Assembly: GCF_057098645.1 (NCBI RefSeq) | Contig: NZ_CM169472.1 | Strand: one strand, 5' to 3' | DNA: 64,000 nt | Part shown: positions 1 to 64,000 of the stretch, one piece after another | Layout of the letters: every line of letters begins with the position of its first letter | Numbering within the stretch: position 1 is the first letter of the stretch | The notes under the pieces: generated by a model | What the model was told of the DNA's origin: nothing | Databases searched by the model: none | The model's input: the letters and a program-made list of their open reading frames with translations, nothing else | Translations under genes and position numbers: made by a program

Positions 1-490
1 CAACGGTTACTTTCCGCAGGGTGAAAGCCGCGACCATCCGATAAAATTCCCGGCGAAGGCGCAGTTTTATCAGAACCTGCAAAATTATTTGGAAACCGAA
101 CTCAAGCGTGAAAATCCGGTGCTGATTATGGGCGATATGAATATCAGTCCTGGCGACCTGGATATTGGCATTGGCGAAGAGAACCGTAAGCGCTGGCTGC
201 GTACCGGAAAATGTTCTTTCCTTCCGGAGGAACGCGAATGGATGGAGAGACTGATGAGCTGGGGATTGGTCGATACCTTCCGCCATGCGAATCCGCAAAC
301 AGCAGATCGTTTCTCATGGTTTGATTACCGCTCAAAAGGTTTTGACGATAACCGCGGTCTGCGCATCGACCTGCTGCTCGCCAGCCAACCGCTGGCAGAA
401 TGTTGCGTAGAAACCGGCATCGACTATGAAATTCGCAGCATGGAAAAACCGTCCGATCACGCCCCCGTCTGGGCGACCTTCCGCCGCTAA
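1..490 (+). CDS. xthA: Exodeoxyribonuclease III, C-terminal part (5' end lies outside the window)
   Basis: Open frame from the window edge to the stop at 488-490; translation ends ...[12 protein letters not shown], typical exonuclease III C-terminus; conserved position upstream of ydjX. Confidence 0.9.
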
Positions 491-656
491 TTTAGCAGCT
501 CTCCTGGCTCAAACTGGGCCAGGAGAATTAACCTTGAGAAAAATCAACAAACTGTCAGTAATGATTTGTTGCCTGCCGCCCTTTGTTATACCGTCACTGC
601 ATTTTTAGTTGTCTGACCACTTCTCTATTATCAAGTTTGATATAGGAAACTCCACG

Positions 657-1367
657 ATGAACGCTGAGCGTAAATTTCTTTTTGCCTGTCTTATTTTTGC
701 GCTGGTCATTTACGCTATCCACGCTTTCGGTTTATTCGATCTGCTCACCGATTTACCCCACTTACAGACACTCATTCGCCAGAGCGGATTGTTCGGTTAT
801 AGCCTCTATATTCTGTTATTCATCATTGCCACCCTCTTTCTGTTACCAGGAAGCATATTGGTGATCGCGGGAGGAATAGTTTTTGGCCCGTTCTTAGGGA
901 CACTACTCTCATTAATTGCCGCCACGCTGGCCTCCTCGTGCTCATTCCTGCTGGCGCGCTGGATGGGACGTGATTTACTGCTGAAATACGTTGGCCATAG
1001 CCATACCTTCCAGGCCATTGAAAAAGGCATTGCGCGTAACGGCATCGATTTTCTTATTCTGACCCGCTTAATTCCGCTGTTTCCGTACAATATTCAAAAT
1101 TACGCTTACGGATTAACCGCTATTGCTTTCTGGCCCTATACCCTTATTTCGGCATTAACCACCCTGCCCGGAATCGTAATTTATACCGTGATGGCAAGCG
1201 ATCTCGCCAATGAAGGCATTACGCTGCGCTTTATTTTACAACTCTGTCTGGCGGGCCTGGCGCTGTTTATTCTCGTCCAGCTCGCCAAACTCTACGCCCG
1301 ACACAAACATGTGGATCTGTCTGCTTCGCGCCGCAACCCACTTACTCACCCAAAAAATGAAGGATAG
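657..1367 (+). CDS. ydjX: DedA/TVP38-family inner membrane protein
   Basis: ORF 609-1367; start at internal ATG (MNAERKFLF...) gives 236 aa; multi-TM hydrophobic profile; synteny. Confidence 0.85.
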   Translation: MNAERKFLFACLIFALVIYAIHAFGLFDLLTDLPHLQTLIRQSGLFGYSLYILLFIIATLFLLPGSILVIAGGIVFGPFLGTLLSLIAATLASSCSFLLARWMGRDLLLKYVGHSHTFQAIEKGIARNGIDFLILTRLIPLFPYNIQNYAYGLTAIAFWPYTLISALTTLPGIVIYTVMASDLANEGITLRFILQLCLAGLALFILVQLAKLYARHKHVDLSASRRNPLTHPKNEG

Positions 1368-1371
1368 AACG

Positions 1372-2049
1372 ATGTTGCAACATTATTCAGTGTCATGGAA
1401 AAAAGGACTGACTGCACTCTGCTTACTGGCTGTTGCTGGGCTTAGCGGCTGCGATCAAAAAGAGAATACGGCGGCAAAAGTGGAATACGACGGACTTTCG
1501 AACAGCCAACCGCTGCGCGTCGATGCCAATAACCATACGGTAACCATGCTGGTGCAAATTAATGGTCGTTTCCTCACCGACGACACTCGTCACGGTATTG
1601 TGTTTAAAGATGGCTCCAACGGACATAAATCGCTGTTTATGGGTTATGCGACCCCGAAAGCATTTTATGAAGCCCTGAAAGAGGCAGGTGGTACGCCGGG
1701 CGAAAACATGACGATGGATAATAAAGAAACGACTCATGTCACGGGCAGCAAACTGGATATTTCGGTCAACTGGCAAGGGGCGGCAAAAGCGTATTCCTTT
1801 GATGAAGTGATTGTTGACAGTAATGGCAAGAAACTGGACATGCGCTTTGGCGGTAATTTAACGGCAGCAGAAGAGAAGAAAACGGGCTGCCTGGTGTGTC
1901 TGGATAGCTGCCCGGTCGGCATCGTCAGCAATGCAACATACACTTATGGTGCGGTGGAAAAACGCGGCGAAGTGAAATTCAAAGGCAATGCCTCGGTTCT
2001 CCCGGCGGATAACACGCTGGCAACGGTTACCTTTAAAATCACCGAATAA
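1372..2049 (+). CDS. ydjY: Putative lipoprotein YdjY
   Basis: Internal ATG at 1372 of ORF 1210-2049 (MLQHYSVSWKK...), lipobox LSGC, 225 aa; starts 5 nt after the ydjX stop. Confidence 0.8.
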   Translation: MLQHYSVSWKKGLTALCLLAVAGLSGCDQKENTAAKVEYDGLSNSQPLRVDANNHTVTMLVQINGRFLTDDTRHGIVFKDGSNGHKSLFMGYATPKAFYEALKEAGGTPGENMTMDNKETTHVTGSKLDISVNWQGAAKAYSFDEVIVDSNGKKLDMRFGGNLTAAEEKKTGCLVCLDSCPVGIVSNATYTYGAVEKRGEVKFKGNASVLPADNTLATVTFKITE

Positions 2050-2063
2050 AGCCAGGATAAAGG

Positions 2064-2771
2064 ATGATGAAGATACAATCGCGAAAAATCTGGTACTACC
2101 GTATAACCCTCATCATCCTGTTGTTCGCTATGCTGCTGGCATGGGCGCTGCTTCCCGGCGTCCATGAGTTTATCAATCGCAGCGTTGCGGCGTTTGCCGC
2201 CGTGGACCAACAGGGTATAGAACGCATTATTCAGTCTTACGGCGCACTGGCGGCAGTTGTCTCGTTCTTGTTGATGATTTTACAGGCCATTGCTGCACCG
2301 CTACCTGCGTTTTTGATCACCTTTGCCAATGCGTCGCTATTTGGCGCGTTCTGGGGCGGCTTGCTGTCGTGGACCAGTTCGATGGCCGGCGCGGCGCTGT
2401 GCTTTTTTATCGCCAGAGTGATGGGCCGCGAAGTGGTGGAAAAATTAACCGGCAAAACAGTACTTGACAGTATGGACGGCTTTTTCACTCGCTACGGCAA
2501 ACACACCATCCTGGTCTGTCGGTTATTGCCTTTTGTCCCTTTCGATCCAATCAGCTATGCTGCCGGTCTGACTTCAATCCGTTTTCGCTCGTTTTTTATC
2601 GCCACCGGGCTTGGTCAGTTACCGGCGACTATTGTTTATTCCTGGGCGGGCAGCATGTTAACAGGCGGTACCTTCTGGTTTGTCACCGGACTGTTTATTC
2701 TGTTTGCCCTGACCGTGGTGATTTTTATGGCGAAGAAAATATGGCTTGAGCGCCAGAAGAGGAATGCCTGA
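2064..2771 (+). CDS. ydjZ: DedA/TVP38-family inner membrane protein, paralog of ydjX
   Basis: 235-aa ORF with multi-TM profile; stop overlaps the ynjA start (TGATG). Confidence 0.85.
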   Translation: MMKIQSRKIWYYRITLIILLFAMLLAWALLPGVHEFINRSVAAFAAVDQQGIERIIQSYGALAAVVSFLLMILQAIAAPLPAFLITFANASLFGAFWGGLLSWTSSMAGAALCFFIARVMGREVVEKLTGKTVLDSMDGFFTRYGKHTILVCRLLPFVPFDPISYAAGLTSIRFRSFFIATGLGQLPATIVYSWAGSMLTGGTFWFVTGLFILFALTVVIFMAKKIWLERQKRNA

Positions 2772-3319
2772 TGGGTTTACCACCGCTTAGCAAAATTCCT
2801 TTCATTTTACGTCCGCAGGCGTGGCTGCATCGTCGCCATTACGGCGAGGTGCTAAGCCCCATTCGCTGGTGGGGGCGGATCCCGTTTATCTTTTATCTGG
2901 TGTCGATGTTTGTTGGCTGGATGGAGCGCAAACGCTCACCGCTCGATCCGGTAGTACGATCGCTTGTCAGCGCGCGCATTGCGCAAATGTGCCTGTGTGA
3001 GTTTTGTGTGGATATCACCAGTATGAAAGTCGCCGAGCGCACCGGCAGCAGCGATAAACTGCTGGCAGTGGCTGACTGGCGACAAAGCCCGCTCTTCAGC
3101 GATGAAGAACGGCTGGCGCTGGAGTACGCCGAAGCCGCAAGCGTCACGCCGCCAACGGTCGATGATGCCCTGCGCACCCGACTGGCTGCGCATTTTGACG
3201 CCCAGGCGCTCACCGAACTGACGGCATTGATCGGCCTGCAAAATCTGTCGGCTCGTTTTAATTCTGCCATGGACATTCCCGCTCAGGGGCTGTGCCGTAT
3301 TCCGGAAAAACGTTCTTAA
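2771..3319 (+). CDS. ynjA: Carboxymuconolactone decarboxylase / AhpD-like family protein
   Basis: 182-aa ORF; translationally coupled to ydjZ; synteny. Confidence 0.8.
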   Translation: MGLPPLSKIPFILRPQAWLHRRHYGEVLSPIRWWGRIPFIFYLVSMFVGWMERKRSPLDPVVRSLVSARIAQMCLCEFCVDITSMKVAERTGSSDKLLAVADWRQSPLFSDEERLALEYAEAASVTPPTVDDALRTRLAAHFDAQALTELTALIGLQNLSARFNSAMDIPAQGLCRIPEKRS

Positions 3320-3328
3320 GGAGAGATG

Positions 3329-4495
3329 ATGCGCCATTGTGGGTGGTTGCTGGGATTGTTATCGCTGTTTTCTCTGGCAACACATGCCAGTGACTGGCAA
3401 GAAATTAAAAATGAGGCCAAAGGGCAAACTGTCTGGTTTAACGCCTGGGGCGGCGATACCGCAATTAACCGCTATCTCGACTGGGTTAGCGGCGAGATGA
3501 AAACCCATTACGCTATAAACCTGAAGATTGTTCGTCTGGCGGATGCCGCAGACGCGGTGAAGCGCATTCAGACCGAAGCCGCAGCCGGACGTAAAACGGG
3601 CGGCTCGGTGGATCTGCTCTGGGTGAACGGCGAAAACTTCCGCACCTTAAAAGAGGCCAATTTATTACAAACGGGCTGGGCGGAGACTCTGCCCAACTGG
3701 CGCTATGTCGACACACAGCTGCCGGTGCGGGAAGATTTTTCAGTGCCGACACAAGGTGCGGAATCGCCCTGGGGCGGCGCACAACTGACGTTTATCGCCC
3801 GCCGCGATGTTACGCCACAGCCACCACAAACGCCGCAAGCCTTACTGGAGTTTGCTAAAGCCAATCCCGGCACGGTTACCTATCCGCGCCCACCGGACTT
3901 TACCGGCACGGCGTTTCTTGAACAGTTGCTGATTATGCTGGCGCCCGATCCCGCCGCATTAAAAGAAGCGTCGGACGATGCGACTTTCGCCCGTGTCACT
4001 GCTCCCTTGTGGCAATATCTTGATGCGCTGCATCCGTATTTGTGGCGCGAAGGAAAGGATTTCCCGCCTTCGCCCGCGCGGATGGATGCTCTGCTGAAAG
4101 CCGGCACATTGCGCCTGTCGCTGACCTTTAACCCCGCGCATGCGCAGCAAAAAATCGCCAGCGGCGATTTGCCTGCAAGCAGTTACAGTTTTGGCTTTCG
4201 CGAGGGGATGATTGGCAACGTGCATTTCGTCACCATTCCTGCCAACGCGAATGCCAGTGCTGCGGCGAAGGTAGTTGCCAATTTCTTGCTCTCACCCGAT
4301 GCGCAATTGCGTAAAGCAGATCCCGCTGTCTGGGGCGATCCTTCTGTTCTCGATCCGCAAAAACTGCCTGATGGGCAGCGCGAAACATTGCAATCAAGAA
4401 TGCCGCAAGATCTGCCGCCGGTACTGGCTGAACCGCACGCAGGTTGGGTAAATGCGCTGGAACAAGAATGGCTACACCGTTACGGTACGCATTAA
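3329..4495 (+). CDS. ynjB: ABC transporter periplasmic substrate-binding protein
   Basis: 388/389-aa ORF with N-terminal signal peptide (LLGLLSLFSLATHA); followed by permease and ATPase genes. Confidence 0.8.
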   Translation: MRHCGWLLGLLSLFSLATHASDWQEIKNEAKGQTVWFNAWGGDTAINRYLDWVSGEMKTHYAINLKIVRLADAADAVKRIQTEAAAGRKTGGSVDLLWVNGENFRTLKEANLLQTGWAETLPNWRYVDTQLPVREDFSVPTQGAESPWGGAQLTFIARRDVTPQPPQTPQALLEFAKANPGTVTYPRPPDFTGTAFLEQLLIMLAPDPAALKEASDDATFARVTAPLWQYLDALHPYLWREGKDFPPSPARMDALLKAGTLRLSLTFNPAHAQQKIASGDLPASSYSFGFREGMIGNVHFVTIPANANASAAAKVVANFLLSPDAQLRKADPAVWGDPSVLDPQKLPDGQRETLQSRMPQDLPPVLAEPHAGWVNALEQEWLHRYGTH

Positions 4496-6003
4496 TCTTT
4501 TTGCTGTGGGCGATGGTGGCGGTGATTTATGCACCGCTGATCCCGGCAGCTCTCACGCTGATATCGCCTGCTTTGTCGTTGACACACTGGCAGGCGTTAT
4601 TTGCCGATCCACAGTTACCGCAGGCATTACTGGCAACGCTGGTGTCGACAACCATCGCGGCGGTCGGGGCGTTGTTGATTGCCCTGCTGGTGATTGTGGC
4701 GCTGTGGCCTGGGCCGAAATGGCAGCGTATGTGCACCCGTCTGCCGTGGCTGCTCGCCATTCCCCATGTGGCTTTTGCCACCAGCGCCCTTCTGCTCTTT
4801 GCTGACGGAGGGCTGCTTTATGACTATTTCCCGTATTTCACTCCGCCAATGGACAAATTGGGTATTGGGCTGGGCTTCACGCTGGCGGTGAAAGAAAGCG
4901 CATTTCTGCTGTGGATCTTAGCAGCGGTATTGAGTGAAAAACGGCTTTTACAGCAAGTCATCGTGCTGGATTCGCTGGGCTACAGCCGCTGGCAATGCCT
5001 GAACTGGCTGCTGTTGCCCTCCGTCGCGCCTGCGCTGGCAATGGCGATGCTGGCGATTGTTGCCTGGTCGCTGTCGGTCGTGGATGTGGCGATTATTCTT
5101 GGGCCAGGTAATCCACCGACGCTGGCAGTAATTAGCTGGCAGTGGTTAACTCAGGGCGACGCCAATCAACAAACGAAAGGCGCACTCGCCAGCCTGCTGC
5201 TGATGTTGTTACTCGCCGCCTACGTTTTGCTGGGCTATCTGCTATGGTGTACCTGGCGGCGTACTATTCCCCGCGTAGATGGCGTTCGTAAGCCTGCCAC
5301 GCCTTTATTGCCAGGCATTACGCTGGCGAGTTTTTTACCCTTGACCGGTGTGCTGTGTGTGGTTCTGCTGGCGATCCTCGCGGATCAGTCGACGATCAAT
5401 AGTGAAGCGCTCATCAACAGCCTGACAATGGGGCTGGTGGCGACATTCATCGCTTTGCTCCTGTTACTGCTGTGGCTGGGATGGGGGCCACAGCGTCGCC
5501 AGTTGTGGCTATGGTTGCCCATTTTATTACCGGCACTGCAGCTGGTGGCGGGCCAGTACACGCTGGCGCTATGGCTGAACCTGGATGGAAGCTGGACGGC
5601 GGTGGTCTGGGGGTATCTGCTGTGGGTGATGCCGTGGATGCTGTTTATCCTGCAATCGGCCTGGCAGCGCATTGATTCACGGTTAATTTTGATTGCGCAA
5701 ACACTGGGCTGGTCGCGGGCCAAAATCTTCTTTTACGTGAAATGTCCGCTTATGCTACGCCCTACGCTGATTGCCTTCGCGGTGGGATTTTCAGTCAGTA
5801 TTGCGCAGTATATGCCGACGCTGTGGCTGGGCGCGGGGCGTTTTCCGACGCTCACCACTGAGGCGGTGGCATTAAGCAGCGGCGGCAGCAACGGTATTCT
5901 CGCCGCCCAGGCTTTATGGCAACTGTTGTTACCGCTTATTATTTTTGCCCTGACCGCGTTAGTCGCAAAATGGGTAGGTTATGTCAGACAAGGACTCCGC
6001 TAA
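4468..6003 (+). CDS. ynjC: ABC transporter permease (fused two-domain)
   Basis: 511-aa highly hydrophobic ORF; overlaps ynjB 3' end by 28 nt; stop overlaps ynjD start (TAATG). Confidence 0.8.
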   Translation: MATPLRYALIFLLWAMVAVIYAPLIPAALTLISPALSLTHWQALFADPQLPQALLATLVSTTIAAVGALLIALLVIVALWPGPKWQRMCTRLPWLLAIPHVAFATSALLLFADGGLLYDYFPYFTPPMDKLGIGLGFTLAVKESAFLLWILAAVLSEKRLLQQVIVLDSLGYSRWQCLNWLLLPSVAPALAMAMLAIVAWSLSVVDVAIILGPGNPPTLAVISWQWLTQGDANQQTKGALASLLLMLLLAAYVLLGYLLWCTWRRTIPRVDGVRKPATPLLPGITLASFLPLTGVLCVVLLAILADQSTINSEALINSLTMGLVATFIALLLLLLWLGWGPQRRQLWLWLPILLPALQLVAGQYTLALWLNLDGSWTAVVWGYLLWVMPWMLFILQSAWQRIDSRLILIAQTLGWSRAKIFFYVKCPLMLRPTLIAFAVGFSVSIAQYMPTLWLGAGRFPTLTTEAVALSSGGSNGILAAQALWQLLLPLIIFALTALVAKWVGYVRQGLR

Positions 6004-6656
6004 TGCTCTGCGTGAAAAATGTTTCGCTACGTTTACCAGAAAGTTGCTTGCTGACAAACGTTAACTTTACGGTGGATAAAGGTGACATTGTCACGTTAAT
6101 GGGGCCGTCTGGCTGTGGAAAATCCACTCTGTTTTCATGGATGATTGGTGCACTGGCCGGACAGTTTTCTTGTACAGGTGAGCTATGGCTCAATGAGCAA
6201 CGGATTGACATGCTACCCACCGCACAGCGTCAGATTGGCATTCTTTTTCAGGATGCACTGTTATTTGACCAGTTCAGCGTCGGGCAAAATTTACTGCTGG
6301 CGCTACCGGCGACACTTAAGGGGAATGCCCGACGTAATGCCGTGAATGATGCACTTGAGCGTTCAGGCCTTGACAGAGCTTTCCATCAGGATCCTGCCAC
6401 TTTGTCTGGCGGTCAGCGAGCGCGCGTTGCTCTACTACGCGCCCTTCTCGCCCAGCCAAAAGCGTTGCTACTGGATGAGCCATTCAGCCGTCTTGATGTG
6501 GCTCTGCGCGATAATTTTCGCCAGTGGGTGTTCAGCGAAGTTCGCGAACTGGCGATCCCCGTCGTTCAGGTAACGCACGATCTCCAGGATGTTCCTGCTG
6601 ATAGTTCTGTTCTGGATATGGCTCAGTGGTCAGAAAATTACAACAAACTGCGATAA
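6003..6656 (+). CDS. ynjD: ABC transporter ATP-binding protein
   Basis: Walker A GPSGCGKST and ABC signature LSGGQRARV in translation; 217 aa from internal ATG at 6003. Confidence 0.85.
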   Translation: MLCVKNVSLRLPESCLLTNVNFTVDKGDIVTLMGPSGCGKSTLFSWMIGALAGQFSCTGELWLNEQRIDMLPTAQRQIGILFQDALLFDQFSVGQNLLLALPATLKGNARRNAVNDALERSGLDRAFHQDPATLSGGQRARVALLRALLAQPKALLLDEPFSRLDVALRDNFRQWVFSEVRELAIPVVQVTHDLQDVPADSSVLDMAQWSENYNKLR

Positions 6657-6722
6657 CGCAAAGTTTTTCCCAATGCGTCAGTTCAGAATGGCGCACTCAA
6701 AACTACAATGTCGGGATTTTCG

Positions 6723-8030
6723 ATGAAACGTGTTTCTCAAATGACCGCGCTGGCAATGGCTTTAGGGCTGGCTTGCGCTTCTTCGTGGGCCGCTGAACTG
6801 GCGAAGCCTCTTACACTTGACCAGCTTCAACAACAAAATGGCAAAGCGATAGATACTCGCCCCAGCGCGTTTTATAACGGCTGGCCACAAACCTTAAATG
6901 GCCCTTCTGGTCATGAACCTGCCGCCTTAAACCTCTCTGCTAGCTGGCTTGACAAAATGAGCACCGAACAGCTAAACGCGTGGATCAAGCAACATAACCT
7001 GAAAGCCGATGCCCCGGTGGCGCTATACGGTAATGGCAAAGATGTCGACGCAGTCAAAACGCGACTGCAAAAAGCAGGTTTTACGCATATCTCCATTCTG
7101 AGTGACGCGCTAATCGAACCTTCCCGTCTACAAAAACTGCCGCACTTTGAGCAGCTGGTTTATCCGCAATGGCTGCACGACCTGCAACAAGGTAAAGAGG
7201 TTACGGCGAAACCTGCCGGTGACTGGAAAGTCATTGAAGCGGCCTGGGGCGCTCCTAAGCTTTACCTTATCAGCCATATTCCCGGTGCTGACTACATCGA
7301 TACCAACGAAGTGGAAAGCGAACCGCTGTGGAACAAAGTTTCTGATGAACAACTAAAAGCGATGCTGGCAAAACACGGCATTCGCCATGACACCACGGTC
7401 ATTCTGTACGGGCGTGACGTATACGCTGCAGCGCGTGTGGCGCAGATTATGCTTTATGCCGGCGTGAATGATGTGCGCCTGCTGGATGGCGGCTGGCAAA
7501 CCTGGTCCGACGCGGGACTGCCTGTTGAGCGAGGAACGCCACCGAAAGTGAAAGCGGAACCGGATTTCGGCGTGAAGATCCCGGCACAACCGCAACTAAT
7601 GCTTGATATGGAACAGGCGCGTGGACTGCTGCATCGCCAGGATGCATCGCTGGTGAGCATTCGTTCGTGGCCAGAGTTTATCGGTACGACCAGCGGTTAC
7701 AGCTATATTAAACCAAAAGGTGAAATAGCCGGAGCACGTTGGGGACACGCTGGTAGCGACTCGACGCATATGGAAGATTTCCATAACCCGGATGGCACCA
7801 TGCGTAGCGCCGATGATATTACCGCTATGTGGAAAGCATGGAATATCAAACCAGATCAGCAAGTTTCATTCTACTGCGGCACCGGCTGGCGCGCGTCCGA
7901 AACCTTTATGTACGCACGAGCAATGGGCTGGAATAACGTCTCCGTTTACGACGGCGGCTGGTACGAATGGAGCAGCGATCCAAAAAATCCGGTAGCAACC
8001 GGTGAACGCGGCCCGGACAGCAGCAAATAA
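6723..8030 (+). CDS. ynjE: Periplasmic rhodanese-domain sulfurtransferase (thiosulfate sulfurtransferase family)
   Basis: 435 aa from internal ATG (MKRVSQMTALAMALGLACASSWA signal peptide); tandem rhodanese-like architecture with CGTGWR active-site loop. Confidence 0.85.
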   Translation: MKRVSQMTALAMALGLACASSWAAELAKPLTLDQLQQQNGKAIDTRPSAFYNGWPQTLNGPSGHEPAALNLSASWLDKMSTEQLNAWIKQHNLKADAPVALYGNGKDVDAVKTRLQKAGFTHISILSDALIEPSRLQKLPHFEQLVYPQWLHDLQQGKEVTAKPAGDWKVIEAAWGAPKLYLISHIPGADYIDTNEVESEPLWNKVSDEQLKAMLAKHGIRHDTTVILYGRDVYAAARVAQIMLYAGVNDVRLLDGGWQTWSDAGLPVERGTPPKVKAEPDFGVKIPAQPQLMLDMEQARGLLHRQDASLVSIRSWPEFIGTTSGYSYIKPKGEIAGARWGHAGSDSTHMEDFHNPDGTMRSADDITAMWKAWNIKPDQQVSFYCGTGWRASETFMYARAMGWNNVSVYDGGWYEWSSDPKNPVATGERGPDSSK

Positions 8031-8038
8031 CATTGCAA

Positions 8039-8659
8039 TTACTGACGCTGGAGCGACTTCAGCGTCAGATACCCACTCCACACCCGCGTAAAGGTCGTCA
8101 TCCAGCACAACGCACCAAATACCCACGCAAACCACGGAAAACAGGTCGGAAAGAGGCAACTCAGAACAAACAGCAAAATCGTCTCGCTGCCTTCGGTTAA
8201 CCCGCCCAGATAATAAAACGATTTATGCGCATAACCGGGATTATCAATCTGATGTTTCGCCGCCAGCGCAGCAAAGGCGAGAAAACTGCTGCCCGTACCA
8301 ATAAACGCAAACAGCAGCCAGCCGCCTGCCAGCGCATTTTGCTCCGGTGCAGCAAGAATAAACCCAAAAGGCACCAGCGCGTAAAAAAGAAAATCGAGAG
8401 AAATATCGAGAAAGCCGCCCGCGTCGGTAAGCCCTCTGCGCCGCGCCAGCGCACCGTCCAGACCATCAAGCAGCCTGTTCAACAAAATGACGACTAGCGC
8501 CGCCAGATACCAGCCCAGCGCCAGAAACGGCAGAGCCAGCACGCCGATGGCAAATCCCACTAATGTTAAACCATCTGGCGTAATGCCCGGTTTATCAAGA
8601 ACCCGCACGCACTGATGCAACAACGGTTTAATCCGGGGATGAAGATGGCGGTCTAGCAC
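8039..8659 (-). CDS. ynjF: CDP-alcohol phosphatidyltransferase family membrane protein
   Basis: Minus-strand ORF; GTG at 8657-8659 lies 5 nt downstream of an AGGAG Shine-Dalgarno; 206 aa; motif DGLDGALAR. Confidence 0.8.
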   Translation of the reverse strand: MLDRHLHPRIKPLLHQCVRVLDKPGITPDGLTLVGFAIGVLALPFLALGWYLAALVVILLNRLLDGLDGALARRRGLTDAGGFLDISLDFLFYALVPFGFILAAPEQNALAGGWLLFAFIGTGSSFLAFAALAAKHQIDNPGYAHKSFYYLGGLTEGSETILLFVLSCLFPTCFPWFAWVFGALCWMTTFTRVWSGYLTLKSLQRQ

Positions 8660-8745
8660 AGGCACTCCTTAAATATAAAGCCTTTCTGATTGAGCAACAG
8701 TGCGGATATTATGGCATTTTTCGCTTATCTGCCCGTGTGTAATTT

Positions 8746-9153
8746 ATGAAAATGATTGAAGTTGTTGCCGCCATCATTGAACGTGATGGCAAAATTTTAC
8801 TCGCGCAACGCCCCGCCCAGAGCGATCAGGCGGGATTATGGGAGTTTGCCGGTGGTAAAGTCGAGCCGGATGAAAGTCAGCGGCAGGCGCTGGTGCGTGA
8901 GTTACGCGAAGAACTGGGCATCGAAGCAACTGTGGGTGAGTATGTTACCAGCCATCAGCGAGAAGTTTCGGGGCGAATTATCCATCTTCATGCCTGGCAC
9001 GTACCCGACTTCCACGGGACGTTACAGGCTCATGAACATCAGGCGCTGGTCTGGTGCTCACCTGAAGAGGCGCTGCAATATCCGCTGGCCCCTGCTGACA
9101 TTCCACTATTAGAGGCATTTATAGCTTTACGCGCCGCCAGACCAGCGGATTAG
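8746..9153 (+). CDS. nudG: Nudix hydrolase, (d)CTP pyrophosphohydrolase
   Basis: 135-aa ORF with Nudix box (GGKVEPDESQRQALVRELREELGIE). Confidence 0.85.
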   Translation: MKMIEVVAAIIERDGKILLAQRPAQSDQAGLWEFAGGKVEPDESQRQALVRELREELGIEATVGEYVTSHQREVSGRIIHLHAWHVPDFHGTLQAHEHQALVWCSPEEALQYPLAPADIPLLEAFIALRAARPAD

Positions 9154-9391
9154 TGCTAAGGGTTTTGTCATCACGCTGGCATTGCAGCAGTATTCCTTCG
9201 GCTTTAATTACCGCTCCTTCAGAATAATTTTTATCCTGATAAACGCAGCACTGAGTACAGGGCTGCGCTGACTGCCCGCCTGAACTGAACACTTCTGGCG
9301 GTACGTTAACCTCCACGTCCGGACGATAATGCGGGTTAGCCAGTGCAATTAATGGAAATGCTAATACTACGGCGAACAATGCTCGACTCAC
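9119..9391 (-). CDS. ynjH: Small secreted protein, DUF1496 family
   Basis: 90-aa ORF with N-terminal signal peptide; convergent with nudG and overlapping its 3' end by 35 nt. Confidence 0.75.
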   Translation of the reverse strand: MSRALFAVVLAFPLIALANPHYRPDVEVNVPPEVFSSGGQSAQPCTQCCVYQDKNYSEGAVIKAEGILLQCQRDDKTLSTNPLVWRRVKL

Positions 9392-9626
9392 AGGGAACTC
9401 CTTAACGTTATTGTCTCTGCTACTGATAACGGTAGCCGGGTGGCAAAACTTTAGCGTCTGAGTTATCGCATTTGGTTATGAGATTACTCTCGTTATTAAT
9501 TTGCTTTCCTGGGTCATTTTTTTCTTGCTTACCGTCACATTCTTGATGGTATAGTCGAAAACTGCAAAAGCACATCACATAAACAACATAAGCACAATCG
9601 TATTAATATATAAGGGTTTTATATCT

Positions 9627-20665: not shown

Positions 20666-22024
20666 TTAATTCACCTCAGAAATCTCTTCCAACGACACCT
20701 TCCGCGTTTCGATGCCAAAAATGGAGAGAACCAGCGCACAGAGCAATAACATGACACCAAGTACCATAAACACCGTGATCGCCCCATAATGTGTTAATAA
20801 TGCCGCAACGCCATAGGGCGTGAAGACTGCGACGATCCGTCCGACGGCATTAACGAAACCCGAACCGCGCAGGCGTAAATGCGTTGGCCAAAGCTCCGGG
20901 ATATAAACCGCCGACGCGAAGCAAACATACATGTATAAAAAGAAGATCATCACCAGGCCATAGATTAAAATCGCCCACTCTGTAGTCTGAATTGAATAGA
21001 TATAGCCTAACACGGCAATAATAATAAGTAAGGTGGAGCCAAATAACCGACGAGGAAAATGATCAATAATTAATGCCGCAATAAATATTCCTACCGGAGC
21101 GCCAATCATAATAACAGCGGTCATTAATATTGATTTATCGACATCAATGCCGGAGTTAACAAATATGGTCGGTATCCATACGGTGATGGTATAAAGTGAA
21201 ATGTTCATTGCAATTAAAACAGTAATCGCGACTAATGTACGTCGTAACATTTCACCTTTAAACAGGAGCCAGAAAGTACCCTTGATTACGTTAACCTTGC
21301 TGTTGCTCTGATACGAAGTAAGCGGGGGTAAACGAATACTCTTCTCTCTTTCAATTTGCTGCTCTACTTCACGAAGTTGGCTTTCTGCACCGGCGATTTG
21401 CCCTTTCCCTGCCAGCCATCGTGGCGACTCGATAAAGTATTTACCTGAGAGAAACCAGGCTAACAGTATGCCAATACCACCCAACAGAAACATTATCCGC
21501 CAACTAAAAAAAGCGATAACCACCACACCTATCGCCGCAGACAGCATGGGCGACCAGTTACCAACAAATGAGAGCCGCGCGGACCATTTTCCACGCACCG
21601 TCGCGGGGATAAACTCCGTAAATGAGGCATAGCCAACCATAATCAGCGCCCCCATTCCTGTTCCCATCAGGAAGCGAAAGAAGATGAGCCAGTACATATC
21701 AGGGACAAAAGCGGCCCCTGTTGCAGCAATACCGACGATGAGAAGATTTATGCGAAACGCCCTGCGCCGCCCAAAGTAATCACCGATGAACCCACCGGTA
21801 AGAGAGCCGATGAAATAACCAAACATTAATGCCGAGGTAAAGGCGGCATTGAGGAAATTATTTGACCATCCATTGCTTACCAGCTTTGCTAAGACGACAT
21901 TACCGGAGTAACTCAAAAACCCTGTTAATAACAGACTAAAGCTTATAATACCAAATATACGATAATGAAACCGGGCCAAAGGCAAGCGGTCCAGTCTTGC
22001 GCCAATTTGATCATATTGTTCCAT
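20666..22024 (-). CDS. ydjE: MFS transporter (sugar/metabolite porter family)
   Basis: 452 aa from internal ATG (MEQYDQIGARLDRLP...), 12-TM profile. Confidence 0.85.
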   Translation of the reverse strand: MEQYDQIGARLDRLPLARFHYRIFGIISFSLLLTGFLSYSGNVVLAKLVSNGWSNNFLNAAFTSALMFGYFIGSLTGGFIGDYFGRRRAFRINLLIVGIAATGAAFVPDMYWLIFFRFLMGTGMGALIMVGYASFTEFIPATVRGKWSARLSFVGNWSPMLSAAIGVVVIAFFSWRIMFLLGGIGILLAWFLSGKYFIESPRWLAGKGQIAGAESQLREVEQQIEREKSIRLPPLTSYQSNSKVNVIKGTFWLLFKGEMLRRTLVAITVLIAMNISLYTITVWIPTIFVNSGIDVDKSILMTAVIMIGAPVGIFIAALIIDHFPRRLFGSTLLIIIAVLGYIYSIQTTEWAILIYGLVMIFFLYMYVCFASAVYIPELWPTHLRLRGSGFVNAVGRIVAVFTPYGVAALLTHYGAITVFMVLGVMLLLCALVLSIFGIETRKVSLEEISEVN

Positions 22025-22141
22025 TGGGTGCCTCGGATTTGCTAAAAAAGGTAGCAATTGCGGCAAATTCACTTGCCGCATCTTTATTATCATTTTATTT
22101 CCAGGCACAGGAACAAATAATATTGACAACGTGTGCTTAAA

Positions 22142-22900
22142 TTACCACACCAGCTGGATATTATTGTCTTTGCAAAATGCTATCCACTCTGCACCCGGTG
22201 ATTTATCAGTTATTATGTAATTAATATGACTAAAGTCAGCTAACTGGACAAAAGCTTTGCGATCAAACTTAGAGTGATCAACCAATAACGCAACTTCTGT
22301 CGCCTGACGGATCATTGTCTTTTTGATTTCAGCTTCCGCTTCATTAGAGTCCAGCGCGCCGCTGTTAATATCAAGACCTTTACAACTCATTACCATGATA
22401 TCGACATGATAGCGGCTGATGATCTCTTTAGTAATTCTTCCTTGCAGTGAAAGTGTATTTTTGTTTAGTTCCCCACCCGTTGAAACGACTTTAATTTCTG
22501 ACTGAGCCAGAACATGAATCGCTTCCGCCGAGTTGGTTAGCAACGTCAGGTCACTACGGTCCTGTAACAATTTGAGCAATTCCATTACGGTACTACTGGA
22601 ATCGGCTGCCATGGTGGTTTTATTGTCGATAAAGGGTAGTGCCTTGCGTGCAATAAGCTGCTTCTCTTCATAAAACGATGAAGCGCGCTTATAAAAATGG
22701 ATATTCTCCGTCAACATCGCTGTATTTAAAACAGCACCACCATAGGTTCTGGTCAAAAAGCCCTCATCTTCCAGCTTCTCAAGATCGCGGCGAATGGTTT
22801 CTTCGGTTACCTGAAAAATCCCACTCAAATTTGAGACTGTCACCTTTTTATCGTTGGCAACCATTTGCTTAATTGCCTGAATCCTGTCTTTTGCCGCCAC
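22142..22900 (-). CDS. ydjF: DeoR-family transcriptional regulator
   Basis: 252-aa ORF with N-terminal HTH and C-terminal sugar-phosphate-binding domain. Confidence 0.85.
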   Translation of the reverse strand: MAAKDRIQAIKQMVANDKKVTVSNLSGIFQVTEETIRRDLEKLEDEGFLTRTYGGAVLNTAMLTENIHFYKRASSFYEEKQLIARKALPFIDNKTTMAADSSSTVMELLKLLQDRSDLTLLTNSAEAIHVLAQSEIKVVSTGGELNKNTLSLQGRITKEIISRYHVDIMVMSCKGLDINSGALDSNEAEAEIKKTMIRQATEVALLVDHSKFDRKAFVQLADFSHINYIITDKSPGAEWIAFCKDNNIQLVW

Positions 22901-23036
22901 GATTACACCCCTGTATCTTTTTACATCACATTAGCACGATTATCGCATAACCGATGTTTACTTTCAAAATAACCTGTTTGAATCACAGATTTTCATCACA
23001 GTTTTCACAGAAACAGAGGTGAATCGTGTTGAGTAT

Positions 23037-24017
23037 TTAACGCTCCAGGGCCTCTGCCATTTCCCTCATCAATGTTGCGTCTGCATCCGATAAGTTGATA
23101 TTCAGTGCCGCGACATTTTCGCGTACCTGTTCCGGTGCAGTAGCCCCACTAAGAATGGAGATTAAATCACTCTGTTTTAATATCCACGCCAGTGCCAGAG
23201 TGGGAATTGTGCACTGATAACGAGCACAAAGTGGCTGCCACTGTTCAAGCATATCAATCACTTTCAGCATGTTTTCACGCTGGAACCAGACTTTATTTGC
23301 CCGAGCGCCGCCCGGAACGTAATCACGAGTGATGGTGCCGGTCAACAATCCCTGCTCTAGCGGGGAATAAACCTGAACCACAATGCCATTATCACGACAT
23401 AGCGGCAGCAGTTCGTTTTCCATTGCCCGGTCGAGGATACTGTATTTCGCCTGAATAATATCCAGTTCACCATATTGCAGATACTCGCGGATATGGTCAG
23501 CATCGACGTTAGCAGCGCCTATAGCGCGAATTTTCCCTTCAGCCTTTAACTCATTAAGCACTGCGACAGTTTCAGCGATCGGCGTATAAAATGGCGGCAC
23601 CGACTGCCAGTGCGTCATGTAGATATCGATGTAATCAATACCCAGACGTTGCAAGCTGGCTTCTACCTCTTCGCGGATAGATTCCGGGGAAAGGTTTTTA
23701 TACAACTGCCGATCGCCAACTTTGTTGAATAAACTTCCTTTTCGTTCCCAGACAATGCCGCATTTGGTTTCTACTACAACCTGTTCACGGGGCAGTTTTT
23801 TTAACGCCTGACCGACGATAACTTCACTATTGCCAAAGTTATATCCTGGTGCAGTATCAATCAGATTAATGCCGCAACGATGGGCTTCAAGAATCGTATC
23901 AATACATATTTGCCGATCGAGATCGCCATTCCATGCAGGACCGCCGCCAATGGCCCATGTCCCCAACCCCATTCGCGAAAGCGTAATATCCGTTGTGCCT
24001 AAAGGTATCTTTTTCAT
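23037..24017 (-). CDS. ydjG: Aldo-keto reductase
   Basis: 326-aa ORF, AKR family; part of the ydj cluster. Confidence 0.85.
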   Translation of the reverse strand: MKKIPLGTTDITLSRMGLGTWAIGGGPAWNGDLDRQICIDTILEAHRCGINLIDTAPGYNFGNSEVIVGQALKKLPREQVVVETKCGIVWERKGSLFNKVGDRQLYKNLSPESIREEVEASLQRLGIDYIDIYMTHWQSVPPFYTPIAETVAVLNELKAEGKIRAIGAANVDADHIREYLQYGELDIIQAKYSILDRAMENELLPLCRDNGIVVQVYSPLEQGLLTGTITRDYVPGGARANKVWFQRENMLKVIDMLEQWQPLCARYQCTIPTLALAWILKQSDLISILSGATAPEQVRENVAALNINLSDADATLMREMAEALER

Positions 24018-24026
24018 TTGCCTTCA

Positions 24027-24974
24027 TTATCCTTCGTATTCTTCCAGCAATTGTTCGACCAGCTTTCTGTTTTTTACGCCGGTGGTGGCACCGACGCTTA
24101 GAACCGAGATAGCCGCCGTTGCATTGGCAAAGCGTGCGCATTCACGCAGATTTTTGCCTTCTAACAGTGCCGCAATAAAACCTGAAGCAAAGTTATCGCC
24201 CGCGCCAATGGTGTCGATGGCGGTTATTCCTGCGACCGCCGGCACCTTCATCGTCATCTCACCACGCTTGATAAAGCAGCCGTCTTTACCCGTTTTAATC
24301 ACCACCGTTTTTACGCCGCACGCAAGAAAGCAGTCAGCAATTTCATCCAGTGTCTCTTTCCCGGTGAGTAATTTTGCCTCGGCATAATTAGGAAACAGAT
24401 AATCGACATAACTCAATGCTTCGCAAATATCATCCAGCGTTTCATTCAACCGCGGTTTGATCATATCGGCACAGATAATCATCTGCCGGGCTTTAGCTTG
24501 CGTAAAAATTTCTGTTAGCGCTTTACCATCCAATAGTGGACTGTTGAAAATACTGGCCAGTGATAATAATTTTGCCTGGGAAAACCGAGCAAAATCAACA
24601 TCGTCAATATTCAATTTCCACAGACTGCCGTTACGGTTTGTGACAAACGTCCGCTCGCCATCCTCCGTCACCAGTCCAACATTAATAGAGGTATCTATGT
24701 TGACGTCCTGCTTCAGGCTTTGAATATCAATATTCTCTTTGCGGCAATGGTCGAGAATAAACTGCCCTGCGGCATCTTTACCAATACGGCTCATTAATGC
24801 TGTACGATGGCCCAGACGAGAAATAATTGTTGCTTCATTTATTGCATCACCCCCGGTGGTCATTGCGATTCTTTCAAGAGGATAAGAATCCACATCAAAG
24901 ATATTTTTACTGACCGGTTGCAATGGAATATCAACAATAGCGGCACCTATACAAATAACGTCGAGATTATCCAT
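24027..24974 (-). CDS. ydjH: PfkB-family sugar kinase
   Basis: 315 aa from internal ATG (MDNLDVICIGAAIVD...); C-terminal GAGDNF motif; start overlaps the ydjI stop. Confidence 0.8.
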   Translation of the reverse strand: MDNLDVICIGAAIVDIPLQPVSKNIFDVDSYPLERIAMTTGGDAINEATIISRLGHRTALMSRIGKDAAGQFILDHCRKENIDIQSLKQDVNIDTSINVGLVTEDGERTFVTNRNGSLWKLNIDDVDFARFSQAKLLSLASIFNSPLLDGKALTEIFTQAKARQMIICADMIKPRLNETLDDICEALSYVDYLFPNYAEAKLLTGKETLDEIADCFLACGVKTVVIKTGKDGCFIKRGEMTMKVPAVAGITAIDTIGAGDNFASGFIAALLEGKNLRECARFANATAAISVLSVGATTGVKNRKLVEQLLEEYEG

Positions 24975-24978
24975 ATCA

Positions 24979-25815
24979 TTATTCCGCTTTGCCATCAGAA
25001 CCGAACAGTTTAATTTTTTCCAATGCCCGTTCTTTTACAGCTTTACGTACTTCACGTTCTAAATGCAGGAAAGGCTGATCCTGGTTTTCTTTCACTGCGA
25101 CCATTGCGGCCTGACAGAGCTCCGTATGGATGTTGATTTTCGCGATACCCAACGAAATTGCAGTTTTAATGTCGGCATCACTGATCCCCGATGCGCCATG
25201 CAAAACCAGCGGAACAGACACGGCATCGCGTACGCGTTTGACGACCTCAAAGTTCAATTGTGGCTCTGACGTATAAACCCCATGCTGGTTGCCGATGGCG
25301 ACAGCCAATGAGTCACAGCCCGTACGTTCAACAAATTCAGCCGCCTGGTCAGGATCGGTATAGTGATAGCCCGCCAGCGCTTCCTCATAAACGGTTTCAT
25401 TACCGACATGCCCTAATTCCGCCTCTACCGGAATACCCAGCGGATGGAAGAAATCGACAGCCTCTTTGGTTAAGCGAATATTTTCTTCGAAATCAAATGC
25501 GGAAGCATCACGCATTAATGAATTCATACCATGAGTCCAGGCGTTATGAATAATCTCCATACTCCGACCATGATCCCAATGAGTTATTACCGGCACAGTT
25601 GCTTTTCGTGCCATTGATACCATCATGTGAGAGAAATCTTCAAATGAGGTGTTGCCGACAAAACCTGTACCAAAAGAAATAATAACCGGTGATTTCGCTT
25701 CTTCGGCTGCGTCGATAACGCCCATCAACATTTCTGCATTCCATACATTAAAATGGGCAATAGCATAACGTTTATTTGTGGCATCGTTTTCCCAATATCT
25801 GATATCTGCGAGCAT
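24979..25815 (-). CDS. ydjI: Class II (metal-dependent) aldolase, fructose/tagatose-bisphosphate aldolase family
   Basis: 278-aa ORF, class II aldolase family. Confidence 0.85.
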   Translation of the reverse strand: MLADIRYWENDATNKRYAIAHFNVWNAEMLMGVIDAAEEAKSPVIISFGTGFVGNTSFEDFSHMMVSMARKATVPVITHWDHGRSMEIIHNAWTHGMNSLMRDASAFDFEENIRLTKEAVDFFHPLGIPVEAELGHVGNETVYEEALAGYHYTDPDQAAEFVERTGCDSLAVAIGNQHGVYTSEPQLNFEVVKRVRDAVSVPLVLHGASGISDADIKTAISLGIAKINIHTELCQAAMVAVKENQDQPFLHLEREVRKAVKERALEKIKLFGSDGKAE

Positions 25816-25835
25816 GTTCTATTCTCCCGTATTAA

Positions 25836-26879
25836 TTAATCGCTAATCTTAATAACGCCTTTAATAATGTCGCGTTTATTGTTAACTGACTCTTCAAATG
25901 CCTGTTGTACATCCCGATAATCGTAAATATGCGTCACCATCGATTTCACATCGAATCGCCCTGAAGAAATAGCTTCAATCGTGACCGGATAACGATTGGC
26001 GTAGCGGAATACCGTCTGGATAGTAACTTCGCGATTTATTTTGAGGAAATTGATTGCCGAATCGCCGGGTACAGTACCAACAATCATAATTTTACCGCCG
26101 CGCATTACCAGATAAGGTGCCTGTTTAACGGTGACCGCAGAACCCGCTGTTTCGAAAACAATATCTGCGCCCATGTCTTCGGTAAATTGCTGACAGCGTG
26201 CAATAGTGTCTTCTTTTGCGCCGTTAATAACCACTGTCGCACCAAGCTGTTCCGCCATTGCCAGACGTTTTTCCAGCACATCAACGACGGCAATTTCCGT
26301 TGCTCCCAGGCATTTGCACGCTTGCAACGTCATCAAACCAATACAACCCGCTCCCAGAATAATTATCTTCTTACCCGGTTTAACATCTGCCAGCATCGCG
26401 GCATGCATCCCGACTGCGGCAGGCTCCACCAGCGCCCCTTCCATCGTGTCCATATTGTCGGGCAGTTTGTAAGTAAAGCTCTCCGGATGACACAGATAGT
26501 GCGTTAATGCGCCGCGGTAGTTGGGTTGTGTCGCCATAAAATCAACGTCTGGGCAGATGTTATATTTGCCTTCCAGACAGTAACGACAGTGACCGCAAGG
26601 AACGCCAGGTTCGATATTTACCCGATCCCCCGGTTTAAATTTGCGCACGCGGCTTCCCACAGCCACAACCGTCCCGGCGCATTCATGACCCAGGCCAATT
26701 TCTTGATTTGGGTCTTTAGGCGGAATAAACGGACCTGATTCAAAACCATGTACATCTGAACCACAAATACCGACATATTCTACTTTAATCAAAACTTCAT
26801 CTTCTTTAGGCACTGGTATTTCTGCTGAAATAATTTTCATTGTGCCCGGCACCTGCAATATTGCTTTTGAATTTTTCAT
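25836..26879 (-). CDS. ydjJ: Zinc-dependent alcohol/polyol dehydrogenase (MDR family)
   Basis: 347-aa ORF; catalytic zinc motif GHECAG and structural Cys cluster. Confidence 0.85.
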   Translation of the reverse strand: MKNSKAILQVPGTMKIISAEIPVPKEDEVLIKVEYVGICGSDVHGFESGPFIPPKDPNQEIGLGHECAGTVVAVGSRVRKFKPGDRVNIEPGVPCGHCRYCLEGKYNICPDVDFMATQPNYRGALTHYLCHPESFTYKLPDNMDTMEGALVEPAAVGMHAAMLADVKPGKKIIILGAGCIGLMTLQACKCLGATEIAVVDVLEKRLAMAEQLGATVVINGAKEDTIARCQQFTEDMGADIVFETAGSAVTVKQAPYLVMRGGKIMIVGTVPGDSAINFLKINREVTIQTVFRYANRYPVTIEAISSGRFDVKSMVTHIYDYRDVQQAFEESVNNKRDIIKGVIKISD

Positions 26880-26895
26880 TTTGAATCCACCCGTA

Positions 26896-28275
26896 TTATT
26901 TATTGGCTACTGCATCAATACTTAAACTTTCAACGGAGACACCTTTGGTTTCGATTCCAATGGTGGCGATAGCAATTGCTACAATAATTGAAACCGCCCC
27001 CAGAAGAATAAAGACTCCCGTAACGCCATAACTACTGAGCAGCACTGCAACGGCATAAGGTGCGGCAATACCACTGATTCGCCCTACCGCATTCGCCAGA
27101 CCGGAGCCACGGAGTTTGGCCTCTGTCGGCCAGATCTCAGGGACATACACTGCCGAGGCATAGCAAACGTACATATAGACAAAAGTAATCAGGAAGAAAC
27201 CAATCAACGTTATGAGCAACATACTGGTTTGCAGTGAATAGATATATCCGAGCACCGCAATCAGGATTAATAGCCCCACCCCCATTGTTTTACGCGGAAT
27301 TTTATCCATCACCAGCATGGCAATAAAAATGCCAAATGGCGCGCCAAACATACTCATGGTATTTAAAACAATCGAGTCTTTTAAATTAATCCCCTGGGTC
27401 ATGAATATCGTTGGCAACCAGTTAATTAGTGTGTACTGCACAACGTTCATGGCAATCAGCACACAAGAGCCTAATATCACGCGTTTCAGTAATACTCCTG
27501 TCAGTAAGGCTGAATACGGCACCGCTTGTGGTGCTTTACCGTCATCAGCAATAACCACGGGCGGCAAAGGTTTACCTGTCTGGCGTATGACGCCTTCTTC
27601 TATACTCCGCATGACTTTCTCGGCTTCCTGATACCGTCCGCGCGATTCCAGCCAGCGCGGGGATTCAGGAAAGTAGCGCCAGGCCAGCGCCGTAGCGATA
27701 AGCGACAATATTGCAGGGATAAGCAGTTGTACCCGCCAGTTCCACTCTGCACTAATCAGCGGCGTGAGTCCCATCGCTATCAATGAACAGAGCGGATATG
27801 ACCAGTTGCCAATAAAGGAAACCCGACTTGACCACGTTCCACGATTTCTACCGGGCATATATTCGGTGAAACCAGCAAACAGCGTAACCAGTAAAGCTCC
27901 CAGCCCAACTCCCATCACAAAACGGCAGGCAATAAGGAAATCCATATTCGGTGAGAAAGCACCGACAACCATCGAGGCAATATGAATGGCCTCATAGAGG
28001 ATGAACGCATTTCTGCGACCGGTTTTGTCGCCAATGATGCCGCCCACCAGCGCACCGAGAAACATTCCGGCGGTCGTGATTGCTGAGAATGTGGCTGTGG
28101 TGGAATTATCTGTCCAGCCCAACGCTTTCAGCTGCGCGAGGATCAAGCCACCAACGGCATTACTCCAGCAGACAAGCAAGCCAAACGCGACGATGGCAAA
28201 CATTGATGAATGCCAGCGGCAATCCGGTAAGCGATCCAGCCGTGCACCACAATGCGGTTTTGTTATCTGTTCCAT
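26896..28275 (-). CDS. ydjK: MFS transporter
   Basis: 459-aa hydrophobic ORF, sugar-porter-like. Confidence 0.85.
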   Translation of the reverse strand: MEQITKPHCGARLDRLPDCRWHSSMFAIVAFGLLVCWSNAVGGLILAQLKALGWTDNSTTATFSAITTAGMFLGALVGGIIGDKTGRRNAFILYEAIHIASMVVGAFSPNMDFLIACRFVMGVGLGALLVTLFAGFTEYMPGRNRGTWSSRVSFIGNWSYPLCSLIAMGLTPLISAEWNWRVQLLIPAILSLIATALAWRYFPESPRWLESRGRYQEAEKVMRSIEEGVIRQTGKPLPPVVIADDGKAPQAVPYSALLTGVLLKRVILGSCVLIAMNVVQYTLINWLPTIFMTQGINLKDSIVLNTMSMFGAPFGIFIAMLVMDKIPRKTMGVGLLILIAVLGYIYSLQTSMLLITLIGFFLITFVYMYVCYASAVYVPEIWPTEAKLRGSGLANAVGRISGIAAPYAVAVLLSSYGVTGVFILLGAVSIIVAIAIATIGIETKGVSVESLSIDAVANK

Positions 28276-28301
28276 GCGATAACGTTCCTTCAGGAGAGTG
28301 G

Positions 28302-29378
28302 TTATTCATCAAAGTCGTAAGTCATGATCACTTTGATTGCGGTTTTATCGACCATCGCATCAAACCCTTCGCGCCATTGCGACAGGCCGATACGATGCGT
28401 GATCATCGGTTTGACTTTGATAGCGCCGCTGGCTAATAGCCTGATAGCGTTACGCCATGAGGTGGAGTCATAGGCCATATGCCCAATGATGCTTTTGTTC
28501 CAGGCGGTAATGTCATTAATCGAGAAATCAAGAGGTTTGAAGCCCATTCCAACGCGTACCACTTCCCCGTTCGGGCGGAGCATTTCGATGGCTTGTTTCA
28601 GTGCGATATTGGCACCGGAGCATTCAATCACCAGTCCCAGATTGTCTTTGCCACAAATTTGCTGGCAGCGCGCCACCACATCTTCGGTAGAACCATTTAC
28701 TACTGCCGTCGCACCCAGTTCTTTTGCAACCGGGAAGCGGACCGCCACATCTTCTTGCAGACCAACGACGACGATATTTACCGCCCCCATAATTCGCGCC
28801 ATTTGTACGGAGAACAGCCCGAGTGGGCCAGTGCCGATGACGACCACATCCTGACCAGGGAGGAATTTCGATTGCTGCGCGATGGATTTGTAGGCATTAC
28901 AGATAGGGTCAAGTACGGCTGCGTCCTCATAATCAACACCATCAGGGATTTCCCACAACGCATGACGGTGAATTTTGAGAATTTCACCAGGAACCAGACA
29001 ATATTTGGAAAAACCACCGCCCCAGGTATTGTTATCCAGACCAAGGTTTACTTTTTCTGTACAACACAGAAAATCACCTTGTTCACAGGCCGGACAAACG
29101 CCGCAGACGTGACCGCTGTTATCCGACACGACGCGTTGCCCCACTTTCCAGTCTTTGACTTTTTCACCAACCTGCGCAATACAACCTGCAAACTCATGGC
29201 CGCGGATAGAGTTAAACTCATCAGAACCGCTATCGACATTGTAGTGCTTCATGTCTGCGCCGCAGATTGCCGCGGCTTTAATTTCAATCACTACATCTTC
29301 CGGGCCACAAATGGGTTGTGGCACATCGATCATCTTGTAGCCGCCAAAGGCTTTGCCAAACCGAGCCAGTGCTTTCAT
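28302..29378 (-). CDS. ydjL: Zinc-dependent alcohol/polyol dehydrogenase (MDR family)
   Basis: 358-aa ORF; GHEFAG zinc motif, Rossmann GTGPLG. Confidence 0.85.
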   Translation of the reverse strand: MKALARFGKAFGGYKMIDVPQPICGPEDVVIEIKAAAICGADMKHYNVDSGSDEFNSIRGHEFAGCIAQVGEKVKDWKVGQRVVSDNSGHVCGVCPACEQGDFLCCTEKVNLGLDNNTWGGGFSKYCLVPGEILKIHRHALWEIPDGVDYEDAAVLDPICNAYKSIAQQSKFLPGQDVVVIGTGPLGLFSVQMARIMGAVNIVVVGLQEDVAVRFPVAKELGATAVVNGSTEDVVARCQQICGKDNLGLVIECSGANIALKQAIEMLRPNGEVVRVGMGFKPLDFSINDITAWNKSIIGHMAYDSTSWRNAIRLLASGAIKVKPMITHRIGLSQWREGFDAMVDKTAIKVIMTYDFDE

Positions 29379-29747
29379 TGCGTCATCCTCTGTGTTTTGT
29401 TTTGCTTAGATGGTCATCATACTTACCCACATGATTTTTGAGGTCAACATTAAATCTGTAAAACACAGATAATGATCTGCGTTTTACAACTCAGATCACA
29501 ATTACGCAGAAAATGGCTGGGTCTGTTACAGGTTGATGGAAGGCGGGGCGCAAAAAGAGCAAATTCGAGAGGGATTACCGGCCAAATAGGTCTGAGACTT
29601 AAGTTCAGGAGAAGTCATTCAGGTGTGAACGCGACGGCAAGAGATCGGACTGGGACTTAGCCAGGTCATGGCGAGATAATTGAGATGAGTCGTGGGGTCA
29701 TTGTTGGCTATCCCCTTCATAGCCGCGGCAAAAAGGGGATGAACCAC

Positions 29748-30020
29748 TTACTCAAACATGGCAATAGGCTTTGCTGAGATACCAAAATCTTCTTTTAACT
29801 GCTGTTTGCTCTTCATGACCATCTGACCATTTGTGTCAATTGTCATATGCTGTGCTTCGGTATTATGGCGGGCTTGCCATAGCATCACCAGTTGCAGGCA
29901 GTTCTCTTTTTGTTCCTCGGTCAACGCAACGCCATCAGGCCATTTCCCCAGTTCAACGGCGGTCGACAAACGCTGGTATACCTCAGGCGTCATGCTGTTG
30001 ATAATGTCATCAAGATTCAT
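29748..30020 (-). CDS. yeaC: DUF1315 family small protein
   Basis: 90 aa from internal ATG (MNLDDIINSMTPEVYQRL...); directly downstream of msrB on the same strand. Confidence 0.75.
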   Translation of the reverse strand: MNLDDIINSMTPEVYQRLSTAVELGKWPDGVALTEEQKENCLQLVMLWQARHNTEAQHMTIDTNGQMVMKSKQQLKEDFGISAKPIAMFE

Positions 30021-30061
30021 AATTTTTCCGCTCCTGTGGAATAAGTTGCTGAATCGTTTTT

Positions 30062-30475
30062 TCAACCGTTGATTTCTTTGCCGTTTTCGCCATCGGTAAA
30101 GCGTAAAGAGGCAGAGTTAACACAATAACGTTCGCCCGTTGGCTGCGGCCCGTCGGGGAAGACATGCCCCAGATGTGCATCACAGTTACCGCAACGAATT
30201 TCTATGCGCTGCATTCCATGTGACAAGTCTTTGATATAACGAATGGATTCTTCACTTACCGGTTCGTAGAAACTGGGCCAGCCACAGCCGGAATCATACT
30301 TGGTTTGGGAATGAAACAGCGGGGCATCGCAGATCAAACAGTGATATACGCCGTCACGCTTGTTATGCAGTAAACGACCCGTAAATGGCGGCTCTGTCCC
30401 ATGATTCTGCGTCACGTAAAACTGCATCTCGGACAAATTTTTTTTCAGTTCTTCTGCCGAAGGTTTATTAGCCAT
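30062..30475 (-). CDS. msrB: Peptide methionine sulfoxide reductase B
   Basis: 137 aa from internal ATG ([12 protein letters not shown]...); CxxC...CxxC zinc site and SelR domain. Confidence 0.9.
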
Positions 30476-30804
30476 TTGCTCACATCTCACTTTAATCGTG
30501 CTCACATTACGTGACTGATTCTAACAAAACATTAACACCAACTGGCAAAATTTTGTCCTAAACTTGATCTCGACGAAATGGCTGCACCTAAATCGTGATG
30601 AAAATCACATTTTTATCGTAATTGCCCTTTAAAATTCGGGGCGCCGACCCCATGTGGTCTCAAGCCCAAAGGAAGAGTGAGGCGAGTCAGTCGCGTAATG
30701 CTTAGGCACAGGATTGATTTGTCGCAATGATTGACACGATTCCGCTTGACGCTGCGTAAGGTTTTTGTAATTTTACAGGCAACCTTTTATTCACTAACAA
30801 ATAG

Positions 30805-31812
<1,008 letters not shown>

Positions 31813-31833
31813 GTTGAGATGACACTGTGATCT

Positions 31834-31864
31834 AAAAAGAGCGACTTCGGTCGCTCTTTTTTTT
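31834..31864 (+). terminator. Rho-independent terminator of gapA
   Basis: AAAAAGAGCGAC-TTCG-GTCGCTCTTTTTTTT: GC-rich hairpin followed by a T-run, 22 nt after the gapA stop. Confidence 0.65.
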
Positions 31865-31895
31865 ACCTGATAAAATGAAGTTAAAGGACTGCGTC

Positions 31896-32780
31896 ATGAT
31901 TAAGAAAATTTTTGCCCTTCCGGTCATCGAACAAATCTCCCCTGTCCTCTCCCGTCGTAAACTGGATGAACTGGACCTCATTGTGGTCGATCATCCCCAG
32001 GTAAAAGCCTCTTTTGCATTACAGGGCGCACACCTTCTCTCGTGGAAACCTGCGGGTGAAGAAGAAGTTCTGTGGTTGAGCAACAACACACCGTTCAAAA
32101 ATGGCATCGCTATTCGCGGTGGCGTACCGGTTTGCTGGCCGTGGTTTGGTCCGGCGGCACAACAAGGCCTGCCTGCGCACGGTTTTGCCCGCAACCTGCC
32201 GTGGACGCTGAAATCACATCGTGAAGATGCTGATGGCGTAGCGCTGACTTTTGAATTGACACAAAGCGAAGAGACGAAAAAATTCTGGCCGCACGACTTT
32301 ACGCTGTTAGCGCATTTCCGCGTGGGTAAAACCTGTGAAATCGATCTTGAAGCACACGGCGAATTTGAAACCACCTCTGCCCTGCATACCTACTTTAACG
32401 TGGGTGATATCGCTAAGGTAAGCGTCAGTGGGCTGGGCGATCGCTTCATTGATAAAGTAAATGACGCGAAAGAAGATGTACTGACCGACGGTATTCAGAC
32501 CTTCCCTGACCGTACCGATCGCGTGTATCTGAATCCGCAAGATTGCAGCGTGATTAATGATGAAGCGCTGAATCGTATTATCGCCGTAGGCCACCAGCAT
32601 CATCTGAACGTTGTAGGCTGGAACCCGGGACCGGCGCTTTCAGTTAGCATGGGCGATATGCCGGATGATGGCTACAAAACATTTGTTTGTGTAGAAACGG
32701 CTTACGCTTCAGAAACGCAAAAAGTGACCAAAGAGAAACCTGCACATCTGGCGCAATCCATTCGCGTTGCGAAACGTTAA
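31896..32780 (+). CDS. yeaD: Putative glucose-6-phosphate 1-epimerase (aldose epimerase family)
   Basis: 294 aa from internal ATG (MIKKIFALPVIEQISP...); directly downstream of gapA. Confidence 0.85.
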   Translation: MIKKIFALPVIEQISPVLSRRKLDELDLIVVDHPQVKASFALQGAHLLSWKPAGEEEVLWLSNNTPFKNGIAIRGGVPVCWPWFGPAAQQGLPAHGFARNLPWTLKSHREDADGVALTFELTQSEETKKFWPHDFTLLAHFRVGKTCEIDLEAHGEFETTSALHTYFNVGDIAKVSVSGLGDRFIDKVNDAKEDVLTDGIQTFPDRTDRVYLNPQDCSVINDEALNRIIAVGHQHHLNVVGWNPGPALSVSMGDMPDDGYKTFVCVETAYASETQKVTKEKPAHLAQSIRVAKR

Positions 32781-32794
32781 TTTGCGTTAATGTT

Positions 32795-32822
32795 GTGTGC
32801 CGGGTGCGATGCATCCGGCACG
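32795..32822. repeat. REP-like palindromic element downstream of yeaD
   Basis: GTGTGCCGGGTGCGATGCATCCGGCACG imperfect palindrome. Confidence 0.4.
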
Positions 32823-32830
32823 TATCAACA

Positions 32831-33144
32831 TCACACCATATCCAGCGCAGTTTTTCCTTTTGGTGCCGGATACGCTTTGTCCAGCATGGCTAATTCCGCT
32901 GACGAAAGTTCGACCTCAAGCACAGCCGCATTCTGTTGGACATGGGCAATCGTGGCCGCTTTTGGAATCGCCATCACACCCTGATGGCTGATTACCCACG
33001 CCAACAATACTTGTGCCGCGCTGATATTGTGAGCATGTGCAATTTCGTTGACTACCGCGTTTTTTAACAGTCCATTGCGCAACCGCCCGGCCTGGGCTAA
33101 CGGACTGTAAGCCATCACCGGCATCTGCTGTTGCTGGCACCAGG
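32831..33144 (-). pseudogene. yeaE: yeaE (aldo-keto reductase) 3' fragment, separated from the 5' part by an IS21-family insertion
   Basis: Minus-strand reading frame ...WCQQQQMPVMAYSPLAQAG... ending at stop 32831-32833; native frame reaches the insertion junction at 33144. Confidence 0.8.
33138..33144. repeat. Target-site duplication CACCAGG (left copy)
   Basis: Identical 7-mer directly flanks both ends of the IS (33138-33144 and 35784-35790). Confidence 0.8.
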
Positions 33145-33346
33145 TGCAAAATGGCATCTGAATCGATCGCAGTTTGGCATTCGAATCGATCATGATTTGG
33201 CATCCATCTCCGATCACAGTTTGGCATCACAATCGATCACGATTTGGCATGCTTCCGATCATTGATTGGCATCCTGCCAGTCACTCCGGGAATTAACTCT
33301 TTTCACCACAGTCTCCATTGCCGTGTTTAAACCAGTGGAGACGTCA

Positions 33347-34912
33347 ATGTCCAGAAAGAGAAAATCCAGGAGCACTATGGAAACCTGTTTTAAGATCCTT
33401 CAGCTCAAGTTCGACAAGAAGCTGACTAACCGTTGTATCGGACTGACGTTACACATCAGCGCCTCAACCGTTTTTGAGGTTCTTGCCCGCTTCAAAGCCT
33501 CTTCTCTGTCATGGCCATTACCTGCTGATATATCCCATGACACGCTGGAGAAACTCATTTTTCCGCCCAAAGACACCTTTGCATCAGAGCTTGTAATGCC
33601 TGACATGTTGTACTTCGATACGGAAATGAGAAAACCAGGTGTGACGCGGCAACTGTTGTGGATGGAATACAAGGCACAGGCGGGTAACAAAGCGATGGGA
33701 TACTCGCACTTCTGCCGTTGCTACCGGGAGTGGAAAAAAACGCGACGTCTCTCCATGCGCCAGGAGCATCGTGCCGGCGAAAAGCTTTTTATCGACTTCT
33801 GTGGTCCTACGGTTCCTGTTATTAATCCGGACACCGGTGAGATACGCCGCGTGGCAATCTTCGTGGCCGTAATGGGGGCGTCCAACTATACCTACGTTGA
33901 AGCGTGCGAAGGTCAGGACATGATGTCATGGTTAAATGCCCACAGCCGTTGCCTGACCTTCCTGGGCGGCGTACCGAAGCTGCTCATCCCCGATAACCTC
34001 AGAAGCGCAGTGAAAAAGGCCGATCGATATGAGCCTGTCATCAACGACAGTTATCAGGCACTGGCTGAGCACTATGGCACGGTTATCATCCCGGCCCGAC
34101 CACGCAAACCTAAAGATAAACCAAAAGCAGAAAACGGCGTCCTCATCGTTGAACGATGGCTTCTTGCCCGCATCCGTAATGAAACCTTCCACACGCTCAG
34201 GGCGCTGAATGCGCGCCTTAGGGAGTTACTGACAGACATGAATAACCGGCCAATGAAGGGGTACGGCAATCAAACCCGTGCAGAACGCTTCCGCATACTG
34301 GATGCGCCAGCACTCTCTCCGCTGCCTCTGGCACCTTATGAATACACGGAATACAAAGCTGTGAAGGTTGGCCCTGACTACCACGTTGAATATGCCCGTC
34401 ACTGGTACTCCGTTCCACACGAACTGGTCGGTCAGCGTCTGTCACTGAAGGCGGGGCAGTCGGTGGTACAGCTCTGGCACAAGGGGCAGTGTGTGGCGCA
34501 ACATCCGCGCAGCACACATGAATATAAACACACAACCAATCCGCTTCACATGCCAGAGCGCCACCGGCAGCACGGGACATGGACACCGGAACGCCTGATC
34601 GAGCAGGGAAAACGTACGGGCCCGTCCACAGGCCGGGTGGTTGAATCCATGCTGAAGGCAAAACCCCATCCGGAACTGGCTTATCGTGCAGTTCTGGGGC
34701 TGCTGGCACTTCAGAAAAAATACGGCCCGGAACGGCTGGAAAAGGCCTGTTACGTTGCCCTGCACTATAACGCCCCTGACAGACGCTTTATCGACAATCT
34801 GCTGCGTCACCATCGGGAGAACCTGGAGCTTCCATTATCCCGCCAGGGCGAACAACATCCGGCATATGCTTCAGAGCATGAAAACCTGCGTGGTCCGGGC
34901 TACTACCACTGA
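33347..34912 (+). CDS. istA: IS21-family transposase IstA
   Basis: 521 aa from ATG 33347 preceded by GGAGA; N-terminal HTH region and DDE integrase core; organisation typical of IS21 family. Confidence 0.8.
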   Translation: MSRKRKSRSTMETCFKILQLKFDKKLTNRCIGLTLHISASTVFEVLARFKASSLSWPLPADISHDTLEKLIFPPKDTFASELVMPDMLYFDTEMRKPGVTRQLLWMEYKAQAGNKAMGYSHFCRCYREWKKTRRLSMRQEHRAGEKLFIDFCGPTVPVINPDTGEIRRVAIFVAVMGASNYTYVEACEGQDMMSWLNAHSRCLTFLGGVPKLLIPDNLRSAVKKADRYEPVINDSYQALAEHYGTVIIPARPRKPKDKPKAENGVLIVERWLLARIRNETFHTLRALNARLRELLTDMNNRPMKGYGNQTRAERFRILDAPALSPLPLAPYEYTEYKAVKVGPDYHVEYARHWYSVPHELVGQRLSLKAGQSVVQLWHKGQCVAQHPRSTHEYKHTTNPLHMPERHRQHGTWTPERLIEQGKRTGPSTGRVVESMLKAKPHPELAYRAVLGLLALQKKYGPERLEKACYVALHYNAPDRRFIDNLLRHHRENLELPLSRQGEQHPAYASEHENLRGPGYYH

Positions 34913-34928
34913 CAGAAGGAACAACAGT

Positions 34929-35684
34929 ATGAGTGATAACCTGTTAAACAAACTGACCCAACTGAAACTCCCGGCGATGGCCGGGAGCCTGATACGGCAG
35001 CGGGAAACGCCTCAGACCTACGACGAACTGTCGTTCGAGGAAAGGCTGACGCTGCTGGTTGATGACGAGCTTCTGAGCAGGGAAAACAGCCGTGTGGCAC
35101 GGTTGAGAAAAAATGCCGGCCTGAAATACCAGGCAACACCGGAAGGGCTGCGCTATCCGGCCTCAAGAGGTCTGCGGGCTGAACAGATGAGAGAACTGCT
35201 GAACGGCCACTACATAACCCACAGGAAAAACCTGCTGATAACCGGTCCGACAGGATGTGGCAAGAGCTGGATAGCCAATGCGCTGGGCGAACAGGCATGT
35301 CGACAGAAACACAGCGTCCGGTACTGTAGAACCGGGCGATTACTGGAACAACTGGCTCAGGGACGTGTTGATGGCAGCTGGCTGAAATATCTGAAACAGT
35401 TGCAAAAAATACAGGTTCTAATCCTGGACGATCTGGGGCTGGAACAGTTAAGTAACGCCCAGTGTAATGACCTTCTGGAGCTCATAGAGGATCGTTACGG
35501 ACAAAGCAGCACGATAGTGGTAAGCCAGTTCCCGGTAGATAAATGGCATGGTCTGATGGAGAACCCAACAACAGCAGATGCCATCCTGGACAGACTGGTA
35601 CATAACTCACACCGAGTGGTCCTTCAGGGAGAGTCACTGAGGAAAAATCCCCCGGTAGTGGAAAGCAGCGAAAAAACGCGTTAA
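34929..35684 (+). CDS. istB: IS21-family helper ATPase IstB
   Basis: 251 aa; Walker A GPTGCGKS and Walker B ILDDLG; 16 nt after istA with GAAGGA RBS. Confidence 0.85.
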   Translation: MSDNLLNKLTQLKLPAMAGSLIRQRETPQTYDELSFEERLTLLVDDELLSRENSRVARLRKNAGLKYQATPEGLRYPASRGLRAEQMRELLNGHYITHRKNLLITGPTGCGKSWIANALGEQACRQKHSVRYCRTGRLLEQLAQGRVDGSWLKYLKQLQKIQVLILDDLGLEQLSNAQCNDLLELIEDRYGQSSTIVVSQFPVDKWHGLMENPTTADAILDRLVHNSHRVVLQGESLRKNPPVVESSEKTR

Positions 35685-35783
35685 AAAGCGGTAGAAAAAG
35701 TTAAGTTCCCGGTTGATCGAATGGATGCGAATCGCTGATCGGACTTCGATGCCAATCCGTGATCGAATAGAGCGGAATACGCA

Positions 35784-35790
35784 CACCAGG
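35784..35790. repeat. Target-site duplication CACCAGG (right copy)
   Basis: Identical to 33138-33144. Confidence 0.8.
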
Positions 35791-36331
35791 GGAGTAGATC
35801 GTACTCAATCCCTCGTGAACCGAGATGGTAAAGCACCTGATTAGTGGCACACTGATTTCCCCCCGGCAGCTGCCAGAGTTCCTGCATATCAGCATAATCA
35901 AGGTTAGAAACGCCCCAGCGGCGGATTTTTCCCTGGGCGATCAATTTTTCCATCGCTGCGACAGTCTCTTCAAAAGCGAAACGGCCAGACCAGTGTAATA
36001 AGTAGAGATCGAGATAATCAGTATTGAGACGGCGTAAACTGGCTTCGCATGCATTTATCGCTTTTTGCCCGCCAGCATTCCACGGATAGACTTTAGAGAC
36101 GAGAAAGACGTTATCGCGCAGACCGGTTAATGCTTCCCCAACCACCTTTTCGGCACCGCCATCGGCATACATTTCGGCGGTATCAATGAGGGTTAAACCG
36201 AGCTCAATGCCCGCGCGTAGTGCAGCAACTTCTGTTTTGCGCTGACTGGCATCTTCGCCCATATACCATGTTCCCTGCCCTATGGCTGGCAGTGAGACAT
36301 CGCCACTAAATTGAATCATTTTTTGTTGCAT
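35784..36331 (-). pseudogene. yeaE: yeaE 5' fragment (N-terminal ~183 codons), fused to IS-derived codons
   Basis: Minus-strand ORF starting MQQKMIQFSGDVSLPAIGQGTWYMG...; authentic sequence runs to ...YDLLPWC at the IS junction, then reads into IS DNA until the stop at 35681. Confidence 0.8.
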
Positions 36332-36365
36332 TGTTTCCTCCCAGGTATTGCACCACCGTAATGCA

Positions 36366-36390
36366 AAACAGGGCGTGACGCCCTGTTTTT
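36366..36390 (-). terminator. Rho-independent terminator downstream of mipA
   Basis: AAAACAGGGCGTGACGCCCTGTTTTT: GC-rich hairpin with flanking T/A runs, 30 nt past the mipA stop. Confidence 0.55.
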
Positions 36391-36420
36391 ATGCACAAAA
36401 TGCCCTGGAAAGATGCATTA

Positions 36421-37167
36421 TCAGAATTTGTAGGTGATCCCGGTAGAAATCAGGCCAGTCCAGGATTTATCCACCATCGGGCTGTCAGTAACTTCATCAG
36501 ACAGACGGGTGTAGCGCGCGGTACCGTAAACACTCCAGTCGCCGAGGAAGTTGTAGCTGGCGCTCAGCTCCAGGTAAGGGCTCCAGCTGTCGTTCGGGTT
36601 ATAGCCACGCAGACCGCTGCGAGCGGACTCTTTGCGCGATACGCCATAATAGTATTCGTTCTGGTTTTCGCTGTTCCACTGCACACCAATACCCGGAGTC
36701 ACGGTCAGGCCACCGTTGGTGTAACGATACAACCAGGCCATATCCCAGACGATGCCGTTGCTGTTATCCAGGGTATCGCCAGCCAGGGTGGTACGCAGGT
36801 AACCGTACTGGGTAAAGTGAGCATAAGACAGACCAGCCATCATGGTGCTCTTACGGTCATCCAGGTGACGCATTTGGTGATCGCCACTGTCTTTAGCTTT
36901 GAAGTAAAGCGGCGACCAGTAAGCGGTAATTGAAAGTTTATCCGTTGCGTCATTCCACAGGTAGTAACCACCACCTAAGCCACGGAACCAGAAGTTATCG
37001 CCTTCATAGTTGATTACCGGTACTGGGTAAACATCGGTATCGTAATCTTTATATGGGTGTTCAACGACACCTACGCCTGCGCCCAGGGAAAATTTACCTT
37101 CAGCGTGCGCTACGCCTGCAGACGTTGCGATAAGCACTCCAAGTGCCAGAAGTTTGAGTTTGGTCAC
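36421..37167 (-). CDS. mipA: MltA-interacting outer membrane protein (OmpV/MipA family)
   Basis: 248-aa ORF with signal peptide (MTKLKLLALGVLIATSAGVAHA) and terminal ...GITYKF beta-barrel signature. Confidence 0.9.
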   Translation of the reverse strand: MTKLKLLALGVLIATSAGVAHAEGKFSLGAGVGVVEHPYKDYDTDVYPVPVINYEGDNFWFRGLGGGYYLWNDATDKLSITAYWSPLYFKAKDSGDHQMRHLDDRKSTMMAGLSYAHFTQYGYLRTTLAGDTLDNSNGIVWDMAWLYRYTNGGLTVTPGIGVQWNSENQNEYYYGVSRKESARSGLRGYNPNDSWSPYLELSASYNFLGDWSVYGTARYTRLSDEVTDSPMVDKSWTGLISTGITYKF

Positions 37168-37602
37168 AATTAATCATTCCTTAAACAAATGTTTAGCGGG
37201 CGACAAAGTTTACCCGTCAATACATCGAAACCCAACCTTTTTACGTTTTCATTTTTTAAAGTAACTGTTTAATTTTCCTGACGCGGATGACACCGCGCTT
37301 ACAGCCAAATGAATTTAGCGTTACTGGCGAGCCTGGTCTTTACATTAATTATGCAAAATTTATGGATGAGTTGTTGATATGCCATTGAAATTAAGAAAGC
37401 CGTGTAGGCAAGTTTTCCATTTGCCATCTACGCTTAATTTTGAAGGTGTATCACCGGGCACGTTGTTCTCATCGTCGATAAAATGGCATGAGAGTTGCTG
37501 TGTTTTAGCAAGAGACGTCGTTCAGTTTACCTCTTCCGGGAGCCTCTACTATTCATATGAACGGCTCTTAACCTGTGCTAAAAAACGAAAGGACGGCATA
37601 CC

Positions 37603-39537
37603 ATGAATATATTCGATCACTATCGCCAGCGATATGAAGCTGCCAAGGACGAAGAGTTCACACTGCAGGAGTTTCTTACCACTTGTCGGCAAGATCGCAG
37701 TGCTTATGCCAACGCGGCTGAGCGGCTATTGATGGCTATCGGTGAGCCTGTCATGGTCGATACAGCCCAGGAACCCAGACTTTCTCGACTCTTTTCTAAC
37801 CGGGTCATTGCACGTTATCCGGCGTTTGAAGAGTTTTACGGCATGGAAGACGCGATTGAACAGATTGTCTCTTATCTGAAACACGCGGCTCAGGGGCTGG
37901 AAGAGAAGAAACAAATCCTGTATCTGCTGGGGCCTGTGGGTGGGGGTAAATCATCGCTTGCTGAGCGACTGAAATCATTAATGCAGCTCGTACCGATTTA
38001 TGTATTGAGCGCCAACGGTGAGCGTAGCCCGGTCAACGATCATCCGTTCTGTCTTTTCAATCCGCAGGAAGATGCGCAGATTCTGGAAAAAGAGTATGGC
38101 ATTCCTCGCCGTTATCTCGGCACCATCATGTCGCCGTGGGCGGCAAAACGTCTGCATGAATTTGGTGGCGATATTACTAAGTTCCGGGTAGTGAAGGTCT
38201 GGCCGTCCATTCTGCAACAAATTGCTATCGCCAAAACAGAGCCCGGTGATGAGAACAACCAGGACATCTCCGCGCTGGTAGGGAAAGTCGATATTCGTAA
38301 ACTCGAACACTACGCGCAGAATGACCCAGACGCCTATGGCTATTCCGGCGCACTGTGCCGCGCCAACCAGGGGATCATGGAATTCGTTGAGATGTTTAAA
38401 GCACCGATTAAAGTGCTGCATCCCTTGTTAACCGCCACTCAGGAAGGTAACTACAACGGGACGGAAGGTATCTCCGCCCTGCCGTTCAACGGGATTATTC
38501 TTGCCCACTCGAACGAGTCCGAATGGGTCACTTTCCGTAATAACAAAAACAACGAAGCCTTCCTCGATCGTGTTTACATCGTGAAGGTGCCGTATTGCTT
38601 GCGCATTTCCGAAGAGATCAAAATCTACGAGAAATTGCTTAATCACAGTGAATTGACTCACGCCCCATGCGCCCCTGGCACGCTCGAAACACTGTCACGT
38701 TTTTCCATTCTTTCGCGCCTGAAAGAGCCAGAAAACTCCAGCATTTATTCAAAGATGCGGGTTTATGATGGCGAAAGTCTGAAAGACACCGATCCCAAAG
38801 CCAAGTCGTATCAGGAATATCGTGACTACGCCGGTGTCGATGAAGGGATGAACGGTCTGTCGACGCGTTTTGCGTTTAAGATCCTCTCCCGCGTGTTCAA
38901 CTTCGATCATGTAGAAGTGGCGGCAAACCCGGTCCATCTGTTCTACGTCCTGGAACAGCAGATCGAGCGCGAGCAGTTCCCACAAGAGCAGGCAGAACGC
39001 TATCTGGAGTTCCTGAAAGGTTATCTGATCCCGAAATATGCCGAGTTTATTGGCAAAGAGATCCAGACGGCCTACCTTGAATCCTATTCCGAATATGGGC
39101 AAAACATTTTCGACCGTTATGTTACCTACGCGGATTTCTGGATTCAGGATCAGGAGTATCGCGATCCGGATACCGGGCAGCTGTTTGACCGCGAGTCTCT
39201 TAACGCCGAGCTGGAGAAAATCGAGAAACCGGCGGGGATCAGTAATCCAAAAGATTTCCGCAACGAGATTGTTAACTTCGTACTGCGCGCCAGAGCCAAT
39301 AACAGCGGACGCAATCCGAACTGGACCAGCTATGAAAAACTGCGCACGGTTATCGAGAAGAAAATGTTCTCCAATACCGAGGAGCTGTTGCCGGTTATCT
39401 CGTTTAACGCCAAAACGTCAACCGACGAGCAGAAGAAACACGACGACTTTGTCGACCGTATGATGGAAAAAGGCTACACCCGTAAACAGGTGCGTTTACT
39501 GTGCGAATGGTATTTGCGTGTACGTAAATCGTCTTAA
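37603..39537 (+). CDS. yeaG: PrkA-family serine protein kinase
   Basis: 644-aa ORF with P-loop GPVGGGKSS; conserved pairing with yeaH. Confidence 0.9.
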   Translation: MNIFDHYRQRYEAAKDEEFTLQEFLTTCRQDRSAYANAAERLLMAIGEPVMVDTAQEPRLSRLFSNRVIARYPAFEEFYGMEDAIEQIVSYLKHAAQGLEEKKQILYLLGPVGGGKSSLAERLKSLMQLVPIYVLSANGERSPVNDHPFCLFNPQEDAQILEKEYGIPRRYLGTIMSPWAAKRLHEFGGDITKFRVVKVWPSILQQIAIAKTEPGDENNQDISALVGKVDIRKLEHYAQNDPDAYGYSGALCRANQGIMEFVEMFKAPIKVLHPLLTATQEGNYNGTEGISALPFNGIILAHSNESEWVTFRNNKNNEAFLDRVYIVKVPYCLRISEEIKIYEKLLNHSELTHAPCAPGTLETLSRFSILSRLKEPENSSIYSKMRVYDGESLKDTDPKAKSYQEYRDYAGVDEGMNGLSTRFAFKILSRVFNFDHVEVAANPVHLFYVLEQQIEREQFPQEQAERYLEFLKGYLIPKYAEFIGKEIQTAYLESYSEYGQNIFDRYVTYADFWIQDQEYRDPDTGQLFDRESLNAELEKIEKPAGISNPKDFRNEIVNFVLRARANNSGRNPNWTSYEKLRTVIEKKMFSNTEELLPVISFNAKTSTDEQKKHDDFVDRMMEKGYTRKQVRLLCEWYLRVRKSS

Positions 39538-39544
39538 CAACCCT

Positions 39545-39569
39545 GGCCCGGTACACATGCTACCGGGCC
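39545..39569 (+). other. Perfect 9-bp stem-loop between yeaG and yeaH
   Basis: GGCCCGGTA-CACATGC-TACCGGGCC; no T-run follows, so probably an intra-operon stability or attenuation element rather than a full terminator. Confidence 0.35.
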
Positions 39570-39637
39570 TACAACGACAGCGAACCGTGGGCCAGAGAAA
39601 TGGCAACACAGGCGTAGCATACAGTTGGCAAATGTAG

Positions 39638-40933
<1,296 letters not shown>

Positions 40934-41079
40934 AACTATCAGCCGGGTCATTATCGCCTGGCTGATTTTTAGCTTACTGTAAATTATCTCATTTATTACA
41001 TACATTAGCTTACAATCGCTTTAAATATGACAGCATAACCTTTACATAATTTAGTTCCAGAAAACAATCATTCGGAAAA

Positions 41080-42555
41080 ATGATTCAGTCAACACGTATT
41101 TCCATGGGGTTATTCTTTAAATATTTTTTATCGTTAACGAAAATTGATCTTGGTCAAAACTATATATCTCTGCCATCAATAAAATCCAGCACTCACATTG
41201 TTCTCCTTTTTATGGTTTCTATGGGTACACAAAAATTAAAAGCTCAAAGCTTTTTTATTTTCAGTTTATTGCTGACGTTAATTTTATTTTGCATTACTAC
41301 CTTATATAACGAAAACACAAATGTAAAACTCATCCCACAGATGAATTACCTGATGGTTGTTGTGGCTTTGTTTTTCCTTAACGCCGTCATTTTTCTTTTC
41401 ATGTTAATGAAATATTTCACTAACAAACAAATTTTACCAACACTCATTTTAAGCCTTGCATTTTTAAGTGGCCTTATCTATTTAGTTGAAACCATTGTAA
41501 TTATCCATAAACCAATTAACGGCAGTACACTGATCCAGACAAAGTCGAATGATGTTTCTATTTTCTATATTTTCCGCCAACTCAGTTTTATTTGTTTAAC
41601 CTCGCTGGCGCTCTTTTGTTATGGCAAAGACAACATCCTGAACAATAATAAGAAAAAAACGGCAATCCTGTTGCTGGCGCTGATCCCTTTTTTATTTTTT
41701 CCCGTTCTGGCACACAATCTGAGCAGTTATAACGCTGACTATTCTTTGTATGTCGTCGATTACTGTCCTGACAACCATACTGCGACCTGGGGAATCAACT
41801 ATACAAAAATATTGGTTTGTCTGTGGGCATTTTTACTGTTCTTTATTATCATGCGTACACGATTAGCCAGCGAACTATGGCCATTAATAGCATTATTATG
41901 TCTGGCATCGCTATGCTGCAACTTACTTCTACTGACTCTGGATGAGTATAATTACACCATCTGGTACATCAGTCGCGGGATTGAAGTCTCCAGTAAACTG
42001 TTTGTTGTGTCTTTTCTGATTTATAACATTTTTCAGGAGCTGCAACTCTCCAGCAAACTGGCAGTTCATGATGTGCTGACCAATATTTATAATCGGCGCT
42101 ACTTTTTCAACAGCGTAGAGTCATTATTGTCGCGACCTGTTGTTAAGGACTTTTGTGTCATGTTGGTTGATATTAATCAGTTCAAACGCATCAATGCCCA
42201 ATGGGGACATCGTGTGGGTGATAAAGTGCTGGTATCAATTGTCGATATTATCCAGCAAAGCATCCGCCCCGATGATATTTTAGCGCGACTGGAGGGTGAG
42301 GTGTTTGGCTTGCTATTTACCGAACTCAATAGTGCCCAGGCAAAAATCATTGCGGAACGTATGCGTAAAAATGTCGAACTCCTGACCGGCTTTAGTAACA
42401 GATATGATGTTCCTGAACAAATGACCATCAGTATTGGCACTGTTTTTTCAACGGGTGACACGCGTAATATCTCGCTTGTCATGACGGAAGCAGATAAAGC
42501 CTTACGCGAAGCGAAAAGCGAGGGGGGCAACAAAGTGATTATTCATCATATTTAA
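41080..42555 (+). CDS. dgcI: Membrane-anchored GGDEF-domain protein with degenerate active site
   Basis: 491-aa ORF; AT-rich N-terminal multi-TM domain; GGDEF position reads EGEVF (codons 42292-42306). Confidence 0.8.
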   Translation: MIQSTRISMGLFFKYFLSLTKIDLGQNYISLPSIKSSTHIVLLFMVSMGTQKLKAQSFFIFSLLLTLILFCITTLYNENTNVKLIPQMNYLMVVVALFFLNAVIFLFMLMKYFTNKQILPTLILSLAFLSGLIYLVETIVIIHKPINGSTLIQTKSNDVSIFYIFRQLSFICLTSLALFCYGKDNILNNNKKKTAILLLALIPFLFFPVLAHNLSSYNADYSLYVVDYCPDNHTATWGINYTKILVCLWAFLLFFIIMRTRLASELWPLIALLCLASLCCNLLLLTLDEYNYTIWYISRGIEVSSKLFVVSFLIYNIFQELQLSSKLAVHDVLTNIYNRRYFFNSVESLLSRPVVKDFCVMLVDINQFKRINAQWGHRVGDKVLVSIVDIIQQSIRPDDILARLEGEVFGLLFTELNSAQAKIIAERMRKNVELLTGFSNRYDVPEQMTISIGTVFSTGDTRNISLVMTEADKALREAKSEGGNKVIIHHI

Positions 42556-42735
42556 GTGCAAAAATATTCAGAGCCATGCTTTTTGCGTGGCTTTTGCATA
42601 CAATTTATTACTATTACCCCTAAATTTCCCCTCCCCAGCGGCGCAGAGATGAGTATAATTAGCGCCCCTGTGCCAGGCCGCAATCGAACTTTATCTGGTT
42701 TTCTCGTTTCACTAACCGAAGGAGTGCCATTTATC

Positions 42736-44226
42736 ATGAAATTGCACCATAGAATGCTCCGGCATTTTATCGCCGCAAGTGTCATTGTGCTGACATCTTC
42801 CTTCCTTATTTTTGAACTTGTCGCCAGCGACAGAGCAATGAGTGCCTATCTGCGCTATATCGTGCAGAAAGCAGACTCCTCCTTTCTTTATGATAAGTAT
42901 CAGAATCAGAGTATTGCCGCGCATGTGATGCGCGCTCTCGCTGCTGAGCAGTCGGAAGTGTCGCCAGAACAGCGGCGCGCCATCTGCGAGGCTTTTGAGT
43001 CTGCCAATAATACCCATGGCTTAAACCTGACTGCCCATAAATACCCGGGCTTACGCGGCACACTACAAACCGCATCCACTGACTGCGACACAATTGTGGA
43101 AGCTGCAGCACTATTACCCGCTTTTGATCAGGCAGTGGAAGGCAACCGCCACCAGGATGATTACGGTTCAGGTCTTGGGATGGCCGAAGAGAAATTTCAC
43201 TATTATCTCGATCTCAATGACCGCTATGTCTATTTTTATGAGCCGGTTAATGTTGAATACTTTGCGATGAATAACTGGTCCTTCCTGCAGTCAGGAAGTA
43301 TTGGCATCGATCGCAAAGATATTGAAAAGGTATTTACCGGGCGTACCGTATTGTCGAGCATTTACCAGGATCAGCGTACTAAACAGAACGTGATGAGTTT
43401 GCTGACGCCGGTGTATGTTGCAGGGCAGCTAAAAGGGATTGTGCTGCTGGATATTAACAAAAACAATCTGCGGAATATCTTTTACACTCATGACCGCCCT
43501 CTCCTCTGGCGTTTTCTCAATGTCACGCTAACCGATACAGATTCGGGGCGCGACATTATCATCAACCAGAGCGAAGATAATCTGTTCCAGTATGTCAGTT
43601 ACGTCCATGACTTACCGGGCGGCATTCGTGTCTCGTTATCCATTGATATTCTTTACTTTATCACGTCTTCGTGGAAAAGCGTTCTGTTCTGGATTTTGAC
43701 GGCGTTAATTTTGCTGAATATGGTGCGGATGCACTTCCGCTTATACCAAAATGTGTCGCGAGAAAATATTAGTGATGCGATGACTGGACTGTATAATCGC
43801 AAAATTTTAACCCCTGAACTGGAGCAGCGGTTGCAGAAACTGGTGCAATCCGGTTCTTCGGTGATGTTTATTGCAATTGACATGGACAAGTTAAAGCTAA
43901 TAAATGACACCCTCGGTCATCAGGAAGGGGATTTAGCGATTACGTTGTTAGCTCAGGCGATTAAACAGTCGATTCGTAAAAGTGATTATGCCATCCGACT
44001 CGGTGGCGATGAATTCTGCATCATTCTTGTCGATTCGACGCCGCAAATTGCATCACAACTGCCTGAACGTATCGAAAAACGTCTGCAACATATCGCGCCG
44101 CAGAAAGAGATCGGCTTCTCTTCCGGTATTTACGCGATGAAAGAAAACGATACGTTACATGATGCGTATAAAGCTTCCGATGAGCGTTTATATGTCAATA
44201 AGCAGAACAAAAACAGCCGTTCATGA
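42736..44226 (+). CDS. dgcJ: Membrane-anchored diguanylate cyclase
   Basis: 496 aa from ATG 42736 (MKLHHRMLRHF...); intact GGDEF at codons 44002-44016. Confidence 0.8.
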   Translation: MKLHHRMLRHFIAASVIVLTSSFLIFELVASDRAMSAYLRYIVQKADSSFLYDKYQNQSIAAHVMRALAAEQSEVSPEQRRAICEAFESANNTHGLNLTAHKYPGLRGTLQTASTDCDTIVEAAALLPAFDQAVEGNRHQDDYGSGLGMAEEKFHYYLDLNDRYVYFYEPVNVEYFAMNNWSFLQSGSIGIDRKDIEKVFTGRTVLSSIYQDQRTKQNVMSLLTPVYVAGQLKGIVLLDINKNNLRNIFYTHDRPLLWRFLNVTLTDTDSGRDIIINQSEDNLFQYVSYVHDLPGGIRVSLSIDILYFITSSWKSVLFWILTALILLNMVRMHFRLYQNVSRENISDAMTGLYNRKILTPELEQRLQKLVQSGSSVMFIAIDMDKLKLINDTLGHQEGDLAITLLAQAIKQSIRKSDYAIRLGGDEFCIILVDSTPQIASQLPERIEKRLQHIAPQKEIGFSSGIYAMKENDTLHDAYKASDERLYVNKQNKNSRS

Positions 44227-44268
44227 TAACCTTCTGTGGTTGTTTGCTTGTAATCTCAGGAGCATGAA

Positions 44269-44772
44269 ATGACTGAAATGGCTAAAGGAAGCGTGACGCA
44301 TCAGCGGTTAATCGCTTTATTATCACAAGAAGGTGCAGACTTCCGCGTCGTTACCCATGAAGCGGTAGGTAAATGTGAAGCGGTGTCAGAAATTCGTGGC
44401 ACCGCTTTAGGCCAGGGGGCTAAGGCACTGGTATGTAAAGTCAAAGGCAATGGCGTAAATCAACATGTTCTGGCGATCCTCGCTGCGGATCAACAGGCCG
44501 ATCTGAGCCAACTCGCCAGCCATATAGGCGGATTACGCGCTTCGTTGGCCAGCCCGGCGGAAGTCGATGAACTCACAGGCTGTGTCTTCGGCGCGATCCC
44601 CCCTTTCAGCTTCCATCCAAAACTCAAACTGGTTGCCGACCCCCTACTCTTCGAACGATTTGATGAAATCGCCTTCAATGCAGGCATGCTGGATAAATCC
44701 GTTATTTTGAAAACCGCGGATTATTTGCGCATTGCGCAACCAGAACTGATCAATTTCCGCCGCACTGCGTAA
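44269..44772 (+). CDS. yeaK: YbaK/ProX-type aminoacyl-tRNA deacylase family protein
   Basis: 167-aa ORF, family-level similarity. Confidence 0.8.
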   Translation: MTEMAKGSVTHQRLIALLSQEGADFRVVTHEAVGKCEAVSEIRGTALGQGAKALVCKVKGNGVNQHVLAILAADQQADLSQLASHIGGLRASLASPAEVDELTGCVFGAIPPFSFHPKLKLVADPLLFERFDEIAFNAGMLDKSVILKTADYLRIAQPELINFRRTA

Positions 44773-44877
44773 CTAGCCTGTCCGTTCAATAAGCAGAACG
44801 GACAAAACCAGCACAACAGCAATGGCAAAAAACGATGACGTGATAATCAGTGTCTCGACGAACATTTGATCGTTCAT
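44773..44877 (-). CDS. yoaI: Tiny inner-membrane protein (34 aa)
   Basis: Minus-strand ATG at 44875-44877 to stop 44773-44775 translates [34 protein letters not shown], a single TM helix; below the 60-aa cutoff of the ORF track. Confidence 0.5.
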
Positions 44878-45046
44878 AGCATGCCCCCGGGAGATAGCTG
44901 TTTTCACGTTATTGTTAGCGTGCACAAATGGCAGTTTGATGACAGTTCGCCTGATTTTTTATGCAAAAAACGTAAAGATTTTCTACTTCCTTCCTGCAGC
45001 AAGCGTAAAGTAAGCAGGCTTATTATTTTTTGGCAAGGAAACCACG

Positions 45047-45493
45047 ATGTTTGATGTCACTTTGCTGATCCTGCTCGGGTTAGCTGCGCTGGGCTTTATC
45101 AGTCATAACACCACTGTCGCCGTTTCAATTCTGGTGTTGATCATTGTCCGCGTCACACCGTTAAGCACCTTTTTCCCGTGGATTGAAAAACAGGGGCTAA
45201 GTATCGGGATAATCATTCTGACGATTGGCGTTATGGCCCCCATCGCCAGCGGGACGCTACCGCCCTCAACCTTGATTCACTCGTTTCTGAACTGGAAATC
45301 GCTGGTGGCAATTGCAGTAGGCGTTATTGTCTCCTGGCTGGGTGGGCGCGGCGTGACGTTAATGGGCAGCCAGCCGCAACTGGTTGCTGGGCTGCTGGTG
45401 GGCACTGTTTTAGGCGTAGCGCTGTTTCGCGGCGTACCGGTTGGCCCGCTTATTGCCGCGGGTCTGGTTTCGCTGATTGTGGGGAAACAGTAG
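45047..45493 (+). CDS. yeaL: UPF0756 family inner membrane protein
   Basis: 148-aa hydrophobic ORF. Confidence 0.8.
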
Positions 45494-46271
45494 TTAATCC
45501 CGCAATATATCGGCCTGGCGTTTGCCCCAGGCCTTTCTTAAACATAGTAATAAAGGCCGTTGTTGAATCATACCCCAGCGTATGAGCAACTTTCTGTACA
45601 GTATCGCCTTTCACTAATCCCTGAAGCGCCATAATCAGCTGTAACTGCTGACGCCACTGGCGAAAACTCAACCCCGTCTCTTTTACTATCAGTCGGGCAA
45701 GATTGCGTTCACTCATCGCAAAAAAGCCAGCCCATTGCCCCAATGACCCCCACTCGACGGGCTCTTTCGCCATCATCTCCACCATCGTGCGGATTTTAGG
45801 ATGAGAAGAAACGGGCAAGTGCAGCTGTTGTTGTGGCTGCTGAGGGAGTTCATCAAACAGGACCTGAATTAATCTGCGGGTCATCGGCTCAGCACGCTGA
45901 GTCGTAGTCCTGTTTGCCAGGGTTAAAATCAATTCCCGGCATAAGGGCGATATTTTCAATGTGCAACATGTTGTCGGCATTGTCACTGCGCTGGGTTCGA
46001 TAAACAGAAAACAGAGTTCAGCGTTAGCTGTCACTTGATTGCTATGCTTCACCCCGCCCGGTATCCAAACCGCATATTGTGGCGGCACCATCCACAAAGC
46101 ATTTTCCACCGTACAGGTAATTGCACCATGTAATGCCAGTATCAGCTGTCCTTTGCGGTGCTGATGTACAGGACTGGTTAACTCATCCGTTCCGGCGTGA
46201 ATACAAAATGCGACCGCGGCTTCATGGTGTCGGTCGGGTTCATAGCCATTGAGATTCAACCTGTGCATCAT
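45450..46271 (-). CDS. nimR: AraC-family transcriptional regulator
   Basis: 273-aa ORF (yeaM) with C-terminal AraC HTH; divergent from MFS gene yeaN; 3' end overlaps yeaL by 44 nt. Confidence 0.8.
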
Positions 46272-46367
46272 TTTGTCCGAATATAGCGATAATTTGTCAT
46301 TTTAGCTTGATTCAACATAACAATAAAAACGGTAAGGTACAGCCTCGTTTGTAACAATGAGAAGCAT

Positions 46368-47549
46368 ATGACCTGTTCAACTTCATTAAGCGGCAAAAAC
46401 AGGATTGTCCTTATCGCTGGCATTCTGATGATTGCCACTACATTACGCGTCACCTTCACCGGCGCTGCACCGTTACTCGATACGATTCGTTCCGCTTACT
46501 CGCTGACGACTGCGCAAATCGGCTTATTGACCACCCTGCCATTATTGGCCTTTGCGCTAATCTCACCTTTGGCCGCCCCGGTGGCGCGACGTTTTGGTAT
46601 GGAACGTAGCCTGTTTGCCGCGTTACTTTTGATCTGTGCTGGTATCGCAATTCGCTCTCTCCCTTCGCCTTACTTATTATTTGGCGGTACAGCGGTCATT
46701 GGCGGTGGGATTGCATTAGGCAATGTCTTACTGCCAGGATTAATTAAACGCGATTTCCCTCATTCCGTCGCCAGACTTACCGGCGCATATTCCCTGACAA
46801 TGGGAGCTGCGGCGGCACTGGGATCGGCTATGGTAGTGCCGCTGGCTTTGAACGGTTTTGGCTGGCAAGGCGCGTTGCTCATGCTGATGTGTTTTCCTCT
46901 GCTGGCTCTTTTTTTATGGCTGCCACAGTGGCGAAGCCAACAACATGCAAATTTGAGTACTTCACGCGCCTTACATACTCGGGGTATCTGGCGTTCGCCG
47001 CTTGCCTGGCAGGTAACATTGTTTCTTGGGATCAACTCACTGGTCTATTACGTGATTATTGGCTGGCTTCCGGCGATCCTCATCAGTCACGGCTATAGCG
47101 AAGCACAGGCGGGTTCACTGCATGGTTTGCTGCAACTAGCCACAGCAGCTCCCGGTTTGCTGATCCCGCTTTTCTTACATCATGTGAAAGATCAGCGTGG
47201 TATTGCAGCGTTCGTTGCCTTGATGTGCGCAGTGGGCGCGGTTGGGCTCTGCTTTATGCCAGCGCACGCGATCACCTGGACTCTGCTTTTCGGTTTTGGT
47301 TCCGGCGCAACAATGATACTGGGGTTGACGTTCATTGGTCTTCGGGCAAGTTCTGCGCATCAGGCGGCGGCACTCTCGGGGATGGCACAATCCGTCGGGT
47401 ATTTGCTGGCAGCCTGTGGGCCGCCGCTGATGGGTAAAATACACGATGCTAACGGTAACTGGTCTGTACCACTGATGGGTGTTGCCATGCTTTCACTACT
47501 GATGGCGATTTTCGGACTTTGCGCCGGAAGAGACAAAGAAATTCGCTAA
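46368..47549 (+). CDS. nimT: MFS efflux transporter
   Basis: 393-aa 12-TM ORF (yeaN), divergent from the AraC regulator. Confidence 0.8.
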   Translation: MTCSTSLSGKNRIVLIAGILMIATTLRVTFTGAAPLLDTIRSAYSLTTAQIGLLTTLPLLAFALISPLAAPVARRFGMERSLFAALLLICAGIAIRSLPSPYLLFGGTAVIGGGIALGNVLLPGLIKRDFPHSVARLTGAYSLTMGAAAALGSAMVVPLALNGFGWQGALLMLMCFPLLALFLWLPQWRSQQHANLSTSRALHTRGIWRSPLAWQVTLFLGINSLVYYVIIGWLPAILISHGYSEAQAGSLHGLLQLATAAPGLLIPLFLHHVKDQRGIAAFVALMCAVGAVGLCFMPAHAITWTLLFGFGSGATMILGLTFIGLRASSAHQAAALSGMAQSVGYLLAACGPPLMGKIHDANGNWSVPLMGVAMLSLLMAIFGLCAGRDKEIR

Positions 47550-47603
47550 TATCCGGTGCTATAGTGACGTGACAAATCATGCGTGAAAGGGAGAACAAAC
47601 ACG

Positions 47604-47951
47604 ATGAATATTCAGTGCAAACGCGTTTATGATCCGGCAGAACAGAGCGATGGTTATCGCATACTGGTCGACCGCCTCTGGCCGCGCGGTATCAAAAAAA
47701 CCGATTTAGCCCTTGATGAGTGGGATAAAGAAATCACGCCGTCAACGGAACTGCGCAAAGCCTTTCACGGCGAAGTCGTCGATTTTGCAACCTTTCGCGA
47801 GCAATATCTTGCAGAACTGGCGCAACACGAGCAAGAAGGAAAGCGGCTGGCGGACATCGCCAAAAAACAGCCGCTGACCCTGCTCTACTCAGCAAAAAAC
47901 ACCACGCAGAACCATGCGCTGGTGCTGGCCGACTGGCTACGTAGCTTGTGA
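47604..47951 (+). CDS. yeaO: DUF488 family protein
   Basis: 115 aa from internal ATG (MNIQCKRVYDPAEQSDGYRI...). Confidence 0.75.
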   Translation: MNIQCKRVYDPAEQSDGYRILVDRLWPRGIKKTDLALDEWDKEITPSTELRKAFHGEVVDFATFREQYLAELAQHEQEGKRLADIAKKQPLTLLYSAKNTTQNHALVLADWLRSL

Positions 47952-47972
47952 TTTTAGTACAGCATCCGGCGG

Positions 47973-48227
47973 TTATTTTTCACCAGCCGGATGGTCCCGT
48001 CGCCACAATGCCCATTCATCAATCGTTTCACCGCCCGGTAATTTGCAATTGTTGCTGACCCCTTGCGCTGTCTGCACTGGAATGAGCGTCCCGCCCTTCT
48101 GCTGGCAATAGACCGACGCCGGATTTGCCATACCAATCTGCGGCGGTTTAGGTGCATCTGGCTGAGAAGGGGTTGAACAACCAGCCAGGACCAGCAAGCA
48201 AGGCAGAACAAAACTGATAATTTTCAT
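47973..48227 (-). CDS. yoaF: Putative lipoprotein (DUF333)
   Basis: 84-aa ORF with lipobox LAGC. Confidence 0.75.
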   Translation of the reverse strand: MKIISFVLPCLLVLAGCSTPSQPDAPKPPQIGMANPASVYCQQKGGTLIPVQTAQGVSNNCKLPGGETIDEWALWRRDHPAGEK

Positions 48228-48409
48228 TTATTGATCTCACATATTTATCCAAGCTTAGAGTATCGCGGTATCGTTTTGTTTTGCAGCACTATTTTTATTA
48301 CATTCACTCAAAACATATTACGTCTTGTTTCATCTTTGTTGATGATGTTTTATCATGCCTGCAAAGATTAAATAATCAGCACTTACCCGCCGTATCCTGG
48401 AGTTGTTCC

Positions 48410-49435
48410 GTGTCAGATCAGATTATCGCCCGCGTCTCGCAATCCCTTGCCAAAGAACAGTCACTGGAAAGTCTGGTCCGACAGCTTCTGGAGATGCTGG
48501 AAATGGTCACTGATATGGAATCAACCTACCTGACCAAAGTGGATGTCGAAGCGCGCCTGCAGCATATTATGTTTGCCCGTAACAGCCAGAAAATGCACAT
48601 CCCGGAGAATTTTACCGTCTCGTGGGATTACTCGTTATGCAAACGCGCCATTGATGAAAACTGCTTTTTCAGCGATGAAGTCCCTGACCGTTGGGGCGAC
48701 TGTATTGCGGCACGCAATCTTGGCATCACCACATTTCTGAGCACGCCAATTCACTTACCGGATGGATCATTCTATGGCACGCTTTGCGCCGCCAGCAGTG
48801 AGAAGCGCCAGTGGAGTGAACGCGCGGAACAGGTTTTACAGTTATTCGCCGGACTGATTGCACAATATATTCAAAAAGAGGCACTGGTTGAACAGCTGCG
48901 CGAAGCCAATGCTGCGCTGATTGCGCAATCGTATACCGACTCGTTAACCGGGCTACCGAATCGGCGGGCGATTTTTGAAAATCTGACGACGCTGTTTTCC
49001 CTCGCCCGGCATCTTAACCATAAGATAATGATCGCGTTTATCGATCTGGATAACTTCAAATTAATCAATGATCGTTTTGGTCATAATAGTGGCGATCTGT
49101 TTCTCATTCAGGTTGGCGAGCGCCTTAATACGCTCCAGCAAAATGGCGAAGTTATTGGTCGTCTCGGTGGTGATGAGTTTTTGGTTGTTTCACTAAACAA
49201 CGAGAATGCGGATATTTCGTCGCTGCGAGAACGTATTCAACAGCAAATACGTGGAGAATATCACTTAGGTGATGTTGATTTGTATTATCCCGGTGCCAGT
49301 CTTGGCATAGTAGAAGTCGATCCTGAAACGACCGATGCAGACAGTGCCCTGCATGCTGCCGATATCGCGATGTATCAGGAGAAAAAACACAAACAGAAAA
49401 CACCTTTTGTCGCGCATCCAGCGCTACATTCCTGA
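48410..49435 (+). CDS. dgcP: Diguanylate cyclase with N-terminal GAF-like sensor domain
   Basis: 341 aa from GTG 48410 (after GGAG); intact GGDEF at 49166-49180. Confidence 0.8.
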   Translation: MSDQIIARVSQSLAKEQSLESLVRQLLEMLEMVTDMESTYLTKVDVEARLQHIMFARNSQKMHIPENFTVSWDYSLCKRAIDENCFFSDEVPDRWGDCIAARNLGITTFLSTPIHLPDGSFYGTLCAASSEKRQWSERAEQVLQLFAGLIAQYIQKEALVEQLREANAALIAQSYTDSLTGLPNRRAIFENLTTLFSLARHLNHKIMIAFIDLDNFKLINDRFGHNSGDLFLIQVGERLNTLQQNGEVIGRLGGDEFLVVSLNNENADISSLRERIQQQIRGEYHLGDVDLYYPGASLGIVEVDPETTDADSALHAADIAMYQEKKHKQKTPFVAHPALHS

Positions 49436-49467
49436 GGCGTATTCACATCCTTTTGATTGGTGATAAC

Positions 49468-49566
49468 ATGCGAATCGGTATTATTTTTCCGGTTGTAATC
49501 TTCATTACAGCGGTCGTATTTTTAGCATGGTTTTTTATTGGCGGCTATGCTGCCCCGGGAGCATAA
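49468..49566 (+). CDS. yoaK: Tiny membrane protein (32 aa)
   Basis: ATG 49468 to TAA 49564-49566: MRIGIIFPVVIFITAVVFLAWFFIGGYAAPGA; single TM; below ORF-track cutoff. Confidence 0.45.
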   Translation: MRIGIIFPVVIFITAVVFLAWFFIGGYAAPGA

Positions 49567-49568
49567 AG

Positions 49569-49643
49569 ATGAAAAAAACAACGATTATTATGATGGGTGT
49601 GGCGATTATTGTCGTACTCGGCACTGAGCTGGGATGGTGGTAA
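49569..49643 (+). CDS. yoaJ: Tiny membrane protein (24 aa)
   Basis: ATG 49569 to TAA 49641-49643: MKKTTIIMMGVAIIVVLGTELGWW; starts 2 nt after yoaK. Confidence 0.45.
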   Translation: MKKTTIIMMGVAIIVVLGTELGWW

Positions 49644-49651
49644 CGTCACCT

Positions 49652-49688
49652 CTAAAAAATAGCAAAGGCTGCCTGTGTGCAGCCTTTG
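49652..49688. terminator. Bidirectional hairpin terminator between yoaJ (+) and yeaQ (-)
   Basis: CAAAGGCTGC-CTGTGTG-CAGCCTTTG stem-loop with an A-run on the plus strand (T-run for the minus-strand yeaQ transcript). Confidence 0.5.
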
Positions 49689-49701
49689 TGCAATTTAAGC
49701 G

Positions 49702-49950
49702 TTAACTTTTAATCTTCCTGTAGATAAATAGCACGACAATCGCACCAATAACGGCAACCACGAAGCTGCCAAAATTGAAGCCATCAACTTTACCAAAGCC
49801 AAACAGCGTGCTGATCCATCCGCCGACTACGGCACCGACTATCCCCAGCAGGATAGTCATAAAGAATCCACCACCATCTTTACCTGGCATGATCCACTTC
49901 GCCAGAATACCGGCAATAAGCCCAAAAATAATCCATGACAGAATGCCCAT
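49702..49950 (-). CDS. yeaQ: GlsB/YeaQ/YmgE family small membrane protein
   Basis: 82-aa ORF, Gly-rich TM helices (MGILSWIIFGLIAGILAKWIMPG...). Confidence 0.8.
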   Translation of the reverse strand: MGILSWIIFGLIAGILAKWIMPGKDGGGFFMTILLGIVGAVVGGWISTLFGFGKVDGFNFGSFVVAVIGAIVVLFIYRKIKS

Positions 49951-50097
49951 TGTTTCCTCACTTATCTGTTTTGCATTAGCGGGTTAGTCGCTGATAAAAA
50001 GCATAGCACAACATCGGGAGGGCAAGATTTGTGACGAGCATCACGGAGGATTTTTTTGCGATGGCGCAGAAATTGCGCCATCAACGATCAGTGATAA

Positions 50098-50280
50098 TTA
50101 CCAACCACAAACATCATGTTCGTTTTCCGTGTCATAAGAACGTACGGTATTCACCAGATCTTTTATCACTTCAGCCGCCTCTTCTGGCACCAGCAAAGTC
50201 ATCGGCGTCTCTGTTTCATAATCGACAGAAACGCCATTGCTGTTATTGGTGACGGTCACGGTATACGTTGCTTTGCTCAT
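50098..50280 (-). CDS. yoaG: DUF1869 small protein
   Basis: 60-aa ORF immediately downstream of yeaR on the same strand. Confidence 0.7.
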   Translation of the reverse strand: MSKATYTVTVTNNSNGVSVDYETETPMTLLVPEEAAEVIKDLVNTVRSYDTENEHDVCGW

Positions 50281-50283
50281 GAT

Positions 50284-50643
50284 TCATTTCCCGTTATGAA
50301 TGACTTTCCGTTGTTGCGCACCTTCCATCAGGACTTCAGGAGCCACGAAGAAGTCAATATTGAAATAAGTATCGTCAGTCATGGCTTCAATGTTGTGCCA
50401 CTTTTCTGGAGGGAACACCGCGAACTGCCCCGCTTCGATAAGGATCACCTGATCAGGCTCTGCACTGTGTTCATCAGCGTAGCCGAGATATTTGACCGCC
50501 CCATGCATAACGGAAAGGCGTGGGTAAACCCCCGGGCGCGTTCCTTTATCAAGATGACGTTCGAATATTCCGGCAGGCGCAGTTTGTTTATTCCAGAAAG
50601 GCGTTGAGCGCGTATGAATATAATTCTGTGGGATTTGCAGCAT
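50284..50643 (-). CDS. yeaR: DUF1971 family protein
   Basis: 119-aa ORF; first gene of the yeaR-yoaG pair. Confidence 0.8.
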   Translation of the reverse strand: MLQIPQNYIHTRSTPFWNKQTAPAGIFERHLDKGTRPGVYPRLSVMHGAVKYLGYADEHSAEPDQVILIEAGQFAVFPPEKWHNIEAMTDDTYFNIDFFVAPEVLMEGAQQRKVIHNGK

Positions 50644-50815
50644 CCTTTTCCCTCCTTCGGTGAATGCGCTGAAAACGGTTTATTCCAGCCGTTTCAGGGT
50701 ACGCCTGATAATTTGCATTTTAAATACCATTTATTGGTTACTTTTTAGCACCATATCAGAGAAGAATCAGGGAGGATTATAGATGGGAAGCCCGCGACAA
50801 CGCGGGCTGAAAGCA

Positions 50816-51523
<708 letters not shown>

Positions 51524-51580
51524 TTAGAAAGGAGAAAATCAGGTTTTAACCTGATATCAACCCGATAATTGAATCATTAA

Positions 51581-52504
51581 TCAGGCATGCTCCAGTGAAA
51601 AATTCGGGTAGTGCTCGGCAAAATACTGGCGTAAAAATTCTACCGTTATCCGCACTTTCGCTGACGTCGCCAGCCTTGAAACATAAACGGCCCAGACGTT
51701 CGCTGGCTGGTAATATTCCGGTAGCACTTGCACTAAATGACCACTGGCAATGTTTTCGCTAACATCCCACCAGGAACGCAAAGCAATCCCCTGCCCATCG
51801 AGACACCACTGATGGACAATTTCTCCATGATTAGACGACAGTGGGCCGGTGACTTTAATCGCATGGTGGCCTTCTTTATTGCGTAATTGCCAGACACCAA
51901 AAGGATGATCGCGCTCTTTAATGACCAGGCACGGCAATGCAGAAAGATCGGTTAAATGTTTCGGCGCGCCATGTTGCGCAATAAATTCCGGCGACGCGCA
52001 GAGAATGCGGTAATTGGTCGCCAGTTTGCGGGCGATTAAATTAGGGGCGATGTCATCGCCAATGCGAATATCGAGATCGACACCTTCATTGACCAAATCG
52101 ACCAGCCGGTCTTCCACATCAAAACGTAATTCCAGTTGCGGATACGCCTTCGCCAGCGCTGATAACGCCGGAGCCACCACCTGTCGTCCAAAACCAAAGC
52201 TGCTGATAATACGCAGCATCCCCTGTGGCACCTGACGCACGTCAGAAAGTTCGTCCATCATCTGACCGACATCCTGCAAAATCCGCTGCGCCCATTCATA
52301 AATCCGCTCTCCTTCTTCGGTAATGGTGACGCGGCGGGTGGTGCGGTGTAACAACACCACGTTTAGCGTTTGCTCCAGCAAGGCGATGCGCTTGCTGACG
52401 AACGCCGGTGAAACGCCCAGTTCTTCCGCCACGGCGGCAAAACCAGCCCGGCGAGCCACCAGCATAAAGACGCGCAAATCATTCAGCAGCGGTAAATTAT
52501 TCAT
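51581..52504 (-). CDS. dmlR: LysR-family transcriptional regulator
   Basis: 307 aa from internal ATG (MNNLPLLNDLRVFMLVARRAGFAAVAEELGVSPAFVS...); divergent from dmlA. Confidence 0.85.
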   Translation of the reverse strand: MNNLPLLNDLRVFMLVARRAGFAAVAEELGVSPAFVSKRIALLEQTLNVVLLHRTTRRVTITEEGERIYEWAQRILQDVGQMMDELSDVRQVPQGMLRIISSFGFGRQVVAPALSALAKAYPQLELRFDVEDRLVDLVNEGVDLDIRIGDDIAPNLIARKLATNYRILCASPEFIAQHGAPKHLTDLSALPCLVIKERDHPFGVWQLRNKEGHHAIKVTGPLSSNHGEIVHQWCLDGQGIALRSWWDVSENIASGHLVQVLPEYYQPANVWAVYVSRLATSAKVRITVEFLRQYFAEHYPNFSLEHA

Positions 52505-52609
52505 GATTCGTGTTTTATGTTTCACCAGTTACGGGGATTAATTCCTTTTCAGTCAATTATAGGATGGTGATGTTGTCAATTTTGATGGTCAGGAAGTGAG
52601 AACCCAATA

Positions 52610-53692
52610 ATGAAAACGATGCGTATTGCTGCGATCCCGGGAGACGGGATTGGCAAAGAAGTCCTTCCTGAAGGGATTCGCGTGTTACAGGCTGCCGCTG
52701 AGCGCTGGGGCTTCGCCTTGAGTTTTGAGCAAATGGAGTGGGCGAGCTGCGAGTATTACAGCCATCACGGTAAAATGATGCCGGACGACTGGCATGAGCA
52801 ACTTAGCCGTTTCGACGCCATCTATTTTGGTGCCGTCGGCTGGCCGGACACCGTTCCGGACCATATTTCGTTGTGGGGTTCGCTGCTGAAATTTCGTCGT
52901 GAATTCGACCAGTACGTCAACCTGCGCCCGGTTCGTCTCTTTCCTGGCGTTCCCTGCCCGCTGGCGGGAAAACAGCCTGGCGACATCGATTTTTACGTGG
53001 TCAGGGAAAACACCGAAGGCGAATATTCCTCGCTCGGCGGTAGAGTGAATGAAGGTACAGAGCATGAAGTCGTCATTCAGGAATCGGTATTTACGCGTCG
53101 TGGTGTCGATCGCATTTTGCGTTATGCCTTCGAACTTGCGCAAAGCCGCCCACGTAAGACGCTAACTTCTGCCACTAAATCAAACGGTTTAGCCATCAGC
53201 ATGCCGTACTGGGATGAGCGAGTGGAAGCAATGGCCGAGAATTACCCGGAGATCCGCTGGGACAAGCAGCATATTGATATTCTCTGCGCGCGTTTTGTGA
53301 TGCAGCCGGAACGCTTCGATGTGGTGGTGGCGTCCAATTTGTTTGGCGATATCCTTTCCGATCTTGGCCCGGCCTGCACCGGCACCATTGGCATTGCCCC
53401 ATCCGCCAACCTGAATCCGGAACGCACTTTCCCGTCGCTCTTCGAGCCTGTCCACGGTTCCGCGCCGGATATCTACGGGAAAAATATTGCTAACCCTATC
53501 GCCACAATTTGGGCCGGTGCAATGATGCTCGATTTTCTCGGCAATGGCGATGAGCGTTTCCAGCAAGCGCATAACGGTATTCTGGCAGCGATTGAAGAAG
53601 TGATTGCTCACGGGCCGAAAACACCGGATATGAAAGGCAGTGCCACCACGCCACAGGTTGCCGACGCGATTTGCAAAATTATTTTGCGTTAA
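52610..53692 (+). CDS. dmlA: D-malate / tartrate dehydrogenase (decarboxylating), isocitrate/isopropylmalate dehydrogenase family
   Basis: 360-aa ORF (MKTMRIAAIPGDGIGKEV...), family signature. Confidence 0.9.
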   Translation: MKTMRIAAIPGDGIGKEVLPEGIRVLQAAAERWGFALSFEQMEWASCEYYSHHGKMMPDDWHEQLSRFDAIYFGAVGWPDTVPDHISLWGSLLKFRREFDQYVNLRPVRLFPGVPCPLAGKQPGDIDFYVVRENTEGEYSSLGGRVNEGTEHEVVIQESVFTRRGVDRILRYAFELAQSRPRKTLTSATKSNGLAISMPYWDERVEAMAENYPEIRWDKQHIDILCARFVMQPERFDVVVASNLFGDILSDLGPACTGTIGIAPSANLNPERTFPSLFEPVHGSAPDIYGKNIANPIATIWAGAMMLDFLGNGDERFQQAHNGILAAIEEVIAHGPKTPDMKGSATTPQVADAICKIILR

Positions 53693-53711
53693 GGTCAAAC
53701 CAGTTTATTTG

Positions 53712-53738
53712 AACCGCGTCACTGACGCGGTTTTTTTA
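53712..53738 (+). terminator. Rho-independent terminator of dmlA
   Basis: AACCGCGTCA-CTGACGCGGTTTTTTTATT: hairpin plus T-run 20 nt after the stop. Confidence 0.6.
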
Positions 53739-53942
53739 TTCGTTCTTTGCAGTTAATAACCTGCGTCATTTCACCTTTTATTGTTTCCGTTTCGTGTTTT
53801 ATGGCTTTCCGTATTCTTAATTGTTTAATTTATGTAACATGCAAATAATCAATTTGTTAAACACAACATACAACTCATTACCCTGCAAATAATTACAACT
53901 GGCAAAAGCCAGAGACGGGCTTTTATGCCCAGGAGATGACTC

Positions 53943-55553
53943 ATGATGAGCAATGTTAAGAAAAAAGATGTGCCGCTGATAAGCATCAGCCTGGTGGCCA
54001 TTCTTTTCATCGCAGCTGCATTAAGCCTTTTCCCACAACAATCGACCGACGCGGCCAACGCAATATACACTTTTGTTACGCGTACGTTAGGTTCCGCAGT
54101 ACAGGTATTGGTTTTGCTGGCAATGGGACTGGTGATTTATTTAGCCACCAGTAAATACGGCAATATTCGTCTTGGCGAAGGAAAACCGGAATACAGCACG
54201 CTCTCCTGGCTGTTTATGTTTATTTGTGCCGGTTTAGGTTCTTCTACGCTTTATTGGGGGGTTGCTGAATGGGCCTATTATTATCAAACGCCTGGATTAA
54301 ATATCGCACCGCGTTCACAACAGGCACTCGAATTTAGCGTCCCTTACTCCTTCTTCCACTGGGGCATCAGCGCCTGGGCAACTTATACGCTGGCCTCATT
54401 AATCATGGCTTATCACTTTCATGTGCGGAAAAACAAAGGTCTGAGTCTTTCCGGCATTATTGCCGCGATTACCGGCGTTCGCCCGCAAGGCCCATGGGGA
54501 AAACTGGTTGATTTGATGTTCCTGATCGCCACTGTCGGCGCACTGACTATTTCCCTTGTTGTCACCGCAGCAACCTTTACTCGTGGACTTTCCGCACTGA
54601 CCGGTTTACCCGATAACTTCACCGTGCAGGCATTTGTGATCCTGCTTTCCGGCGGCATTTTTTGCCTAAGCTCATGGATTGGTATCAACAACGGTTTGCA
54701 ACGTCTGAGCAAAATGGTTGGCTGGGGCGCGTTCCTGCTGCCATTACTGGTGCTGATTGTCGGTCCAACCGAATTTATTACCAACAGCATCATCAATGCC
54801 ATCGGCCTGACCACGCAAAACTTCCTGCAAATGAGCTTATTCACCGATCCGCTTGGCGATGGTTCATTTACCCGCAACTGGACCGTTTTCTACTGGCTGT
54901 GGTGGATCTCATACACCCCTGGCGTAGCAATGTTTGTCACCCGCGTTTCCCGCGGTCGTAAGATTAAAGAAGTTATCTGGGGACTGATCCTCGGCAGCAC
55001 CGTCGGTTGCTGGTTCTTCTTCGGCGTAATGGAAAGCTATGCCATTCATCAGTTTATCAATGGCGTAATCAACGTCCCACAGGTGCTGGAAACACTGGGC
55101 GGCGAAACAGCTGTACAGCAAGTTCTGATGTCGTTGCCAGCCGGTAAATTGTTCCTCGCCGCATACCTGGGCGTGATGATTATTTTCCTTGCCTCGCATA
55201 TGGATGCAGTGGCCTAAACCATGGCGGCGACCAGTACGCGTAATCTCCAGGAAGGTGACGATCCTGACCGTGGGCTGCGTCTTTTCTGGTGCGTGGTGAT
55301 CACTCTGATCCCGCTTTCCATCTTGTTTACCGGTGCTTCGCTGGAAACGATGAAAACCACCGTCGTGCTCACAGCCCTTCCCTTCCTCGTCATTTTACTG
55401 GTGAAAGTCGGCGGATTTATTCGCTGGCTGAAACAGGATTACGCCGACATTCCGGCTCATCAAGTTGAACATTATCTCCCGCAGACACCGGTTGAAGCCC
55501 TGGAAAAAACACCAGTGCTCCCTGCGGGAACCGTATTCAAAGGCGACAACTGA
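53943..55553 (+). pseudogene. yeaV: BCCT-family transporter gene interrupted by an in-frame TAA at 55215-55217
   Basis: ORFs 53943-55217 and 55221-55553 are in the same frame; the downstream ORF encodes the conserved final TM segments; the stop sits where BCCT transporters have a conserved Tyr (CaiT SYTLAMS), consistent with TAT/TAC to TAA. Confidence 0.6.
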
Positions 55554-55584
55554 GCGCCATCATCCTAACGATAAAGGTATCCCT

Positions 55585-56709
55585 ATGAGCAATCTGAGCC
55601 CTGACTTTGTACTACCCGAAAATTTTTGCGCTAACCCGCAAGAGGCGTGGACCATTCCTGCCCGTTTTTATACCGATCAGAACGCCTTTGAACACGAAAA
55701 AGAGAACGTCTTCGCCAAAAGCTGGATTTGCGTCGCTCACAGCAGCGAACTGGCGAATGCCAATGATTATGTAACGCGTGAGATCATTGGCGAAAGCATC
55801 GTGCTGGTACGCGGTCGTGATAAGGTTTTGCGCGCGTTCTATAACGTGTGTCCGCACCGTGGTCATCAGTTGTTGAGCGGTGAAGGAAAAGCAAAAAATG
55901 TGATTACCTGCCCATATCACGCATGGGCATTCAAACTCGATGGCAATCTGGCCCATGCACGTAACTGCGAAAACGTCGCCAATTTCGATAGCGACAAAGC
56001 GCAACTGGTTCCGGTGCGTCTGGAAGAATATGCCGGATTCGTCTTCATCAACATGGACCCCAACGCCACCAGCGTAGAAGATCAGTTACCCGGTCTGGGC
56101 GCGAAAGTGCTGGAAGCCTGCCCGGAAGTCCACGATCTGAAACTGGCGGCCCGCTTTACCACCCGTACGCCTGCCAACTGGAAGAACATTGTCGATAACT
56201 ATCTCGAGTGCTATCACTGTGGTCCGGCGCATCCAGGTTTCTCCGACTCCGTACAGATTGATCGTTACTGGCACACCATGCACGGTAACTGGACGCTGCA
56301 ATACGGTTTCGCCAAACCGTCCGAACAGTCGTTTAAATTTGAAGAGGGTACGGATGCGGCATTCCACGGTTTCTGGCTGTGGCCGTGCACGATGCTGAAC
56401 GTCACCCCGATCAAAGGGATGATGACGGTCATTTATGAATTCCCGGTGGATTCTGAAACTACCCTGCAAAACTACGATATTTACTTCACCAATGAAGAGT
56501 TAACCGACGAGCAAAAATCGCTGATTGAGTGGTATCGCGATGTGTTCCGTCCGGAAGATTTACGTCTGGTTGAAAGCGTACAGAAAGGGCTGAAATCGCG
56601 TGGCTATCGTGGTCAGGGGCGCATCATGGCCGACAGTAGCGGTAGCGGCATTTCCGAACATGGTATCGCCCATTTCCATAATCTGCTGGCGCAGGTATTT
56701 AAGGACTAA
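55585..56709 (+). CDS. yeaW: Rieske [2Fe-2S] oxygenase subunit (carnitine monooxygenase CntA-like)
   Basis: 374 aa from internal ATG (MSNLSPDFVLPENF...); Rieske motif CPHRGH...CPYHAW. Confidence 0.9.
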   Translation: MSNLSPDFVLPENFCANPQEAWTIPARFYTDQNAFEHEKENVFAKSWICVAHSSELANANDYVTREIIGESIVLVRGRDKVLRAFYNVCPHRGHQLLSGEGKAKNVITCPYHAWAFKLDGNLAHARNCENVANFDSDKAQLVPVRLEEYAGFVFINMDPNATSVEDQLPGLGAKVLEACPEVHDLKLAARFTTRTPANWKNIVDNYLECYHCGPAHPGFSDSVQIDRYWHTMHGNWTLQYGFAKPSEQSFKFEEGTDAAFHGFWLWPCTMLNVTPIKGMMTVIYEFPVDSETTLQNYDIYFTNEELTDEQKSLIEWYRDVFRPEDLRLVESVQKGLKSRGYRGQGRIMADSSGSGISEHGIAHFHNLLAQVFKD

Positions 56710-56764
56710 TGACATCGGCGGCGGTATTTTCCGCCGCCGGGCTGATTTTTGATGGAGTACAGCA

Positions 56765-57730
56765 ATGTCAGACTATCAAATGTTTGAAGTACAGGTGAGT
56801 CAGGTGGAACCACTTACCGAACAGGTGAAACGCTTCACGCTGGTGGCAACCGATGGCAAACCGCTGCCTGCGTTCACCGGAGGAAGTCACATCATAGTGC
56901 AGATGAGCGATGGTGATAACCAGTACAGCAATGCGTATTCACTACTGAGTTCACCGCATAACACCTCTAGTTATCAGATTGCCGTTCGACTGGAAGAAAA
57001 CTCGCGCGGCGGTTCCCGCTTTTTGCATCAGCAGGTAAAAGTGGGCGATCGGTTAACGATCTCAACGCCTAATAACCTGTTTGCGCTAATTCCCTCAGCC
57101 AGAAAGCATCTGTTTATCGCGGGCGGTATTGGTATCACCCCTTTCCTGTCGCACATGGCAGAGTTGCAACACAGCAACGTCGACTGGCAGCTACATTACT
57201 GCTCGCGAAATCCAGAAAGTTGCGCATTTCGTGATGAGCTAGTCCAGCATCCGCAGGCTGAGAAAGTCCATTTGCATCATTCATCAACCGGAACACGACT
57301 GGAATTAGCGCGATTATTGGCGGATATCGAACCTGGCACACACGTTTATACCTGTGGCCCCGAGGCGCTAATTGAAGCGGTAAGAAGTGAAGCTGCGCGT
57401 CTGGACATCGCCGCCGATACGCTGCACTTTGAGCAATTTGCTATCGAAGACAAAACCGGCGATGCATTTACCCTAGTGCTTGCCCGTTCCGGAAAAGAGT
57501 TTGTGGTGCCGGAAGAGATGACTATTTTGCAGGTTATTGAAAATAATAAAGCCGCGAAAGTGGAATGTTTATGTCGTGAAGGGATATGCGGAACCTGCGA
57601 AACGGCAATACTGGAAGGTGAAGCTGACCATCGGGATCAGTATTTTAGCGATGAAGAGCGTGCCAGCCAGCAAAGTATGTTGATCTGTTGTTCGCGTGCG
57701 AAGGGTAAACGCCTGGTGTTGGATTTGTAG
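56765..57730 (+). CDS. yeaX: Oxygenase reductase subunit (FMN/FAD-NAD binding plus plant-type 2Fe-2S ferredoxin; CntB-like)
   Basis: 321-aa ORF; C-terminal ferredoxin Cys cluster CREGICGTCE. Confidence 0.9.
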   Translation: MSDYQMFEVQVSQVEPLTEQVKRFTLVATDGKPLPAFTGGSHIIVQMSDGDNQYSNAYSLLSSPHNTSSYQIAVRLEENSRGGSRFLHQQVKVGDRLTISTPNNLFALIPSARKHLFIAGGIGITPFLSHMAELQHSNVDWQLHYCSRNPESCAFRDELVQHPQAEKVHLHHSSTGTRLELARLLADIEPGTHVYTCGPEALIEAVRSEAARLDIAADTLHFEQFAIEDKTGDAFTLVLARSGKEFVVPEEMTILQVIENNKAAKVECLCREGICGTCETAILEGEADHRDQYFSDEERASQQSMLICCSRAKGKRLVLDL

Positions 57731-57733
57731 TTT

Positions 57734-57776
57734 GCCGAAGCCGGATGTGGCGCTGAGCGCGCCCAGTCCGGCTTCG
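57734..57776. repeat. REP-like palindrome / hairpin downstream of yeaX
   Basis: GCCGAAGCCGGATGTGGCGCTGAGCGCGCCCAGTCCGGCTTCGG inverted repeat. Confidence 0.4.
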
Positions 57777-57783
57777 GAAGATT

Positions 57784-58911
57784 TTACTGCGGATATTCCT
57801 GCAATAAATTGTGTAATGCTTCCGCCATCAGCTCACCACGCCAGCCGGAAATCAGCTCCGGCAAATTGTTCTGCGGTTTCAGTTTCCAGTGCCAGTTCAG
57901 CAGTTGGTTGATTTGCCGACGCGATGCCAGCAATTCGGCGCTGATATTATGCGTTTCGCTCACGTCAGTAATCAGCGACTTAATCGCTTTAAACGCTTTA
58001 CGATAACCCGGCATGTCCATCAGGTTAAGCATCGGCTGCGGTAAGGCATCTTCCGGCAATGTCTGCGCTTTTTCCACCAGCGCCAGCAGCGTTTTACCGT
58101 GAAAGCGGATTTCGCTACCGGATAAACCCAGGCTGTCCAGTTCGCCTAAACTTCCCGGCATATAACGCGCTACCGACCACAAATGCTCTTCACGCACGAC
58201 AAAGTTCACCGCCAGATCGCGCTCTCGCGCCTTGCGCAGTCGCCAGTCGGCTAACAGTTGCAGACAGGCCAGTTGGCGTGTGCGTAATTGCCAGGCATTG
58301 GTGATATCACGCCAGGCATCTTCCGGCGCAACGACTTCCTGACGACGCATTTGCATCAGGCGACATTCATCCAGCGCCGCTGGTAGCCAGCCGGAGGCCT
58401 CCGTTTCTACCATAAGCTTGGCGGTGATCGGTAACAGATACCAGACATCCGCCGCTGCATATTCACACTGACGTTCGGTCAGCGGTCTGGCCAGCCAGTC
58501 GGTGCGCGATTCACTCTTGTCCAGCGTAACGCCGGAATACTCTTCCACCATGGAAGCGAAACCCCATGACATCGGGCGTCCGCAGAAGGCAGCAAGGATT
58601 TGCGTGTCAATCAGGGGTTGTGGTAATTCGCCAAAGACATTGAGGAACACTTCCAGATCTTCACTGCCTGCATGGAGAAATTTTGTGATGGACGGATCGC
58701 GCAGGATCGCTTTCAGCGGTGACCAGTCGGTGATCCCGAGAGGATCAATTAGCGCCAGATGCTCGCCATCGAAAAGTTGAATCAACCCCAGCTGCGGGTA
58801 ATAAGTGCGCGTACGAACAAATTCAGTATCCAGGGCTATCGCCGGAAAGGCACGGACGGCTTCACACAAAGAAGCCAGCGCATCGTCCGTGGTAATCATT
58901 TGGTAATTCAA
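57784..58911 (-). CDS. rnd: Ribonuclease D
   Basis: 375-aa ORF with 3'-5' exonuclease and HRDC domains. Confidence 0.9.
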   Translation of the reverse strand: MNYQMITTDDALASLCEAVRAFPAIALDTEFVRTRTYYPQLGLIQLFDGEHLALIDPLGITDWSPLKAILRDPSITKFLHAGSEDLEVFLNVFGELPQPLIDTQILAAFCGRPMSWGFASMVEEYSGVTLDKSESRTDWLARPLTERQCEYAAADVWYLLPITAKLMVETEASGWLPAALDECRLMQMRRQEVVAPEDAWRDITNAWQLRTRQLACLQLLADWRLRKARERDLAVNFVVREEHLWSVARYMPGSLGELDSLGLSGSEIRFHGKTLLALVEKAQTLPEDALPQPMLNLMDMPGYRKAFKAIKSLITDVSETHNISAELLASRRQINQLLNWHWKLKPQNNLPELISGWRGELMAEALHNLLQEYPQ

Positions 58912-58980
58912 ATTGTATTCTCTTTAGTGGGCGTCAAAAAAAAAGCCGGATTAACCGGCGTCTGACGACTGACTTAACGC

Positions 58981-60666
58981 TCAGGCTTTATTGTCCACTT
59001 TGCCGCGCGCTTCGTCACGTAATTCTCGTCGCAAAATTTTTCCGACGTTAGATTTCGGTAACTCATCACGAAACTCCACCAGCTTCGGTACTTTGTAGCC
59101 CGTGAGCTGACGGCGGCAAAAGGTCACCAGTGACTCTTCGGTAAGCGATGGATCTTTTTTCACTACGAAGATTTTCACCGCTTCACCACTGGAGCCGGAA
59201 GGTACGCCAACAGCCGCGACTTCCTGTACGCCAGGATGCTGCATGACGACATCTTCAATCTCGTTGGGATAGACGTTAAAACCGGAAACCAGAATCATGT
59301 CTTTTTTACGATCGACAATGCGCAGGAACCCTTCTTCATCCATCACCGCGATGTCGCCGGTGTGTAACCAGCCATTTTTGATGATCTCATCTGTAGCATC
59401 CGGACGCTGCCAGTAACCCAGCATCACCTGCGGTCCTTTGACACAAAGCTCACCCGGTTGACCCGGTGGTACTTCATTATCATCATCATCCACCAGTTTG
59501 GCTTCCGTCGACGGCACCGGCAAACCGATGCTACCACTATGATAATCAATATCATATGGGTTAACGCTGACCAGCGGCGCACACTCGGTAAGGCCATAGC
59601 CTTCCAGCAGATACTGTCCTGTCAGTTTCACCCAACGCTCTGCCACCACTTGCTGCACTGGCATCCCACCGCCTGCGGAAAGATGCAGACTGGAGAAATC
59701 CAGCTGCTGGAACTCTTTATTGTTCAGCAACGCATTGAACAAGGTGTTAACGCCAGTGATAGCGGTAAACGGATATTTCGCTAACTCTTTTACCAACCCT
59801 GGAATATCACGCGGGTTAGTGATAAGCAGGTTCTGCCCACCCAGTTCGATAAACAGCAGGCAGTTAATGGTCAGGGCAAAAATGTGATACAGCGGCAGTG
59901 CCGTTACTACCAGTTCTTTACCTGGATGCAGCAACGGCCCATAGGTAGCGTTGACCTGTTCCAGGTTCGCCAGCATATTGCGGTGAGTCAGCATCGCGCC
60001 TTTCGCCACACCTGTGGTGCCGCCGGTGTATTGCAGGAAGGCTAAATCTTCCGGCACCAGTTCGGGTTTGACGTACTGCATCCGGTAGCCGTTATGCAGT
60101 GCGCTACGAAATGAAATGGCATCTGGCAGATGGTATTTCGGCACCAAACGCTTGATGTATTTAACAACGAAATTGACTACCGTGCCTTTTGCCGTAGATA
60201 GCTGATCGCCCATACGGGTCAGAATTACGTGCTGAACGGCGGTTTTATCAACTACCTTTTCCAGAGTGTGGGCAAAGTTAGACACGATAACAATCGCCGA
60301 TGCGCCACTATCGTTAAGCTGATGCTCAAGCTCGCGCGGGGTATACAACGGGTTGACGTTTACGACAATCATCCCGGCGCGCAAAATGCCAAACAGCGCC
60401 ACTGGATATTGCAATAAGTTAGGCATCATCAGCGCAACGCGATCGCCTTTCTTCAGCCCCAACCCTTGTTGCAAATAAGCGGCAAACGCGCGACTGCGCT
60501 CTTCCAGCTTGCGGAAGGTCATCACCTCCCCCATATTCACAAACGCAGGCTGATCGGCGTAGCGCGCGACCGACTGCTCAAACATATCTACCAGAGATTG
60601 ATAACGGTCAGGGTTGATCTCCGTCGGAACGTCCGCGGGATAACGGTTAAGCCAAACCTTCTTCAA
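58981..60666 (-). CDS. fadD: Long-chain-fatty-acid--CoA ligase
   Basis: ORF 58981-60732; likely TTG start giving 561 aa ([13 protein letters not shown]...); AMP-binding motif [12 protein letters not shown]. Confidence 0.9.
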
Positions 60667-60738
60667 TTCTTCACCTCTAAAATGCGTGTTCGTCGTCATC
60701 GCAACCCCAAATGATATACATGCTGTTAACATAATATT

Positions 60739-60755
60739 AACTCATCATACCAGCT
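60739..60755 (-). promoter_or_regulatory. Candidate FadR operator upstream of fadD (proximal)
   Basis: Minus-strand AGCTGGTATGATGAGTT fits the FadR consensus half-sites (TGGT...ACC-like) recalled for the fadD promoter. Confidence 0.4.
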
Positions 60756-60824
60756 TGATAATTACCCAACGAAAAGGTTGCGAAGCGCGTCACTATTTAT
60801 TTTTATCTTTACCGTAAGAATGCA

Positions 60825-60841
60825 GAAACAGCGGACCAGCC
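60825..60841 (-). promoter_or_regulatory. Candidate FadR operator upstream of fadD (distal), overlapping the yeaY 3' hairpin
   Basis: Minus-strand GGCTGGTCCGCTGTTTC; also part of palindrome GAAACAGCGG-ACCAGC-CGCTGTTTC. Confidence 0.4.
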
Positions 60842-60870
60842 GCTGTTTCTTTTTCTTTAAAAACAAGCAA

Positions 60871-61452
60871 TTATTCAGTTACAACTGTTTGTACTCTCGC
60901 GGGGCCGGGATTATACCAGCCCCATCCGCCGTAGCCATAGGGCCAGCCACGACCGCCATAAAACCATGGATCAATCGGCTGAGGCGGCATAATCACCTGC
61001 TGGGTAAAATGCCAACGTTTGTAACCCGTTACTTGCATCACCATAAATTTATAGGGCGTATTGCCGATTTTGCCGTCAACCGCACCAGTGATTGGCCCGA
61101 CTACCGTAACCAGTTGTCCACGGAAATCCACCGGGTCCAGAAAACCGTTCACATCGGCATAAATGCGACCGCGAGAAGGTTCTCCCAGCGTCGGTCTGGC
61201 TCCGCTGTCCAGCGGTACGGTAGCAATCTCCAGGCGGGTTTTCCCTTGCTGGTTTTGTACCGCAACCACTTTGCCACCAAAGCGTGCCTCCTGACCAACG
61301 TACAGCTGCGGCGCACTCATCACCCGAACTAAATCTTGTTGCGGCGTGGGACTGCTGCCTTTAATGGCGTCCGGCACAGTGACACAACCGCTCAGCATTA
61401 GCGCAAACGTACCTGCCAGTATGCCTTTGATAACATTCTTTTGAACCGCCAT
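60871..61452 (-). CDS. yeaY: Slp-family outer membrane lipoprotein
   Basis: 193-aa ORF with lipobox LSGC. Confidence 0.8.
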
Positions 61453-61491
61453 GATGCGACTCCTTTTTTTCTCAGGGCATACTCTTAAGAT

Positions 61492-62187
61492 TCATTCTTT
61501 GCCCGGAAGTTTCTTCCATGCGACGTTGTTACGTAAATAAACCGGTTCGGCATGTTCCACCGCCACCGTTTTACCCTCGGCAAACATCTGACACGCAATC
61601 GGCAGCATATCTTCCGCCGCTGGCAGTAAAACTTCTCCGTCGCGCAAAACCAGCCCGCTCTCTTTACCGAGATCCGGCCAGGCTTGCCAGCCCGTCCCTA
61701 CCGTCACCCATTCGCCGGAAAGCTGTTGCATTCGTTCATGAACGAGTTCGGGTTTGAGTACGGCTTCGGTTTCTTCACCGTGCCAGATACCGTTTTCATC
61801 ACGCTGATATTCGGCCCAGTAAACTTCGCCCATTCGCGCGTCAATGGCTGACAGCACGCGTGTTGCGCCGTTTTTGCGCCACGCCCCTTGCGCCATCGTC
61901 ATTAGCGTGGAGACGCCAATCATCGGTAATTCCGCGCCAAGCGCCAGCCCTTGCGCGATGCCAATACCAATGCGCACGCCGGTAAAGCTACCGGGGCCGC
62001 GCCCGTAAGCCAGAGCGTTAATATCAGTCAGGGAAGTTCCGCTGGTGGTCAGGATATCCTGCACCATCGGTAAGATTCGTTGAGTATGTTCACGAGGGCA
62101 AAGCTCAAAATGAGCGTTGACAGTACCGTCGTTCCACAGGGCGACAGAGCAGGCCTCTGTCGCGGTATCGATAGCCAGAATTCGCAT
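61492..62187 (-). CDS. tsaB: tRNA threonylcarbamoyladenosine biosynthesis protein TsaB (YeaZ)
   Basis: 231-aa ORF starting [17 protein letters not shown] (Kae1/YgjD-family inactive homolog). Confidence 0.9.
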
Positions 62188-62244
62188 GGGTCTTCGTGCT
62201 TAGATCAATAAAAAGGCGCGCATCATACCATACTCCGTAACAAA

Positions 62245-64000
62245 TTACCTGGAGGATGGTATCGCAAGGAAACGAACCGCACGGGCAATGTCACGGGTGC
62301 GCGGCGCTGGCGGCAGACTGGCGAGAAACGTCGCGCCGTAAGGGCGCATCACCAGCCGGTTGTCGCAAATCACCAAAACCCCGCGATCGTCGGCGTCGCG
62401 AATCAGTCGCCCTACCCCCTGCTTGAGAGTAATGACCGCATCCGGCAGTTGCACTTCATCGAACGGGTCGCCACCGCGCAAACGACAATCTTCCATGCGC
62501 GCTTTTAACAGTGGATCATCCGGCGAGGTAAACGGCAATTTGTCGATAATTACCAATGACAATGTATCGCCACGCACGTCCACCCCTTCCCAGAAACTAC
62601 TGGTTGCCACAAGAAGCGCGTTACCGGCGCTGACAAATTGCTGCAACAGTTGCCCTTTGCTGGTTTCCCCCTGCAACAAAACGGGAAGCGTCATGGTAGC
62701 GCGGAACTGCTCGGCCAGATCGCGCATCATGGCGTGCGAGGTACAAAGCATAAAACAACGACCGTTGTTAGCTTCGATGATCGGTCGCAGCATTGCCGCC
62801 AGTTGCCGTGCACAACCCGGTTGATTGGTTTGCGGCAGGTTGCGCGGCACACAGAGTAACGCCTGGCGGCTGTAATCAAACGGGCTTGGCAATAGCAACG
62901 ACTCCGCCTGTTCTATCCCAAGCCGCGAGGTGAAATGATGCAGATCGTCGTTCACCGACAGCGTTGCTGAGGTGAAGATCCAGCTACCGGGCTTTTGCGC
63001 CATTAACTCTTTGAATTTATCCGCCACGCTGAGCGGCGTGAGAGCCAGAGTAAAATGGCGCGAAGTGCATTCGTACCAGTAGCTGTAGCCCGGCTGATTG
63101 ATCTCTTTTAGCCGCTTCAGCCGTGTGCGATACAACGTGGCGCGCTCAAATGCCGCATCCAGCAAGGCGGAACGCCCCAGTGACAGTTTCGCCACGTCAT
63201 AACAAAGTTCCAGGGTGTCATCGAGCAGTAAAAATGCCCGCTGAATTTGCGGATTAGCTAACAGCTCACGCAGGTTACCGCGATAACCTGGCTCACCGAG
63301 TTGCAGACGAAAATCCTGCGCACTCTGGGCAAGACGATCAGCGCACTTTTGTAACTGCTGGGTGTCTTTTAATTCGGTGCGGTAGGCGATGGTGATGTCT
63401 TTTGCCAGGTCGAGCAGTTGTCGACTGGAGAGTGACTGACCAAAATACTGGCTGGCAATGTCCGGTAGCTGGTGGGCTTCGTCGAAGATCATGACGTCCG
63501 CTTCCGGGATCAGTTCGCCAAATCGACTCTCTTTAACCACCATATCCGCCAGAAAGAGATGATGGTTTACCACCACCACATCGGCGTCCATCGCTTTTTT
63601 ACGTGCTTTGACCACAAAGCAATCTTTATACATCGGGCAGTCGCTGCCAAGACAGTTGTCGTTGGTGCTGGTGACCAGCGGCCACGCCTGTGAATCTTCC
63701 GCCACGCTGACGCAGGTGCTGATATCACCATCGACTGTTTGATTAGACCAGGAGCGCAGCAGGATCACATCGCTTAAGATTTGTACCGGCAGTTCGCCCC
63801 CCGCCAGCGCCTGCTGTTCGAGACGCTCGAGGCAGAGGTAGTTTGAGCGCCCTTTCAGCAGCGCCACGTTGCCCGTATATTTCAATGCCTTTGAGACTGT
63901 TGGCAAATCGCGGCTGTAGAGCTGATCCTGCAACGCTTTTGAGCCGGTCGAGATAATGACTTTCTTTTTCGCCCGCAGCGCAGGAGCCAGGTAAGCGTAG
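62245..64000 (-). CDS. yoaA: DinG-family ATP-dependent helicase YoaA (5' end lies outside the window)
   Basis: Minus-strand frame open from stop 62245-62247 to the window edge; helicase motifs (DEAH-like FDEAHQL). Confidence 0.85.
   Translation of the reverse strand, partial: YAYLAPALRAKKKVIISTGSKALQDQLYSRDLPTVSKALKYTGNVALLKGRSNYLCLERLEQQALAGGELPVQILSDVILLRSWSNQTVDGDISTCVSVAEDSQAWPLVTSTNDNCLGSDCPMYKDCFVVKARKKAMDADVVVVNHHLFLADMVVKESRFGELIPEADVMIFDEAHQLPDIASQYFGQSLSSRQLLDLAKDITIAYRTELKDTQQLQKCADRLAQSAQDFRLQLGEPGYRGNLRELLANPQIQRAFLLLDDTLELCYDVAKLSLGRSALLDAAFERATLYRTRLKRLKEINQPGYSYWYECTSRHFTLALTPLSVADKFKELMAQKPGSWIFTSATLSVNDDLHHFTSRLGIEQAESLLLPSPFDYSRQALLCVPRNLPQTNQPGCARQLAAMLRPIIEANNGRCFMLCTSHAMMRDLAEQFRATMTLPVLLQGETSKGQLLQQFVSAGNALLVATSSFWEGVDVRGDTLSLVIIDKLPFTSPDDPLLKARMEDCRLRGGDPFDEVQLPDAVITLKQGVGRLIRDADDRGVLVICDNRLVMRPYGATFLASLPPAPRTRDIARAVRFLAIPSSR

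Follow-up and report, generated by a model that had tools for sequence, protein, structure and literature searches.

The yeaV gene of Escherichia coli encodes a carrier of the BCCT family and lies directly upstream of yeaW and yeaX, which encode the two subunits of a carnitine monooxygenase. In the 64-kb stretch of DNA analysed here (the window), yeaV is interrupted by an in-frame TAA codon. This raises the question of whether the carrier has been inactivated in this strain, and by what kind of event, or whether a working transporter is still made in spite of the stop. We consider it very probable that yeaV is a nonsense pseudogene, produced by a C to A change at position 55217 in an O145:H28-related sublineage of E. 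coli, and that its product would be non-functional. The allele is real and inherited, and it is an ordinary, lineage-specific inactivation of a known accessory transporter gene. The features on which the following sections draw are collected in Table 1.

Table 1. Coordinates of the yeaV locus, its neighbours and the insertion element in the window.
Feature	Position	Strand	Description and basis
dmlR	51581..52504	-	LysR-type regulator, carR orthologue; HTH_1, LysR_substrate; divergent from dmlA; annotation, conserved synteny
dmlA	52607..53692	+	D-malate/3-isopropylmalate dehydrogenase, mdh orthologue, intact; Iso_dh; annotated in RM12761; identical protein; upstream of the BCCT gene also in Pseudomonas and Cupriavidus
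Terminator-like hairpin and T-run after dmlA	53711..53743	+	10-bp stem with 6 GC pairs, then TTTTATT; consensus scan, pattern match only
yeaV, whole gene	53943-55553	+	1,611 bp; in-frame TAA at 55215-55217
yeaV 5' part	53943..55217	+	424 codons plus premature TAA; BCCT carrier, TM1-TM9 plus most of TM10; ORF list, sequence, Pfam, AF2 helix map
Premature stop TAA	55215..55217	+	C to A at 55217, TAC (Tyr425) to TAA
yeaV 3' remnant	55221..55553	+	in-frame 110-codon ORF from the Met427 codon; TM11, TM12 and C-terminal tail; ends at the native yeaV stop
yeaW (cntA)	55585..56709	+	carnitine monooxygenase oxygenase subunit, intact, 374 aa; Rieske, Ring_hydroxyl_A; motif CPHRGH...CPYH
yeaX (cntB)	56765..57730	+	carnitine monooxygenase reductase subunit, intact, 321 aa; Fer2, DmmA-like_N, NAD_binding_1; identical to the O145 protein
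IS21-family element	33145-35776		target-site duplication CACCAGG at 33138-33144 and 35777-35783
IstA-like transposase	33266-34912		rve and Mu-transposase C-terminal domains
IstB-like ATPase	34686-35684		IstB_IS21, 204 bits

The premature stop codon and its origin

The 424-aa and 110-aa ORFs lie in one frame, their first positions being separated by 1278 nucleotides (55221 - 53943 = 3 x 426), and the sequence around the stop reads ...GCA GTG GCC TAA ACC ATG GCG... A sequence-only reading of this DNA had placed the TAA and the two ORFs at coordinates that the ORF list and the sequence bear out exactly, and had attributed the stop to a single-base change of a tyrosine codon. Base-by-base comparison with E. 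coli YeaV (b1801; TC 2.A.15.2.3) in its intact O145 form (WP_000987540.1, 536 aa), which is likewise encoded between dmlA and yeaW, supports this attribution: position 55217 is A in the window and C in the intact O145:H28 allele, and this is the sole difference across the 1,611 bp. Nor do reference genes end at the same place, as yeaV of K-12 and of all other references runs to the equivalent of 55553. Since the mutation was identified by direct sequence comparison and involves no statistical signal, chance is not at issue.

Both halves of the interrupted gene are still recognizable as parts of one carrier. With a curated cut-off of 27 bits for the Pfam BCCT profile (PF02028), the 424-aa piece matched profile positions 3-413 of 485 with 349.4 bits and the 110-aa piece matched positions 423-485 of 485 with 41 bits, so that the two pieces match consecutive parts of the profile and jointly cover positions 3-485. 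What is found is an in-frame stop, created by a point substitution at a codon that is a sense codon in the orthologues, as in a nonsense pseudogene. One C to A transversion turned the Tyr425 codon into an ochre stop, and translation would end inside the tenth transmembrane helix (TM10).

The carnitine cluster around yeaV

The window has the gene order dmlR-dmlA-yeaV-yeaW-yeaX. RefSeq gives the syntenic genes the same identities, with yeaW and yeaX as the oxygenase and reductase subunits of carnitine monooxygenase. The same order, in the form LysR-Iso_dh-BCCT-Rieske-aldehyde dehydrogenase-reductase, was found in Pseudomonas (two loci) and Cupriavidus (one locus), and Helicobacter aurati has a BCCT-Rieske pair. 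As this neighbourhood is kept in distant YeaV orthologues, YeaV can be regarded as the carrier that belongs to this CntAB-type carnitine cluster. The predicted hairpin after dmlA suggests that yeaV-yeaW-yeaX may form a transcription unit of its own; a sigma-70 consensus scan of positions 53650-55650 found no promoter.

In line with the claim of the sequence-only reading that the enzymes were spared, yeaW and yeaX have no internal stops, match K-12 and O145 in length, and retain their domains, namely those of a Rieske [2Fe-2S] ring-hydroxylating oxygenase and of a Fer2/NAD-binding reductase, which is the make-up of CntAB. YeaW differs from its K-12 and O145 counterparts by a single substitution, V225I. 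The same reading had held that the putative carrier of the cluster may be truncated while the enzymes are kept, and this is what a stop at codon 425 of yeaV next to full-length yeaW and yeaX amounts to. The dedicated quaternary-amine carrier of the cluster would thereby be lost with YeaW and YeaX still intact, and their substrate could enter only via other carriers. Expression of yeaW and yeaX may, in addition, drop through polarity; downstream of the stop there are C-rich stretches, the C/G ratio reaching 1.9 around 55318-55395, which would suit Rho loading but are not evidence of polarity.

A side observation concerns the enzyme set of the cluster. In the Pseudomonas loci (7920-9368) and in Cupriavidus (7850-9301), an aldehyde dehydrogenase gene, probably encoding malic semialdehyde dehydrogenase, lies between the oxygenase and reductase genes. 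The window has only a 55-bp spacer (56710-56764) between yeaW and yeaX, a feature of E. coli that has already been noted (PMC11353897). A malic semialdehyde dehydrogenase (Aldedh) gene, which the complete catabolic pathway would include, was found between the two subunit genes neither in the window nor in reference E. coli, in agreement with the same study (PMC11353897).

What would the loss of this carrier mean? Purified YeaW/YeaX is an active carnitine monooxygenase (PMC9508527), and indirect evidence on the carrier comes from metabolomics, in which carnitine was among the metabolites depleted upon overexpression of yeaV in K-12 (PMC10971958). The putative substrate of YeaV is probably carnitine or gamma-butyrobetaine, both quaternary amines. 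The most instructive known system is that of Acinetobacter baumannii, where the BCCT carrier Aci01347 occupies the orthologous position in an orthologous cluster, carR-mdh-bcct-hyd-cntA-msadh-cntB, of which hyd and msadh have no counterpart in the E. coli cluster. Between the two species, the BCCT proteins share 56% identity (PMC11353897); Aci01347 imports carnitine, and its deletion abolishes growth on carnitine (PMC6562126), which illustrates the effect of losing the carrier where the pathway is in use. In E. coli, the circumstances appear to differ. The strains BL21, B and K-12 fail to grow on carnitine, public expression data give no sign of substantial cntA transcription, and no enzyme activity was detected in BL21 extract (PMC11353897). 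Given this lack of growth in the tested laboratory strains of E. coli, and with no evident transcription of cntA, the physiological cost of the stop may be small.

Other damaged forms of yeaV and the question of selection

The K-12 reference yeaV (b1801 in NC_000913.3) differs from the window allele, which encodes 424 aa and has its TAA at codon 425, in another way: it encodes 481 aa from a TTG start, and approximately 225 bp are missing from its 5' end between short TTTGTTA repeats. The deleted segment corresponds to window positions 53847-54070. With it, the 536-aa form loses its ribosome-binding site, its ATG start and some 43 codons at the beginning of the gene, which encode TM1. Judged by this comparison, K-12 yeaV is a poor 'intact' reference because its 5' end is deleted.

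Among 5,426 complete E. coli genomes searched by megablast, the gene body of yeaV is present in 4,372 and absent in 1,054 (19%). The start-codon segment was found in 2,929 genomes as against the 4,372 with the gene body, a difference that gives only an upper bound on the deletion frequency, as the probe was a 61-mer inside the K-12-deleted segment; the 5'-deleted form may be common among E. coli genomes. Further, many other fragments of yeaV are on record, among them a C-terminal piece of 174 aa seen on 307 contigs and a piece of 156 aa seen on 86, Shigella sonnei being represented among the latter. Taken with the disruptions of ynjI and yeaE elsewhere in the window, the absences, the other fragments and the K-12 deletion fit relaxed selection and routine gene decay, and relaxed selection on yeaV is a plausible reason for the persistence of the TAA allele.

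Alternatively, the inactivation of YeaV could itself have been selected, for example against a costly or toxic uptake of quaternary amines or against the formation of trimethylamine (TMA). The argument for such an adaptive loss is that yeaV has seemingly been disrupted repeatedly and in differing ways across E. coli and Shigella, the K-12 5' deletion being one case. Recurrent loss is, however, equally expected under relaxed selection. Further, the tested strains fail to grow on carnitine and published support for expression of the cluster in E. coli is lacking, while the frameshifted ynjI and the IS-interrupted yeaE in the same 64-kb window point to general gene decay. It should also be noted that the variation is too scant for a dN/dS estimate, and that on these data adaptive and neutral loss are indistinguishable. 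We regard a selected loss as unlikely.

If yeaV is, as we favour, a pseudogene that decayed in one lineage, its presence has a practical side. Finding yeaW/cntA in a genome or metagenome is no guarantee that the carnitine-to-TMA module is intact. Surveys that use cntA as a proxy for TMA-forming capacity should check the linked carrier gene, since damage to yeaV is frequent in E. coli, as in the 5'-deleted K-12 form and the other recorded fragments.

Tyr425, membrane topology and the truncated product

Tyr425 is invariant in all 30 aligned BCCT sequences, which comprise YeaV orthologues of Enterobacterales, Pseudomonas, Aeromonas, Cupriavidus, Achromobacter and Helicobacter together with E. coli CaiT. 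The stop had been proposed from the sequence to align with a conserved tyrosine of BCCT carriers, SYTLAMS in CaiT, and CaiT indeed reads NACSYTLAMSTC at this column (…CSYTLAMS…). CaiT, an L-carnitine/gamma-butyrobetaine antiporter (PDB 2WSX, 3HFX, 2WSW), has the 12-TM BCCT fold in common with YeaV and conserves the tyrosine, but the two share only 28% identity, and CaiT is encoded in the anaerobic cai operon, unlinked to an oxygenase. The closest solved homologue by sequence is the BCCT carrier DddT (PDB 21fh, 21ff, 21fk, 21fi; E = 6e-100 over residues 16-498), in which Tyr425 is also conserved (…FDSAAY followed by MMASS…); DddT comes from another organism and another gene context and served here only to place the residue.

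In Enterobacterales, Pseudomonas, Cupriavidus and Helicobacter, full-length orthologues of YeaV measure 528-548 aa. An AlphaFold2 (AF2) model of the intact TAC allele (pLDDT 83.2, pTM 0.83) places residue 425 inside a helix spanning residues 401-430; two more helices, 443-463 and 467-500, come after it. As the model superposes on CaiT, BetT and BetP (Foldseek TM-scores 0.82-0.89), these three helices can be assigned to TM10, TM11 and TM12 of the BCCT fold, and the intact, ancestral allele is predicted to adopt the 12-TM fold of the LeuT type. The stop thus falls within TM10, the tenth of twelve helices, and not in a loop between segments, which refines the earlier description. The expectation that the downstream ORF holds the remaining membrane segments agrees with the AF2 helix map, by which this ORF contains TM11 and TM12. 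In the window, the complete twelve-helix fold is not encoded as one polypeptide, helices 443-463 and 467-500 being found only on the separate downstream ORF; by this model, the BCCT family member found in the window is a disrupted one, not a functional one.

The 424-aa product retains the conserved Trp-rich TM8 segment that forms the substrate-binding aromatic box, in which all 30 aligned sequences share W313, W318, W321 and Y324. It would lack the end of TM10, TM11, TM12 and the cytoplasmic C-terminal tail. Without the end of TM10, TM11 and TM12, the LeuT-type core cannot complete its second repeat of five helices, and for this reason the 424-aa product is expected to be non-functional. The loss of transport is expected, in other words, from the missing TM11 and TM12 and the invariant residue, and the truncated protein would probably be degraded.

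Could the two pieces nevertheless work together? Split permeases can complement in other families, as in the case of LacY. Here, translation would terminate at the TAA and re-initiate at the ATG at 55221, and the 424-aa and 110-aa polypeptides would co-assemble into an active transporter. The stop and the in-frame ATG are only 3 nt apart, a geometry that allows termination-reinitiation, and the 110-aa ORF has complete TM11 and TM12. If true, a YeaV made of TM1-10 and TM11-12 polypeptides would be a natural split transporter of the BCCT/LeuT fold. However, the break lies within helix 401-430 and not in a loop, the two pieces would together be without the invariant Tyr425, and no strong Shine-Dalgarno sequence precedes the ATG. 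Further, Met427 is not conserved, being Val in most orthologues, so that the ATG at 55221 is incidental and not an evolved restart. The allele is also rare and recent (found in none of the 5,426 complete genomes). A split carrier therefore has a slim chance at best, and a non-functional truncated product remains the preferred reading.

Distribution and heritability of the allele

The best matches to yeaV are O145:H28 strains, at 99.9% identity, in which the gene is annotated as 'BCCT family transporter YeaV' of 536 aa. A 61-mer centred on the stop had no exact match in the 5,426 complete E. coli genomes, while 2,225 genomes matched it with one mismatch; as an exact 61-mer match is always detectable by megablast, the allele occurs in no complete RefSeq genome. 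Such an absence, together with a difference of a single base, is also what would be seen if the true base at 55217 were C, yeaV were intact and the stop were a sequencing or assembly error. Against this, the exact 424-aa protein is found on at least 20 contigs of other public assemblies (NCBI, Logan and ENA), with 24 contigs read from 36 index blocks and 20 contigs counted by the cluster table. At the loci displayed, the 424-aa protein is in each case followed by the 110-aa ORF, called as a separate gene, and then by yeaW and yeaX.

These assemblies carry the stop on two haplotypes. The locus of Logan SRR17991919 matches the window base for base across 7,275 bp, whereas NCBI GCA_032490215.1 has the yeaV TAA and differs from the window at 56257 and 57335. 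The presence of the TAA in independent NCBI, ENA and Logan assemblies, the last being made per SRA run, on two slightly different haplotypes indicates an inherited variant and not an assembly error; further, 55217 does not lie in a homopolymer. The stop appears to be inherited within a small sublineage, and an error is very unlikely, to the point that we see next to no chance of an intact gene behind it. As to the neighbouring gene, the G to A change at 56257 produces the YeaW V225I substitution; it is absent from K-12, RM12761, RM9872 and GCA_032490215.1 and present in Logan SRR17991919. Since GCA_032490215.1 has the TAA without V225I, the stop is older than the yeaW substitution.

An inherited stop could still be bypassed, by read-through or by an ochre suppressor tRNA, in which case full-length YeaV would be made. 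Suppressors of the supC type are Tyr-inserting ochre suppressors, and such a suppressor would give back the exact wild-type residue. However, no tRNA gene was found within the 64-kb window, hence no local suppressor. Of the three stop codons, moreover, UAA is the one that E. coli ribosomes read through least readily, and a conserved recoding signal is lacking, as all relatives have a sense codon at position 425; a bypass is barely conceivable. Programmed recoding at 55215-55217 was also considered and rejected, the stop being TAA, with a sense codon in all relatives, and the allele being rare and recent.

The yeaV TAA allele could serve to mark one O145:H28-related sublineage. Otherwise it has little importance beyond strain annotation and raises no new mechanistic question. 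In the literature, no paper was found that discusses the allele, though it sits in public assemblies.

Strain background and other disrupted genes in the window

By blastn alignment, the window is colinear with O145:H28 RM12761 (NZ_CP007133.1 2141401-2205400) save for 19 substitutions, one deletion of 2 bp and one insertion of 2.6 kb. Relative to the nearest genome, 8 substitutions fall in the 28-kb block around yeaV, of which three are synonymous, three missense, one intergenic and one nonsense; this is ordinary divergence between related strains.

Two further genes in the window are disrupted. The methylglyoxal reductase gene yeaE is interrupted after approximately codon 181 by a 2,632-bp IS21-family element (Table 1), which is not present in O145:H28 RM12761. 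Beside yeaV and yeaE, ynjI is the third disrupted gene in the 64-kb window: this gene, which encodes a DUF1266 protein (~11087-12125, minus strand), is frameshifted at about codon 154 by a 2-bp deletion at 11666, GG being gone from AAAAGGAAG relative to RM12761. Outside the window strain, leuE is annotated as a frameshifted pseudogene in O145 RM9872 (locus positions 873-1512) and is intact in RM12761.

Follow-up and report, generated by a model that had tools for sequence, protein, structure and literature searches.

The yeaY-fadD spacer and its promoters

The 64,000-nucleotide stretch of DNA analysed here (hereafter the window) is E. coli chromosome, and its minus strand carries the genes yoaA, tsaB, yeaY, fadD and rnd in this order. 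A 1-kb query taken around the yeaY-fadD spacer found a match in 5,425 of 5,426 complete E. coli genomes, where the annotated genes are yeaY, fadD and tsaB. K-12 coordinates are given throughout as the window position plus 1,829,080, anchored at the TTG start codon of fadD (60666, K-12 1,889,746) and at the yeaY stop (60871, K-12 1,889,951); near the fadD start the window differs from K-12 by a single base (TTAACAGC vs TTAACGGC). The yeaY coding sequence, which specifies a Slp-family lipoprotein, lies at 60871-61452 (minus strand), with its stop codon at 60871-60873. It is preceded by a sigma-E-type promoter, GAAACTT-N16-TCTTAA, at 61480-61513 (minus strand), whose start at 61480 is the b1806 transcription start (K-12 1,890,560). 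This promoter has the textbook form and sits within the last codons of tsaB.

Transcription of fadD starts at 60727 (K-12 1,889,807, minus strand), the b1805 start site in SMRT-Cappable-seq data, where a fadD-only transcript with this start was recorded (Yan et al. 2018, PMC6131387); the start site has also been placed 60 bp 5' of the start codon (Feng & Cronan 2012, PMC3460868). A longer fadD reading frame from the ATG at 60732 was rejected, since the mapped mRNA start falls downstream of that ATG, and it follows that the annotated TTG at 60666 is the usable fadD start codon. From the sequence together with the mapped start we infer a sigma-70 core promoter at 60734-60761 (minus strand), made up of a -35 element TTATCA (60756-60761), a 16-bp spacer and a -10 element TAATAT (60734-60739). 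This is a different pair from the one called by a promoter scan (TTAATA-18-TATCAT), which does not agree with the start at 60727. Further upstream, a putative CRP-type site, AGTGA-N6-TCGCA, can be read at 60779-60794 (minus strand) with its centre at about -60, the Class I position, and a Class I CRP site has been validated in the fadD promoter (PMC3460868).

The two FadR boxes

The first-pass annotation had placed two FadR-type 17-mers on the minus strand of this spacer, and both are found there, a proximal one (AGCTGGTATGATGAGTT) running from 60755 to 60739 and a distal one (GGCTGGTCCGCTGTTTC) from 60841 to 60825. They are identical to the two published FadR sites of the fadD promoter (PMC3460868, PMC4259882), and Zhang et al. 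(2014, PMC4259882) used EMSA probes that contain both exact 17-mers. As far as they are described in PMC3460868, the OD1 and OD2 operators of Black et al. (1992) also have the same sequences and the same 68-69 bp spacing, and their positions from the mapped start agree to within 1 nt; the locus is the same one, and only the E. coli strain differs. Both sites were therefore already known, and we report nothing new on their existence. A mapped fadD start incompatible with the two positions had been named as a possible refutation, and the one at K-12 1,889,807 is compatible with both.

The two boxes are far from equal as matches to the FadR motif. In the position weight matrix scan that had been proposed as a check, the proximal box scored 13.9 bits and ranked second among 127,968 positions (about 0.65 such scores are expected per 64 kb), whereas the distal box scored 5.0 bits and ranked 105th, a chance-level score for which about 112 occurrences are to be expected in every 64 kb and about 0.3 in every spacer, a contrast bounded by a matrix that rests on only five non-fadD FadR sites (two from fadL and one each from fadBA, fabA and fabB, as printed in PMC4259882). 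The scan thus bore out the proximal box and failed the distal one. Comparison with the canonical 17-bp palindromic FadR operator given in a 2022 review, aaCTGGTCnGACC(T/A)Gtt (PMC9329746), of which the fadBA site ATCTGGTACGACCAGAT is an example, gave a similar picture. The proximal box resembles it, matching at 12 of 16 positions where no 17-mer of the window reaches 13 or more, and, as with other fad operators, its place is over the core promoter. The distal box, in contrast, matches at 9 of 16 positions, a level of at least 9 that is reached by 1,339 17-mers of the window; it has a left half-site only (CTGGTC) and lies about 100 bp 5' of the start. The highest-scoring match to the matrix in the window lies elsewhere, at 35733-35749 on the plus strand (CGCTGATCGGACTTCGA, 15.7 bits, higher than both fadD sites), in the 3' portion of a minus-strand ORF of 216 aa (35681-36331) that adjoins a convergent 332-aa ORF. 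This match could be a chance occurrence or an unrecognised FadR site.

The proximal box (60739-60755, minus strand) spans -12 to -28 from the fadD start. It overlaps the core promoter and occupies the whole of the 16-bp spacer, so that FadR bound there would block RNA polymerase, the usual geometry of promoter occlusion. FadR binding at this site has been demonstrated by EMSA and footprinting, and the probe of Zhang et al. (2014) has the same sequence (PMC3460868, PMC4259882). Moreover, in 76 of 79 Enterobacterales loci a proximal box is found at -85 to -96 from the start codon (searched within -80 to -100), where its usual sequence is AACTGGTACGCTGAGTT. The proximal box is a conserved, classical FadR operator.

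The distal box (60825-60841, minus strand) is a published EMSA probe site that lies at -98 to -114 from the fadD start, a position not compatible with repression of initiation, since promoter occlusion is impossible from about 100 bp upstream. In fact the 2022 review called the position of a fadD FadR site at -100 surprising (PMC9329746). Published EMSA data show that the two fadD sites, 68-69 bp apart, differ in affinity, with site 2 bound more than 10-fold more weakly than site 1; oleoyl-CoA frees FadR from both sites in vitro, and repression of fadD is modest (PMC3460868). The chance-level matrix score of the distal box agrees with this weak in vitro binding. The only other fad promoter with two FadR sites is that of fadL (PMC3460868), which like fadD shows modest overall repression. 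In fadL, however, 8 bp separate two sites of equal affinity close to the start, whereas the fadD sites are 68-69 bp apart and unequal. A literature search for FadR ChIP-exo data at fadD found nothing relevant.

The hairpin downstream of yeaY

What distinguishes the distal box is the structure in which it is embedded. A hairpin, AGAAACAGCGG-CTGGT-CCGCTGTTTCT, with a 5-nt loop, occupies 60824-60850 (minus strand) and begins 23 nt past the yeaY stop. The first-pass annotation had already described a palindrome at this place containing the distal site, correctly except that the stem is 11 bp long rather than 10. The distal box consists of the final two bases of the 5' arm, the entire loop and ten bases of the 3' arm, so that its TGGT half-site is the hairpin loop; the distal EMSA probe GAAACAGCGGCTGGTCCGCTGTTTCTGCATTCT is in fact the whole palindrome (PMC4259882). 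The stem alone folds at about -16 kcal/mol, with z-scores against shuffled sequences of -3.8 on the sense and -4.6 on the antisense strand, and 100 shuffles gave no match to the palindrome. A dispersed or REP-like repeat was ruled out, the palindrome being single-copy in the window even when 3 mismatches are allowed. Nor did an Rfam E-value scan of 58700-61600 place a known RNA family there, its only hit being the sRNA SroD (RF00370, 108.5 bits), which lies at 58937-59022 (minus strand) and overlaps the 3' end and terminator of fadD. A 3' end matching SroD was mapped at K-12 1,888,017-1,888,020 by Term-seq (Adams 2021, PMC7815308). On sequence grounds, then, the proximal box and the hairpin both stand above chance and the distal box does not.

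Transcripts end at this hairpin in vivo. In the data of Yan et al. (2018), tsaB-yeaY transcripts have a 3' end at 60821 (K-12 1,889,901, minus strand), 3 nt beyond the 11-bp stem, in M9 as well as in rich medium. In M9, 19 reads end at this site, 16 pass it and 3 stop no more than 50 bp downstream, which amounts to read-through in 16 of 38 reads with a median length of 1,459 nt (PMC6131387), and the operon table from the same study lists a read-through variant that joins b1807, b1806 and b1805. In rich medium, 24 reads stop at the site, 110 stop within 50 bp downstream and 5 of 139 pass (PMC6131387). We also observed that 110 of 204 tsaB-initiated reads end between 60771 and 60820 (K-12 1,889,851-1,889,900) in rich medium vs 3 of 109 in M9, and these ends suggest that, depending on the condition, transcription stalls shortly before it reaches the CRP site or the fadD promoter. 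The Term-seq set of Adams (2021, PMC7815308) has no 3' end between K-12 1,888,020 and 1,893,787, a range that includes the hairpin, so that the evidence for termination comes from one dataset (Yan 2018); the TERMITe supplement mentions neither yeaY nor fadD. The sigma-E promoter of yeaY is the source of envelope-stress-driven transcripts that meet the hairpin, and the reported effects of sigma-E induction (yeaY 2.8-fold, fadD 2.2-fold and rnd 1.5-fold; Bury-Mone et al. 2009) fit with leakage of such transcripts through it.

Like the intrinsic terminators of Enterobacterales, the element thus combines a stable GC-rich stem-loop close to the stop codon with in vivo 3' ends at its foot and compensatory substitutions in its stem (see below). 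The E. coli version is unlike them in its tail, which on the sense strand (GCAUUCUU, 4 U in 8; GCATTCTT, 4 T in 8) falls short of a U-rich tract, and in giving partial termination with read-through into fadD, whereas other genera carry a textbook stem and U-tract at the orthologous position. The better U-tract of the E. coli hairpin is on the antisense strand: a terminator scan using a stem-plus-T-run rule was positive on the plus strand only, where the tail is TTTTTCTTT. Likewise, a d'Aubenton-Carafa-style score built on ViennaRNA energies, whose values are relative only, came to -15 on the sense vs +25 on the antisense strand in E. coli, with most other genera positive on the sense strand. 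By these measures the sense-strand terminator of yeaY in E. coli is sub-canonical.

We compared 80 Enterobacterales fadD loci, one genome per species, a set that has neither Salmonella nor Klebsiella among its members. In 79 of the 80, yeaY lies directly upstream of fadD, and in 71 of these 79 a hairpin with a dG of -10 kcal/mol or lower is found within 110 nt past the yeaY stop. A sense-strand T-run of at least 5 T in 8 follows 36 of the 71 strong hairpins. Enterobacter has a hairpin followed by a sense T-run (e.g. GTTTTTTT), and in Yersinia, Serratia, Chimaeribacter and Pectobacterium unrelated stems with sense T-runs occur at the same place. Taken together, the presence of a hairpin in 71 of 79 loci and the unrelated stems with T-runs elsewhere are the behaviour of a conserved intrinsic terminator.

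The homologous stem is found in 54 loci (51 distinct sequences), which could be aligned without gaps (alignment A1). Standard pairs fill 90.2% of the pair cells of this alignment, a figure that drops to 42-70% once the 3' partners are displaced by 1-3 columns, and six stem pairs show double, compensatory changes in a total of 35 cells, a count that none of 500 shuffles reached. Pair 23-43 changes from AU to GC in 15 sequences, pair 21-45 from GC to CG or UA in 7, and pair 24-42 from AU to GC in 3. Columns 21-24, which lie outside the FadR box, co-vary with columns 42, 43 and 45, which correspond to its positions 14, 15 and 17. It is therefore base pairing, and not recognition by FadR, that constrains the right half of the distal site. 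The loop, on the other hand, which provides the only good FadR half-site, varies freely: among the 54 homologous hairpins we counted CTGGT (9), TCA (8), CTCGT (5) and CTTGT (4), besides CCGGT, CTAGC, CATGT, CGTGT, CCAGT and others. No single variant is more frequent than CTGGT, which turns up again in scattered genera, yet a TGGT loop is present in only about 8 related loci, and the distal half-site is in this sense not conserved. Feng & Cronan (PMC3460868) noted that Citrobacter, Klebsiella and Enterobacter largely retain the fadD FadR sites, and for the distal site the stem explains this conservation.

The same pattern is seen on a shorter timescale within E. coli. The 66-nt stretch containing the hairpin (60805-60870) is the same as in the window, with its CTGGT loop, in 4,010 of 5,425 genomes. 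A second allele, in which CTGGT is replaced by CCGGT as the sole change, was found as an exact match in 1,017 of 5,422 genomes (about 19%) and lowers the distal matrix score from 5.0 to 0.6 bits. In a third, present in about 7% of genomes by even sampling, AAAA is replaced by ATGCA at the 5' foot of the stem; CTGGT is kept and the 11-bp stem becomes a perfect 19-bp palindrome. The clustering of these changes resembles a quasipalindrome template-switch correction. In one APEC strain, IS200C has inserted precisely at the hairpin's 5' foot. Throughout these genomes the stem is kept or extended, and the FadR half-site is dispensable.

Competing readings of the spacer

We think it likely that the spacer contains one true, ancestral FadR operator together with an incidental site in a hairpin that is selected as RNA structure. 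At the proximal box, FadR would block RNA polymerase at the fadD promoter until long-chain acyl-CoA frees it. The hairpin would serve to end tsaB-yeaY transcripts, and it is the hairpin as an RNA structure that would be under selection. In the E. coli lineage the sense-strand U-tract would have decayed, leaving a leaky terminator through which part of the upstream transcription, including that driven from yeaY by sigma-E, would continue into fadD. The weak in vitro binding of FadR to the distal DNA would then be explained by the CTGGT loop, which happens to create a TGGT next to a GC-rich arm. The evidence favours the hairpin as the ancestral selected element, with FadR binding as a lineage-specific by-product of one loop variant. 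The distal site may nevertheless have an auxiliary role, as FadR binds there in vitro and is released by oleoyl-CoA, and weak selection for FadR binding, and not chance, could lie behind the recurrence of CTGGT; its regulatory share in vivo is probably small, and the function we infer for it is a minor one.

The first-pass annotation had proposed that a single element may act as both the yeaY 3' hairpin and a FadR operator. The physical overlap stands, as does the in vivo 3' end at 60821. What does not hold is an equal standing of the distal box with the proximal operator, given its chance-level matrix score, its more than 10-fold weaker binding in vitro and the co-variation of its right-half bases with bases outside the box. 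The sense-strand terminator of yeaY, too, is sub-canonical. We consider the proposal unlikely in its strong form, where selection would maintain one stretch of DNA for two purposes, as yeaY terminator and as functional FadR operator. FadR at -106 could act as a roadblock that reinforces the leaky terminator and insulates fadD against sigma-70- and sigma-E-driven transcription from upstream until fatty acids are present, or it could cooperate with FadR at the proximal site, 86 bp or about 8.2 helical turns away. That acyl-CoA releases FadR from the distal site in vitro would suit either mode, as would the frequency of CTGGT among the loop variants, and read-through of the hairpin is both real and condition-dependent (16 of 38 reads in M9 vs 5 of 139 in rich medium) at a sense-strand terminator weak enough for a helper to matter. 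However, TGGT is missing from most genera that keep the hairpin and a FadR-regulated fadD, and about 19% of E. coli genomes have CCGGT in its place. The strong proximal site, moreover, would already stop polymerases that read through, and FadR is not known to loop DNA. A more specific variant, to which we give a rather low probability, is that distal FadR is a fatty-acid-responsive roadblock on a deliberately leaky terminator and not a repressor of initiation. If this were true, FadR would help in the absence of fatty acids to keep tsaB and yeaY transcripts, including those driven by sigma-E, out of fadD, and its removal by acyl-CoA would let read-through contribute to fadD expression, so that envelope stress and fatty-acid activation become coupled; E. 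coli lineages with CTGGT and CCGGT would then differ in this coupling.

Two further readings give the palindrome a main role other than that of a yeaY terminator. The better antisense T-run raises the prospect of an element that works mainly as a plus-strand terminator and stops antisense or divergent transcripts from the fadD promoter region before they enter yeaY, and the stem-plus-T-run rule, passed on that strand only, and the score of +25 antisense vs -15 sense in E. coli (relative values) speak for it. We nonetheless regard this as very unlikely, as the SMRT-Cappable-seq tables contain no forward-strand termination site at K-12 18899xx and the Adams (2021) set no plus-strand end at the hairpin, most other genera combine a poor antisense with a good sense T-run, and the W5-6 allele lacks the plus-strand T-run. 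The arms of the palindrome can also be read as a second fadD promoter of sigma-E type, GAAACAG-N16-TCTGCA, with the distal box as an ordinary operator in its spacer, in exact parallel to the proximal box in the spacer of the sigma-70 promoter. They do resemble the genuine yeaY promoter 650 bp upstream (GAAACTT-N16-TCTTAA, 61485-61513), fadD is induced by sigma-E, and genomic-SELEX peaks for the sigma-E and sigma-28 holoenzymes were reported in the fadD-yeaY spacer (Shimada 2017, PMC5493296), although at a resolution of 200-300 bp and with low signal. Yet the SMRT-Cappable-seq operon table has 1,889,807 as the only fadD-proximal start, under conditions in which the sigma-E start of yeaY was detected; moreover, Enterobacter-type stems (GAGAC) no longer have the AAC of the -35-like element, and read-through accounts equally well for the induction by sigma-E. 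This leaves a second promoter with hardly any credence, the smallest we give to any of these readings.

An incidental site in a selected hairpin also offers an answer to the puzzle noted in the 2022 review (PMC9329746), namely the presence at fadD of a second FadR site at -100, where a repressor makes no sense: this site would be the loop and one arm of the yeaY terminator hairpin. The FadR half-site comes and goes even inside E. coli and the hairpin is what stays, and the apparent conservation of the distal site is a caution against taking such conservation as evidence of FadR function. The natural alleles with CTGGT, with CCGGT and with the 19-bp palindrome would make the question of the distal site an easy one to test.
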